Below are positions 1 to 64,000 of a stretch of DNA of 64,000 nt, piece after piece. The DNA is from Octopus vulgaris (lineage: Eukaryota). Position numbers and translations under genes: made by a program. The notes beneath the pieces are model-generated. The model ran no database searches. It worked only from the letters and a program-made list of their open reading frames with translations, and was not told where the DNA came from. The stretch covers positions 99,200,001 through 99,264,000 of the forward strand of contig OX597823.1 of NCBI GenBank assembly GCA_951406725.2, in the 5' to 3' direction. How positions within the stretch are numbered: the first letter of the stretch is position 1; every line of letters begins with the position of its first letter.

Positions 1-600
1 AATAGACATCACAAATACTCAGAAAACAGATTCCATTACACTCCAGGGGAAGAAACTAGAAGTAGTTGATAGTTTCCGCTACCTAGGTGACCAAGTTAGT
101 AGTGGGGGTGGATGCTCAGAGAGTGTCACCACTAGAATACAAATAGCCTGGGCAAAGTTTAGAAAGCCTCTACCCCTACTGGTGACAAAGGGTCTCTCGC
201 TCAGAGTGAAAGGTAGATTGTATGATGCATGTGTACGAACTGCCATGCTTCACGGTAGTGAAACATGGGCTGTGACTACAGAGAACATGCGTAGGCTTGA
301 AAGAAATGAAGGTAGCATGATCCGCTGGATGTGTAATGTCAGTGTGCACACACGACAGAGTGTAAGCGCCCTGAGAGAAATGCTGGACATAAGAAGCATG
401 CAAGAGAGATGTTTGCACTGGTATTGTCATGGATGAGGAGAGATGTGTGAAGAAGGAATCCGGGGTAGAGGTAGACCCAGAAAGACATGGGATGAGGTGG
501 TCAAGCATGACCTTCGAATGTTGGGCCTCACAGAGACAATGACGAAAGACTGAGATCTCTGGAGATATGCTGTGACTGCAAAGACCCGACAAATAACATC
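1..600 (+). mobile_element. RTE-clade LINE, 3' part of RT ORF, decayed (runs off window start)
   Basis: ORF 182-436 KGRLYDACVRTAMLHGSETW...IRWMCNVS and a downstream GRGRPRKTW motif typical of RTE C-termini; homologous to the copy at 49740-50250. Confidence 0.85.
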
Positions 601-814
601 AGTTTATGGCTGTTTCCTGCACCAACAAATAACGTGAGTTCATGGCTGTTTCCTGCACCAGCTTCATATAGAAGCCCCAGCCCATCAAAAGTAACTTGGA
701 TCACAGGATGGCCTGCTGTGCTTACCTTGGATTGTAGGGCGACCTGCTGTGCTTGAGGAGATCTATTGAGTCAAGTACATCAACATCAAGATAAAAATTA
801 AATGGAAATTGTAG

Positions 815-1140
815 TTGTGATACCTGTGCCAGTGGCACGTAAAAAGCACCATCTGAACATGGCCGATGCCAGCGCTGCCTTGACTAGCTTCCATGCCAGT
901 AGCACATAAAAAGCACCAACTGATAGTGGCCGTTGCCAGCCTCCCCTGGCACCTGTGCTGGTGGCACGTAAAAAGCACCAACTACACTCACGGAGTGGTT
1001 GGCGTTAGGAAGGGCATCCAGCTATAGAAATACTGCCAGATCAGACTGGAGCCTGGTCTAGCCTCCTGACTTCTCAGACCCCGGTCAAACCATCCAACCC
1101 ATGCTAGCATGGAAAACAGACGTTAAACGATGATGATGAT
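815..1140 (+). mobile_element. SINE-like repeat with tandem GTGGCACGTAAAAAGCACC modules and (GAT)n tail
   Basis: Three internal modules, then GGCGTTAGGAAGGGCATCCAG, CATGCTAGCATGG and GACGTTAAACGATGATGAT; the same family recurs at about 8725, 33210, 42163, 45835, 48500 and 51345. Confidence 0.75.
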
Positions 1141-1162
1141 GTAAATGCATACAACGGAATCA

Positions 1163-1196
<34 letters not shown>

Positions 1197-1417
1197 GGTA
1201 TATTATATTATTCTTATCAGATAAAGTATAAACAGAGGAAAGAGAAAATTATTAAAAGAGAAATAATAGTGGGATTTAAATAATCAATCTGTAGGAATGA
1301 AAAGGTCTATAAATGAGGAACACACACACACTTATATATATATATGATGTTCAGATGTTCAGAATACTGGATGGTTGTAAAAATATATATTTATTTACAT
1401 ATCACATATTATTACTT

Positions 1418-1460
1418 CATATTAGCGCTTTCAACTACTCCTGTAGTTTCATCAGAAATG
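1418..1460 (-). ncRNA. Minimal type I hammerhead ribozyme motif (Penelope-type)
   Basis: Minus strand reads cattt-CTGATGA-aactac(agga)gtagtt-GAAA-gcgc-TA-atatg: intact core, perfect 6-bp stem II, palindromic GCGC loop III, stem I 4/5 bp. Confidence 0.7.
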
Positions 1461-2039
1461 TCAGTTTAAAAATTTTTGCCTGTATTTATATTATTGGTAA
1501 ATGAAGTGGGGAGAGAGAGTGTGTGTGTGTATATATATAATGGGGAAGGTGAAAGAGAGAATATGGGTGTGTGTGTTTTAAAACTGTATTTTTCTCTTTT
1601 TTCTTTTTTGGGTCTTTTTGTATTTTTTGGATGACACTTGTAAGAAATGGAAAGAGAGAAGGAAAAAGAGGGTTTGTTTTTCAATAGTAGGCATTGCTAT
1701 GTATACCCACACATATATCCCTACATATAAACATATATATATCCACATACACTCACATATACATATAGAGGAACCTATTGTGTGTGTACATTTTCATAAA
1801 CATTCATACATACATGTACTGTGTGATCTTGAAAATGAGAAAGAAAGAAAGGGAAAAAAATAAAAAATTAAAATATAAAGAAAATGTTGTGTCCATTCTT
1901 CACATATGTGTGTCTGTATGTGTGTGTGTATGTATGTACACATATTGATATGTGTTTAGGTGTATATATATGTATATCAAACTTTGAATGGTCAACCACC
2001 TGTTCTTTTAGAAACCCAAGGGAGTGCCAAGTGAAGAAT

Positions 2040-2507
2040 TATTTTTTTTGATTTTTTTTTTGTTAAATATTTAGGTAATTAGATATTGACTATAACTGAG
2101 ATTAGATTATTTGTGAGTTTATTATGTTTTTTTAAAGCCATATTATATCTAAATAGATAAATACATTTTCTATCTATTCTTACCTTAAAAATTAATATTT
2201 AACATTATAATCGATTGTATGACATACTCATAATCGTTAAAGTTTCTAGTTTGATAATAGAGTTTTTTTATAAGAATAATTATTATTTTATTTATTTCTT
2301 AAAAAAATCTTGTTTAAATATATTTGATTATTTATTTAACTATTATCATTAACCTGAAGATTGACTATAATCATAATTCGAATTATTAATTGAATTTAAA
2401 TTATTGTTATTCGAATTAGGTTATGGGCATGAAACGATTGTAGTGGTTTTAATTTTTATCTTATATTAAACTTTTTAATACATATATATATTTAATAAAA
2501 GAAAAAT

Positions 2508-2541
<34 letters not shown>

Positions 2542-2700
2542 GAATTTATAAATATAAATTAATAATTTTAAATTTTTAACTTTAAATTTAAATTTTGAAT
2601 TTTATATTTTATATTAATTAATTTTATTTCTGTTTTGGATTATGTTTTTCACTGTTTGATTTGCCTAATAGTGGTTTTATCTCTAATTTAATTTTTATAT
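2040..2700 (+). mobile_element. AT-rich non-coding repeat carrying a hammerhead-like motif (putative non-autonomous Penelope-like element), copy 1
   Basis: Colinear similarity to 63330-63904; CTGAAGA (2354-2360), long hairpin, GAAAC-gatt-GTA (2431-2442); ends in (TA)n. Confidence 0.6.
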
Positions 2701-2710
2701 ATATATATAT

Positions 2711-4660
2711 ATAATGAAATTATTGTATACAGTGCTCAGGTGCTCCACAACTTGTCAGAAAGTGCGTATAGAGTATATGCAGTAATGTACAAATGTCTAG
2801 AAAGCGAACAATGTATGAGTCAGATACGTGCTTGTGTGTGTATGGAGGAGAGAAAATCAGGTGTAGTGTTGGCAAATCTCAGAAAGCACGGAAGTTTTGA
2901 AGGATGCAGTGTTCCGACAACTAACAACTGATGCCAGCAGTTTGTTCCATGCTTCAGCAACTCTCAGCGTGAAAAAATGTTTCCTGAAGTCATGGGAGCT
3001 GTGCTGTTTTCTGACTTTGTAAATATGTCCACGGGTGTTAGACGGGTGGAGTTTGAAAAGGTGCTCAGAGTTATTGTTTGTAAGATGGTTGATAATTTTA
3101 TGGATGTCTGCCAAGTCAGCTGCCAGACGTCGGAGTTTCAATGTGTCCATGCCCAGGGAAGTAAGGCGTTCAGAATATGGCAAATGCCTGATGGAGGGTA
3201 TTCTTTTGGTTGCACATCGCTGAACGGCTTCCAGACGATTCATATCCTGGGCAAGATAGGGGTTCCAGACCGGTGATGCAGATAGATAGTCGGAGAGCGG
3301 CTCACAAAGGATTTGGTGAGTGATGCCAAGACACCCTCAGCCTTCTTGACAATTTTAGCGATTTGTTTTGTCCAACGCAAATCACTGTCGACAATAACAC
3401 CCAGGTCACGTTCACATGAAGACTTTTTGAGATTAGTGTTTCTCCTCCAAAAATGCATGGTGGTACATTTGCCCACAGCCAGCTTGAGTTGCCAGTCCAT
3501 GATCCACTGCTGCATTGTGTCCAGGTCTGCTTGCAATAGAGATCTATAGTGTACAGGATCTGACCTCTTTATTTCGAGGTACAGCTTGATGTCATCTGCA
3601 TATTTCAGCACTGTGGCATTCTTTAAGTTGGCATCTATGTCATTAACATAAGCAACAAATAAAAGGGGGCCAAGAACAGATCCCTGTGGTACACCAGATG
3701 TCATCTCATAGGGCGAAGAGTGCTGTCCTAGAACTGTGACAACCTCTTTTCGGCCGAAAATAAAGGACTTCAACCAGTTATAGAGTTCGTCTCCTATGCC
3801 CAGCGCAGAGAGCTTCACCATAAGTCTTTTGTGTGGCACAGAGTTAAAAGCCTTAGCAAAGTTCAGGTAAACAACATCCACCCAGTATCCGCGATCAATG
3901 ATTTGGGTAACGTCCTCAAGAAACTCAATGAGTTGATTACAGCAGCTGGAGCTAGGAATAAATCCAAATTGTGATGGCTGGATGAGGCTGTGAGACTTCC
4001 AGAAGTTCCAGAGGGTTTCCCTGATACAGGATTCCATCAGTTTGGTGATGCAGCTAGTAAGACTAACGGCGCGATAGTTGACAGGCGATGTGCGGTCACC
4101 TTTTTTGAACAGAGGGATAATACTGGCAGTTTTCCACTGCTCTGGAGTAACACCATTGTCAAGACAGAATTGGAAGAATAGAGAAAGTTGGCTTAGAAGA
4201 AAGTACCCACCGCGTTTGAGAAGTAGGTATGTAACACCATCGAGACCAGGAGAGGCATAGTTGCGTTTATTCTTAAGGTGGCGTTGTAGCATTGCTGGTG
4301 TAAATTGCATAGTAGATATAGAGTCCGGTGTCAGTGGTGATGAAGATGGAACATTTTGGTCTTCGACAGTAAAGATGCCGGCATAGCATCCAACAATGAT
4401 TTCTGCACATTCTTCGGGATTGCCAGTAATCTGTCCTGTGTGGGGATTGCGAAGGGGACCAACTGGAGAGTGAAGTCTCTGCTTTGAGTGCACATACTTC
4501 CAGAACACTTTGCTGTCAGGGTTGGTTGCAATGCGTTGTTCAAATTCAAGTACTGCCTTTTTTGTCACCTGCTTGAGGTGGTTGGCTGACCTATTGCGCT
4601 TTTTCCTGTTGCTCTCTGATTTGTGCAATTTGTATTCCTGTTCAGCATTACGGCGTTCTT
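2711..4660 (-). mobile_element. CR1-type LINE, 5'-truncated, copy 1
   Basis: ORFs 3240-4628 and 2857-3243 with RT motifs (YRAVSLTS, QFGF, AKAF, GVPQGSVLGP, YADD) and CR1-like C-terminus (RKHFFTLRVAEAWNKL); 27-nt and 40-nt deletions relative to copy 2. Confidence 0.92.
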
Positions 4661-5201
4661 TCTTTCTTTCTTTATATATATACTTTATTATATATACTTT
4701 CTATATATACTTTATTAAAAAGCAGCATAAATATCATAAAAACTGTTACTCATTGTTTCAAGTTTCCGTTCGTCGGACAGTCTTGTTTATATATATAATT
4801 TTGCTTGACAAAATATTTTTCTGCCTAGTCGGCTTTCATTATGATAAAGCTTTTGAAAATTTTCATCCTTTTCGTTAATTTGATACTGAACACGAATACA
4901 TTCCGAGAATAAAGAATGTAAAAGAATAAATTTTCGAACAAAAACAGAATAGCAGATCGGAATAACCGAATGATTCGGCTGCTTCATTCTTTAACTCTTG
5001 AATAACCAACAGACGGTGATGCTTTGTTGACGGTTTTCTCTGAGCATGTTTCTTCATTTGTTTTATATATTTAGTGCGTGAATGTTCCTGGTCAAACAGC
5101 TAACGAATTATAATTCCAGAGCTATCAGTAGACAACTGACATTTCCTCGTCGACAGCTTATTTCTAAAGGATTTTCTTTATATTCTGTTGTTTTCACAAA
5201 A

Positions 5202-5350
5202 ATGGAAGACATCGCCACCATGTTTCAGAATGCTGAAGAACTGGCAAGTTTTGGCAGACGGGAAGAAGCAATGAATCGATACTCTCAGTTCATAGATCTT
5301 GTTGAGTGTAAGCTAAAGGTGCTTCCGAACGAACCAGTAAAATTTAAACT
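5202..5350 (+). CDS. TTC32: TPR protein TTC32-like, exon 1 of 3
   Basis: ATG 5202, MEDIATMFQNAEELASFGRREEAMNRYSQFI...; donor CT|GTAAGA, phase 2 matches exon 2. Confidence 0.75.
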
Positions 5351-6521
5351 GTAAGAGTTCCTTAATTTTTTTGTCTTCTATGTTTACCAATCTTTTATCG
5401 TATAACTTCCTCCCTCTGCTTCATGTCTATGACCCTCTCAATATAGTCAACAAAATAGTTATAGCCAAGTAAATCACACACTATGCTCTTAAACGAAAGA
5501 ACCAAAGAAAAAAGAGCTACGAACAGATTTCATAAGGTGACTCTAGAATGCTATATCTAAATATAAATAAATAAAATACAAGCAAAAGAGACGGAATGGT
5601 CACGAACGGAATGTCATATCATCATGGGACTGTTTCGATCAGCGCTTGTCTGTGACTGCGTTTACCATTATACTACCTACGTCTTTCATAGCTTAGAAAA
5701 TCTGCTGCATTACTATTATATGCAGCAGATCAAGTAGACCTATGGAGCAAAGGCGTTCCATTTATGGCTATCCCGCATTATATGTAGCGTTTTTAGGCCT
5801 ACATTATCCAACTGTTCCTATGAAGACGGTAATGTATTTCAGGTAACCTCTACGATAGTCGAGTGACTGCATAGAGCTTCCCCCTCTTTAAACCGACATC
5901 GTGTGTGTGTGTGTACATATTGGTAAATACGAGTATTTGTATAGATGACTGCCTTACCTATCCGTCCCGGTGGATCGTTAGGGTATCTTTGTTTTATTAT
6001 GGCCCTTGTTCTAAATACCATCGCCCCCCGCTGCCATCGGAGATCAACTTCACCTTTCGTCTTTCTGGAGGGCGAAATAATATTTTCCGTAAAGTATCCT
6101 AGATGTGAATAGAATTAATTATAATGGAAGACCAAGACTAAAAACACATTTGGCGAATTCCAGATTGGTTTTTCAACTAATCCATTAAACAAAACAATGT
6201 AACGGAGACAAGCCAACGTGGATACTTTTATGTGTTGCTATACCTGCTAGAAATAACAGTCAATCTTCAAATCACGCTCTACCATCTTTAAACGGATAGG
6301 AAGAGAAAGAAAGACACCTTGGATGCTGTAATTCTTGATACAGTGTGCCTGGAAAAATGATGGGATGGTCATTGTTGGAAGGTTTTTGACCATACAATTA
6401 CAAGTGACCTTGGGCTAAACAACAAAAGCTGTTTAAATCGAGCTTGGTTGGTTATATTATAGGGTAATTAAATGTTTTTAATTTTAAATAATCACCACGG
6501 ACAAAAACATTTACAACGACT

Positions 6522-6526
<5 letters not shown>

Positions 6527-6592
<66 letters not shown>
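6527..6592. repeat. (GA)n microsatellite
   Basis: Uninterrupted GA run in TTC32 intron 1. Confidence 0.95.
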
Positions 6593-6597
<5 letters not shown>

Positions 6598-7369
6598 GGA
6601 ACGAAAATACCAAAATCTTTTGACGCTAATTTCTGAAATTCTCGATCTTTATTCATTTTTTAGTTCAGCACAAGTCATATAGTGGGAATCAACTCTACTA
6701 TACTGTTGGAAATAATTTTATCTATCTTTTCACCCTCCGTCATATCAGTAGAAGATACCGTTGTATCGCTTTTGAGCTCTACTAATTACATCGACTCTCA
6801 ATGAAGAAATTTTAATTGTTGAAGTTTAGATTATCTCTGGTCGAACAAACTTCAGATCAAAGATATTCCAGCCATGGTCGTTTCGCCCCCCTCTTCCTGC
6901 TCCGGGCGGATAGTATATCCAGGCCTATTGTATTAGCCAAAGTTTAAAATATAAATTTGGGCTTTATGTTAAACCCAATTTTATATAGATTAATAGATTT
7001 CCTAAATGAAACAGGCTATTGAAAAGCTTTCCCTTGCGAGACACTCATCTAACAATTGCTTTCCTGTGTGTCGATCGAGTGGATGATATGGTTAAGGGCA
7101 GGGTTCATGCAAAATCAAATATTTTACCTGTTGTAATACGTAAATTGAAAGAGTGTTTGCTCTTTCTAACCTATTTCTATTGTTATTGTTCACTTACTTA
7201 TGTTAATTGCCTTCACAGTGTTTACCGTTTTACAAAATTAAATTTGAAAATTGGACAAAATACAGAACACAATTGAAACAAATTAAAGAGAAAAAAAGGA
7301 AAAAACCAAAACAATTCACCACCTTGGGTTGAAAAGTTGGAGGCGCTGATAAACCTTTCTGGTGGCTAT

Positions 7370-7995
7370 TGAGGCACACCAACATGCAGCGGTGCTGCGG
7401 GTGATGTCGAAGCTGATGTGCTGGAACAGCCAAGCGCCCTCACAAGCCTCACCAGTTACCTCTGCAAGACAAGTTGCCAGTGAAGACAGGAAACTCGCAG
7501 TTAGTGGTCTGACCCCACCAAACGTCTTGAATGTCACAGGATGGAAAACGCAGTTGGCTGACAGGTCGCAGTATTTCAGGATTTTGTTCCGCTCAGCCAC
7601 AGCAGCTGTGGATCTCACCCTGGCCACAGCATCTAGGATGAGAAGAAGCAAAGGAGTCACTAACTGTGACATCCCAAATAAGGCATCTGCCTTGCGACCA
7701 GGGGCACAGGGTAGGCCGTCAGGTCTCTTCCCATCACATCTGGATAATCCAAATGGTTCCAAGATGGAGGGAATGTTTGCCGTGGCCAAGCTCCTCTTGA
7801 GTATCAGGTTCAACTCTGTATGACACGCGAAGTGACCAACATTCAGGCAGCAAGAAAGGCCATGGAGGACTGTGGAGTTGAGGAGTTTGCCACAACAACA
7901 GATCAAACCCGTGCATATATCAGCTCCCACTCTGAGGGCAATGGAGACACAAAGTTCGTCCAAGCTGAGTAGGCCACCAACATTAGCCACAGGGA
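7370..7995 (-). mobile_element. CRE-like (restriction-like endonuclease) non-LTR retrotransposon C-terminal fragment
   Basis: ORF 7316-7990: CCCGK...HGLSC zinc knuckle, EPFGLSRCDGKRPDG, AERNKILKY and HPVTFKTFG, matching the RLE domain of early-branching non-LTR elements; frameshifted. Confidence 0.75.
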
Positions 7996-9444
7996 TGACA
8001 ACAACAATCCACTCACCTGAGTATTTGATGCTAGCAGACAGTAAATGGCACCAAAGTATTTTTCATTTTATTCAAACATTAATGTGGGATTCAAGGGAGA
8101 TTTGACAGCTAAAACTCAGGAAAAGTTGTAGGATTAGGAAGTTAACTTCACAATAACAGGTTTCCAAATTTGATTCCACTGGTAAGCAGCTTAACTTCTA
8201 TTATAGGCTTGTGTGTGAAATTGGGTTGGTAGAGACTATACAAAAGCTCATCAGATGGACTACTTGTCACCTGGTTCATCACTACTGCCTAACCCTTTAT
8301 TCTGTCACAAGCATTCAAACTAGGTGTCCGGACTAAAGGCATCAAAATCTTTCTCCCTTTTTCTCAAGAGCTTTGGAAGCCCTGAAAATAGTTGTGGATG
8401 CTGTCCTTTTTCCTCAGACTAAACCACACAATAAATACATGAATATATAAAAAGGGCTTCCTCATTAGCTCAGGGCTACTTTTCATTGCTATTTTACCTG
8501 TTCAATTTAACAACTTACTCCCTCCCTACTAGCTTTGAAATCCTGCATCTTAGCCCAGATAAAATGTGATGACCACAGTTAGAAATGCCAATTGACTATT
8601 TCATCTGAGTTTACTGCTTCTGTGCCCATAGTCCTTGTGAAGCTAATTGCTACATCAGGGACAGTTCTAATCCTTTATCTAAAATATGTAAATGCAACCT
8701 CCTGTTTGATTGTCCCTTGATTACCTGTGCTGGTGCCACATATTTTACAGTACACTCTGTATAGTGGTTGGTGTTAGAAAGGGCATCTAACTGTGGAAAC
8801 CATGCTATGTTAGGGCAGGGGAAATAAACACTGGTTGTCAAATGGAGAGAGACAATCACAACTTCTTCCCTGCACCCACATGTAAGTGCAGTCTTCCAAC
8901 TTGCCAGATCCTGTCAAACTATCTCACTCATGGCAGCATGGAAGGAGGATATTAAATGATGATGAAGATGTCATCTATATATGATGGGTGTTACACATAC
9001 TCATGTCAAATTCATTCACAAGACATCAGTCAGCCTGGAGCAACAGTAAAAGATACTTGCCCAAGATGCCATGCAGTGGAACTGAACCTGAACCCATGGA
9101 ATTACAAAACATACTTCTTAACCACACACCTTTGTCTGTACCTAGATAAAGGATATTCAGAATCAATTAAAAATATTATTTTTCTCCACTTCAAAAGTAA
9201 TTTTTTCTTTTTATTTCATATCTTTTAAATATAATATATTTTGTATTATTTTCTACTCTTGTGCAAAGCTCTGAATTTTTCGGTAAGTTTTTTTTCTTGA
9301 ATTGATTCATTTTGCAACTGTAATTTGATTTCTAGTTAAAACTTTCATTAATGCTCTTCAGAAATACATGATTGATACAACTTCCCATTTCCCTTTGCCT
9401 GACATAATTTCCATGTAAGGAATTGTCATTCATTTCCATTGTAG

Positions 9445-9599
9445 ACAAGAACAGATTGCTCTGGCATACAACAATCGTGGTCATCTTCGATATTTGAATG
9501 TTGACTTTCCTGAAGCTGTTAGTGATTATACAAAAGGTTTAGATCATACACAACTTCCAGTAACCTATTATAACCGAGGACTTATTCATTACAGGCTTG
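9445..9599 (+). CDS. TTC32: TTC32-like exon 2 of 3
   Basis: AG acceptor 9443-44; QEQIALAYNNRGHLRYLNVDFPEAVSDYTKG...YYNRGLIHYRL closely follows vertebrate TTC32 (AYNNRG...VDF...YYNRGL..YRLG); donor G|GTGAGT. Confidence 0.9.
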
Positions 9600-10359
9600 G
9601 TGAGTTTATTGCACATTTTTTTTTTTTTTTATCATTGTTACAAAATCTGAAGATATATTAATTCTTCAGTTATCAGACTGGTGTTTCTTTATAAAACAAA
9701 AATCTTTCTGCAAACTGTTTTGGAGCTAATTTTGTTCAACTGAGCTTTGAATTTTAAGATTAATCACTCTAAAAAAATTTGTCATTTAACTAATCTAAGT
9801 CAGGTTTATATATATACTAGCTTTTGGACCCGATTTCATTTGGGTCTGTTCTTGAACTGCCTCATTTTAAAAACATGAAAAGTTTTTTAAAATAACGAAA
9901 AGTTTATTAAAAAATTAATTGGATAAAGGCAAGTATGCAAATGGATAATAGTCTCTCAAAAAGCCATCACTCACATACAACTCAATTTCGCAGAATCAGT
10001 GTCGCAACGTGAATGCATGAGTCAATAGTTTGACTGGCAGAAGTGATCAGGTTGCACATGCCAGTCCTTTTGAGACTACCACTCTTGTTTTTTCCAATCC
10101 TAAAAGACAAAATGCAAACTGAATGGTTTGGAAAAATGGGAAAGGAAAAATTTTAAAGGGAGGGTGGCGCATAGACAACTGGTGTTCAATAAGAAGAAAG
10201 AGTTGTGTAGCATTGAGAGGACGGCGTGGAATTTTTAAGGTGACTGTGAGTGAAAAAGGAAAAAAATGTTAAATACGGGTGAACAGTCTTCATCAAAATA
10301 AAAACACATAGCTTACAGTTGTATTTGAAATGACGCAACCATTGAAAAGGCAATATAGA

Positions 10360-12187
10360 CAGTTAGTCCCCTTCGCAATCCCCACACAGGACAGATTACT
10401 GGCAATCCCAAAGAATGTGCAGAAATCATTGCTGGATGCTATGCCGGCATCTTTACTGTTGAAGACCAAAATGTTCCATCTTCATCACCACTGACATCGG
10501 ACTCCATATCTACTATGCTATTTACACCAGCAATGCTGCAACGCCACCTTAAGAATAAACGCAATTATGCCTCTCCTGGTCTCGATGGTGTTACATACCT
10601 ACTTCTCAAACGCGGTGGGTACTTTCTTCTAAGCCAACTTTCTCTATTCTTCCAATTCTGTTTTGACAATGGTGTTACTCCAGAACAGTGGAAAACTGCC
10701 AGTGTCATCCCTCTGTTCAAAAAAGGCGACCGCACATCACCTGCCAACTATCGCCCCATCAGTCTTACTAGCTGCATCACCAAACTGATGGAATCCTGTA
10801 TCAGAGAAACCCTCTGGAACTTCTGGAAGTCTCACAGCCTCATCCAGCCGTCACAATTCGGATTTATTCCTAACTCCAGCTGCTGTAATCAACTCATCGA
10901 GTTTCTTGAGGACGTTACCCAAATCACTGATCGCGGATCCTGGGTGGATGTTGTTTACCTGGACTTTGCTAAGGCTTTTAACTCTGTGCCATACAAAAGA
11001 CTTATGGTGAAGCTTTCTGCGTTGGGTGTAAGAGATGAGCTCTATAACTGGTTGAAGTCCTTTATTTTCGGCCAAAAAGAGGTTGTCACAGTTCTAGGAC
11101 AGCACTCTTCGCCCTATGAGATGACATCTGGTGTACCACAGGGATCTGTTCTTGGCCCCCTTTTATTTGTTGCTTATGTTAATGACATAGATGCCAACTT
11201 AAAGAATGCCACAGTGCTGAAATATGCAGATGACATCAAGCTGTACCTCGAAATAAAGAGGTCAAATCCTGTACACTATAGATCCCTATTGCAAGCAGAC
11301 CTGGACACAATGCAGCAGTAGATCATGGACTGGCAACTCAAGCTGGCTGTGGGCAAATGTACCACCATGCATTTTGGGAGGAGAAACCCAGTGTCCACCT
11401 ACTCCCTCCACAACACTAGTCTCAAAAAGTCTTCATGTGAACGTGACCTGGGTGTTATTGTCGACAGTGATTTGCGTTGGACAAAACAAATCGCTAAAAT
11501 TGTCAAGAAGGCTGAGGGTGTCTTGGCATCACTCACCAAATCCTTTGTGAGCCGCTCTCCAGCTATCTATCTGTGGCTTTATATAGCTATGGTAAGACCT
11601 CACCTGGAATTTGCATCACCGGTCTGGAACCCCTATCTTGCCCAGGATATGAATCGTCTGGAAGCCATTCGGCGACGTGCAACCAAAAGAATACCCTCCA
11701 TCAGTCATTTGCCATATCCTGAATGCCTTACTTCCCTGGGCATGGACACATTGAAACTCCGACATCTGGCAGCTGACTTGGCAGACACCCATAAAATTAT
11801 TAACCATCTTACAAACAATAACTCTGAGCACCTTTTCAAACTCCACCCATCTAATACCCATGGACATATTTACAAAGTCAGAAAACAGCACAGCTCCCAT
11901 GACTTCAGGAAACATTTTTTCACGCTGAGAGTTGCTGAAGCGTGGAACAAACTGCCGGCATCAATTGTTAGTTGTCGGAGCACTGCATCCTTCAAAACTT
12001 CCATGCTTTCTGAGATTCGCCAACACTACATCTGATTTTCTCCCCTCCATACACACACAAGCATGTATCTGACTCATACATTGTTCGCTTTCCAAACATT
12101 TTTACATTACTGCATATACTCTATACGCACTTTCTGACAAGTTGTGGTGCACCTGAGCACTGTATACAATAATTTCATTATTATTAT
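10360..12187 (+). mobile_element. CR1-type LINE, 5'-truncated, copy 2
   Basis: ORFs 10515-11321 and 11325-12035 split by one TAG; RT motifs YLDFAKAF, GVPQGSVLGP, YADD; (ATT)n tail; near-identical to copy 1. Confidence 0.93.
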
Positions 12188-12827
12188 AGCATGATGGGGG
12201 CCACTAAGGATTCTAAAAAAGCATGGAAAATAAGTGAATTTAATAAGCTTAACAACTAACAAAAACGTATTGGTTTACATAGAATGAAGTGTTAACCAAA
12301 AAGTGAAAAGATAATAAAATGAAGAAATATAGCTCATTTTAAAATTAATGTTCAAAGAAGTAGTAAACCATTGCAATTTTTTGAAGAAATCGAGAGGCAT
12401 TTATTTCTATGACCCTTGAATTAAGATCTCTAAGTAGCAATCGAATAAAAGTAATTCAGCTTTAATAATGGACCAATCTATCCATGCAAGTAAGATAAAG
12501 TAAAAATGCGATAGTATTGTATTGTGGGATACTATTGATGCGTCATTAATTAAAAAATCAATAAGCCTTCTCGGTGAAACAGGAAAAAATCACGCCTGTC
12601 ATCTCGTGCCACTAAATCAAGAAAATAAAATTAAAAATAACCGTAAACGTGATTATTTTTGTACTTAGCGGCAGAATTTTTGAATGAATCAAAATCCCAA
12701 AACTATTTCTCATCAAATCCTACAGAGTGGTATAATTTTTATGTAGAACAAATCAAAGATGCAAGCAGTAACCACAGCTTTTGAGATGGATATTTCTAAC
12801 CTAGTCCAGTCGCTTCCTCACCTCATT

Positions 12828-13380
12828 TTACATGTCCTTGTAAATCAGGTATATTAGGTTCTCCAAAGCACATGTGAAGCTGCTTTTCACTGTGAAATAT
12901 TGCCTCTGTTTGAAGGAAAACTCTGTTCCCTCAATTAAATTAAAGCATATCCCACCGTTGGGTCTGCCGCATTTTTTTACTGACAGCTTCTGTGTTGGGA
13001 TATGTGTCAATTTAATTGAGGGATCAGAGTTCTCCTTCAAACAGGAACAACGTTTCATAGTGAAAAGCAGCTTCACATGTGCTTCGGAGAACCTGATATA
13101 CGCACTAACCTGCTCTGGGTGTCAAGAGCAATATATAGGCCAAACAAAAAACAGTCTACGTCAAAGGATGGCTCTGCACAGATCCCAAATCAAAATTCCC
13201 AGAAACAGAAAATTAGCATTCAGCCAACACATTGACATTTGCACCAATAACAAAAATCCAAGCTTCAGAATTTTTCCCCCTAAATCAATTCAGGGACGAT
13301 ACAACCTGTTGCCAACAAATTAGTCAAGAGATTCTCTTTATTACAAAATACAGACCCCTTTTGAACATATCTACAACAAA
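12828..13380 (+). mobile_element. Penelope-like element GIY-YIG endonuclease fragment with head-to-head inverted duplication
   Basis: FTCASENLIYALTCSGCQEQYIGQTKNSLRQRMALH is a PLE GIY-YIG signature with an upstream Cys-rich linker (KCGRPN.GIC); inverted arms 12849-12954 / 12996-13101. Confidence 0.85.
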
Positions 13381-13721
13381 CGACATATCCCCCACAGCCT
13401 TAGAATAACACACACGCAAATATTAAAAATGTTACATTCAAAAGATACTCAAGAATTCATGGCTTGCCCACCTGAAAAGTGAGAAAGAGAAAGAGAGAGG
13501 TTAAGAAAAAGATATGACTACAGAATAGGATAGAAAAGCAGTAAAGAGGGAAAATAGTGTGACAGCAGATTACAGATAGGTAATGTGTGTGTGTGTGTGT
13601 TTTTCAAAAATCACTGATGGTATTTAGATATTTATTTGTATGCTGTATATTTTGTAAATCTATAATAGATATTTTTCATTTTGTTTGTTTGTTACTACTA
13701 AACTAGTTTTCTGAATTGCAG

Positions 13722-13879
13722 GTTATTTTGATGAAGCTATCAGGGACATGCAAGAGGCTCTTAATCTTGACCCAAATTTCGAAAGTGCAAAACATTGTTT
13801 GCACCAGTCAACAGAAGACAAAAATGTTCACAATAATCATGAATTGATAGATGAGAGAACCCATAGTAATTTCAGTTGA
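13722..13879 (+). CDS. TTC32: TTC32-like exon 3 of 3
   Basis: Acceptor TTGCAG|; GYFDEAIRDMQEALNLDPNFESAK... to TGA; total CDS 462 nt = 153 aa. Confidence 0.88.
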
Positions 13880-14510
13880 AGACAATTAATTAAAGATAGT
13901 TGAAGTTATATAATTACTTATAAATGGGACAATACTAGTGTACCTGTTTAATAATTATAATTCACCAAAGAAAGCAATTAAAAAACACACAGTACTTATA
14001 ATTATTGCATGTCCCACACTCATCTGAATCTCTTAATTTCAAATGGATCTTTCCAAATTTTACATTTATCTCATTTAATGGAGTATTTAAATGTCCTATG
14101 GTAATTCAGATATATCTCAGTATTTTAACATATCTAAATTTCCATTTGCTTGTAAAAAAATTCATATTGCAAGAACAATACTAATTACAAACATTGGCTG
14201 CAGAATATTTCATTAAAAGTGAAGAGCTACATGATAAACTAATGCATTATACATCAATAAAAATGTGACTGACTCAAAATCAACACAAAAGAACTTTATA
14301 ATGCAAATACTAAAAATTGTCTAATATAATGCTGTAAAGACTGACTTCATTAAAGCATATATTATTTGTAAAAATTATAAAGACTTGATCTTTGTTATCT
14401 AGTTATATTTGATACATCTTATTACGAACTGAGTTTTTTTTTTTGATATGTTAAATGTGCAAACATTATGGTATTGTTAACCATGAATGATGGTATCTCA
14501 ATATATATGA

Positions 14511-14890
14511 ATGGCAGTGAGCTGGCAGGTTTTACCATGCCACCTCAAATTCCGATGAGATCGACTTTGCCTTTCGTCCTTTCAGGGTCGATTAAATAAG
14601 TACCAGTTACGCACTGGGATCGATATAATCGACTTAATCCGTTTGTCTGTCCTTGTTTGTCCTCTCTGTGTTTAGCCCCTTGTGGGTAGTAAAGAAATAG
14701 GTCTTACCATGCCACACTAAATGCTTCATGACATTTTTGTCTGTCTTTATGTTCTGAGTTCTAATTTTGCCAAGTTCAACTTTGCCTTTCATCCTTTCAG
14801 AGTTGATAAAAAATTTACTTGTTGAGAACTGGGGTCAACTCACCCCCTTCCCTGAAATTGTTGGCTTTGTGCCAAAATCTGAAATCAATA
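14511..14890 (+). mobile_element. Two nested SINEs with MetaSINE-like core
   Basis: Core GACTTTGCCTTTCATCCTTTC.GGGTCGAT.AA.TAAGTACCAG present twice; inner copy 14544-14703 bounded by the 12-bp duplication TTACCATGCCAC. Confidence 0.7.
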
Positions 14891-15028
14891 TATATGAATT
14901 GAGTTAACAAATATATTTCAACTGAAATTTATTACTACATACAAGCAGGATATTATTAGAGAATATGTTTCTAATTCTAAAAATCAAAATGATCCAAAGT
15001 TGAGCATTGATATTAACATAAATTCATA

Positions 15029-15437
15029 GGCGCAGGAGTGGCTGTGTGGTAAGTAGCTTGCTTACCAACCACACGGTTCCGGGTTCAGTCCCACTGCGTG
15101 GCATCTTGGGCAAGTGTCTTCTGCTATAGCCCCAGGCAGACCAATGCCTTGTGAGTGGATTTTGGTAGACAGAAACTGAAAGAAGCCTGTCGTATATATG
15201 TATGTGTGTGTATACGTTTGTGTGTCTATGTTTGTCCCCCTAGCATTGCTTGACAACCGATGGTGGTGTGTTTATGCCCCTGTCACTTAGCAGTTCGGCA
15301 AAAGAGACCGATAGAATAAGTACTGGGCTTACAAAGAATAAGTCCCGGGGTCGATCTGCTCGACTAAAGGCGATGCTCCAGCATGGCCGCAGTCAAATGA
15401 CTGAAACAAGTAAAAGAGAGAAAAGAGAAAGAGAGAG
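15029..15437 (+). mobile_element. Full-length tRNA-derived SINE
   Basis: A-box TGGCTGTGTGG, B-box GGTTCAGTCCC, CORE-like CTTGGGCAAGT, tail ACTGAAACAAGTAAAAGAG; copies at 43875, 57535, 62120 and minus-strand fragments at about 8985, 42705, 45290. Confidence 0.85.
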
Positions 15438-15527
15438 TTGTTCTTTGTATACGAGCTTGATTAAGACGTCTAGTGTATTTTATTTATTAATGTTTCATAA
15501 CTATTTGAATTCCCAATATATTTCTGT

Positions 15528-16108
15528 TGTAGCGAACTCTAGTGAGCTTCCTCTCTCTATTATATAACAGACATACGAACATAGCAGCTAACAGCTAACC
15601 TTTGGGCACTGTTTTGGACCCCGTTGTGTCTACCACTCTGATTGTTTGGTATTGGCGCAATTTGTCTCTTACTCTATCATGCGCCAATATACAACCCAAC
15701 CAATCACAGCCTTCAAATAAGTCACATGAGAGTCTTTTCTAAACTGCATTTGAGCCACCCATCAGCTATAAAAGCTCACCCCTCTAGTCTCAATATCAAT
15801 TGGTTTCAGACCTTCTAAGGTCTAACCACTGACCACATTACAGCAAGCTCTATCTTCATCACCACCATGATGTCTCTCACCAACATCGTCGACAACATCT
15901 ACACAGCACTGGTTCTAACATTGCTGTTCATGAGTTCTTCACCAGGGTTAACAGCTAACATACAACCCATGCAGATGCATGGAGAGATATGAATAAATGT
16001 ACATCAACCACTTCCATTCAGCTTGTGTATATATACATGTGATCACAATAAACGTATTTAAAGTTATCATCTTGTTCCGTGTATTTCTTTACCAGGTTAC
16101 CAAACAAC
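15528..16108 (+). mobile_element. Possible solo LTR
   Basis: Starts TGTAGCGAA like the LTR at 39692; internal CCAAT, TATAAAA and AATAAA; 3' boundary uncertain. Confidence 0.3.
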
Positions 16109-16284
16109 AACCTAACCATCTAAACTGTTATACTCTGATTGGGATATTTTACAAAAGCAATAGCAAATCATTCTATATTAGCTGAGTAAACTTCACATGC
16201 AAAGTTCCATGTGACATTCTATCTAACTACATCAAAAATTGGGCATGCACTGTATGTGTATGTATGTATTGTCATTCGATCCCA

Positions 16285-16445
16285 TTCTCCAACCTTGAGA
16301 GCATGGAATATGAGAACTTTGATGGACCTGCAAACCACAAAGCAAACTGAAAGGTGTACTGCACTTGTCTTCCAAGAACTCACCCCCTTCAACATTGACA
16401 TAGTCGCTCTGAGTGAAACTTTGTCTAGCGACAGCAGCATGAAGT
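16285..16445 (+). mobile_element. RTE LINE endonuclease N-terminal fragment
   Basis: LRAWNMRTL...TALVFQELTPFNIDIVALSET matches APE motifs WN(V)RTL and DIxALSET. Confidence 0.75.
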
Positions 16446-16599
16446 AAGCTAGCTTTCTTTTGTAAAGAAAGTATGCCAATCAGTGTGCTAGACAATTCAA
16501 TTCCCAATTTGGCCTTCTGAATCATGTCAGGTATCATGGAGGCACCAGATGAACCAAACTTGGACACAAGTGGTGCCAATGTAATGACATAACTGTATC

Positions 16600-17880
16600 T
16601 GTAAGGGCTATTAGACTCATGGATGTTATATCATCTTGGTATGCAAAAATAAATTGACTGAAAAATGAATTAGGAAGGAGAGATGATGAGCATGTTCCAC
16701 ATATGACACTGCCTTATGAGTATTAGGTCCGGCTGGTGCCAATGTTTGGAACATGGGTTCATCCACGATACTTTGTGCTGCTGTTTCAGCTGGAAATATG
16801 TGTTAGTTACACACAATCCATGGAGTTTGCATAGTTCCAGCAAGTGCTGCCCATTTTCATTCATCTTCCTGATCCCGTGTTTTCCTAGACCAGCCGGTCA
16901 AGTTGTAGATTTGACACCCACTCTAGCATTGAAGGGTTTCTCTTGATGGTATCCTGCTTAGCTTTGATGACAATTGATTGTAGAACTCATTTTTCAAGTC
17001 CTGGTTGAAGTATGAGGCAGGTGCGTAAGCACTGACCAAGGTGGCCAGTCGCAGACATAGCATCCTCTCTGTCCCTTCATCATTGAGTTCCACCATCTTC
17101 AGAAGTGAGTTTTTCATTGCAAAGCCAACTCCATGTTCTCTAACATCCCCATCACTTTTCCTTTGTCAGAAGAATCTATAATCCTGTTCGCGTAAAGTTC
17201 CTCTCTCTGACAGGTGCGTTTCCTGAAGAGCGGTGATGTTCACCTGGACTCTCAGTAGTTTGGTGTCGATGGTGGCTGTTTTGCATGCAGTTTCGATTTC
17301 TCAATAGTTGTCGGACAATCCTGGAAATAGAGTCTGAACATTCCAGCAACCGAGTTTAAGGGCTGGTTGCCTGATTTACAATTTCTTGTTTTTGTTTGGT
17401 GCAAAGTTTACAGTCCATGTTTCAGAACATATGTATTCCTGAGCCCTATGCACCCTGTAAGGCAGACAGACTATGACAGGGCAGGACCTATCTGGCTGGG
17501 GACTGCCCAACTTGAGGCAGGCAGTGACTATCCAGTAAGACATTGAGGTCTCTTCCACCATTGAAAACAGCTCTATGTCAGCTGAGCAAAGACTTATCAC
17601 TGTAACTGCGGTTTACTGTGTTGTTCCATCACAAATCACAAATCTAGAGCGTCCTCTCCAGGGCGAAGGCCTGGGCAGCTTTTGTGGAAGACTTGCAGTT
17701 GCCCATGTGACAGGTACCCCCTCTCCACATCACCGATAGTATCCAAGGGAAAGGCAGAGTCCAGTACAGCTTGGGATTGGTGTGTAGCATGAATTATCAG
17801 TGAGGTTGAGTATAACTTCAAAACTACCTTCAGGACTCCAGCTCCGGATTTCTTCTCAGGGTTTTCTCCCCAACAAGTCA
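16600..17880 (-). mobile_element. RTE (BovB-like) LINE 5' portion: UTR plus APE endonuclease, decayed
   Basis: Minus-strand pieces LGCWNVQTL, VSAYAP, NENGQHLLELC...TNTYF...VSWMNP.SKHWH..DLIL; multiple frameshifts. Confidence 0.8.
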
Positions 17881-18069
17881 ATAGACCAATAACTGACCAG
17901 CCAGCATTGAATTGGTTTGGCATGCCCTCTTTCTCACTCATGTACAAATTTTATCTGTCAGCCAGAGAGGTAGTCAGGCCTAAACCATTACTAAGTTTAT
18001 TCTTAGGTTCTTACCATCTGAGACTAAATTTAAGACCATAAAGAGGCAATGTCTTTATCTGTTTGTATA

Positions 18070-19124
18070 CAAGGGGTACCCAAAGGTAACCAGAAAAATT
18101 CTCTGTGAGACAAGCCCATTATAGTTCAGGCTTCCATTACTAGAAGCCACTTGATGTGGCCCTCAGGCATCAGTCTGCTGACCAACAGCATCAAGTGAGG
18201 TTGTACTGCCACATGGTGTGTCTTTGTTTTGCAGTGCTTCACCCGTTTGTTGATTTTTGCGATGGCTGAAATAAAGGGTAGCGTACTTCTCTGATATTTT
18301 GTTTTCTGCTGGGGAAAACCAGCAGCTGAAACAGTTCTCATGCTTCAAACAGCTTACAAAGACACTACCATGAGCAAAACACTAAGTTTATAAGTGGTTT
18401 TCACACTTTAGGAATGGTCACTTGAAGACCAACCTCGTTCAAGGTAACCGTTGACCTCCTGAACAAATGAAAACATCACGAAAATTCACGAACTGATCTT
18501 GGAGGGCTGTCGCTGAACTTGTTAATATGACTGGTGTGTTCTGGAGCTCCTCTCAATGAATTTTGAATGAGGAACTGCAAAAAGAGTTGCAGCAAAATTT
18601 GTGCCTCAGTTGCTCACAGTCAGGACTGAATGTATATCGTGAACGGAAAGAACAGTTGGAAGTTGATCTGAAACTTTTTTCAAAGGTCATCACTGGTGAT
18701 GAAAGCTGGTGCAATGGCTACGACCCAGAAACGAAGCAGCAATCAAGTCAATGGAAGCACTCAATATCACCATGCCCCCCTCCCCCCCCCCAAAAGTGTG
18801 TCAAGTTCAATATCAAGACGATGCTGATTTGTTTCATCGATGTGAAAGGAAATGTCCACAAAGCATGTTCCTCGTGGTCAAACTGTTAACCAGATATTTT
18901 ACTTGACAGTTCTGAAACATTGGCGAGATGAAAATGCCCCAGCCAGTGGCAAAGTGCAGAGTGGTGGTTTCATCACAGCATACACGCGATCACAAAAATA
19001 TCAATTACACAACTTGTGAAGTAAACAGTGATTTTACTCAGTACACTACCTCAGCGCATGCAAGTGTGCTACCATCTGTTGGCACGCTACAAAACTAGTC
19101 CGGGAACTTTTTGATGCCCTTTCG
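18070..19124 (+). mobile_element. Mariner (Tc1/mariner) transposon, decayed
   Basis: VITGDESW..YDPETKQQSSQWK motif; degenerate TIRs flanked by TA (18068-69, 19125-26). Confidence 0.85.
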
Positions 19125-19194
19125 TATTTCTTCACCCAATCGCCGGAATTGCATTGGTGATATGATTAATATTGTAGCATACTTATACAAGTGT

Positions 19195-19550
19195 ACCCAC
19201 CGACTTTGTTTACTTATAGCTTTCAGGAAAAACAGACAATTTTTATTGAAATTTTTTAAAGTTATCTTTCAAATATTGTAGATTACGATTAAATCGGAAT
19301 TTAATATGAAAAAAAAACCCACCAAGAAACTTGGTATGTGAGCATGACTCAATTTTTTCAAAAGTTCGAGTTTCATTTTGTAGATATATGTTAAGTGTGA
19401 CAGTATTAAGTGTGCGTGGTCACCAAGTTATATTTTTATTTTTCACATTAAAATAGGACACAGTCGTAATCACGAAAGGTATTTGTAAAAAATTTCACCG
19501 AAAAATATGATTTTCTTTCTGAAAGTTATGAGGAAACCAAGTCGATGTAT
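19195..19550. mobile_element. Degenerate MITE-like inverted-repeat element upstream of SMNDC1
   Basis: About 70-bp imperfect inverted arms 19199-19270 / 19474-19545; shares blocks with 21440-22010. Confidence 0.5.
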
Positions 19551-19829
19551 AGGATAAGGAATAATTGCAAAAAGACTTTGAACGTTCAACGGAAGTCGTT
19601 TATATAAGAGTTGTAGGGAGTTATGACTCATAGCAATGTTCATTGGCTAATTTGATAATATATATAATGACGTTCTTCTGATTTATAATTTTCAATTCAG
19701 TTGATAATCTATCGGATGATTTCTAGAATTAGATTTCCCAACATTTTTTTTCCATTAAAAATTTCTTTTTAATTTTTTTGTTATAAAATTACAACAAAGT
19801 CTAACTGACCTCTTGAAAAATCTAATAAA

Positions 19830-19877
19830 ATGGCGGACGAGACGCTACTAAACTTGTACAAATCTCAGCTTCAGCAG
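19830..19877 (+). CDS. SMNDC1: SMNDC1/SPF30 exon 1 of 7
   Basis: AAAATGGCG start, MADETLLNLYKSQLQQ, donor CAG|GTAATT. Confidence 0.85.
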
Positions 19878-20892
19878 GTAATTCTTTACTTTCACATGTA
19901 AAGTTGATTATTTGTTGTATTTAATGATTTATGTAGACTGTTCCGAAGTCATCTTTAACAATATAAATTGATGATTGTCTCTTCCTCATCTATTTGCTTT
20001 CTAAAATGTCACCATTTCTATTGTTACCGATTCTTCCCCAACAAACTGCAGGTCGCCAGTGCTTGCTTTATTACTCTCCAGTTTATATCTAATATCGTAA
20101 ATTTACTGAAAAACAAAATAAGTTTATATTGAACATCAATTCATGAATGTTCTATGAATATATTTGACTAACTAACTCCATGTATTCGACACGTGTATAA
20201 TTTTTTTCCCTTTTGTCCTCAGCTTTGTTCTTTTATTCATATTCTTTCCTGTTCCACTAAAAGACATTTACAAGGAAGAAGATGACTTATTGCTTTAATT
20301 TTTACAATAATTTGTTTATATTTGGAATTGATTTCCATTTTGGAAACTAGCTTTTAAAATGTAACATTGACATAATGAAACTTGTCCTGTTCCAAGCAAA
20401 TCTTCGTGTAGTATATACACAATTATTATGACAATTATTTCCGTTTTTCTGTGTTAAAACCCCGCTGAATTATTCTGTCTATTATTCTTAAGTTGATTCA
20501 ATCGATACAGTCACCTTCATAAAAAAACAAAATGTGAATGCTATGAATATTTTAATTTCTGAAATGACTGATTCTTAAAAAAGTAGGCAGTAAGAAAATG
20601 GAGAAAAATAATTAAAACTAGATGGATGTCTCCCGTGGCAATTACAAGTCGCTTAAGGAAAAATTTCTCATTCCGTTGTGAAAAACCTTGTTGTCCGCAG
20701 AGGTAATTCCCTGTTTGGAAATTAGTAGAATGCCGTCGATGAAATTTACTCAGGCGTCTTCATTTACTACATTTTCGTGGGGCGCCAAAAAAATTGTTAC
20801 TATCATTTTAAAGATCTTCCTAACTCCACATAAATCTTTAAAAAATCTGTTACGCAATCCTGATTTGTGTTCAGAGATCAGAGTTTGTGATT

Positions 20893-21045
20893 GAGTCTGA
20901 GTTCAAATTCCGCCGAGGTCGACTTTGCCTTTCACCCTTTCGGGGTCGATAAATTAAGTACCAGTTACACACTGGGGTCGATGTGATCGACTTAATCCGT
21001 TTGTCTGTCCTTGTTTAGCCCCTTGTGGGTAATAAAGAAATACAT
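20893..21045 (+). mobile_element. MetaSINE-like SINE
   Basis: GAGTTCAAATTCCGCCGAGGTCGACTTTGCCTTTCA.CCTTTCGGGGTCGATAAATTAAGTACCAG core, same family as 14544. Confidence 0.75.
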
Positions 21046-21318
21046 AGTTTGTGATTTGATTGCCTTAGTTTCTCCCTGTTAACACAATGTATTAAACTGA
21101 ATATCTTTAAAACCTCTTTACTGCTGCTACTGTAATAAATCATTATTCCCGCATTTCTCCCTTCAGGCAACTTAATTTAAATAACAGCTTTGTGAATTTT
21201 CTTTCCTCTTGCGCAATGTTCGTTTAAAGCAAGTTCGTCTATAAACAGTCTCTTTTAAAGGTTCCTCTCTGAGTGGGCGTTTTTGTGATGTAAACAATTG
21301 TTTTATATCGTGTGGGTG

Positions 21319-21357
<39 letters not shown>

Positions 21358-21439
21358 TATTTCAGATGGTGTATTATTTCGATTATATGGGAATGTAATG
21401 GGCGGAGGGGAAATTGATGGGCTTATACAAATACATATT

Positions 21440-22375
21440 ACAATTTTTCTCAAAGTTTCAAGTTTCATTTTGTTTGTATATGTGTATGTATGTGTTTTTG
21501 TTACACATTATATTCCGATATGATCGTTATCTACCGCCGTCTGAAAGGTATTTGTAGAAAATTTTTCCTGCCCGGCTGTACTTGTAAACATTAGCTAAAA
21601 TTGGCCTAACTACAGATTTCTGCCCCCCCCCCCCCTCCACGATTTAGACGATCATAACTTTCAGAAAAATGGATATTTTTTAATGAAATTCTCTACGAAT
21701 ATGTGTCATATCGTCTTAATAACATATTTCGGTCAAACTAAATGGTTTGACCCAATATTCTATGTACCAGACTGTTAGCTGTTATTTTTAGCATAACGAG
21801 TTTTCTGGTGGAGCTTCATTGCCTGTTGCACAAAACGGAGAAAATAAAACAATTATGGACAACTTGTTCAGAAGCACCCCCAAGTGGGGAACGGTTCTTA
21901 AAAATAACCTCCAATTGTCCCCCCCCCCCAATTTCTATATCCTCGGAATTTACATAGTCCGAGGTATATTTGTAGATAATTTCGTTAAAAAAATATCCAT
22001 TTTCTTGAAAGTTAAGACGAAATGGACTCCGGTGAATTTTCCAAAATCCCACAAGTTTGTATATTCGGAATTGGAAAGATTTCCTCCCCTCCCCCATTTT
22101 CTCGCAAATTTTTTTTTCTTGCCAAAAACCCACGTTTTCGGATACGGAGATTCCAGAAATTTGCCAAAAATCGGAATTTTGAAATTGCTTGCAACCCCAC
22201 TTACCCCATATTTCTTCATTGTTTACTTTTTTCCGTAACCTCAACCCTAAGTAGAGAAATTTTTGGAAATTTTTTTCAGAATCATAATCTCCGTATTTTT
22301 GCGCATATTTTGACAAAAAAAAAATTTACAAAAGTAAGTGAAAAGTAACACTTCGTATGATCAAAGCTTACTGAT
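21440..22375. repeat. Unclassified DNA-transposon-like repeat with internal inverted blocks and C tracts
   Basis: Inverted blocks about 21655-21702 / 21965-22015; similarity to 19195-19550; overlapping ORFs have no recognisable domain. Confidence 0.4.
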
Positions 22376-22440
22376 TTTTTTATTATTATTTGTATCTTGT
22401 TTGCCCTGTGCAGATTACTAATTTAATGATTTTCATGCAG

Positions 22441-22506
22441 GTTGAAGCTTCCTTAACAAGTGATCCTGATAATTTGGATCTTCTGAAGTTGAAGAAAGAT
22501 TTACAG
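22441..22506 (+). CDS. SMNDC1: SMNDC1 exon 2 of 7
   Basis: TGCAG|VEASLTSDPDNLDLLKLKKDLQ|GTTAGT; matches the SPF30 N-terminus (VEAAL...DLLKLKKDLQ). Confidence 0.92.
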
Positions 22507-24269
22507 GTTAGTACAGCTGTTTCTGACCACTTTGCCTTCATTGTAAAACTAGTTGCACTAATAAATATTCTACCATTGCCAATTATATATAGTAAGTGTA
22601 TTAATTAGTTACTTTAGAAGTATGAAAATATTGTCTATATCTTAGATAAATTTTATTTAGATGTTTTTTAGTTTATTCAAGTAGATGTTTCCCTTTTGAA
22701 TAAGAAAGTTATAATGGAATGTATTGTTGTCCTAAGATGAGAAAGTTATGATATTACATCAGAAAGTCATGAAAGTTGTTATTTTTTGAGTATGACTGAA
22801 AAATTGGGGCTTCTATTCTTGCTAAAACTAGAAGTTTGGTCTTTATATTATGACTTAGGAATAGTTGGTTTGTATTTTTGTCTTCAAACCTTTCAACCAT
22901 CAATTAGTTTGGGGTTTTAGTTCTTTGACTTGGCATATATTACTGTTTCTTTATTTAATCGCACGATTTGAATTAAGAGTATAATTATTTAATTCTTGCT
23001 TAAAATATTGTATTATGTCATACTGGTTCTTTCAAAGAAGTTCTTGTTTTGCTAAAAACTTTCCAGATATTTTGAACTCCTGACATATTACTTGATTGTT
23101 TGGAAGTGGTTCTGTTTACATTGTTGGATTTTGAGTTTTAGTCTGTTATGATAGTTCTTGTAACATACAAATACAGACACAATTTCATAGTCTTTGTAGT
23201 CAGTTTCTTAATTTTTCAAAAAATTATCATCAGTAAATGCTTTTAGTTATGTTAATCAGTTAATGAAATTTTACCCCCAAATAGTGCTCATTGTAAGTAA
23301 TTTGGTAGAGTCTATCTAAATCCTAGTGGATTTTTAAAAAATGGGTTTTTTGTGAAAGTTAGAATCTTAGGAAATTTGTGATGGTCTATGTCATGCAAAA
23401 AAAAATTCTAATGTATTATAAATTTTATGCTATGAAGAAGAAAAATTTTAGATTTTCTCCAACAAATTTGTCAGACTTCTTTCACATAACAAAATTTATT
23501 CCACCAAACATTTTTAGTTATAATGAGTCTTAATTGATAATTTCAAATACTTAATTCATAAGTACTTAGTGTTTTATTGATATTTATATATTTATAGTAA
23601 CATGCATTTATTAAATGCTAGATTTCATATATTTGGCATTGGTATGTTTTATGGGAGCAATGTGCCTGTGATATCTCCTTTACTCTATTTTACCATTCAT
23701 TTTATAACAATTCAGTCTATTTTGATTGTAAGAAATATATTTAATGGCTATGAGCAATGTTAGTTAATTTAAATATGAGGCGATTACAATATATATATAT
23801 TTTTTTTTTATTTGCATCTTAGCATGATTCTAAATTAAATTATTTGGCACTTTCATTTATGAGATCTTCTGAAGTTAAAAACTTTGAAGAAAAGTATTTG
23901 TACCTCCTTCATTTAGTATTAATCATTCCTCCTTTTTATTGCCTCCTATAGATTTGTCTTGTGCTATTGTATGAAATATTGCAAATGAATTCAGTTTCAC
24001 TTCATGCTAAATTAATCCTTGACCACTGTTTTTATTACTCACACTGTATTGCGATCCTGGTCAGAGGGTCATTCTCCTGCCTTTGGTGTGACAACAGAAA
24101 CACAACCAAGTGTTTCTTCTTTGAAAATGTTCAAATGGCCTTCAACTTTTTTTCCTCACTTTCTTCTTTGCCATTCTTATTACTGTTTCAAGTGAAATAC
24201 ATGGATACTTCAGCATAAAGTAATGTTTTAGCAAAGGCATCATTGATGCACAATGAAAAGAATTCTGTC

Positions 24270-24565
24270 AGTGTTGTTCATTGACAGCCATATATATCCT
24301 CATTATTTCTGAGCAATATTCTTTGTTCATCTGGTAGGTGAACTTGCAGTTTCACTATTGCAGGTGCTCTCTCATGAATTGAAATTCTTAAAATGGATGC
24401 AACTGCTTTGGACGGACCAAAATGCCTACCCATTAAATATTGACTAATTTTGTTATCATTGAACAGCAACTTGGTCATTTCATTTCAAGGTGTACTTGAT
24501 GACATACTTAATTTACCTCGCTGAGGCAACGATTTCAATGTTGCAGTGGCATTTGAATGTTCAAA
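24270..24565 (-). mobile_element. Helitron RepHel coding fragment
   Basis: Minus strand CHCNIEIVAS..IKYV and ISQYLMGRHFGPSKAVASILRISIHERAPAIVKLQVHLPDEQ, the conserved post-Rep segment of Helitrons. Confidence 0.7.
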
Positions 24566-26561
24566 TGGCGAGTTTCATTATAAAGTACAACCTATTTGTT
24601 GTTGTTTGTTTCTCCTTTCTTATGAGATCCAACTCCTCCCATTGCAACTGATCTTTGTCTATAAAGAGATAGTCTCTCCGTCTGTTTTTCTGCCTTTTGA
24701 TTAACATGATAAAGATTAATATTTTATTTGAAATAAAATAGTAATTTTCCCCTTTAAGAAAAAAACAATAGAGTACCCGTGGTTCAAAAAATATCCCATA
24801 AAAATATTGGGAGAATTTCTATCTTTCAGTCCACAGAACTTGAAAGTTGTATAAATGCTTAAGGGTAGAAATTAGAAAGTAAGAAAAAAAGAATGGACAG
24901 TGTTAGCTGGGACAACTCAGTGTTGACATTTTCAACTTGGTTATTTTTCTTTTTTTCTCTTAAAGTGGGAAATGACTATTTTATTTGTAATCTTTATCAT
25001 TTTAATCAAATGGCAGGAATGGAGCAATGTGAAATGAAGTGTTTTGCTCAAGAACATAATGCGTTGCTCAGTCTTTGAACTGAGCCAGTGATCTCGCAAT
25101 CATGAGTCCAATAGCTTGACCACTATGTCATATGTGCCTTCACTATATCTATTCAAATACTTATTTAAATTGTAAGATATGTTTTTTTTTTTTTTTCCTA
25201 TTTTAGAATAAGCAAAAGAAATACACCTAAATGGAAACCTTTTTAGAATTGTAAATTGTATGTAATTTTATCTCATAGTAATCTATTTATATAGATTGTA
25301 CTCGCCTCATATTCATTTTTGAATTATCTGAATGCGCGTGTATGGTTGCTTTTCACATGCAATAATGGCAATGCTGTTGTTGTTATGTTGTATGAATGCC
25401 TTCTGCTCCTCCTAACCTAGTCCTCTAAGTCCATATTGGTTGAGTCAATCTAATTTGTTCTCAGACTCTTGTATTTCTAGATGAAGGGGCGATACACGCT
25501 CTTCGTATGTTTTGAAAGACTCACAGACGGTGATCCTTGAGTAGTAAGTATACTCTCCACAGTTTGAATACTTGAACTAGTTACACTTCTGTGGTGGGAT
25601 ATTGACACAAACAACACCATGTGAAAAATGGAACGTTTTTCCATCTTTTTTTTTTTTTTTTTTTTTTTGCCTATTTTATATACTTTTAAAATAGAAAATT
25701 TTAATCTAAATTAAATTTAATCTTGTTTATTCTGTGTTTTCATGTGTTTTGGAAACATGCTGGCATCTACAAATGTTCCTCGACACTTCTAACTTGGAAC
25801 CTATTTCTCTTCATATTGTTAAAGCATATCTCAGCATATATTGAAGAATGCCGATAGATTGCCTGCCCATTAACACAGTCCTCTTTCAGTTACTTTTTCT
25901 CCATTCACAGTACTTCATATATGTACTTACGGTTTTGCTATGAAGTTGCCTTTTAAAATTTAAACTTATGTTGCTATATTATGGTATATAAACAGAATTA
26001 TTAGATGTTTGAAAATATTGATTATCTATTAGAGCTTAGAAGAATTAAATAGTACCTCATGTTTAGAAACGTGTAAACAGACTAATTTTGATACCTGGAT
26101 GCCCCATCAAAATTCACTATTGTAATTTAAATGTGTATTGTTTAAAAATCTTTTTTTTAATTTTTTTTACACCAGCTAAGTCTCATGGAAACACAATAGG
26201 TATAACTTAAATTTCTCATCCAGCTGTAGCTTAGTACTAATAAAAGATCATAAATTGACAGGATAGAAGCACACAAAACAAAAGACTTTAATATTTTTGT
26301 TCTACTACATTTTGAGTTCCAAGAAATTGATAAAATAAGTGCCTTGACCTATTCAGTTGATTTCCTTGAAAAAATAACCTCTGTACCTTATCAAAGGAAA
26401 TTTTCACCAATATTGTAGCATTAGCTATTTCTGGCTTAACATCCAAAGAAAAATTGTCTCTTGGTTATCCTAAACACATCTTTACTAGTGAAGTTTGATT
26501 AGTGAAATATTAAACTCATAACTCTTTTTTTGAAGCTTTTCATCCCCTAGAGAATTCTTAA

Positions 26562-27635
26562 CCCTTTCGTTACCAAACCGGGCGAAAAAAATTTTGGTTA
26601 ATGTGACCAAGCCGCCCAAAACCGCCCGAATTTACCTATTCATATTTAAATGAGAATATCAGAGCAAATCTCTTTAGTACATTCATGAAAACACGTATTA
26701 TACTTCGTAAAGAGTTCAACTACAGTTTTGTACAAAAATCGAAGTGTAATTTTAATTCCGTGAATTTTGGGAGATTTTTTTCCGAAATTTGTTCCTATTG
26801 TGTTTTCAAAATTTGTAATTCTGACAAAAAATGGATACGAATTTCATATCAAGCAGCGAGTCAGAATTCAAAGGATTTTCTACTGAAGACCTTCATAAAT
26901 CTAACTCTATGACTGAAAAAAAAAAAGCACGTGGTATTTGATAATGAATCTGATGTTTCATTTTCCGAATGTGAAAACAGTGAATCCGAGAGCTCCGACA
27001 GCGATAAAGAAAATGAATTGGCACCTGAATGGAGTGAAAATTTAAAAACTGTTTCTTTCGGTGATTTTTCTGAAGAAACTGGACCAAGTCACAATCTTTC
27101 CCAGAAGAGTAAAGCCTTAGACTATTTCTTTTTACTTTTTCGAATGAGCCTATTTGAAATCATTACGGCGGAAACGAACCATTACGCTAAATGTAAACAA
27201 AACGAAAGAAAGGATAGTTAGTGGTTTCCCATAACCTTAAATGAAATTAAGACTATTTTGCCATAAATATTTTTATGGGTATCAGAAAGTTACCCAGAAT
27301 AACAAATTCTATCGTGAAATTTTGTTGTATACCCAATTGAATATTAGCTAATAACCCATTTTCTATAGCGATGTTTGAACAAAATTTTAATAATTTTATA
27401 TTTTGTTGAATTTACCTGTATCTACCTGCAATTAGAGTCACTTTGTGACAAAAATTATAGTATAGAATTGGTTGAGAACATTTCATTAAATTATCTTCCA
27501 AAATTCACGTTAATATATTAATAAATAAAAAAGTTATAGTTGTTTAATGAAACCAGACTAAATTTATGATTACGTTAGAAATTAATTGAAACACATAAGG
27601 GGTGTATTTTGGTCAGAAATATAGTAACGAAAGGG
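26562..27635 (+). mobile_element. Internally deleted piggyBac element, copy 1
   Basis: TTAA|CCCTTTCGTTAC ... GTAACGAAAGGG|TTAA; acidic N-terminus plus LDYFFLLF...IITAETNHYA transposase start. Confidence 0.9.
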
Positions 27636-28080
27636 TTAAATGCACCAGGAAAGAATTTGTTTCAGAAATACTTTTGTAAAAACTTTATAGCTTTCGTTTT
27701 AATTAAAAAGAATTAGAAATTCTGAATAGAATAGATCTTTATAGTTTATTGAAATATGGTAGGGAAAAAAAACCCCAGCTAGTTTACAAATTGTTTTTTT
27801 CTTTACTTTTAATAATTCCAATCATTAAAGTCAATGAAAGAAATTTTAGTAAATTTTATCTTTGTAAATTGGAGAATGTCTGTCTGTTAAGACTTGAGGT
27901 GATATATTTGTTTTATTTTAATGTTGTGGACTCTATTTTAAAAAAGAAAACCAGTTTTGGGGCCTTGTTGCTGGGATTTTAATGACTGCTTTCAGTGATT
28001 TCAGTCCTTTCTTGTAACATTTCCTTGTCTCTTTTATCTTTTTGGTTTATTTGATCTAACACAACCTTTTGTCTCTTCAG

Positions 28081-28256
28081 GAGGTGATAGAACTAACTCT
28101 ACAGCTGCTGAACATTGGCCCAACTTCAGGAAGTTCTAATGCTGAAGAAGGCAATGGTGAAGAAGTATCAACAAACAACACAGAAGCTGCAGAAGCAGTT
28201 CAGACAACCTGGAGTGCTGGAGATGCTTGCCAAGCTCTTTGGTCTGTAGATGGACA
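28081..28256 (+). CDS. SMNDC1: SMNDC1 exon 3 of 7
   Basis: TTCAG|EVIELT...WSAGDACQALWSVDG (Tudor domain start), donor CA|GTAAGT. Confidence 0.93.
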
Positions 28257-28873
28257 GTAAGTATGAAATCAATTCATTTCAAATTGCTGTAGAAACAAGA
28301 TAAATTGTGTGTGTGTGTTTATATATCTATCTATCTGTCTGTGGTTGATGATGCACAGACATTCTCTCTCACTCTCTTTCTCTTTTACTTGCTCTATGAA
28401 ACATTTACTAGCACAAAACAAACACTGTCACCACTAATGTCTCTCACTCTCTCTCTCTCTCACTCTCTCTTTCTATAAGAAGCAGTATAAAAACATTTTT
28501 TCAGCCTATGATGGTGAGCCAGACAAATTGACATTGTGGGCCGTAGTTTGGTGACCCATGATTTAGATGGTAAGTTACATGCTAATACGCTGAATGGTAT
28601 ACCCAAATAGTTCCTAATGAAGAATTTCTAGTTGAGACTTTGAAATGGGGGGGGGGGGGGTGATTTGAAGAAATTAAACAGTTCACAGAAAATTGGGTTT
28701 TTTTTATTGCTTGAGTGGTGTCTAATGTTGATTGTAGGAGACACAACATATTTCAGTCTTAGTAGGCTTCATCAGCTAAGTCTTCTTACACCTGCCTTGC
28801 TTAGTAGGCAGAGATATTTACAATTAGAAAATTCATTTGACAAATTTAAGCTGACCTAATTTTTCCTTTGTAG

Positions 28874-28961
28874 GTATTATGAAGCAAAAATTGATGAGAT
28901 ATTGCTTGACGGAACATGTACTGTAACATTTGAGGGTTATGGAAACACAGACATTACACAG
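28874..28961 (+). CDS. SMNDC1: SMNDC1 exon 4 of 7 (Tudor domain)
   Basis: TGTAG|g YYEAKIDEILLDGTCTVTFEGYGNTDITQ|GTAAAT. Confidence 0.93.
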
Positions 28962-29074
28962 GTAAATATTTTGCAGAGAAAAATGAATATTCATTTGGTT
29001 TATACAAAATTTCTCATGAAATAATTTGTATCTTCTTGGATTTTCTGGTGATTTTTTTTTTTTTATGTTGTGCT

Positions 29075-29305
29075 TTCTTATTTCTGTATTGCCCACAAGG
29101 GGCTAAACATAAAGAGGACAAGCAAGAACAGACAAAGATGTAAGTCGATTATATTGACGCCAGTGCGTAACTGGTACTTAATTTATCGACCCCAAAAGGA
29201 TGAAAGGCAAAGTTGACCAGAATTTGAACTCGGGACATAACGGCAGACGAAATACTGCTAAGCATTTTGCCCGGTGTGCTTACGTTTCTGCCAGCTCACT
29301 GCCTT
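29075..29305 (-). mobile_element. MetaSINE-like SINE
   Basis: Reverse complement of the 20893 family including its head (GGCAGTGAGCTGGCAGAAACGT). Confidence 0.75.
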
Positions 29306-29442
29306 CTTTTGTACTTTCTACAATTTGAAATTAATATTAGCTCAGCTTTATTGCTTAGCTGTATATTTATAACCATAATAGTTTATTCACAAACACTAGA
29401 TTGCTGAATTTTTTCTCTAATTTTTGTTTCCCAATGCTCTAG

Positions 29443-29525
29443 GCAAATTTATTAAAACCATCTGATGCTGATAACGATCATGGTGTGGATGGATTGGGTC
29501 CCGAAGCCAAACGACTTAAATCAAA
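29443..29525 (+). CDS. SMNDC1: SMNDC1 exon 5 of 7
   Basis: CTAG|ANLLKPSDADNDHGVDGLGPEAKRLKS, donor AA|GTAAGT; phases fit both neighbours. Confidence 0.85.
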
Positions 29526-29654
29526 GTAAGTTTATAATTATCAATCACAATTAAATTAAGATAATTAATACAATGATATTTCCTGGTAATTCTAGGTGAA
29601 TAGTAAAATTCTTTGTATTGGTTTGCATTGGAATAGAGCCACTTTCATTACAGA

Positions 29655-30572
29655 GTTACCGGGTTGGCAAAAATGCTATTTCGTTTTTCGTAAATAGTTA
29701 CGATTTTTTGTAATGACTTTTGTCAATGTCATGATTTTTTCCTTTTGACATTTGATAGCCATTACCTCTAGCTTACATTAGAAGCAAATTGCATGTAATT
29801 TTCTTTACAGCTGTTAGTCCAGTGTCATTTTTAACATGGAGTGCAAAAACAAATATTTTCACTATATTTTGCTTTTTTATTTCCTTAAAGGCAAGAAAGC
29901 TGCTGAATCTCACAAATATGTGGAGTTTTTAAGGTTAACAGAATGCACATATCAGAAATGGTTTTAAAATTCCATTCTGGAGATTTTTCACTCAAAGTTG
30001 TCCAATGTTCTGTTCTAGTTGACCTACTGAAGTTGATGATGACCGAATCAAAGCCATAATTGAATCTGATTGTCATATAACATAATTGAATCTGATTGTC
30101 ATTGCAGAGAGGTTAAATGTATCACACAAAACAATTGAAAATCACTTAAAATGTCTTGGACTCGTTAAGAAGTTTGATATTTGGGTTCCACATAAATTGA
30201 AAGACATTCACTTAACATAATGATCAATATTTGCGATATGCATCTCAAATGCAATGAAATTGCCCTTATTTTTAAAGGAATCATCATTGGTGATGAAAAA
30301 TGGATTGTCTACAATAACATCAATCGAAAGCGATCATGGTCCAGGCTGAATTGCATCAAAAAATGGTTGTGCTGTCAATTTGGTGGGATTACAAAGGTGT
30401 TGTTTATTTTGAGCTGCTTCCAAGGAACCAAACAATCAATTTAGATGTTTACTGTCAACAACTAATGAAGCTGGAGGAAGCAATCAAAGAAAAATGGCCA
30501 GAATTGGCAAATCATAAAGGAATCATGTTACAAATTTTAACATAAAGATAGGTTTTCATTTCAACTTCAGTT
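29655..30572 (+). mobile_element. Mariner transposon, decayed, interrupted by piggyBac
   Basis: WVPHKL, IIGDEKWIVYNN, LSIWWDYKGVVYFELLP...YCQQL motifs. Confidence 0.85.
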
Positions 30573-30576
30573 TTAA

Positions 30577-31931
30577 CCCTTTTGTTAGCAAACCGCCCGA
30601 AAAAAGTTTTGGTTCATGTGACCAAACCCGCCCGTAATTACCTATTCATATTTAAATGAGAATATCAGAGCAAATCTCGTTAGTACATTTGTGAAAACAT
30701 GTGATTATACTTCGTAAACAGTTCATCTACAGTTTTGTACAACGATCAACGTGTTATTTTAATTCCCTGAATTTTGGGAGATTTTTTTTTCGGCATCGAT
30801 TTTTCTTCAACTTTGAAAATGGATAGGAGTTTCATGTTATCAAGCATTGATTCCGAATTTAAAGCTTTTTCAACGGAAAATAGGGAGATATCGAGAAAAA
30901 GAATGAATGAGATCTTAAAGCACGTGGTGTACAAAATAATGAATAGAATATTTTTTTATCCGTTAACCGAAAGCAGCAATTCCGAAGAAACAAATCGGAA
31001 TGAAGTAAAAAACTTTTAAAATGTTTTTATTAGCAATTTTTCTGAGGAGATAGAGTTTATCTATAGTCTTTCTTAGGAAGCGAAACCATTAGACTTTTAT
31101 TTTTTTCAGTATGCTTGTTTGGAGCGATCACTGTGGAAGCAAACTGTTACGCAGAATGTAAACAAACACAAAATCGGGGATCAAAGTTTGGAAAATTTGT
31201 GAAGCAAATACTGGGTACTGTGTGGATTTAGTTTTTATACAGGGAAACTAATGTTATTGAGCATGGCTTAGGGTACGATGTGGTCTGGAAGTTATTGTTT
31301 GAAGCGATCAATGCGGAAACAAATTTATGCAGATTGTAAACAAACACAAAATGGGGGATCAAATTTCGGAAAATTTGTGAAGTAAATACTGGGTACTGCA
31401 TGGATTTAGTTTTTATACAGGGAAAATAGTATTAGTCAGCATGGCCTAGGGAACAATGTGGTCTGGAATTTATCACTTCCATACCATAACCAGGGCCGTA
31501 TATTATTTTATGACCGATTTCTTTAGTTCAGTCAAACTTGCGGTGGATTCCAGTATTTCACTTTATTCCACCTTTATGGTACACCTGTTGTGCATAGTGA
31601 TGTGCACAATTCTTCTTTATCAAAATTTTGTTGCATACCCATTTGAATATTAGCTGATGATTCATTTTCTATGGTGATGTTTAAACAAAATTTTAATATT
31701 TTTACCTTTTGCTGGATTTACCTGTAATTAAAGTCACTTTGAGACAAAAGTTATGCAATAGAATTGATTAAGAACCCTTTCTTTAATTATGTTCCAAATA
31801 TCACATTAATATGTTGATAAGTAAAAAAGTTACAGTTATTTAATGAAACAAGCCTAAATTCATGATTATTTTAGAATTTAATTGAAACTCATGAGGGGTG
31901 TATTTTGGTCAGAAATATAGTAACGAAAGGG
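30577..31931 (+). mobile_element. Internally deleted piggyBac element, copy 2
   Basis: TTAA|CCCTTTTGTTAG ... GTAACGAAAGGG|TTAA; ends shared with copy 1; contains GIKVWKICEANTGY motif in a tandem duplication. Confidence 0.88.
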
Positions 31932-32219
31932 TTAAAAGAATGTAAAATGTGATATAAAAGTTGGGAATGTGCTTTCAAAATTTATATTTTGAATTTCTTA
32001 AATGTTTCACTTTATTCCATCACTTTGTTTAAAAAAATGTGGGGGAAAAATAAGGGATCAATTGTAGCATTTGCTGTAGTTTGATGTTTGATTTAAAGAA
32101 GTTGGAGGCAAAAAATCAGGTTTATATATTGATTTTTTTTTTTTTTTTTTTTTTTTGTTGACAATAGCATTTTTGAATATAAAGATTATTCTGTACTGAT
32201 TAAATTATTTCCCAAATAG

Positions 32220-32346
32220 GAAAGATCTGATTGCTGAAGAACGTGAGAAAAAACGGAAAAAGGCACAAAAGAAAGCCCAGCGCATGAAACAATTAGAAGA
32301 GGAGAGGGAAACTGAGAAAAATAAATGGCTTGATTTTAATGCAAAG
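32220..32346 (+). CDS. SMNDC1: SMNDC1 exon 6 of 7
   Basis: ATAG|g KDLIAEEREKKRKKAQKKAQRMKQLEEERETEKNKWLDFNAK|GTAAGA. Confidence 0.93.
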
Positions 32347-33209
32347 GTAAGATATAATTCTTTTAGGTACATTTCACCTTTTGATGACTGCAATTACTGC
32401 ACCCCCCCCCAATACTCAGTTTTATTATTCATAGTACTAAGTTGTTTTTATTGTAATACTAAGTTGAAACAACATGAAGATAGCGCATATTGTTGTTTCA
32501 TTTATGAACTCATGAGCAGATTCAAAAATCTAAGTTTTCTGAACGAGACTCTTCCATTATCAACACTCTACGACATATGCTAAGTTTTTTTAAAGAAATA
32601 AAAAAAAACAATTTTTTTCACTAGTTTACTTCAGATTTTTTAAATAACAAAATTGATAAGCTTGGGAACCCCTACTCTGTATTTGTTATTTTTAATTTTC
32701 TTGCATGTCGTTAGTGACTAGATTGGACAATATAATTTTTATGCACTTAAGCCTTAACTGATCTTAGAGCCAATATAGTCACTTATTAAAATCTTTATAG
32801 CTCTATTGATGACACTTTTCCATTCATCTTGAATAATTCATTTGTGCAAAAGATATGCATACCTGCAGATTAGCTTTGACTGGTGACACTTCTTATTTGC
32901 ACTGCCTTTATCTTTGATTTATTTAATAAACTTTTGTTGCAATTAGAGAATTACCTGGAAATAATTAAGAGAATTTATTGCTCAGAAAGTCTTACAAGCA
33001 AATCTAAAAATGGTAATGCTACTACTGCTAATAATAATGATGGTTTGTAATAAAGACACAAGGCCTGAAGCTTGGGAGAGGAGGAGTTGATTTCATTGAT
33101 CCTACAGTACATAAGTGGTATTATATTGTCAACCCCAGAAGGATGAAAGGCAAATTTAACCTAAGCAAGACTTAAATTCATAATAATGTCATTAGAAATA
33201 TGATGAATG

Positions 33210-33637
33210 CTAGTGGAGCGCTAAGAGTACCATACAAGTGAGATCGTTGCCAGAGCAACAAGCTGGCCTCCGTGCCGATGGCACGTTAAAAACACCATTC
33301 AAGCGTGATCGTTACCTGCATCGCCTTACTAGCACTTGTGCTGGTGGCACATGAAAAAACATTTGAGCGAGGTCGTTGCCAGTGCCGCTGGACTGGCTCC
33401 TGTGCAGGTGGCACATAAAAAGCACCATTTGTGAGTGGCCGTTGCCAGTACCACCTGACTGGCCCCCGTGCCGGTGGCATGTAAAAGAACCCACTACGCT
33501 CTTGGAGTGGTTGGCGTTAGGAAGGGCATCCAGCTGTAGAAACAATGCCAGATCAGATTGGAATCTGGTTCGCCAGACCTCAGTCAAATCGTCCAACCCA
33601 TGCTAGCATGGAAAGCAGACGTTAAACGATGATGATG
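33210..33637 (+). mobile_element. SINE-like repeat with four GTGGCACGTAAAAAGCACC modules
   Basis: Same family as 815-1140, ends in (GAT)n. Confidence 0.75.
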
Positions 33638-33812
33638 TAATGAAAGGGTTAAAGAATCTACCAATTTGTTGTTCCAAATCTAAGAGAATCTAAAATTTAA
33701 AAAAAAATTTATGTATTCTTTAAATAGCATGTTATTTTTCTTTGTCATGTTCTGATTATAAATGTATGAAAAACGTAGAAAATATGAAAACATACTTTGA
33801 AATTATTTTCAG

Positions 33813-33959
33813 ACATTTTCCAAGACAAACAAGGGAAAAGTGAAGAGGTCTATATTTGCTTCTCCAGATAATATCAATGGAAGAGTTGGAATTGGTACAT
33901 GTGGAACTGGTGGCAAACCTATGACAGAGTACCATCCCCAAGAAAAGTGGAAAAAGTGA
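33813..33959 (+). CDS. SMNDC1: SMNDC1 exon 7 of 7
   Basis: TTCAG|TFSKTNKGKVKRSIFASPDNINGRVGIGTCGTGGKPMTEY...KWKK*; conserved SIFASP/GxVGxGTCG; total CDS 735 nt = 244 aa. Confidence 0.93.
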   Translation, partial: TFSKTNKGKVKRSIFASPDNINGRVGIGTCGTGGKPMTEYHPQEKWKK

Positions 33960-36306
33960 AACTGCTTTCATTCCCATCCCAAATATTTTCTTTTTCTATG
34001 GCCTCGCAGATTTGTATATAGATTATTGTTGAGCTCCATCAGTTTTTTCTTTCTTTTTTTTCTTTCTTTCTTTGACACATAACCCTTAACTTTCAACTTT
34101 ATCATTAAACTTGCTCTTGAAATTATTCATTTATACAATATTTTACATATTGTCATTTTCATTTCTTTATCTCATTGCTTTCTTTTTTAATTAAAAAAAT
34201 TTTTTTTTTCAAAAATTAGGTAACAGATATATTTATTTTTAAAAAATCAGTAAACCAAATGATTTAGGAACTATCATTGTAACAGATTTTTTTCAATGGT
34301 GCTGATAATATTCTGTTGCTATATTAAGTATCTTCGTTGGTCAAAAATTTAATTTCTTTTAATTCCTCAAAGTTCTTCCTCTGTTGATCAGGACTTTTGT
34401 TTTAAAAAAATGGAATATTAAAAGAAAGCTTACTTCCTTTTACTTGAAAATTTTAAATAGTGCGATTTCTTAGATGTTGCCAAATAACTTTTATGTACAG
34501 GTCTAATTATGTGTGTGGCTGTGTTTACAAACCTTGAACGGTGATGTTTTATAATACTTCATGATATAAAGCTATTGTTAGGTTTTTTTATGTACAAGTC
34601 TTGCATACAGTAATGAATGAATTAATGTTTAATATTTGCATGGAATATATCACATAGCTGGTGTATTTCACCTTTTAGATAACTTGTTGTGCAAAACTAT
34701 ATTCTTCAGAAATTTTTAATATGGTGCTGTCCTATCTATAACCCTTTTTATACCCTTCATCCTCCACAAACTGTCCATGTCTATATGAGTTGTTTTTGTG
34801 TCTGAAGAGACATTTAGATTTTCATAATTTTTAGATGGTCTATTACTAGTTTTTGCATATATATCTAATCTAAATTAAATAGTTGTTTCGTTAGCTTTTT
34901 GCTAACCCAAATCTACATACATACAGTTCTTACTTGAAGGAGCAACTTGTACTATATTTTATTCTTGAGCATAAGCAGTTTGCAATTATGCCAATATAAT
35001 AGGTTTCTAATAGAACATTTGTTGGATATATTTTGTAAGGATTAGTTTTCATCTGTACATAGTCCACAACCTGGGTGTATCTAGGAATATGTTTGGTGTA
35101 ACTCAGATTTTGATATGCTCTTCTAGTAGAATAAGAACAGCCAGTTTTGATTTGGAATTGGTGATAGTGTGGGAAATTCAGTAGTTTTGTCAGAATCTCT
35201 TGTTGGTTTTTGATTTTGACAATCGTAATACTAGTGAATATAGGCACCTGTTGTCTGTGATACGGGGTAATTATGTCGGTTCCAAGTTCCTGAAGTCAGT
35301 TTTCTCTTTCTTTAACACTTCAATTTTCATTTCAGTATTTATTTTTGTTTTTGAAAGTCCTTATATTTTCAAAATGACTGATAAAATCAACATTCTTATT
35401 TGTACTTATGTTTTTAATTTCTAAGGGGTGTTTACTATTTCTGTAATTCAAATGAAGAAAAATGCTACAATAAAAAGTAAATAGAAATTAGATATTAGTA
35501 AGTTGAGATTGAGGACAACACCTTTCTTACTGATATCTTTATCAAAATAGAAATCGGTTGAAATTATGTTGGGATAACTAGATACTGGCTCTCTTATGAA
35601 GACATGAGAATTAGCACTGCTTGCGCTTTGAAGCTAATTACCTAGCCATTAGTCTCTTGCTGCTAGATAGTGACATCAATTCCAGTATATATGAATTTAG
35701 TATCGAAAAAGACAGTTCAATTCATGATTCTATAAATTGCCACTGCATTGCAATGCATATAGCATATTCATAATTTAAACTTTGGCTTGATTCTCCCTCT
35801 CCAACTTTCTGTTGTAAAATTCTTAAACTTTTACAAAGTAATCTCACAAAATTGGGTTTTTTTTTTTCTCCCGCTTCAATTAAAGAACTCCAAAACCTTT
35901 CTGCATTACTTTTGTTTTTTACCTTTTAATTTATTTTGGTTATGTCCCAGATATTAAATTCTGCTGGATTTAAGAAAATTCATTTGTCATCTTAAATTCA
36001 AAGAGCAAGCTTGTGTACTCCATTGTATGTTGTTCATGTATAAAGCATAGTCTTGTTGCACTTGTAGAAGCTATACTGTGTTTTGGCAGCTCACTTGTGT
36101 GACAGACTGAAATAACATGTTTGGCCTTCATTTTCTATTTAAAGGAGCTGTTGTATATAAACAAATAGTCAACAGAAGTGAATAAATTTGTTTTCTTCAG
36201 ATATGTTGACATGTGTTGTTTTTTTTCTTTTCTTTACATTTCTGTTTGAAAATCAAAACTCGTTTCTCGAATCAGTTTGCTACAAAACTTTTTCTATAAA
36301 CTTTGA

Positions 36307-36521
36307 CCCTTTAGCATTCTGATTATTCTATCAAATGCTTATCTATTCACATTGTTTTGAATTAATCGTGCCTTATCTCTGTAGCTTGGAGCTTTGCTGA
36401 TGTGATTGTTTATTTTTAAAATGAAAATGTAGGATAGGCAGAGGTGGCCAGATCTGGCTTGTCTGAATGTAAAACAGGTTAAATATTTTGACCAGATATG
36501 GTCTGTTTAAATATTAAAGGG
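36307..36521. mobile_element. Small piggyBac-type MITE
   Basis: TTGA|CCCTTTAGCAT ... ATATTAAAGGG|TTAA, 215 bp, non-coding. Confidence 0.6.
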
Positions 36522-37317
36522 TTAAAGCAGTATGTTTCTGTTCTGAAATTATATTGATCAAAATAACCATTAGAAAGTTGGTATTTTTGCTACTAAAAAA
36601 CAAGTTTATTTTTTCTAATAAATTATTTGAAAATCACCTTCATCTGAGGATATCATGCAACAGGTAGACAGCGAAACATAGCTGTCTCTATATACACATA
36701 TGAATATATATGTATTTATATAGAAACCTGGTTGTGCCCCTTGGTCTCAACAGATCCTGTCAAGCCATAACAGCATGGAAAATGGACATACAATGATGAT
36801 GTGTATGTATATAAGGTTCTAGGTAATTTCACTCCTAATATTAGAAAAAATAAATAAATATAACATTGAAATTCGTTGTTGTTGTTGTTGTTGACAATGA
36901 TGGTTTACAGTTTATAGGTTTACTCATGATCCATCCCTGCTTCATTCCTTGCTGTTGTGGAAGGATTCCAACCACCCCCTTATGATTAAAAGTGGACTGT
37001 CACATTTGCTATAAATATAGAACTGTTGATTGGTAAGCAGTTCACTATGAGCCGTGTAACCTTGTATAACATTAAACCTTGTGCATTCGTGTAAATACTT
37101 TGTTAAATTATTTGTCCAATTTACAAGGATATCAAAGTTACTTAAAAGGGTAATATACATACATCATGCCTCAGGTTTTTAACAGTATCTGCAGAATGAA
37201 GAAATGTGTGGATGACATGAATCTATACATATAAATTTGACATGGGTGATTCTTTCTTGTCTGGGGATTCATGATCAAACGGCTGGGTGGGATTGTGCGA
37301 AAAATTACACAGATGCA

Positions 37318-37595
37318 TAGAATGATCTGGTGGTGTTTCTGGGCTTTGTATTTTTTCATAGCTCCCTTGGTTACCGAGATAATCTACTATAATAATACAC
37401 TTGTGTCTATGAATTAGAAAAGAAGGGGTGATAGATGAATAAGAAAGGAAGGACTGATGTCATATTTGGTAGTGAGATGATGAAAATTGTACGGTGAAAA
37501 AATAAATCAAACAGCGTTTCAACTCTGTGTGTGTGTATGTAAAAGGGGGGTATGTGAATGTGTGTATGTATGTGTGCACGCAATGGAAGTGGGAT
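37318..37595 (+). repeat. Dispersed repeat, possibly containing a Helitron 5' end
   Basis: Colinear with 62328-62605; contains TCTACTATAATAATA. Confidence 0.55.
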
Positions 37596-37609
37596 TTTTT
37601 GTGAAGTCT

Positions 37610-38424
37610 TTCTTTATACACTTCAGCCATGATTGATGAGCCAAGTTTAATGAAATAATGGATCACTACTGCGCCAGACCACCAAACACATCATCAGCTT
37701 CTTTTGACAAATTTTGCTTTTTGGACTGTATTTCGGTGGCTCATCTTTGTCCAACCATTGTGCTGAATGTTTACAGTTGTTGTATTGGATCCATTTCTCA
37801 TCACACGTTGCAATTTGATGAAAAAATGATTTACTTTTATGACAAGAGAGCAGCATAATGCAGGCTTCCAAATGTTGCTGTTTCTGATTTCCATTGAGTT
37901 CATGTGGAACCCACTTATCCAACATTTTCACTTTACCAATTTGTGAGTCAATATTATTTGCTTGCTAACACCAAACAACAATAATTCACGGGCACTTTGA
38001 AATGGATCTCACTCGACGGTGGCTTTCAGTTAATCATTATTCACCTTTGTTTCTGGTCGACTGCATTGCTCATTTGTAAGGTGAAAGTTACCAGAACGAA
38101 ATTTTGAAAATCAATTTGATACTCTCTTCTGAATAATAACATTAGAATGAAATGCTCCATTAATATTCCAAGCTGTCTGTGATCCTGTATTTCCAATAAA
38201 GAACTCGTATTTCAAAACTACGAATTTCTGACTTATATATTCCTAAACAAGAATATCAGAAAACAATTTATGAATACTTTATAAAGCGCAAGATAAGTTA
38301 GAATAACGAAATAGATGTGTCAGTTTTCTTGCAAAAAATAAAGATTGCCCAAATATAACAATGGCACAAAATGAGCAGCTGCCAAAGTTTACCTTACTAC
38401 AAATTTCATATTTGATGACCTAAT
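37610..38424 (-). mobile_element. Mariner transposon, decayed
   Basis: KWVPHEL, IATCDEKWIQYNN, KKLMMCLVVW; terminal TATTAGGTCATC on minus strand. Confidence 0.85.
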
Positions 38425-38659
38425 ATATATATATATACTGTACCCCCGCTTATTCGCTGTTTGACATTTGCAGTCCTGGTTATTCATGGAATTGTAAATA
38501 TCGCCCGCAAGTTTTTACGACTTCTTTTGTGACAATCTCTCTCTCTTTCACTCTCTATTATTATTATTATTATTATAGTATATATAACTGTATCTAGTTA
38601 CATATATGAAGCACAGAAACAAAATGCCAATTGATCTAAGAATTACTGGAAAGGCAAAA

Positions 38660-39692
38660 TTCAGTCCTGTAAAACTCAAGTCCATGCAATGAAGATTATA
38701 CCATAATTAAGCACATTGGTGAGCATCATCATAGTTCATGTGCTTTGAAACCCAAAGTTTAATTTTCACTTGGTAGACACTGAGATGCTGAAAATGTTCC
38801 TCCTTGGTAGAACTGGCGACGAGTAAGTCATCGATATAAGCATTGACAAAGTCCAGACCACGAATGACCTCGTCCATAAACCTCTGGAATGTGCTAACAG
38901 CATGGAAAGAAATTCAAAGGAACCAAAAGGTGTAGTGATAGCAGTTTTTGGTATGCCTGGATGAGGTCAACTTTGGAAAAAATGGTGCATCCATGCAAAA
39001 TGGAAAGCAAATCCTGCATAGCAGGATAGGGCATCTATCCGGAATTGTTATAGCATTTAACCTGCTGTAGTCCCCGACTGGATGAGAATCAGTAGATTCT
39101 TTTTGAATTAAATGAAGAAGTGAAAACCAGGGGCTAGTCGAAGGATGAATAAGTCGCAGCTTCAGCATGTGGTTGAATTCAGCTTTCACAGCCTTGAGTT
39201 TGTCTAGGGGTGAATATTCTCACGTCGGGGTCACCACTTTAATGAGGTAGCCAGCATGTGGGTTGTCCGAATGGCGTGTTCTATGTTGTGGGGCTATGCA
39301 TGGCAAGCAATGACGTTAAGATAGGTTCTGAATACGATATATTTATATCAACTTAAGTGGTACAGAGGCGAATACATGGAATAACAGGGTAGATATATAC
39401 AAATATGTTATTTTGTCTGAAGGCTGCTTATATAAAACTCGTCACTGCAAGTCCAAGACATCAGGTTTGTGTGACCGTACAAGTTGAGCGTTCAGGCAAA
39501 GTGCTAATATGCCAGAGAAAGCCAGGTAAGAAGAGAGAATTTCGTGGTACTTCGTTTTTTATATCAACCAGCGGTAAATGCCAGCTGTTGGCATTCCTAC
39601 CGGAAGTTACAGCATATTCAGAAAATCCTGAAGCAAAGTCGGAAACACAACCTTCCTTGATTTCCCTTTCTCTCCTGTAGGGTTTCGCTACA
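38660..39692 (-). mobile_element. Gypsy LTR retrotransposon remnant: LTR (about 39243-39692), tRNA-Trp PBS (39220-39236), RT fragment
   Basis: RT motifs PSTSPW, GDYSRLNAIT, FQRFMDEVIRGLDFVNAYIDDLLVAS; PBS TGGTGACCCCGACGTGA; LTR bounded by TG...CA. Confidence 0.8.
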
Positions 39693-40013
39693 GTTTTTGG
39701 GCACTCAGGGATGGCATGGAAATAAAAAGAAATTCATACACTTTTTGTTAAAGACACTGTCTTTATTGTCTGCGGTAGGTATGTCATCAGAGGATCCTCA
39801 TGACCCAGGCTGTCAACCAATGACGCTCTAAATACAGAAATGCGATAAGCTTTAACAAATTCCTATCATTATCTCACTTATCACGTCACAACCAAATCGA
39901 CAACACTACTTTCCTTCTCTTTCACATTCTCAGGCGATAAGTAAGGATTTAAAACTTTAGATTCTTCACTTTTCATTGCAATCAAACTTATAGAACCTTA
40001 CAAACGAACTTTT

Positions 40014-40326
40014 GGTACTACTAGCAAACAGTGGTCCCGGTACACGCACTTGCGCACCCGCGCTAGCCAGTCGTAAGTAGTCGATCCTACGACTTTTTAA
40101 CCCTAAACCTGACCCTAACCCTAACCTTAGTTTGTTTATAAAAATAATTTATTTACTTAGTTTAAAAAATTATTTACTTTGTTCGAAAAATATTATTTAA
40201 TTTTTTTTTATATGTATTCAGCCTTGAAATACAAACATATGCGCAAGTCGTAGGATCGACTACTTACGTCTAGCTTGCGCGGATGCACGAGTGCGCGCAC
40301 CGGGACCACTGTTCGCTTGTAGTACC
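40014..40326. mobile_element. Palindromic MITE with about 80-bp TIRs and (CCCTAA)-like core
   Basis: GGTACTAC...CCTACGACTT / AAGTCGTAGG...GTAGTACC; flanked by 108-bp direct repeats 39906-40013 and 40327-40434. Confidence 0.85.
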
Positions 40327-40544
40327 CTACTTTCCTTCTCTTTCGCATTCTCGGGCGAAAAGTAAGGATTTAAATCTTTAGGTTCTTCACTTTTCATTGC
40401 AATCGAACTTATAGAACCTTGCAAACGAACTTTTTAACTACAAACTATAGACACATAAACATTTTCTGTTTATTGTTTTTCACTCGCCTCAAAAACAAGG
40501 GAAGTCACTCGGTTTGCGTGGCAGCAGTTACTTCCCCTACAATC

Positions 40545-40655
40545 ATGGCCACGATACAAACAGCGAAAGCTGTCATGAGAAAGAAATGCAGACACACTCT
40601 GTCTTTAATACCAGACGAAGACAAAATCAAACAATCAGAGATCATTTCGAGAAAG
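40545..40655 (+). CDS. MTHFS: 5-formyltetrahydrofolate cyclo-ligase exon 1 of 3
   Basis: ATCATGG start, MATIQTAKAVMRKKCRHTLSLIPDEDKIKQSEIISRK, AAG|GTAATA; resembles the MTHFS N-terminal helix (AK..LR...QS..L..K). Confidence 0.85.
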
Positions 40656-42118
40656 GTAATATTGTTTTTATATCTATGTTAGTCTCAGTTTCATAGTAAT
40701 CAATAATTCTTTCGGATATTTTGCTTCTGCCTTAGACTCCTATCGGAAGAAAGAAATGGGTTTTAGTAAATCTCAAAGTCTTATCTGTTTGTTTGTTCCA
40801 CTTATTTACAACATAAGACGTGTATTGAATTACTACTACACACAGGCTTTCTTATCTCATATTTTGTATTCAATTTTCTTACAATATCAATAACAATTTC
40901 CAATTTTAATATTTAATATTTTGAGTGAGTGAAAGGGAGGGTGATTATTGTATCAGATCGTTTAGAATTTGTTTTAGTTGTTCATTTTCGCTTTGTTAAG
41001 CCTATAAAATTCTAAAATGAAAACAAACAAAAAAAAAAAAAACCAAGGATCGTCCCTAACATTTTTAATGCGAATCAAAATACCACCTGCCATCTCACTC
41101 CCCGCGAAAAAAAAAAAAAAAGACATTTAGAAATATATGAATAAAACTAAAACTTCTTCGGTCGTCAAACGACGTTTACTAGATGCTGATTGATGGAGGT
41201 AAATGTGTAGTCATGAATTCAAGGCTTACCAAGTGCAGGTTATTTCCAGTTGGTGGCGCACTTCAATAATAAAGTTTTCCAATTAGCATGGAGTGCGCGT
41301 CAAGGCTAGCTCGTATGAACTATAGGTACAGTATAGCAGACAGATTTTCATAGTTTCCGGTAACTTAATTTGACTTACAGAGTTTGGATGAGAACCTGAG
41401 ACTATTGTAGAAGCTATCTAACCAAATTACTGTGCTGTGGGGATCTACCCCAGGATGCTATGATAGCAAGGCGACGTTTTTAACTTGTCAGCTATATAAT
41501 TACATCAGTGGTTGTCAGTATTCTTTACTCTGTGGCGCATTCAGGATCAAACAAAAACATTACTGACGCACTTAACAAAAAAAGTTAGAAAGAAAAATAA
41601 CTATTTTAGAGTTAAAAATTTAGGAAAACATTTGTCTATTTGTTGGGTGTAATCAAGATTTCGTTTTAAATAGATTCTTAATAAATTGGATCCACTGTTA
41701 GCCGTCTAATTTGCAGTAAACACAAAATTAGAACGTTTGATAATAATTGTATTTGCATGTTTAGCTGAGCCTTTCGAACACTTTGTAGTTTATGCTGTAT
41801 ACCTGGTTTTATTAATTGTACTTGTGTATAGCAAAATTGTGAAGAAATACGTCTTTTTCAAGACACTTAAGTATGGAATTTCTAAACTTTAAATTAAATA
41901 GTTTTTTTTTAAAATTGCAGTGCACCACTACCCTACACGACTAGATACATCAATGTAAGGAATTAGCAAACAAATAATTCTTAAACTACAATCTGTCATC
42001 GTCGTCGCTGTCGTCACGGCTGCAGAATATTGGATATGAAAGCCACAATTATTTACAACTATCACGCAATGTTAAGACAAGGAGACATAAACACTTATAA
42101 ACACATACACATATATGC

Positions 42119-42156
<38 letters not shown>

Positions 42157-42162
42157 AATATA

Positions 42163-42660
42163 TCATCATCATCATCGTTTAACGTCCGCTTTTCATACTA
42201 GCATGGGTTGGACGATTAGACTGAGGACTCGCAAACCAGATGGCTGCACCAGTCTCCAATCTTGATCTGGCAGAGTTTCTACAGCTGGATGCCCTTCCTA
42301 ACGCCAACCACTCCGAGAGTGTAGTGGGTGCTTTTACGGGGGCCAGTCAGGTGGTACTAGCAATGACCTCGCTCGAATCTTTTTACACATGCCACCGGCA
42401 TGGAAGCCAGTTGGCTGCTCTGGCAACGATCATGCTCGGATGGTGCCCTTGGCACCCTACTACCACGGGGCACAAGTGCCAGTAAGGCGACACTGGTAAC
42501 GATCACACTCAAATGGTGCCTTTTATGTGCCACTGGCACGGAAGCTGGTTAGCCGCTTTGTCAATGATCAGACTCATATGGTGCTCTTTGCACCCCGCTA
42601 GCATGGATGCCAGCAATCGAATTTGATTTTGATTTCACCTGCCTCAACAGGTCTTCACAA
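42163..42660 (-). mobile_element. SINE-like repeat (GTGGCACGTAAAAAGCACC family)
   Basis: Reverse complement of the 815-1140 family, (ATC)n at left end. Confidence 0.75.
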
Positions 42661-42670
42661 GCAGAGTTTA

Positions 42671-42704
<34 letters not shown>

Positions 42705-43874
42705 GACAGGCATCTTTCAGTTTCCATCTCTCAAATACACTCACAATGCTTTGGTTAGTCGAGGGCCACAGTAGAAGACACTTACCCAAAGTGCTACTCA
42801 GTGGGGCTGAATCTGGAATTATGCAGTTGGGAAGCAAGCCTCTTGCCATACAACTACATCTGCACCTATCATCTTTAATAAATGGAAGGATACTGAATAA
42901 TTTGGTTCTGGATAGATTATGCTAGTGTGAGGGAAAAAAAAGAAAAAGTGGTAGTCACAATATGAACATTAACTTGCCTATCCCTATATGATAGGTCTAT
43001 TTGATCAAAGTCAACTTGAAGCTTATTAATAAAAACCTGTGTCCTTGAGAGACCCATTTGATTGTCATACAACCTGCTAGAAGTAGCAGCTAAATTTATT
43101 TCAAATTACACCCTACTATAATATAAAATTAGATTATGTAGTTCTAGATAGTCCTATAAAAAAATGGTTATCACATGTGGCATTCCTTTGGTTATAAATC
43201 TTTTCAATAAGAACTACAGCAATAATAACGACTGCATTGGTGTTACGAGTAATAAAAATAAGTCTTAGTAATATATTACAATACATTTTATGTAAGAGTG
43301 GAGGATTGACAAGATTGTTAATGCATCAGACAAAATACCTTGCCCTATTTAATTAAGGTCACTTATATTCTGACTTCAAGTGCCATTGATGTCAATTTAG
43401 CTTTTCATCCTTAGAGTGTCTATAAAATTATTATTATTATTATTATTAAAATGAGGTACATGCACAAGGTCTTTACAATTGAACTGTGGAGTCTTGTGCC
43501 ATTGCACAAAATTGACATATTACATTTAACAAGTCATTGGTCTAACAGAATCAGTGGAACAGCAGGATATGCAGTGTTTAGTTACTTCACTCTGTGTTTT
43601 TTGTTCAAGTCCCCTCTTTATAGGGTTGACTTTACCCTCCCTCTTTACAGGGTTAATAAAATGTATTGGTTCAGTACAAGTGTCGGTGCGATTGACTATA
43701 TCCTGAACCTAAGATTTGTGGCCTTGTCAGAGACCTATAAAGCACATTCAGGTTAAAACATAACAATATCTAACTTTGGGTGTGTCTTTTCAAAAGAAAT
43801 CAATGTTCTGTTACTGCAACCAGCTTCTTATTGTGCTGAGTTCAAAATGTACCAAGGGTGATAAAAATTCCTGT

Positions 43875-44273
43875 GCAGGGGGGGGGGGGGGGCTGTGTGG
43901 TAAGTAGCTTGCTTACCAACCACATGGTTCCGGGTTCAGTTCCACTGTGTGGCACCTTGGACAAGTGACTTCTAATATAGCCTCGGGCCAACCAAAGCCT
44001 TGTGAGTGGATTTGGTAGATGGAAACTGAAAGAAGCCCATCATATATATGTATGTGTGTTTGTGTGTCTGTTTTTCCCCCCAACATCGCTTGACAACCAA
44101 TACTGGTGTGTTTACATCCCCGTAACTTAGCGGTTCGGCAAAAGAGACCGATAGAATAAGTACTAGGTTTACAAAGAATAAGTCCTGGGGTCGATTTGCT
44201 CGACTAGAGGTGGTGCTCCAGCATGGCCGCAGTCAAATGACTGAAACAAGTAAAAGAGTAGAGTAAAAGAGAG
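43875..44273 (+). mobile_element. Full-length tRNA-derived SINE
   Basis: Colinear with 15029-15437; a poly-G run replaces part of the head. Confidence 0.85.
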
Positions 44274-44384
44274 TATATCTGTTTTGTTTTTTGTTACCTT
44301 GGTACACGTCCAAACTATATTGCTTAGGTAAGCAATATAGTTGATCCCAGTATACGGCAGATACTTATGTTATTGCTCTTAAAA

Positions 44385-44830
44385 TAATTTGGCACAAGGC
44401 CAGCAATTTTTGAGAGGAGAGGCAAGTTGATTGCATCAACCCCAGTACTTGATTGGCACTTCATTTTTATCATCTCACAAAAGGATGTAAGTTAAAGTTG
44501 ATATTGATAGCTTTTGAAGTCAGAATATAAAGAGCTGAGAGAAATGTCATTAAGAATTCTGTCCAGTTCGGTGATAATTCTGCCAGTATGCCACCTTGTT
44601 TGCTCTTAAAACAATGGTTTCAGATTCTGGCACAAGGCCAGCAATATTGAGGGTGCAGATTTCTTCGACCCCCAGTGCTCAACTAGTACTTATTTTATTG
44701 ACCCCAAAAAGATTAAAGGTAAATTTAACTTTGGCAGAATTTGAACTCAGAACAGAGACTCAGATAGAATGTCATGCCACTAAGCATTTTGCCTGACATG
44801 CTAATGATTCTGCCAGCTCACCGCATTTGT
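44385..44830 (-). mobile_element. Two adjacent decayed MetaSINE-like copies
   Basis: GGCACAAGGCCAGCAAT...ACCCCAGT...AAAGTTGA...TCTGCCAG present twice. Confidence 0.6.
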
Positions 44831-45834
44831 TTGCTCTTAAAATAATAAAAGGCAAATGTGACAGTGCCTTGGCAGGATTTGAACTCTGAACAGATGGAGA
44901 GAGAAGTAAATGGTTTAAAGTAATTACTTACTGTTTCTACCTCTCCGTCATCTTAATACCAGTAATGTAGTGTGAATTATTAATTCAGATGTACTCACTT
45001 CCTTTCCAGAAACTGACTTTGTGTCATCATCATTTTAACATCCACATTTCCATGTTTGCATGACTTGGACAGAGTTTATTGAGGCAGATTTTCTATGAAC
45101 AGATGGTCTTCTGTAGCTAACTCTTATCAGTTTCCAAGCAAGATATATTTCCCCATGGTCAGACATATTTTTTCAGAATATGGGAAGTAAATGGCATCCA
45201 TTTACAACAACCAAGACAAGTAGACACAAACATACACTTACTCATACACACACACATGTGCATGCATGCATGTAGAGAGAGGGAGAGAGAGGGGCTTCTT
45301 TCAGTTTCTGTCTACCAAAGCTTCTCACAAAGCTTTGGTCAGCCTGGGGCTATAGCAGAAGACACTTTCCCAAGGAGCCACATTAACCTGAAACCATGTG
45401 GTTGGGAAGCAAACCTTAACCGCAGTCACTCCTGCAGCTATATTTGAATAAAAATCATCATTGGTTATTGGAAATGGTCTAGAGCAGTGGTTCCCAACAT
45501 GTGCATGTATATATACACATATATATGTGTGTGTATGTATATGTATAGAGTGTTAGAAGTGGTGTACAGATATTGAATATTGAGAAAAGAGGAGGTTGTC
45601 AGAATTTTGGAAAAAGAATATTTTTATTTAGTCATTAGCATTATTGCTTTCCTTCATCTTCAGACTTATCAAATAAAATTGTGAATGTGCAAACAGGTGC
45701 TTTGCTTTGTTTTGTTTAGAAGAGGAGAACATTGTTTTTGTTTCTTTGGGTGAGGTTCCAGGACAATGGAGATAGATAGATAGATAGATGGGTAGATGGA
45801 TAGATAAATAGATGGGTAGATGGATAATGTGGCA

Positions 45835-46116
45835 GATACTAGTGCCACCTGACTGGTGTCCGTGTCGGTGACACGTAAAAGCACCAACCGAACATGGCCA
45901 TTTGCCAGCCTGCCCTGGCCCCTGTGCCGGTGGTGCGTAAAAAACACCCACTACACTCACGGAGTGGTTGGCGTTAAGAAGGGCATCCAGTTGTAGAAAC
46001 ACTGCCAAATCAGACTAGAGCCTGGTGCAGCCTCCATGGCTTGCCAGACCCTGGTCGAACCGTCCAACCCATGCTAGCATGGAAAAACGGACGTTAAATG
46101 ATGATGATGATGATGA
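45835..46116 (+). mobile_element. SINE-like repeat (GTGGCACGTAAAAAGCACC family) inserted in a GATA tract
   Basis: Family motifs and (GAT)n tail. Confidence 0.7.
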
Positions 46117-46582
46117 TAGATAGATAGATGGGTAGATAGACAAACAGACAGACAGATACATAAGTAGAGAGAGAGAGGGGGGAAGGGATTTTTCAATTTT
46201 GAATGTTTTTTTACCATTTATTTATTTAGTTTTTTTTTTACTGTTGTATAGCTGCTGGCATGAGACATAAGTTCAAGGATGGGAAAATAATGTAAAAAAG
46301 GGTGGGATACAGTCATCACTAAAAAAAAACATTTTTTTTTTCTTAAGGTGCCAAGAAGGAAGATAATCTGTGTGTGTGTGCCTGTGAGTTCATGTGTTTG
46401 GAAATATGTCTGTGTCTATGCTGCGTCATTTCGATGTTTTGCATTGAAAAATGAAGTCAGGTTTCTCTTATTTTCATGTTTTTGCATGAACAAACATTAG
46501 CACAATATTTACAAATTAGAAAAATAAAACCCACTGGTATAGAGATGAGTATCATGTTATAAAATATTGGGACAGAGACAAC

Positions 46583-46630
<48 letters not shown>

Positions 46631-47647
46631 GTGTGTGTGTGTGTGTGTATGTATATATATGTGTGCGTATTAAAAAGTGATAGTGTTCAGTATGTTGGCA
46701 ACAGGAATTTCTATCAAAGCGACAGTTAAACAAAGTTGTACATCATCTCCCTCTTTTTCTCATATACCCATTCTCTCTCTCTCTCTCTCTCTCTCTCGGT
46801 CTTCATCACTGCCCTCACCGTTTCTATGCCAACTATTACTCTCACCCCAACACACAGAATAGTAGAAGTGTCATTGAATAGTGAGAGAAGGGGTAAAAGT
46901 GTGACACACTGACACACAGAAATTAGTTTTTGCATTTATTATATTAGATATATTCCCACTGCATGGCATCTTGAACAAGGTGTATGTGTTAGATTCTATT
47001 AGTTGGACAAATGCTTAAAATTTTTGCCATCCACAAAAGATCTTTGAGTTGAAATGTCATGCAGTCGTTTTTATTTTCTTTCTGTCTTTCATCTTCAAAG
47101 TGTAAATAAAATCAAAATCTTTCTCAATTATTGGTGTTGATGTGGAGGGGTGGGGGATGATTTAAACAACTAAACTCACCTTAAAATTAACAGCCCCTTG
47201 CTATTTGTAGCTGTTGTACAAATCAGTATTACCAGCTAGAGAGACAAGCATATAATTAGAAATTAAATACCAGACCCTCACAGCTAAGAGTTAAAAGAAA
47301 GAAAAAAAGAAAATATTTGGCACTGTATCTGAAAGGTGTAAATCAGTTATGATTTTCATTTATTATCTGATATGTTAAAAAAGACTTAACATGGTAAATT
47401 GATTATTAACTAAACAATTAGTTATTGATTTATGTGTCTATTCTGGAGTGCAATGCAACAGAAACGAAAGTAAGGTTATGTTAGGGTAGTACTATAAATG
47501 GTCGAACACCATGCATTATTTACTCACAGCTTGCTGGTGTCAGTACATTATGTGTTTACAAACAGAACACACTGCCAAGGACAGAACACAAAGCACTAAC
47601 ATCTCAGCCAGTTTTATTCTTACTTTTTATATGTTTTTGTGATCAGT

Positions 47648-48150
47648 TGCATTGCACTGGGTACCAAAATTATTGCTATTTGTCTTTAGTCAATAACTGT
47701 TATTTGATTTGCTTCTATCTAGAAATCAAAGGAAGTGACTACTATTCCCTTCAAACTTTGCTTTTGTGACGTGGACATCAATGTTTTGAGACTAACCTGT
47801 TTTCCATTACATTTCAGAGTTGCTGAAACAGAACTATTGTTGTAGCAAATATTTTACTCAATACCACAAATTTGCTTGTCAGTTGTTTGACCTTGTCCAC
47901 TTGAGAATGTCCTTTACTGGCTAGCAATATGTGCTTTTCTGATCATGAGCAGGAGTAGTGGGGGAGCATCGTAGCTATGTGTTGAGCGGGATTCATTAGG
48001 GTTTGAATAAATGTAACAAAAGCAAAGTTTGAAGGAAATGTTAGCCATTTTTCATACTTTCTAGGGATAAGCAAATAGGAAATAACAGTTGCTACCCAAG
48101 GCCAAAAATCATGTTATGCATTTTAATGAGCCAAAGTTTGGTCCATTGCA
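47648..48150. mobile_element. MITE with long imperfect TIRs in MTHFS intron 1
   Basis: TTCCCTTCAAACTTTGCTTTTGT / ACAAAAGCAAAGTTTGAAGGAAA and outer AACTGTTATTT / AAATAACAGTT arms. Confidence 0.65.
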
Positions 48151-48499
48151 TTTACAATGGTGTCTACAGTGCCAGGTGGTGATGTTAAACTGGTTGATGG
48201 ATTAATTCTACCACTCAAGTAGGATATGACAGGATTTGAACTCAAAAATACAAAGAGCTAGAACAAATACCACAAGGCATCTGGTCCAATATTCTTTACG
48301 TTTCTGCCAATGCACCATCCTGGATTGGTATTTTTTTATCAACCACAAAAAGATGAAAGGCAAAGTTGACTACAACCAGATTTGAACTCAGAGCAAAGTG
48401 CATTGACACAAATATTGTAAGGCATTCTATCTGATGCTCTAATGCTCCACCAGCTCAACCTCGTGTGTGTGTGTGTGTAAGCAATGTCAGAAAGGTTTG

Positions 48500-48730
48500 C
48501 GGTGGCACGTAAAAAGCACCAACCGATCGTGGTCGCTGCCAGCCTCCCCTGGCACGTAAAAAGCACCCACTACTCTCATGGATTGGTTAATGTTAGGAAG
48601 GGCATCCAGCTGTAGAAACACTGCCAGATCAGACTGGAGACTGGTGCAGCCTCCTGGCTTCCCAAACCCCAGTCGAACCATCCAATCCGTTCTAGCACGG
48701 AAAACGGACGTTAAACAATGATGATGATGA
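48500..48730 (+). mobile_element. SINE-like repeat (GTGGCACGTAAAAAGCACC family)
   Basis: Two modules plus conserved 3' part. Confidence 0.7.
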
Positions 48731-49004
48731 AAATGTATCATTATAACATGCATTCTATATATTTGCTATAGACTTGTGTAAAAAGAGCGATTAAACCTCT
48801 CTTGAAGATATTTTGAATGATTGGACCTAAAAAGTGTTATATACAAAGAGAAGTTCTACATGAATTGTTTTAATATTTCATTGAGGTTAAAACATTAAAA
48901 ACTTCTTCGTTTATTATTGAAGATTTCTTCATTTACTATTTTATTAAATCAATGATGAGCCTCTGCTATCTATAATGGCAGTGACTCACACATATTTTAA
49001 AAGT

Positions 49005-50250
49005 TATTTATATGGCCTATACCAGGAATGAGAAAAAAGACTGCCATCTTCCTAGTTAGACAGTTGCAAGAAAAGTATTTGGCCAAAAGTAAACCATTGT
49101 TCTTAGCTTTCATCAACCTGGAGAAGGCTTTTGACAAGGTTCCCCAGTCTCTTATCTGGTGGTCTCTAAGGAAGCTAAGAGTAGAAGAATGGTTTGTTAG
49201 AGCCATACAAGCCATGTACAGCGATGCTGTCAGTGTGGTGAGGGTCAACCTTGAATATAGTGATGAATTTAACGTACAAGTTGGAGTTCACCAGGGATCA
49301 GTCTTAGTCCACTCTTATTCATCATAGTTTTCCAGACCATTACAGAGGAATTCAAAACTGGATTCCCATGGGAACTGCATTATGCTGACAACCTTGTTCT
49401 TATTGTAGAATTTGAAGCAGAATTGGAGAAGTTCCAGGTTTGGAAGCAAAACCTGAAATCAAAATCCTTTACATTAACCTTAGAATGACTAAAGTTGTCG
49501 TTAGCAAGAAAGCAGCCAAGACTCTCTTTCCGTCAGGTAAATGGCCCTGCTCAATAAGTAGGAAAGGAGTGGGAAGTAATTCCATTTGCTGCACCCAGTG
49601 TAAGCAATGGACACATAAGAGATGCAGTGGAATCACATGTAGGTTAACAGATAAGATCACTTTCGTGTGTGGAAAATGTGCAGAAACAATAAGCACTAAG
49701 ATCATGTGGGACTTAGACTCTCTCAAATGTCCAGGAGGCCCTCTTGAGGTAGTAGATAGTTTCTGCTACTTAGGTGACCAAATTAATAAGAATGGTGGAT
49801 GCTCTGAAATAGAATAAGCATTGGATGGAGGAACTTCAGAGAACTTCTGCCTCTGTTGGCAACAAAAGGACTCTCTCAATCAGAGTGAAAGGTAGATTGT
49901 ATGATGCTTGTGTACAAACGGCTATACTCCATGGTAATGAGCCATGGGCTCTGAATGCAGAGGACATGCGTAGAATGGATTTGTAACCTTAGTGTCCATA
50001 ACCAACAAAGCACAACTTTGTTGAGAGATATTAAATATGGCGTGCAAGAGAGGAGAATGCATTTGTTTGGACATGTGATGCATATGAGTAAAGACAGCTG
50101 TATACTGAAAGTGGATGGTACCTGTGGAAGAAGGAGACTGAGGAAGATATGGGATCAAGTGGTGAGGATCGATCTCAGGATGTTAGGGATCATAGGGGAA
50201 ATGACAACGGACCAAGATGTTTGGGGATTTGAGGTTCTAGAGAAGATCCC
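49005..50250 (+). mobile_element. RTE-clade LINE RT fragment with PHD-like Cys-rich insert, decayed
   Basis: IFLVRQLQEKY, FINLEKAFDKVP, GVHQGSVL, YAD, WPC...GVGSNSICCTQCKQWTHKRCSGI; homologous to 1-600. Confidence 0.88.
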
Positions 50251-51217
50251 CCACCACCACTACCACATCAGCAAAACTGAGTGTTAGAAGTGTTGTGTCC
50301 CACCCACATGTAACAATAAACTTTTCACTCACCCTACCCCCATCAAACCAAACTACATCTCCTCTCCTAAACTGCATCTTCCTCTTCCTCAGATTTCCTC
50401 TTCATAAACTATAATTGTCTTCCAATCCCCTCACTGCCCTTACTGCCCCGTTCACTGTATCACTGCTTTCCCCTTCACCATTTTTCTACCCAGCTAGTCA
50501 CTGCAATCTCCACTCCCTACTCGCGCCTTTTTGGCAGTACCTGACCATGTATATTATGACCTCCATACATTGAGGGCATATCCTGACAATTGCCACCATT
50601 TATCTCTCTCCTCCTCACTCTACCATCACATCTATGCTCTGATCCTTGTTACTTGTGATTATACCCTGGCACTTCACCACTATCTCTCTCATGCTCTCTC
50701 TTGCATTTTTGCTGTTTCCCACTCTCTCTCTCTCTCACCTGTTCTTCCCTCTGGTTAGGTAACCAAGTATCTCCTTTACATCAGCACACCTGCTTCTGTT
50801 CTCTTTCTTGGACTGCTTTTCTACCTCCTTCTCTCTTCCTGTCACTCCCCTTCTCTTCTCTCTTTCTCTGGCTGTCTTGCCAGGTAACCATGTACCTTCT
50901 CTATAGCAAGACACCTGTTTCTGCCTCCCTGTTTCTCTGTCATATTGTAACCTTCCATCATCTGACACAAGATCCCCTCCCCCAATGCTCCCACCCCTCT
51001 CAAAATTCCTTTCATTGAAGTGAATATCCTTGGGAAACAGAAATTCCTTCTGCCTTGTTTACCTGGTTTGTATCTGTGGAGAGCTTCAGGTAAGGATGCT
51101 TGGTACCCTTTAATTTCTAACATCTTGAGCAGCTGCATGATTTAGTGTCACTACATCTGTCTTCAATACAGGGAATTTTATTCTGTATGTAGCCAATTTT
51201 GGCTACATATATACATT

Positions 51218-51277
<60 letters not shown>

Positions 51278-51344
51278 ACCCTCCAATGCCCTCCTCCCCT
51301 CTCAAAGGACTTTTGTCTTGCAAATTACTTGATAACCCTGTGAG

Positions 51345-51620
51345 TGCTGGTGCCACATAAAAAGCATCCAGTCTACTTGTGGTTGGTATTTGGAAGGGCA
51401 TCCAACTGTAAAAGCCATGCCCAAACTGACCCCACCTAAACTGGTGTCATGTAAAAAGCATTCAGTCCACTCTGTAGGGTGGTTGGTGTTAGGAAGGGCA
51501 TCCAGCCATAAAAACTCTGCCAAAACAGACACAGAAAGTCTGGTGCAGTCTTCTGCCTGGCCAGCTCCTGTCAGACTGTCCAACCTATGCCAGCATGGCA
51601 GGTGGACGTTAAACAATGAT
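51345..51620 (+). mobile_element. Older SINE-like repeat (GGAAGGGCATCCAG family)
   Basis: Two GGAAGGGCATCCA blocks and GGACGTTAAACAATGAT tail. Confidence 0.6.
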
Positions 51621-51679
51621 ATGTGTGTGTGTGTGTGTATATATTCAAATATGAATTAGAAGTAGTGCTAGTGTTGTAA

Positions 51680-52010
51680 ACATTATTAAACACACATACT
51701 CAACATACAAGCTATGCTTCTTAGCTGGTAGGCTGTGATTTAGCATGGTGAGGATGACTCCCTCAAAGCACCAGGTGTTAAAACAGCCAATGTTTTGAGG
51801 GAGTCATCCCCACCAAACTAAATCACACCCTACCAGCAAACAATCACAGCATGTACAGGTGAGGTGTTTGGGACAAGTTGTCTCACCTGTCTATGACTTT
51901 CAGATGTTTTAACAGTCAGCACTTTGAGGGAGTCATCTCCACCACACTAAATCGCAGCCTACTGGCATACAAGCATAGCATGTACATTGAGTATGTGTGT
52001 TCAATAATGT
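51680..52010. repeat. Foldback element with about 100-bp arms and an internal third arm copy
   Basis: ACATTATTAAACACACATACTCAA / TTGAGTATGTGTGTTCAATAATGT termini; GATGACTCCCTCAAA matched by TTTGAGGGAGTCATC twice. Confidence 0.75.
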
Positions 52011-52833
52011 GTGTGTGTGTGCACATGTATTCCTTGTGTTGCCTTGGGCCCTTAAATCCATGATGGAGTCCTAAGGGCATCTCCAGGTTTGGACACAGCC
52101 AATTTCTTCCAGAAACTGAGACATACAAGCAAACTGAAATAAAAACATGTGAGAAAGGAAAGATTCTACCCCTGATACTTTATTTTTTTAACTCCTAAAA
52201 GAATGGATAGCAATGTTTACCTATGTTGGATTTGAGACCAGGGGCCCCTATGCATCAACACATATGTGTACAGGCCTAGGCAAGAGTTTTTGGGGAAGAC
52301 TGGCAGTTGTTCATGCATGCAAATCTCTCCACTCCACAACATTGATGTTTATTCAAAGGAAAGGACATGGGCAATGTAGCTGGCAACTGTTAGAACAGAT
52401 CAGCTCTGGAGGAACAGGTTTGTAATGAAAAGTGTTTTTGGTTTGACTGTCCAGTCTTTTCTTTTGGGAGGAGGAGCAGCAGCACAGTGTATCTAGGACT
52501 ACATTATCCAGTGAACCCTTTCTTTAATAAGACAGTTGCTTGTTACTTGAGGAGGTATATGGCTTCTAAGTTTAGATGATTGAATGATTTACATAAAAGC
52601 TTCATTGTCTAGAAGCAAATTTGAGACTAGAAACAAATTTGTTTGGATTCTATATAGATATGCCAAAAACAACAATAACAAAACAAAAAAAAATTACCAA
52701 AAGAACTTGATGTTCTTGCATTAATCAATTAATGCACTCATGTTCTCCTCTCTTCTTAATCTCCCACTTTCTCTCTCTCTCTCTCTTTTTGCTCTTCTCA
52801 CTTATTCTCCTTTCTCTATTTCATGTTCTAAAG

Positions 52834-53089
52834 TTGATGAATCTACCAGAATTTGAAGCCAGTAAACGAATCTCAATCTACCTGAGTACTTCTGATGAGG
52901 TGCGGACAGAATCAATTATGAAGAAAATACTGGCTTCCAATAAGACTTGTTTCATTCCACATTATAGTGGCACAAGCATGAAAATGGTAGCACTAAAGTC
53001 TCTAGAAGATTATGAAAATCTTCCATTGACTAGTTGGAATATAAAGCAACCTAGTGATGATGATGTTCGCACTGATGCTCTAGAAACTG
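52834..53089 (+). CDS. MTHFS: MTHFS exon 2 of 3
   Basis: AAG|LMNLPEFEASKRISIYLS..DEVRTE...CFIPHY...LPLTSWNIKQP...ALET, donor G|GTAAGA. Confidence 0.93.
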
Positions 53090-53144
53090 GTAAGAATGCC
53101 ATTTAGATTATTATTATCATTTTATGGAAAATGTAATTTATGTA

Positions 53145-53385
53145 ATCGATCCATCTATCTTCTTAGCCCACTATTTGTGCAAGGGCCTTGTGGATAGAGC
53201 CCTCAGGCACCTCCTCCACAGGATCCTATCAGAAACAGCCATCATTAGACTTTCCTGCTGGATTTCTAAGAGTGACCAGCTATGGATATTATATAACCAT
53301 CTTGCTTTTGGTCTACCCCTAAATCTCCTGTCACTTGGATTGGCTTGAAGAATCCATATTGCAATTCTTTCCTGTGACATTCTAA
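53145..53385 (-). mobile_element. RTE LINE 3' end fragment
   Basis: LQANPSDRRFRGRPKARWLYNI...DRILWR C-terminal motif. Confidence 0.65.
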
Positions 53386-53644
53386 TAATCTATATATAAG
53401 TGTGTATATGAAATAAGATATATATATATGTATGTGGCATGATATGATGTGTATAGCCATAAATTTTCTGTATTTATTAATCCATTTGCTACCATATGTC
53501 CATCAAAATGCCTATGCTTCAAATAATTTTGAAAATACGAGGAATTTTGTCGGAAATTTAAAAAAGTTTAGATGACATTAAAACAGAATACTTTGTATCA
53601 TAGAACTAGAGGTGGTCTCTAATGAATATTTTCTTCTTTTCCAG

Positions 53645-53895
53645 GTGGCTTAGACCTAATTGTGATGCCTGGGCTTGCATTCTCCTTGGCTGGAGCTCGT
53701 CTTGGGCGAGGCAAAGGCTACTATGATGCCTACCTGAAAAAATGCTATGAATATGGTAACAAACCTATTACAATTGCTTTGTGTTTCCATCAAATGTTAT
53801 TTGATAACATCCCTGTTATACCAGGTTCCGATATGTTTGTCAACAAGGTTATTTACCCAGATGAAGCAGATCTCATGGAGAGCAGAACTAGATGA
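53645..53895 (+). CDS. MTHFS: MTHFS exon 3 of 3
   Basis: CCAG|[13 protein letters not shown]...[13 protein letters not shown], the ATP-binding signature of 5-FTHF cyclo-ligases; total CDS 618 nt = 205 aa. Confidence 0.95.
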
Positions 53896-53939
53896 AAGCT
53901 TTGGCCCTTGTCCATTCCACCTAGGTTTCACCTGTGATT

Positions 53940-53962
53940 GATATGTGTGTATGTATGTGTGC

Positions 53963-54022
<60 letters not shown>

Positions 54023-54096
54023 ATATGTATATACATACACATACATATACTCACACATGTATGCATGTATTTTGTGTGTATATATTTGTGCGTGTA

Positions 54097-54146
<50 letters not shown>

Positions 54147-54262
54147 ATATATATATTGACTACATATATATATGTGTGTGTGTGTATGTAATATATATAC
54201 ATGTGTGTATGTTTACTACATATATATATATATACATATATGTATATGTATATATATATATA
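53940..54262. repeat. Compound (TA)/(TG) microsatellite after the MTHFS stop
   Basis: Direct inspection; similar tracts at 54620-54952, 55245-55386 and 62810-63208. Confidence 0.9.
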
Positions 54263-54310
54263 AAGGAAAGAATAAATGGAGTCTAAAGGAAGAGGGACAG
54301 CTGTTTAGTG

Positions 54311-54417
54311 ACCACTACACATGCTTTGATACAACATAGATCTACATATTATACAGGATTTAAATTAAGTAACAGTTTACCTGTATAGTAAGACCTAGTT
54401 GTATCTCTTCAGGTGAT
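54311..54417 (-). ncRNA. Decayed type I hammerhead motif with long stem II
   Basis: Minus strand atcac-CTGAAGA-gatacaac...gttgtatc-AAAG(for GAAA)-c-atgt-GTA-gtggt; stem I fully paired, catalytic GAAA mutated. Confidence 0.5.
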
Positions 54418-54758
54418 ATACAATTGCTGTCTCTGTAAGTAAATGTTTGATTTCGATGCTATTACATCCAAGTAGCTCTTTTTTTATTTTTCACACACGA
54501 GGAATGCCTAAGCCTAGAATTGGTAGTATACCATAATACTGCTGGCTATCTGGTAATTCTAAGGGTGAACGAGCTCTATTTTGTACCCTAATGCATTCTT
54601 AATGGAATACACCTCAACTACGTATATATATATATATATATATATATGTAGGTATACATATATATGTATATGTGTGTAAATGTGCTTGTATGTAAATGAG
54701 TATCCATATATCTGATTACATGTATGTGCATGTCTATATATGTGTTTGTGCACATATG

Positions 54759-54799
<41 letters not shown>

Positions 54800-54832
54800 G
54801 TATGTATATGTATAGATATGTATGTATGTATG

Positions 54833-54886
<54 letters not shown>

Positions 54887-55239
54887 TATATATGTGTGTG
54901 TTTGTATATATATGTGTGTGTGTGTGTATATATGTATATATATATATATATAGTTTTTGTATTTGGTTTGCAAGATTCTTTATGTGAATTTATGTGTTGG
55001 AGTATATTTTGTTGTGTCTGAGGAGAATCGTTCTGTATGCACATGCACACTGACACACACAGATGTGCACAAACAAACAAAAAGAACGCAGCTCTGATAA
55101 CTGACAGAGTCAAGGACTATTGGAGAGGTTGCAAGAAGCAACAAAAATTTTAGAAAAAATAAATAAGTAAATGAGTGGAAATCAAACTGGTGAGTGTGTT
55201 AATTAATAAGGCACTTAAAAACAGAATGACTCCCAAGAC

Positions 55240-55284
<45 letters not shown>

Positions 55285-55532
55285 TATGTATGTGTGCATC
55301 AGTATGTACTTGTATAGGATATATGCAGGCATACATACATACATACATGTGTGTGTATACATACATATACATATGTATATATATATAACTAAAAATAAGG
55401 GTGTCTGAGAGACACCACCATGCCGAAATAGCAGGCAAATCCCTGACTCTAAAAACCACCTTAAATGTTCATATCGCACCATGAGATAAGACAGATGGAC
55501 AAAATAGACTAGCAAAAAGATATTACTGAATA

Positions 55533-55591
55533 ATTCAAGATCCTGGATTTCTAGCTTTGCTTTAAATAAGCTTTGCCGTCATCAGTTGAAT
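55533..55591 (-). ncRNA. Type I hammerhead ribozyme motif (inverted copy)
   Basis: Exact reverse complement of 55971-56029. Confidence 0.68.
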
Positions 55592-55970
55592 ATATCAGAG
55601 CACATAAATACAAATATATATATGCAGAACAAACGTTATACTTACATATACGAACGTCCATACATACATATATATGCACGTATGTACACAGCCAGTTTAA
55701 ATTGCTTGCCAAACACCTCATAAGCACGATATGGTCAAAATAAACACCGCAGTGAATATAGTGACGAATTATATAAATTTATAAATAAGGATAATATCGA
55801 TATTATCAAGTGGCCAGCATGGGAAAAAATACCATACAAAGGTAATAATTTTTTATAACTAAAAATAAGGGTGTACATACGTGCATATATATGTATGTAT
55901 GGACGTTCATATATGTAAGTATAACGTTTGTTCTGTATATATATATATTTGTATTTATGTGCTCTGATAT

Positions 55971-56029
55971 ATTCAACTGATGACGGCAAAGCTTATTTAA
56001 AGCAAAGCTAGAAATCCAGGATCTTGAAT
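55971..56029 (+). ncRNA. Type I hammerhead ribozyme motif
   Basis: attcaa-CTGATGA-cggcaaagctt(attta)aagcaaagcta-GAAA-tccagg-ATC-ttgaat: 6-bp stem I, bulged stem II, near-palindromic stem III, AUC cleavage triplet. Confidence 0.7.
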
Positions 56030-57534
56030 TATTCAGTAATATCTTTTTGCTAGTCTATTTTGTCCATCTGTCTTATCTCATGGTGCGATATGAACATTTA
56101 AGGTGGTTTTTAGAGTCAGGGATTTGCCTGCTATTTCGGCATGATGGTGTCTCTCAGACACCCTTATTTTTAGTTGTAAAAAATTATTACCTTTGTATGG
56201 TATTTTTTCCCATGCTGGCCACTTGATAATATCGATATTTAAATATCGATATTATCCTTATTTATAAATATATATATGCATATATAACTGTATGTGTATA
56301 TAACTGAACCATACTAGTAATAGAATAGTATATATGGAATTTTTGTTGTTTTTATCTTTTTGAATTTATTCTAGGTTTTGTTTAATTTTCCTTTTTAAAT
56401 TTATTTGTTTTAATTTTTCACAATGAAAAAGAAAATCAAAACAACCAGCAGTTTAGCAGAACATTTTTTTTAATGGAGAATAATTTGGATAAATAAATTG
56501 TTTTTTTTTTTACTGCATGTATGATCAATTCATTGTTTAAAATATTGTATGTTTAATTATGTATATTGCATTAGTCTGTGTTTATGTAAGCATGCGTCAC
56601 TCCTGCTAATGGTTCTTTAACCCTGTGTAATGTGAGGATGTTAAAATGATGTGTTGTATCAAACCATTCTCGATGTCTCACAAAGTGATGTAATCAGCTG
56701 CATCAAGTGTAACTTTTGTTCTTTGTTTTTTTTTTCTTGCCATCATCATCAGGTGGGTCTGTGGTTTTAGCCTGATGGAGCAGAGCTATGATCAAAAGCT
56801 TACCTGCCATGCCCACCCTTTCTCTTTTTCTTCAGGTATTGTATATCTAATGATACGTTATAGGTGCAGATATAACTGTTGGCTTCTCAACCATGTGTGG
56901 GTTAGTTTCACTGTGCTACTAATTGGGCTAGTGTCTTTTACTATAACCCCAGGCTAACCAATGCTTTTTGAGTGGAGTTTTAAAGACAAATCTGTAAGCG
57001 GCTGAGATTTGCTGTTGAGCTTTCGTTTTAGTTCTCAAAAAATCTGCACCTGTTGAGGGATAACTCTGTCACTGAACAGGATGCTTGTCCCTTGTAGAAT
57101 TTGTCATCTGTAGAAATTAAAGTCACCACATGGTACAGTGGTTAGGGTGTAGGGTTCACAGTTGTTAGGTTGTGGGGTCAATTCTTGAACCTGGCTGTGC
57201 ATTGTGTTGTTGAGCAACACACTTCATTTCATGTTATGTCAAAATACTTAGCAGAAAATTAGTATCTGCAGGTTAAATCTGCTACAGAATGGTGTTCTGT
57301 TCAGAGGGCACAGGGGAGTAGTCTTGTATGTTATACCTAAATACCTTCTAAATCTGGACATGCTCCAGTGTCATGTACCTGTAGGTATGAGGGATGCAGA
57401 CTATATGCAAAAGTAGATGACAAGGGACCACAACAAGTTGCAAGCTACTTTTCTTTAGAAATTCTGTGTAACATATGCAAGCATGGGAAAACAGACATAA
57501 AATGAGGCTGCTGTTGCTGATGAGAATGATGGCA

Positions 57535-57857
57535 ACTGCATGGCACCTGGGGCAAGTGTCTTCTACTATATATATATACCCTCGGGCCTGCTAAAGCTTT
57601 GTGAGTGGATTTGGTAGAAAGAAACTTAAAGAAGTCTGTCGTATATATGTATATGTTTGTGTGTCTGTGTTTGTCCCCCTGCCATCACTTGACAACCAAT
57701 GTTGGTATGTTTACGTCCCTGTAAATTAGTGGTTTGGCAAAACAGACTGATAGAATAACTACTAGGCTTATAAAGAATAAGTCCTGGGGTTGATTAGTTC
57801 GACTAAAGGTGGTGCTCCAGCATGGCCATAGTCAAATGACTGAAACAAGCAAAAGAC
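57535..57857 (+). mobile_element. tRNA-derived SINE, 5'-truncated
   Basis: Colinear with 15090-15420. Confidence 0.8.
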
Positions 57858-58083
57858 TTTACATACGTACATATGTATATATTGTAGAGTACTGTTGTAA
57901 TTCCAACATTGAGAAAACTACAAATTCTAAGGGGAAACAGAGGAGTTGTCATAGGACTCTGGCTGGGAATATTCAAGTTGGCAGATGTTGTAGAGTCAGG
58001 TGAAAGTTGGTAAGTGGGAGATGTGGACAGAGTGACGCAATACAAATATATATTCTTCCTTCTTTTCTCTTTCTCTCTCAAAA

Positions 58084-58085
<2 letters not shown>

Positions 58086-58129
<44 letters not shown>
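58086..58129. repeat. (CA)n microsatellite
   Basis: Direct inspection. Confidence 0.95.
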
Positions 58130-58131
<2 letters not shown>

Positions 58132-59714
58132 TCTTAATGTTCCTCTTTTACTACACATTGACAGTTTTTGATATGTTTATCACTATATAGTGAAGCTACA
58201 AAATTAATTCAAAACAATGTGAATAATTATAACAATATTGGTTTCAGCACATAATTTCAAATCAAAATTCTTGCAAAACAAATTATAAAAAAGGATGATG
58301 TTTATTTTTGGAATATCTTTTTTTAAAAAAATTTTCTTTGATTTCTTATGTATTTCATTGATTTAGTAATTTTTCATTGCAAAAGTTTTATTTTAATTTT
58401 CATCTTTATTTTTAGTTCACTTTTTCTCCATATTTTTTCTTCGATGCTGAGTTTTTGTAAAAGAAATTCATATAATTCCAGCCTTTAGAACACTAAAATT
58501 AGAATACTGTAATAAATATCTGTCATTCAAACAGTGAACTAATTTCTTTAGTTAATTTGCATGCTTAGAGACTGATGTTTCTTCGCAGGCAAGAGAGGAC
58601 AACTATAGGCATGTCATGGTTTATTAAATCTCATCAGTGTAACAAAGCCTAACTAAGCCTGCAGATCAAATAACTAAGAGACTATGAGCGATGGCTAGAA
58701 GAATATTGAGCTTTATTTGATAACCAGTTGATCTAGCAAGCGGGTACTCATATCAGTGAGGGGGGGCTGGTGTGCATTGATGCTGTCGAGAGGTAGGCCC
58801 CGAAACGGCGTGCATTCTTTCCTGATGACCCCATACAATTGCTGGCTTCCAGTATGCGGAGTTTTTGACTGTTAGCACTTGCATGTGCAAGTTGTTTGGA
58901 AGACATCTAAATTGAAAAGATAAGAAGATACAACAAAGACGGCTTTCAATCTAAAGGGATCTTAACAGACAAAGGCATAGCTTCAACAGTGTCCTTTTTA
59001 TCCCAACCTATATACAAGCTATATAAGCTGATCTTCATTAGATAGCTGCCTTCATAGCATGAAATTACATGTCATATATTGACTTGAGTCTGAATCCCTT
59101 ATCTATTGAACAAGACTCTCTGCTACTCATCTACTTTTGCTCTGCTGTAGACATGAGATCATGTGATCTAAGAACTGTAGAATAAGTGTTTTTTCAGATT
59201 GTTGACACCTTTCACTTGTAATGTATTCTTCATGCTTATTCAAGTTTGAGAGCGAGAAAAACAAAAACAAAATCAAAAAGGAAAAATCCCAACATCCTTT
59301 GATTTCACTCTTTGAGTTATCGTCTAATTATAGTTGAAAGAAGACCTGATGGTAAATAAACTGATGTTGGTGCCAAGAATATGGTACAGGTAAATCTAAA
59401 AACCCAATCTTTAGTGACATGACAGTGATAATAATAAATAATGGTATATGTAGATATGTAGAAATAAATTTGTGTAAACAAAATTGACACCAAATGGAGA
59501 ATGTAACTACAACACAGAGTCTATACATGATGGAAGAATTTTGGTGTGTTTCTGGACAAGGAACTTTGAGCTGTTTTCTTAGATACTTTACTTGGTTTTA
59601 TCTGTTGGTAATTGTGAATCAGAGCAACGTTACCTGTGATAGACAAGCTTGACATTCCTTTCATCATGCATTGCCTCATATTAAAAGCTTGTATTGTATC
59701 TTCCACCTTTGTTG

Positions 59715-59750
<36 letters not shown>

Positions 59751-60114
59751 AATGTATACCCAAGAAAAATCCATAAATGTAGACTCTTATATTTGTAAAA
59801 CATATCATCAAGTCCAGAAAATGATGAAATTCTCGATGCATTTTTTTAATATATCTTTTAAGCTGCCATTACAAGAAAACATTCAAATAATGGAATTTTG
59901 GAAATTTGATTCTGTTTAAAGTAAAATGTATAAAAGACACATTAAAAATTTTGTATTTTGCAAAATAAAAATAAATACTAAAAAAAAGAAATGCTTTTAA
60001 ATTGATGTTGTAGTTATTTATTTCCCTTTATCTGTTGCTCTCTATTTTACTTTATCCGTGTGATTAAGAAGTTTACTTTCAGGTTTGTTCTCATGGCATG
60101 GCTCTGTGGATAGG

Positions 60115-60295
60115 CATCTTCTACATGTTCTGATCCATGGCTCGCTTCCTGTGCTTGTGATGCTTCACCAACCAAGAGACAGTGGAAGCTTCAGTGAAGG
60201 AATTCTTCATCTTGAAGGACAAGAACTGGCATCAGCATGGGATCAAAGAACTAGCAGACGGTGCAACATGGTGGCTTCTACTTTGAATGCTAGGT
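60115..60295 (+). mobile_element. Mariner transposase C-terminal fragment
   Basis: FTNQETVEASVKEFFILKDKNWHQHGIKELA...GFYFE resembles the mariner C-terminus. Confidence 0.55.
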
Positions 60296-60420
60296 TGTTT
60301 TTGTTGTAACTTGATGAATAAAGCAAATTAGTTACAAAAATATTGCAAAACTTTTGACTCAACACAATACGTGTTTGTGTGTATGCATGTATATATTGCA
60401 TATATGCATACATTATATAT

Positions 60421-61326
60421 ATTCAGTCATCCTATAAATAATGCAGTTTTTCAGTTGTATGAACTAAAAGTCGAATGGGGGATGGGATAAACTACCTGCA
60501 TCAACTTGCTATAAAAGCAGGTAGTAATTTTACCTTCTACTTATTCTTTAGCACATGTTTTGAAAAATGCAGTTCGATTTTAACAGTTATTTTTTCAAAG
60601 CTATAATGGAAGTGACAAAAGCATATTTTTAAGGCAACAACGCAACGGAAAGTGCAAGAAATATTAATGCAGTATTTGGGGATTGGACAATAAGCAGTAT
60701 CAATGGTGGTTCTAGAAATTCTGAGCTGGAAACTACAGCCAAGAAGATGAGCCCTGGTGGGACAAAATCCCATCGTAACTGTTGAGGAACTAGCTGAGAA
60801 GCTTGGATTTGGTCATTCAACCATTCATCGATACCTGCAGCAAATTGGGTCAATGGGTTCTTTTGAACTTTTAAGCCCAAACCAAACAATAACGAAGGAG
60901 ATCTACCGTGAGTAGATTGAGTGGCCTAAGTCAGTGCTAAAAATGTGTTCTTTCATCAGGATAATGCTTGGTCACATACGGTAATGATGACATTTGAAAT
61001 GCTGAAGCAGTTTGAATGGGAAACAATGCCCCACCCACCATATTCAATGGGCATTGTCCCATCTGATTATCATTTATTCTGCAGCTTTTAGAATCATTTG
61101 GATGGAAAAAGTATGAATTCTGTTGGTCAGAACAGTACTGGAAGAGTATCTTTCATCATGGACAAGTGAATTTTGGAAGAGGGCCCTTGCAAGTCTACCA
61201 GATAGATGGAAGAGCATTGTAGAAAATGAAAGAGAGTATATTTCAGATTAAAAAAAAACTTTGCTTATCTTAATTTTGAAAAATAAAACAAGTATTAAAA
61301 AATGCATTATTTATTGGATGACCTAA
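60421..61326 (+). mobile_element. Internally deleted mariner transposon
   Basis: TIRs TATTCAGTCATCCTATAAATAATGC / GCATTATTTATTGGATGACCTAATA; HQDNA and PHPPYS...PSDYHLF motifs. Confidence 0.85.
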
Positions 61327-61547
61327 TATTTATTCTTCTTAAACAAAAATATTGACAGTGACTTTGAAGTTTTGGCCAGCTAAGCTATCGTAAGACTGCC
61401 CGGATGTAAAATTGTTTTTTAATAACTAAACATAAAAACAGACATTAATATATATATATATATATATATATATGCATACATACATATATATATTTCGGAG
61501 ATGTACTTGCATAGTGAGTGACTTGATCTGAGATCGTGTGCTGGAAC

Positions 61548-61692
61548 AAAAACAATTGCAGCGTGGAAGGTGTTTATAAGCCATTTAAGAAACACACAAA
61601 ACCGTTAGATTAAATTTAAATGTTGAAGTGAATCTAACAGTTTTGTGTGTTTCTTAAATGGCTTATAAACACCTTCCACACTGCAATTGTTT
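61548..61692. repeat. About 62-bp near-perfect inverted repeat with 20-bp spacer
   Basis: 61548-61610 versus 61631-61692, two mismatches, set between (TA)n tracts. Confidence 0.85.
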
Positions 61693-61929
61693 GTTTATAT
61701 ATATATATATAAATAAGAAAATGGAGAAACAAATTCAGTTTGTTCATCAACTTACAGATATTATAATGTTAGATTATTTATTCATTTTACAAATGAGAAC
61801 ATCAAAAGCATACAAAATATTATATAAATCAATAGATAATATAATAATACAAATACAGTTTTTAAAAGTCATATAAATTATTGAAATCCAGAAATTACTT
61901 CTTTCAGCTGTTTCAGCCTATATATATGT

Positions 61930-61980
<51 letters not shown>

Positions 61981-62117
61981 CACACACAGACATGACAAGT
62001 AAATAGATACCTCATAAAACATTGATTTATGTTTATTTTGACATGAAAAGGTTTGTAATTTTTATTAATTGACATCTTTATATACACAGATGTATATATG
62101 TATACGTATATATATAT

Positions 62118-62323
62118 ATGTGTTTGTGTGTCTCTGTTTGTCCCCCAACATCGCTTGATAACCGATGCTGGTGTGTTTATATCCCTGTAACTTAGCAGTT
62201 TGGCAAAAGAGACCAACAGAATGAGTACTAGGCTTATAAAGAATAAGCCCTGGGGTCGATTTGCTCGACTAAAGGCAGTGCTCCAACATGGCCACAGTCA
62301 AATGACTGAAACAACTAAAAGAG
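62118..62323 (+). mobile_element. tRNA-derived SINE 3' half
   Basis: Colinear with 15220-15420. Confidence 0.8.
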
Positions 62324-62327
62324 ATGT

Positions 62328-62605
62328 GTAGAATGATCCAGTGGCTTTGTATTTTTCCATAGCTCCCGTGGTTACCATGATATTCTACTATAATAATACT
62401 CTTGTGTTTATGAATGAGAACGGATGGGGTGATAGATGAATAAAGAAGGAAGGGGGTGATGTCATATTTGGTAGTGGGATGATGAAAATTGTACGCGGAA
62501 AAAAATAAATCAAACTGCGTTTCAACTCTGTGTATATGTAAAGGGGGGTACGTGAATGTGTATGCATGCGTGTATGTGCATAAGCACGCACAATGGGTGT
62601 GGGAT
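62328..62605 (+). repeat. Dispersed repeat, second copy of 37318-37595
   Basis: Shared GCTCCC.TGGTTACC, TCTACTATAATAATAC and GTCATATTTGGTAGTG blocks. Confidence 0.6.
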
Positions 62606-62850
62606 GGTTCATCTTTGTTCACTTAGTTTATTTTTTGATTTGGTTGAATATTGGTTGGTTTTCTTTTTGTTAGCCAGTTATTTTTAGCATTTTGACAGAA
62701 AAAAGCCATTCTAAAATTGTTTTTTAACGTGTGCCCAAACAAGTCAAATGCTTACACAGAGCAGGTTTTATACAGCCACATCATCCAAACTGACCAGGCT
62801 TAGCTGCTAGTGTGTATATATATATATGTATGTATATATATATATATATG

Positions 62851-62924
<74 letters not shown>

Positions 62925-63113
62925 TATATGTATGTATATATACATATATGTATGTATATATATATACATTATATGTATATATATATAATGGCGGTGCCCC
63001 AGCATGGCCACAGCTCATAAGCTAAAACTGGAAAAATCAAATCATATATGTATACATACATATATATATATATACATATGTATACATACATATATATATA
63101 TATATATGTATAC

Positions 63114-63206
<93 letters not shown>

Positions 63207-63251
63207 CAGGGAAAAACTAGCTTTAGGATTAAATCAAATTTCACAGTATAA

Positions 63252-63899
63252 ATATAAATTAAATTAGAGATAAAACCACTATTAGGCAACTCAAACAGTG
63301 ATAGACATAAACCAAAACATAAAAAACAATAAATACATTTTTCTATCTATTTTTTTACCTTAAAAATTTATATTCAACATAATAAATGGGTTGCATGACA
63401 TAATCCTAATGTTTTAAGTTTCTAATTTGATAATAGAGTTTTTAATAAGAAAAATTATTATTTTATTTATTTCTTAAAAAATATTGCTTAACTCTATTTG
63501 CTTATTTATTTAACTATTATCATTAACCTGAAGATTGACTATAATTTTAATTCGAATTTTTAATTGAATTTAAACTTAATTGTAATTCGAATTGAATTAT
63601 AGCCATGAAACGTATGTAGTGTTTTTACTTATTATATTATATTAAACTTTTTAATACTTTTTGATTAGTTTAAAAAAAAAGTTAGAAGTTTAAAAGTTTA
63701 AAAATTTATAAATTTAAAATTAAAATATAAAAATTTATAAATATAAATTTAAAAATTCCAAATTTCAATAATTTAAATTTTATATTTTATATATATTTTG
63801 TATATTATATTAATTATATTTATCTTTTGTTTTTTATGTTTTGGTTTATGTCTATCACTGTTTGAGTTGCCTAATAGTGGTTTTATCTCTAATTTAATT

Positions 63900-63904
<5 letters not shown>
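63252..63904 (+). mobile_element. AT-rich hammerhead-bearing element, copy 2, with 78-bp perfect terminal inverted repeat
   Basis: 63252-63329 is the exact reverse complement of 63827-63904; CTGAAGA 63528-34, GAAAC-gtat-GTA 63607-18; homologous to 2160-2695. Confidence 0.7.
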
Positions 63905-63931
<27 letters not shown>

Positions 63932-64000
63932 ATATGTGTATATGTATATATACATATATATATATATACATATATATATGTATATATATATATCTATTGT

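Follow-up and report, generated by a model that had tools for sequence, protein, structure and literature searches.

Autonomous EN+ Penelope-like elements (PLEs) carry an open reading frame for a reverse transcriptase (RT) of the telomerase-like kind and a GIY-YIG endonuclease. Published accounts of their insertions describe, as common features, an inverted 5'-truncated copy, a tail on one side only and a bias towards (TA)n or microsatellite targets (PMC8557442; PMC3846280). According to the experiments described in PMC11167929, a purified PLE protein cleaves AT-rich DNA on both strands and extends them, reverse transcription starts at two internal sites whose spacing equals the tail, and the PLE hammerhead needs protein and is dispensable for insertion; the anole PLE is described there as showing no strand difference in its RT start site in vitro. 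Pairs of hammerheads on opposite strands, 100-700 bp apart, were reported in 2014 (PMC4209133). Animal non-LTR retrozymes, as described in PMC7229834, are short non-coding repeats of low GC with one type I hammerhead per unit.

We analyzed 64,000 nucleotides of Octopus vulgaris DNA (contig OX597823.1, 99,200,001 to 99,264,000; 'the window') and found that a two-armed insertion at 55387-56269 belongs to a dispersed repeat family, with a non-coding unit of 470 nt that bears a predicted hammerhead, and is one of its copies. The insertion shares with EN+ PLEs the head-to-head, 5'-truncated inverted copy, the partial tandems and the microhomology junction described for them (PMC3846280; PMC8557442; PMC11167929), as well as the one-sided tail, the AT-rich or (TA)n targets and a type I hammerhead that precedes the 3' end sites. 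Unlike EN+ PLEs, the family has no ORF and a unit of only 470 nt, no partner was recognized by sequence among 40 GIY-YIG loci, and its tail measures ~95 nt as against the 30-40 nt given for PLEs in these accounts. With retrozymes it has in common the non-coding nature, the low GC and the single type I hammerhead per unit (PMC7229834), together with the head-to-tail unit junctions and the co-occurrence with PLEs that are described for them. The 470-nt period, the motif and its covariation thus agree with a short non-coding retrozyme unit, whose length lies inside the 51-972 bp range stated in bioRxiv 10.64898/2026.07.22.740005 and slightly above the 150-450 bp stated in PMC7229834. Among the arms measured no long arrays were seen, the longest arm reaching 1.66 units, and because the window copy lacks two hammerheads on the same strand it falls outside the definition of 'active' worded in bioRxiv 10.64898/2026.07.22.740005. 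Judged by these features, the element appears to work like a PLE-mobilized non-autonomous element and to match retrozymes in unit, GC and motif. Its architecture is already published and is common in this genome; the departures from the known kind, a tail of ~95 nt and an extra A before G12, are both small. Our literature search found no cephalopod report.

Structure of the insertion

Self-comparison found two inverted matches, 55387-55689 with 55871-56175 (98% identity) and 55793-55874 with 56158-56239 (99%). A first-pass annotation of the window had read them as two separate inverted copies, a nested palindrome, of a unit of about 400 bp. The palindromic arms and the GTGT joint at the 5' ends of both arms held up (Table 1); the count of copies did not, as 55387-55874 is one continuous inverted arm. 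The supposed spacer at 55690-55792 belongs to the repeat unit and recurs as the link between units in other copies. In the reverse complement of the inverted arm the first 18 nt recur after 470 nt, which sets the period at 470 nt; the monomer has a GC content of 33%.

Table 1. Coordinates of the two-armed insertion, its parts and its surroundings in the window
Feature	Position	Strand	Description
Last coding exon, MTHFS-family gene	53647..53895	+	Stop 53893-53895; outside the element
Left flank, TA-rich target	55331..55386	.	Region also repeat-dense
Inverted arm	55387..55874	-	488 nt: complete 470-nt monomer in circular permutation, followed by 18 nt more; outer end is the element 3' end at site 2, without tail, facing left into TA-rich DNA
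Type I hammerhead motif	55533..55591	-	Identical 59 nt; cut predicted after C55539 on the minus strand
Link between successive monomer units	55690..55792	-	Recurs as unit link in other copies
GTGT microhomology	55871..55874	.	Common to the 5' ends of both arms
Direct arm	55871..56269	+	5'-truncated, ~400 nt; 3' end at site 1, boundary ambiguous to about 56276 (TA-rich DNA)
Type I hammerhead motif	55971..56029	+	59 nt; cut predicted after C56023; stem I of 6 bp, CUGAUGA, a C inserted after A9, two-part stem II, GAAA, palindromic stem III
Tail	56176..56269	+	~95 nt, site 2 to site 1; at one outer end only
Perfect palindrome	56225..56256	.	32 nt, within the tail
Right flank, TA-rich target	56270..56300	.

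The two arms thus show the head-to-head arrangement of a PLE insertion with an adjacent inverted, 5'-truncated copy, and the flanks, here and at other loci of the family, are AT-rich or (TA)n, so that a target duplication, if any, is hidden in (TA)n. Over the 305 columns of the long overlap (55387-55689 versus 55871-56175) we counted 3 substitutions and one 2-nt indel between the arms. This agrees with the first reading that only a few positions differ, and the near-identity supports a relatively young insertion; the short overlap departs from that reading in carrying 2 substitutions and a 14-nt indel, the 14 nt being part of the tail palindrome and absent from the corresponding part of the inverted arm.

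We found no match to PLE proteins at the element and no Pfam match in the 6 scanned frames of 45 or more codons that overlap it, low-complexity frames being excluded. The ORF that marks an autonomous EN+ PLE is accordingly missing, in line with the earlier statement that the locus has no coding capacity. A search of DNA contigs, dominated by other copies of the repeat, listed none that bridges the inversion junction. Contigs from three studies connect the last 24-29 bases of the element to the unique right flank, joins that fall below our 31-letter standard for bridging; they suggest, if only weakly, that the insertion is probably real and shared rather than private to one animal. Among the sequencing runs listed as containing the element, none is on record as RNA.

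The repeat family and its two end sites

With the plus arm as query the genome yielded 2934 first-look candidates, of which 40 were scored, at 93-100% identity. Exact hammerhead patterns matched 150 times in this family and 631 times in sister families, and reversed control patterns did not match at all, placing the family beyond chance. Among the first 100 of the 150 matches we counted 7 head-to-head pairs of hammerheads on opposite strands, and therefore regard this layout as routine rather than special to the insertion; the same 100 matches included no same-strand pair within 2 kb.

We then compared 54 distinct loci (60 fetched, 6 duplicates removed), a set that is not unbiased, since it holds the best hits to two queries of which the first included site 1. 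Head-to-head arms were present in 28 of the 54. Arms terminate at either of two fixed positions separated by ~95 nt: site 2, which corresponds to 56175, and site 1, at about 56269. The outer ends nearly always enter (TA)n-like DNA. Both ends could be called at 22 loci, 21 of which pair site 1 with site 2; the one seeming same-site locus, L037, was a false hit on an internal palindrome. All 21 valid two-ended loci hence carry the one-sided tail and the two fixed 3' ends of PLE insertions, the tail measuring ~95 nt. The single-ended loci end at site 1 (23) or at site 2 (7), and two showed neither site. The earlier proposal of PLE-type inverted 5' ends is supported by this pattern of ends and by the head-to-head arms.

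More than 470 nt were found in 36 of 85 arms, the longest spanning 782 nt (1.66 units); long tandem arrays were not seen among them. Two hammerhead motifs on the same strand occur at 4 of the 54 loci (L038, L042, L049 and L052). The 5' ends are scattered; 8 of 85 lie within a 19-nt stretch that contains a small natural palindrome. The distance between arms of the same locus lay below the between-locus median in 32 of the 34 inverted comparisons and in 31 of the 33 tandem ones; these comparisons are not independent of each other. For the window arms we counted 1 mismatch in 224 nt, compared with at least 1.4% to other loci. At two loci (L017 and L034) the subfamily variants near the hammerhead are not the same in both arms, and two different RNA templates could have contributed to one insertion there.

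Older relatives, ~79% identical to 56094-56261, form palindromes of ~250 bp without a hammerhead (L100:1329-1574 and L101-L130). Their centers cluster at a small natural palindrome and differ in sequence from copy to copy, which suggests a junction hot spot formed anew with each insertion. Amplification of such a palindrome as a fixed unit was rejected: junctions differ among 29 copies, no column separates left from right arms, and the copies had been selected by a palindromic query.

The hammerhead motif

Two identical hammerheads in opposite orientation had been noted in the first pass, with a perfect 6-bp stem I, a full core and an AUC cleavage site at 56023, and we found all of these in place. 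Stem I pairs AUUCAA with UUGAAU. The core positions C3-A9, G12-A15.1 and U16.1-H17 are intact in both window copies. Stem II of the plus-strand motif consists of 3 bp, a 3x3 internal loop and 4 bp. Stem III, AUCCAGGAU, is self-complementary as stated, with a computed self-duplex energy of -7.6 kcal/mol. In being type I, with a small palindromic stem III suited to dimers, the motif resembles the metazoan PLE hammerheads characterized in PMC4209133, and it likewise shares the optional extra nucleotide between A9 and 10.1 and the occurrence in opposite-strand pairs, 100-700 bp apart. Dimeric cleavage had been proposed for the locus. The dimer-type hammerhead is borne out; dimerization in cis is impossible, because the two motifs lie on opposite strands and each strand holds one sense hammerhead.

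Directly before G12 stands an extra A (56010). Among 98 copies matched with at most 4 substitutions this base is A in 96, and the core reads CUGAYGA in 84, GAAA in 93 and UC in 89. Genome-wide, the pattern with A before G12 matched 781 times and the pattern without it once. The 10.1-11.1 pair thus does not adjoin G12 directly, as A intervenes. The family differs from the hammerheads described in PMC4209133 in this constant A between 11.1 and G12, in a stem II split by the 3x3 internal loop, and in the 10.1-11.1 pair, which is G-U in the window copy and G-C or A-U in relatives.

We parsed 112 copies, requiring an intact core and choosing sister-family loci for a C before the A. In this set, one pair of stem I is A-U in 51, C-G in 46 and U-A in 10 copies, one pair of stem IIb is A-U in 59 and U-A in 52, and the first pair of stem II is G-C in 62, G-U in 38 and A-U in 10; position 7 is U or C. 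Stems I and II thus show compensatory change across three or more related subfamilies, where the events are few and inherited, yet located at the pairs where they would be expected. Of the 112 copies, 57 have no base after A9, 32 have A there and 21 have C. The C-A pair that had been proposed to close stem II is rejected on this alignment: as the 5' base varies and the A before G12 is family-wide, the two are better read as unpaired bases flanking a G-U pair.

An Rfam scan gave no hammerhead match at E values up to 10, only low-complexity miRNA noise, and the stability of the 60-mer on its own is unremarkable (z -0.11), so that the case for a ribozyme is one of motif and covariation. The genomic copies show no sign of cleavage, as their 5' ends do not pile up at the predicted cut (1 of 85 arms within 5 nt). 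A U4-to-C core change is common to one sub-lineage (L010, L019, L024, L038, L045, L049 and L057; 9 of 98 copies), which suggests that copies with a presumably weakened ribozyme still spread.

The literature that we searched contains no description of an extra A before G12, which may already be known or shown in figures or supplements. The text of section 8 of PMC3088659 names only the insertions A6a and U13a, and the search filter given in that paper would have discarded hammerheads with A before G12. We tentatively put forward that the motif may be a working hammerhead variant, in which an extra A is conserved between C/U11.1 and the general base G12 through subfamilies with compensating stems, a reading that we hold to be possible rather than probable. 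Neither Rfam nor descriptors that require the 10.1-11.1 pair to be adjacent would detect such a variant. Together with the 95-nt tail and the rule of one site per arm, it would offer a compact substrate for testing how a PLE dimer primes the two ends of a single DNA break at two separate RNA sites. The extra A is in any case a candidate core-adjacent insertion, possibly undescribed, and standard searches would discard such hammerheads.

PLEs in the same genome

Many young elements with RT (RVT_1) and GIY-YIG domains and a Cys motif before the endonuclease are present in this genome; they are Neptune-like by the description in PMC8557442. We searched for an autonomous partner with a homologous end among 40 GIY-YIG loci (30 loci and 10 wider stretches) and found none: apart from two separate neighboring insertions, the loci did not match the monomer beyond AT-rich ends. 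The sample is small, as at least 148 matches to PF01541 were listed of 6136 candidates. Coding PLEs at two loci are themselves two-armed and end in (TA)n, with inverted arms of 766 nt (L097, 100% identity) and 1595 nt (L161, 98%). The latter lies beside a copy of a sister family and was considered as a partner; it proved to be an independent insertion into the TA tract that also holds that copy.

Within the 1595-nt inverted arms, in the 3' region of the Neptune-like PLE, a minimal type I hammerhead is recognizable by eye (L161:7593-7634); it shows the U3-A8 variant of the core, its stem I spans 6 bp and its stem III is palindromic. A young RT and GIY-YIG family (L091-L094 and L100) has many intact 781-aa frames preceded by a separate 330-480-aa frame, and ends in (TA)n; its last dozen bases resemble site 1 of the 470-nt element.

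Proposed mode of integration

The best explanation, which we consider very probable, is that of a non-autonomous element mobilized in trans by a PLE reverse transcriptase-endonuclease. It rests on the 470-nt period, the head-to-head arms, the two fixed sites in TA-rich DNA, the use of one site per arm, the 4-nt junction microhomology and the near-identity of the arms. A GIY-YIG endonuclease would cut both strands of a (TA)n tract. Reverse transcription would then be primed by both DNA ends, from site 1 for one of them and from site 2 for the other, these being internal start sites ~95 nt apart. The template would be an RNA of one donor longer than the unit, whether present as a tandem transcript, as two RNAs or as a circle; a length beyond one unit is indicated by the arms that exceed 470 nt, and a single donor per insertion by the closeness of arms within loci. 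Both cDNAs would stop early and their 3' ends would be joined, here through GTGT. In the active lineage the hammerhead has presumably been maintained by selection, and its activity, as a dimer or aided by protein, is probably weak. The window copy itself is probably a dead end, since each strand has a single sense hammerhead, which any read-through RNA would bury in a duplex of 300 bp. The in vitro result described for the anole PLE does not by itself explain the rule of one site per arm, and the family offers a natural dataset on this unsolved step of PLE integration, in which each arm uses a different start site and one donor serves both.

It is unlikely that the 470-nt unit, rather than being an independent short element, is a pseudo-LTR that belongs to some full-length PLE yet to be found, with the copies as its truncated stumps. 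PLE pseudo-LTRs are indeed described as a hammerhead followed by two 3' end sites (PMC11167929), and animal retrozymes reportedly derive from them (bioRxiv 10.64898/2026.07.22.740005). Against this, the sequence beyond site 1 continues into the next monomer, 36 of 85 arms are longer than one unit, and no common non-monomer sequence adjoins the 5' ends; PLE protein matches were found at only two of the 60 fetched loci (L004 and L045), both more than 500 nt from the element. An inversion that came about once the element was in place, through fold-back replication or recombination at the locus, or else an assembly chimera would account for arms that are 98% identical in a TA-rich, repeat-dense region whose junction is bridged by no listed contig. 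The inverted arm, however, holds the link at 55690-55792, which is absent from the direct arm, and so cannot be a copy of it; moreover, 5 substitutions and two indels set the arms apart, and the outer end of the inverted arm sits on site 2, as in 20 other loci. The extra sequence and the end at the family's site make a chimera improbable, and we give late inversion and chimera together very little credence.

A regulatory effect on the neighboring MTHFS gene, in which the sense hammerhead would cut the 3' UTR or read-through RNA, is a quite different proposal. The MTHFS exons (PF01812) lie on the plus strand, 1.5 kb of DNA separate the stop from the insertion, and the plus-strand hammerhead, which has the same sense as the gene, lies 2.1 kb beyond the stop, as had been pointed out; the insertion is, besides, probably not private to one animal, given the right-flank joins from three studies. 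Two AATAAA signals (54271 and 55158), however, stand between the stop and the insertion, upstream of the hammerhead, and the hammerhead has no dimer partner in cis. Metazoan PLE hammerheads of this kind are described as cleaving poorly (PMC4209133), and 8 of 9 retrozyme dimers in the tests reported in bioRxiv 10.64898/2026.07.22.740005 failed to cleave. When 55300-56400 was folded as one RNA, the plus-strand hammerhead paired with the inverted arm at a mean probability of 0.999 and stem I had a probability of 0.0; even in the plus arm folded alone stem I forms only about 10% of the time. In read-through RNA the antisense arm would be made first and is predicted to sequester the sense hammerhead in a 300-bp duplex, so that a hairpin rather than a cut is expected. 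Of the two fates suggested earlier for such RNA, long dsRNA is therefore plausible and cleavage is not. The most likely host consequence would be a 300-bp hairpin in any read-through RNA, and we regard cleavage of MTHFS RNA as highly improbable.

Other features of the window

Directly left of the insertion, 54960-55240 is another very high-copy repeat with a contig depth comparable to that of the element. A GIY-YIG fragment of a PLE is present in both orientations at 12843-13278 and is probably another inverted PLE stump. Weak matches to Mos1-type and other HTH domains at 60633-60912 probably mark a remnant of a mariner transposase. A near-perfect hairpin of ~140 nt at 61552-61691, with a sub-threshold match to a miRNA family, is probably a small inverted-repeat element.
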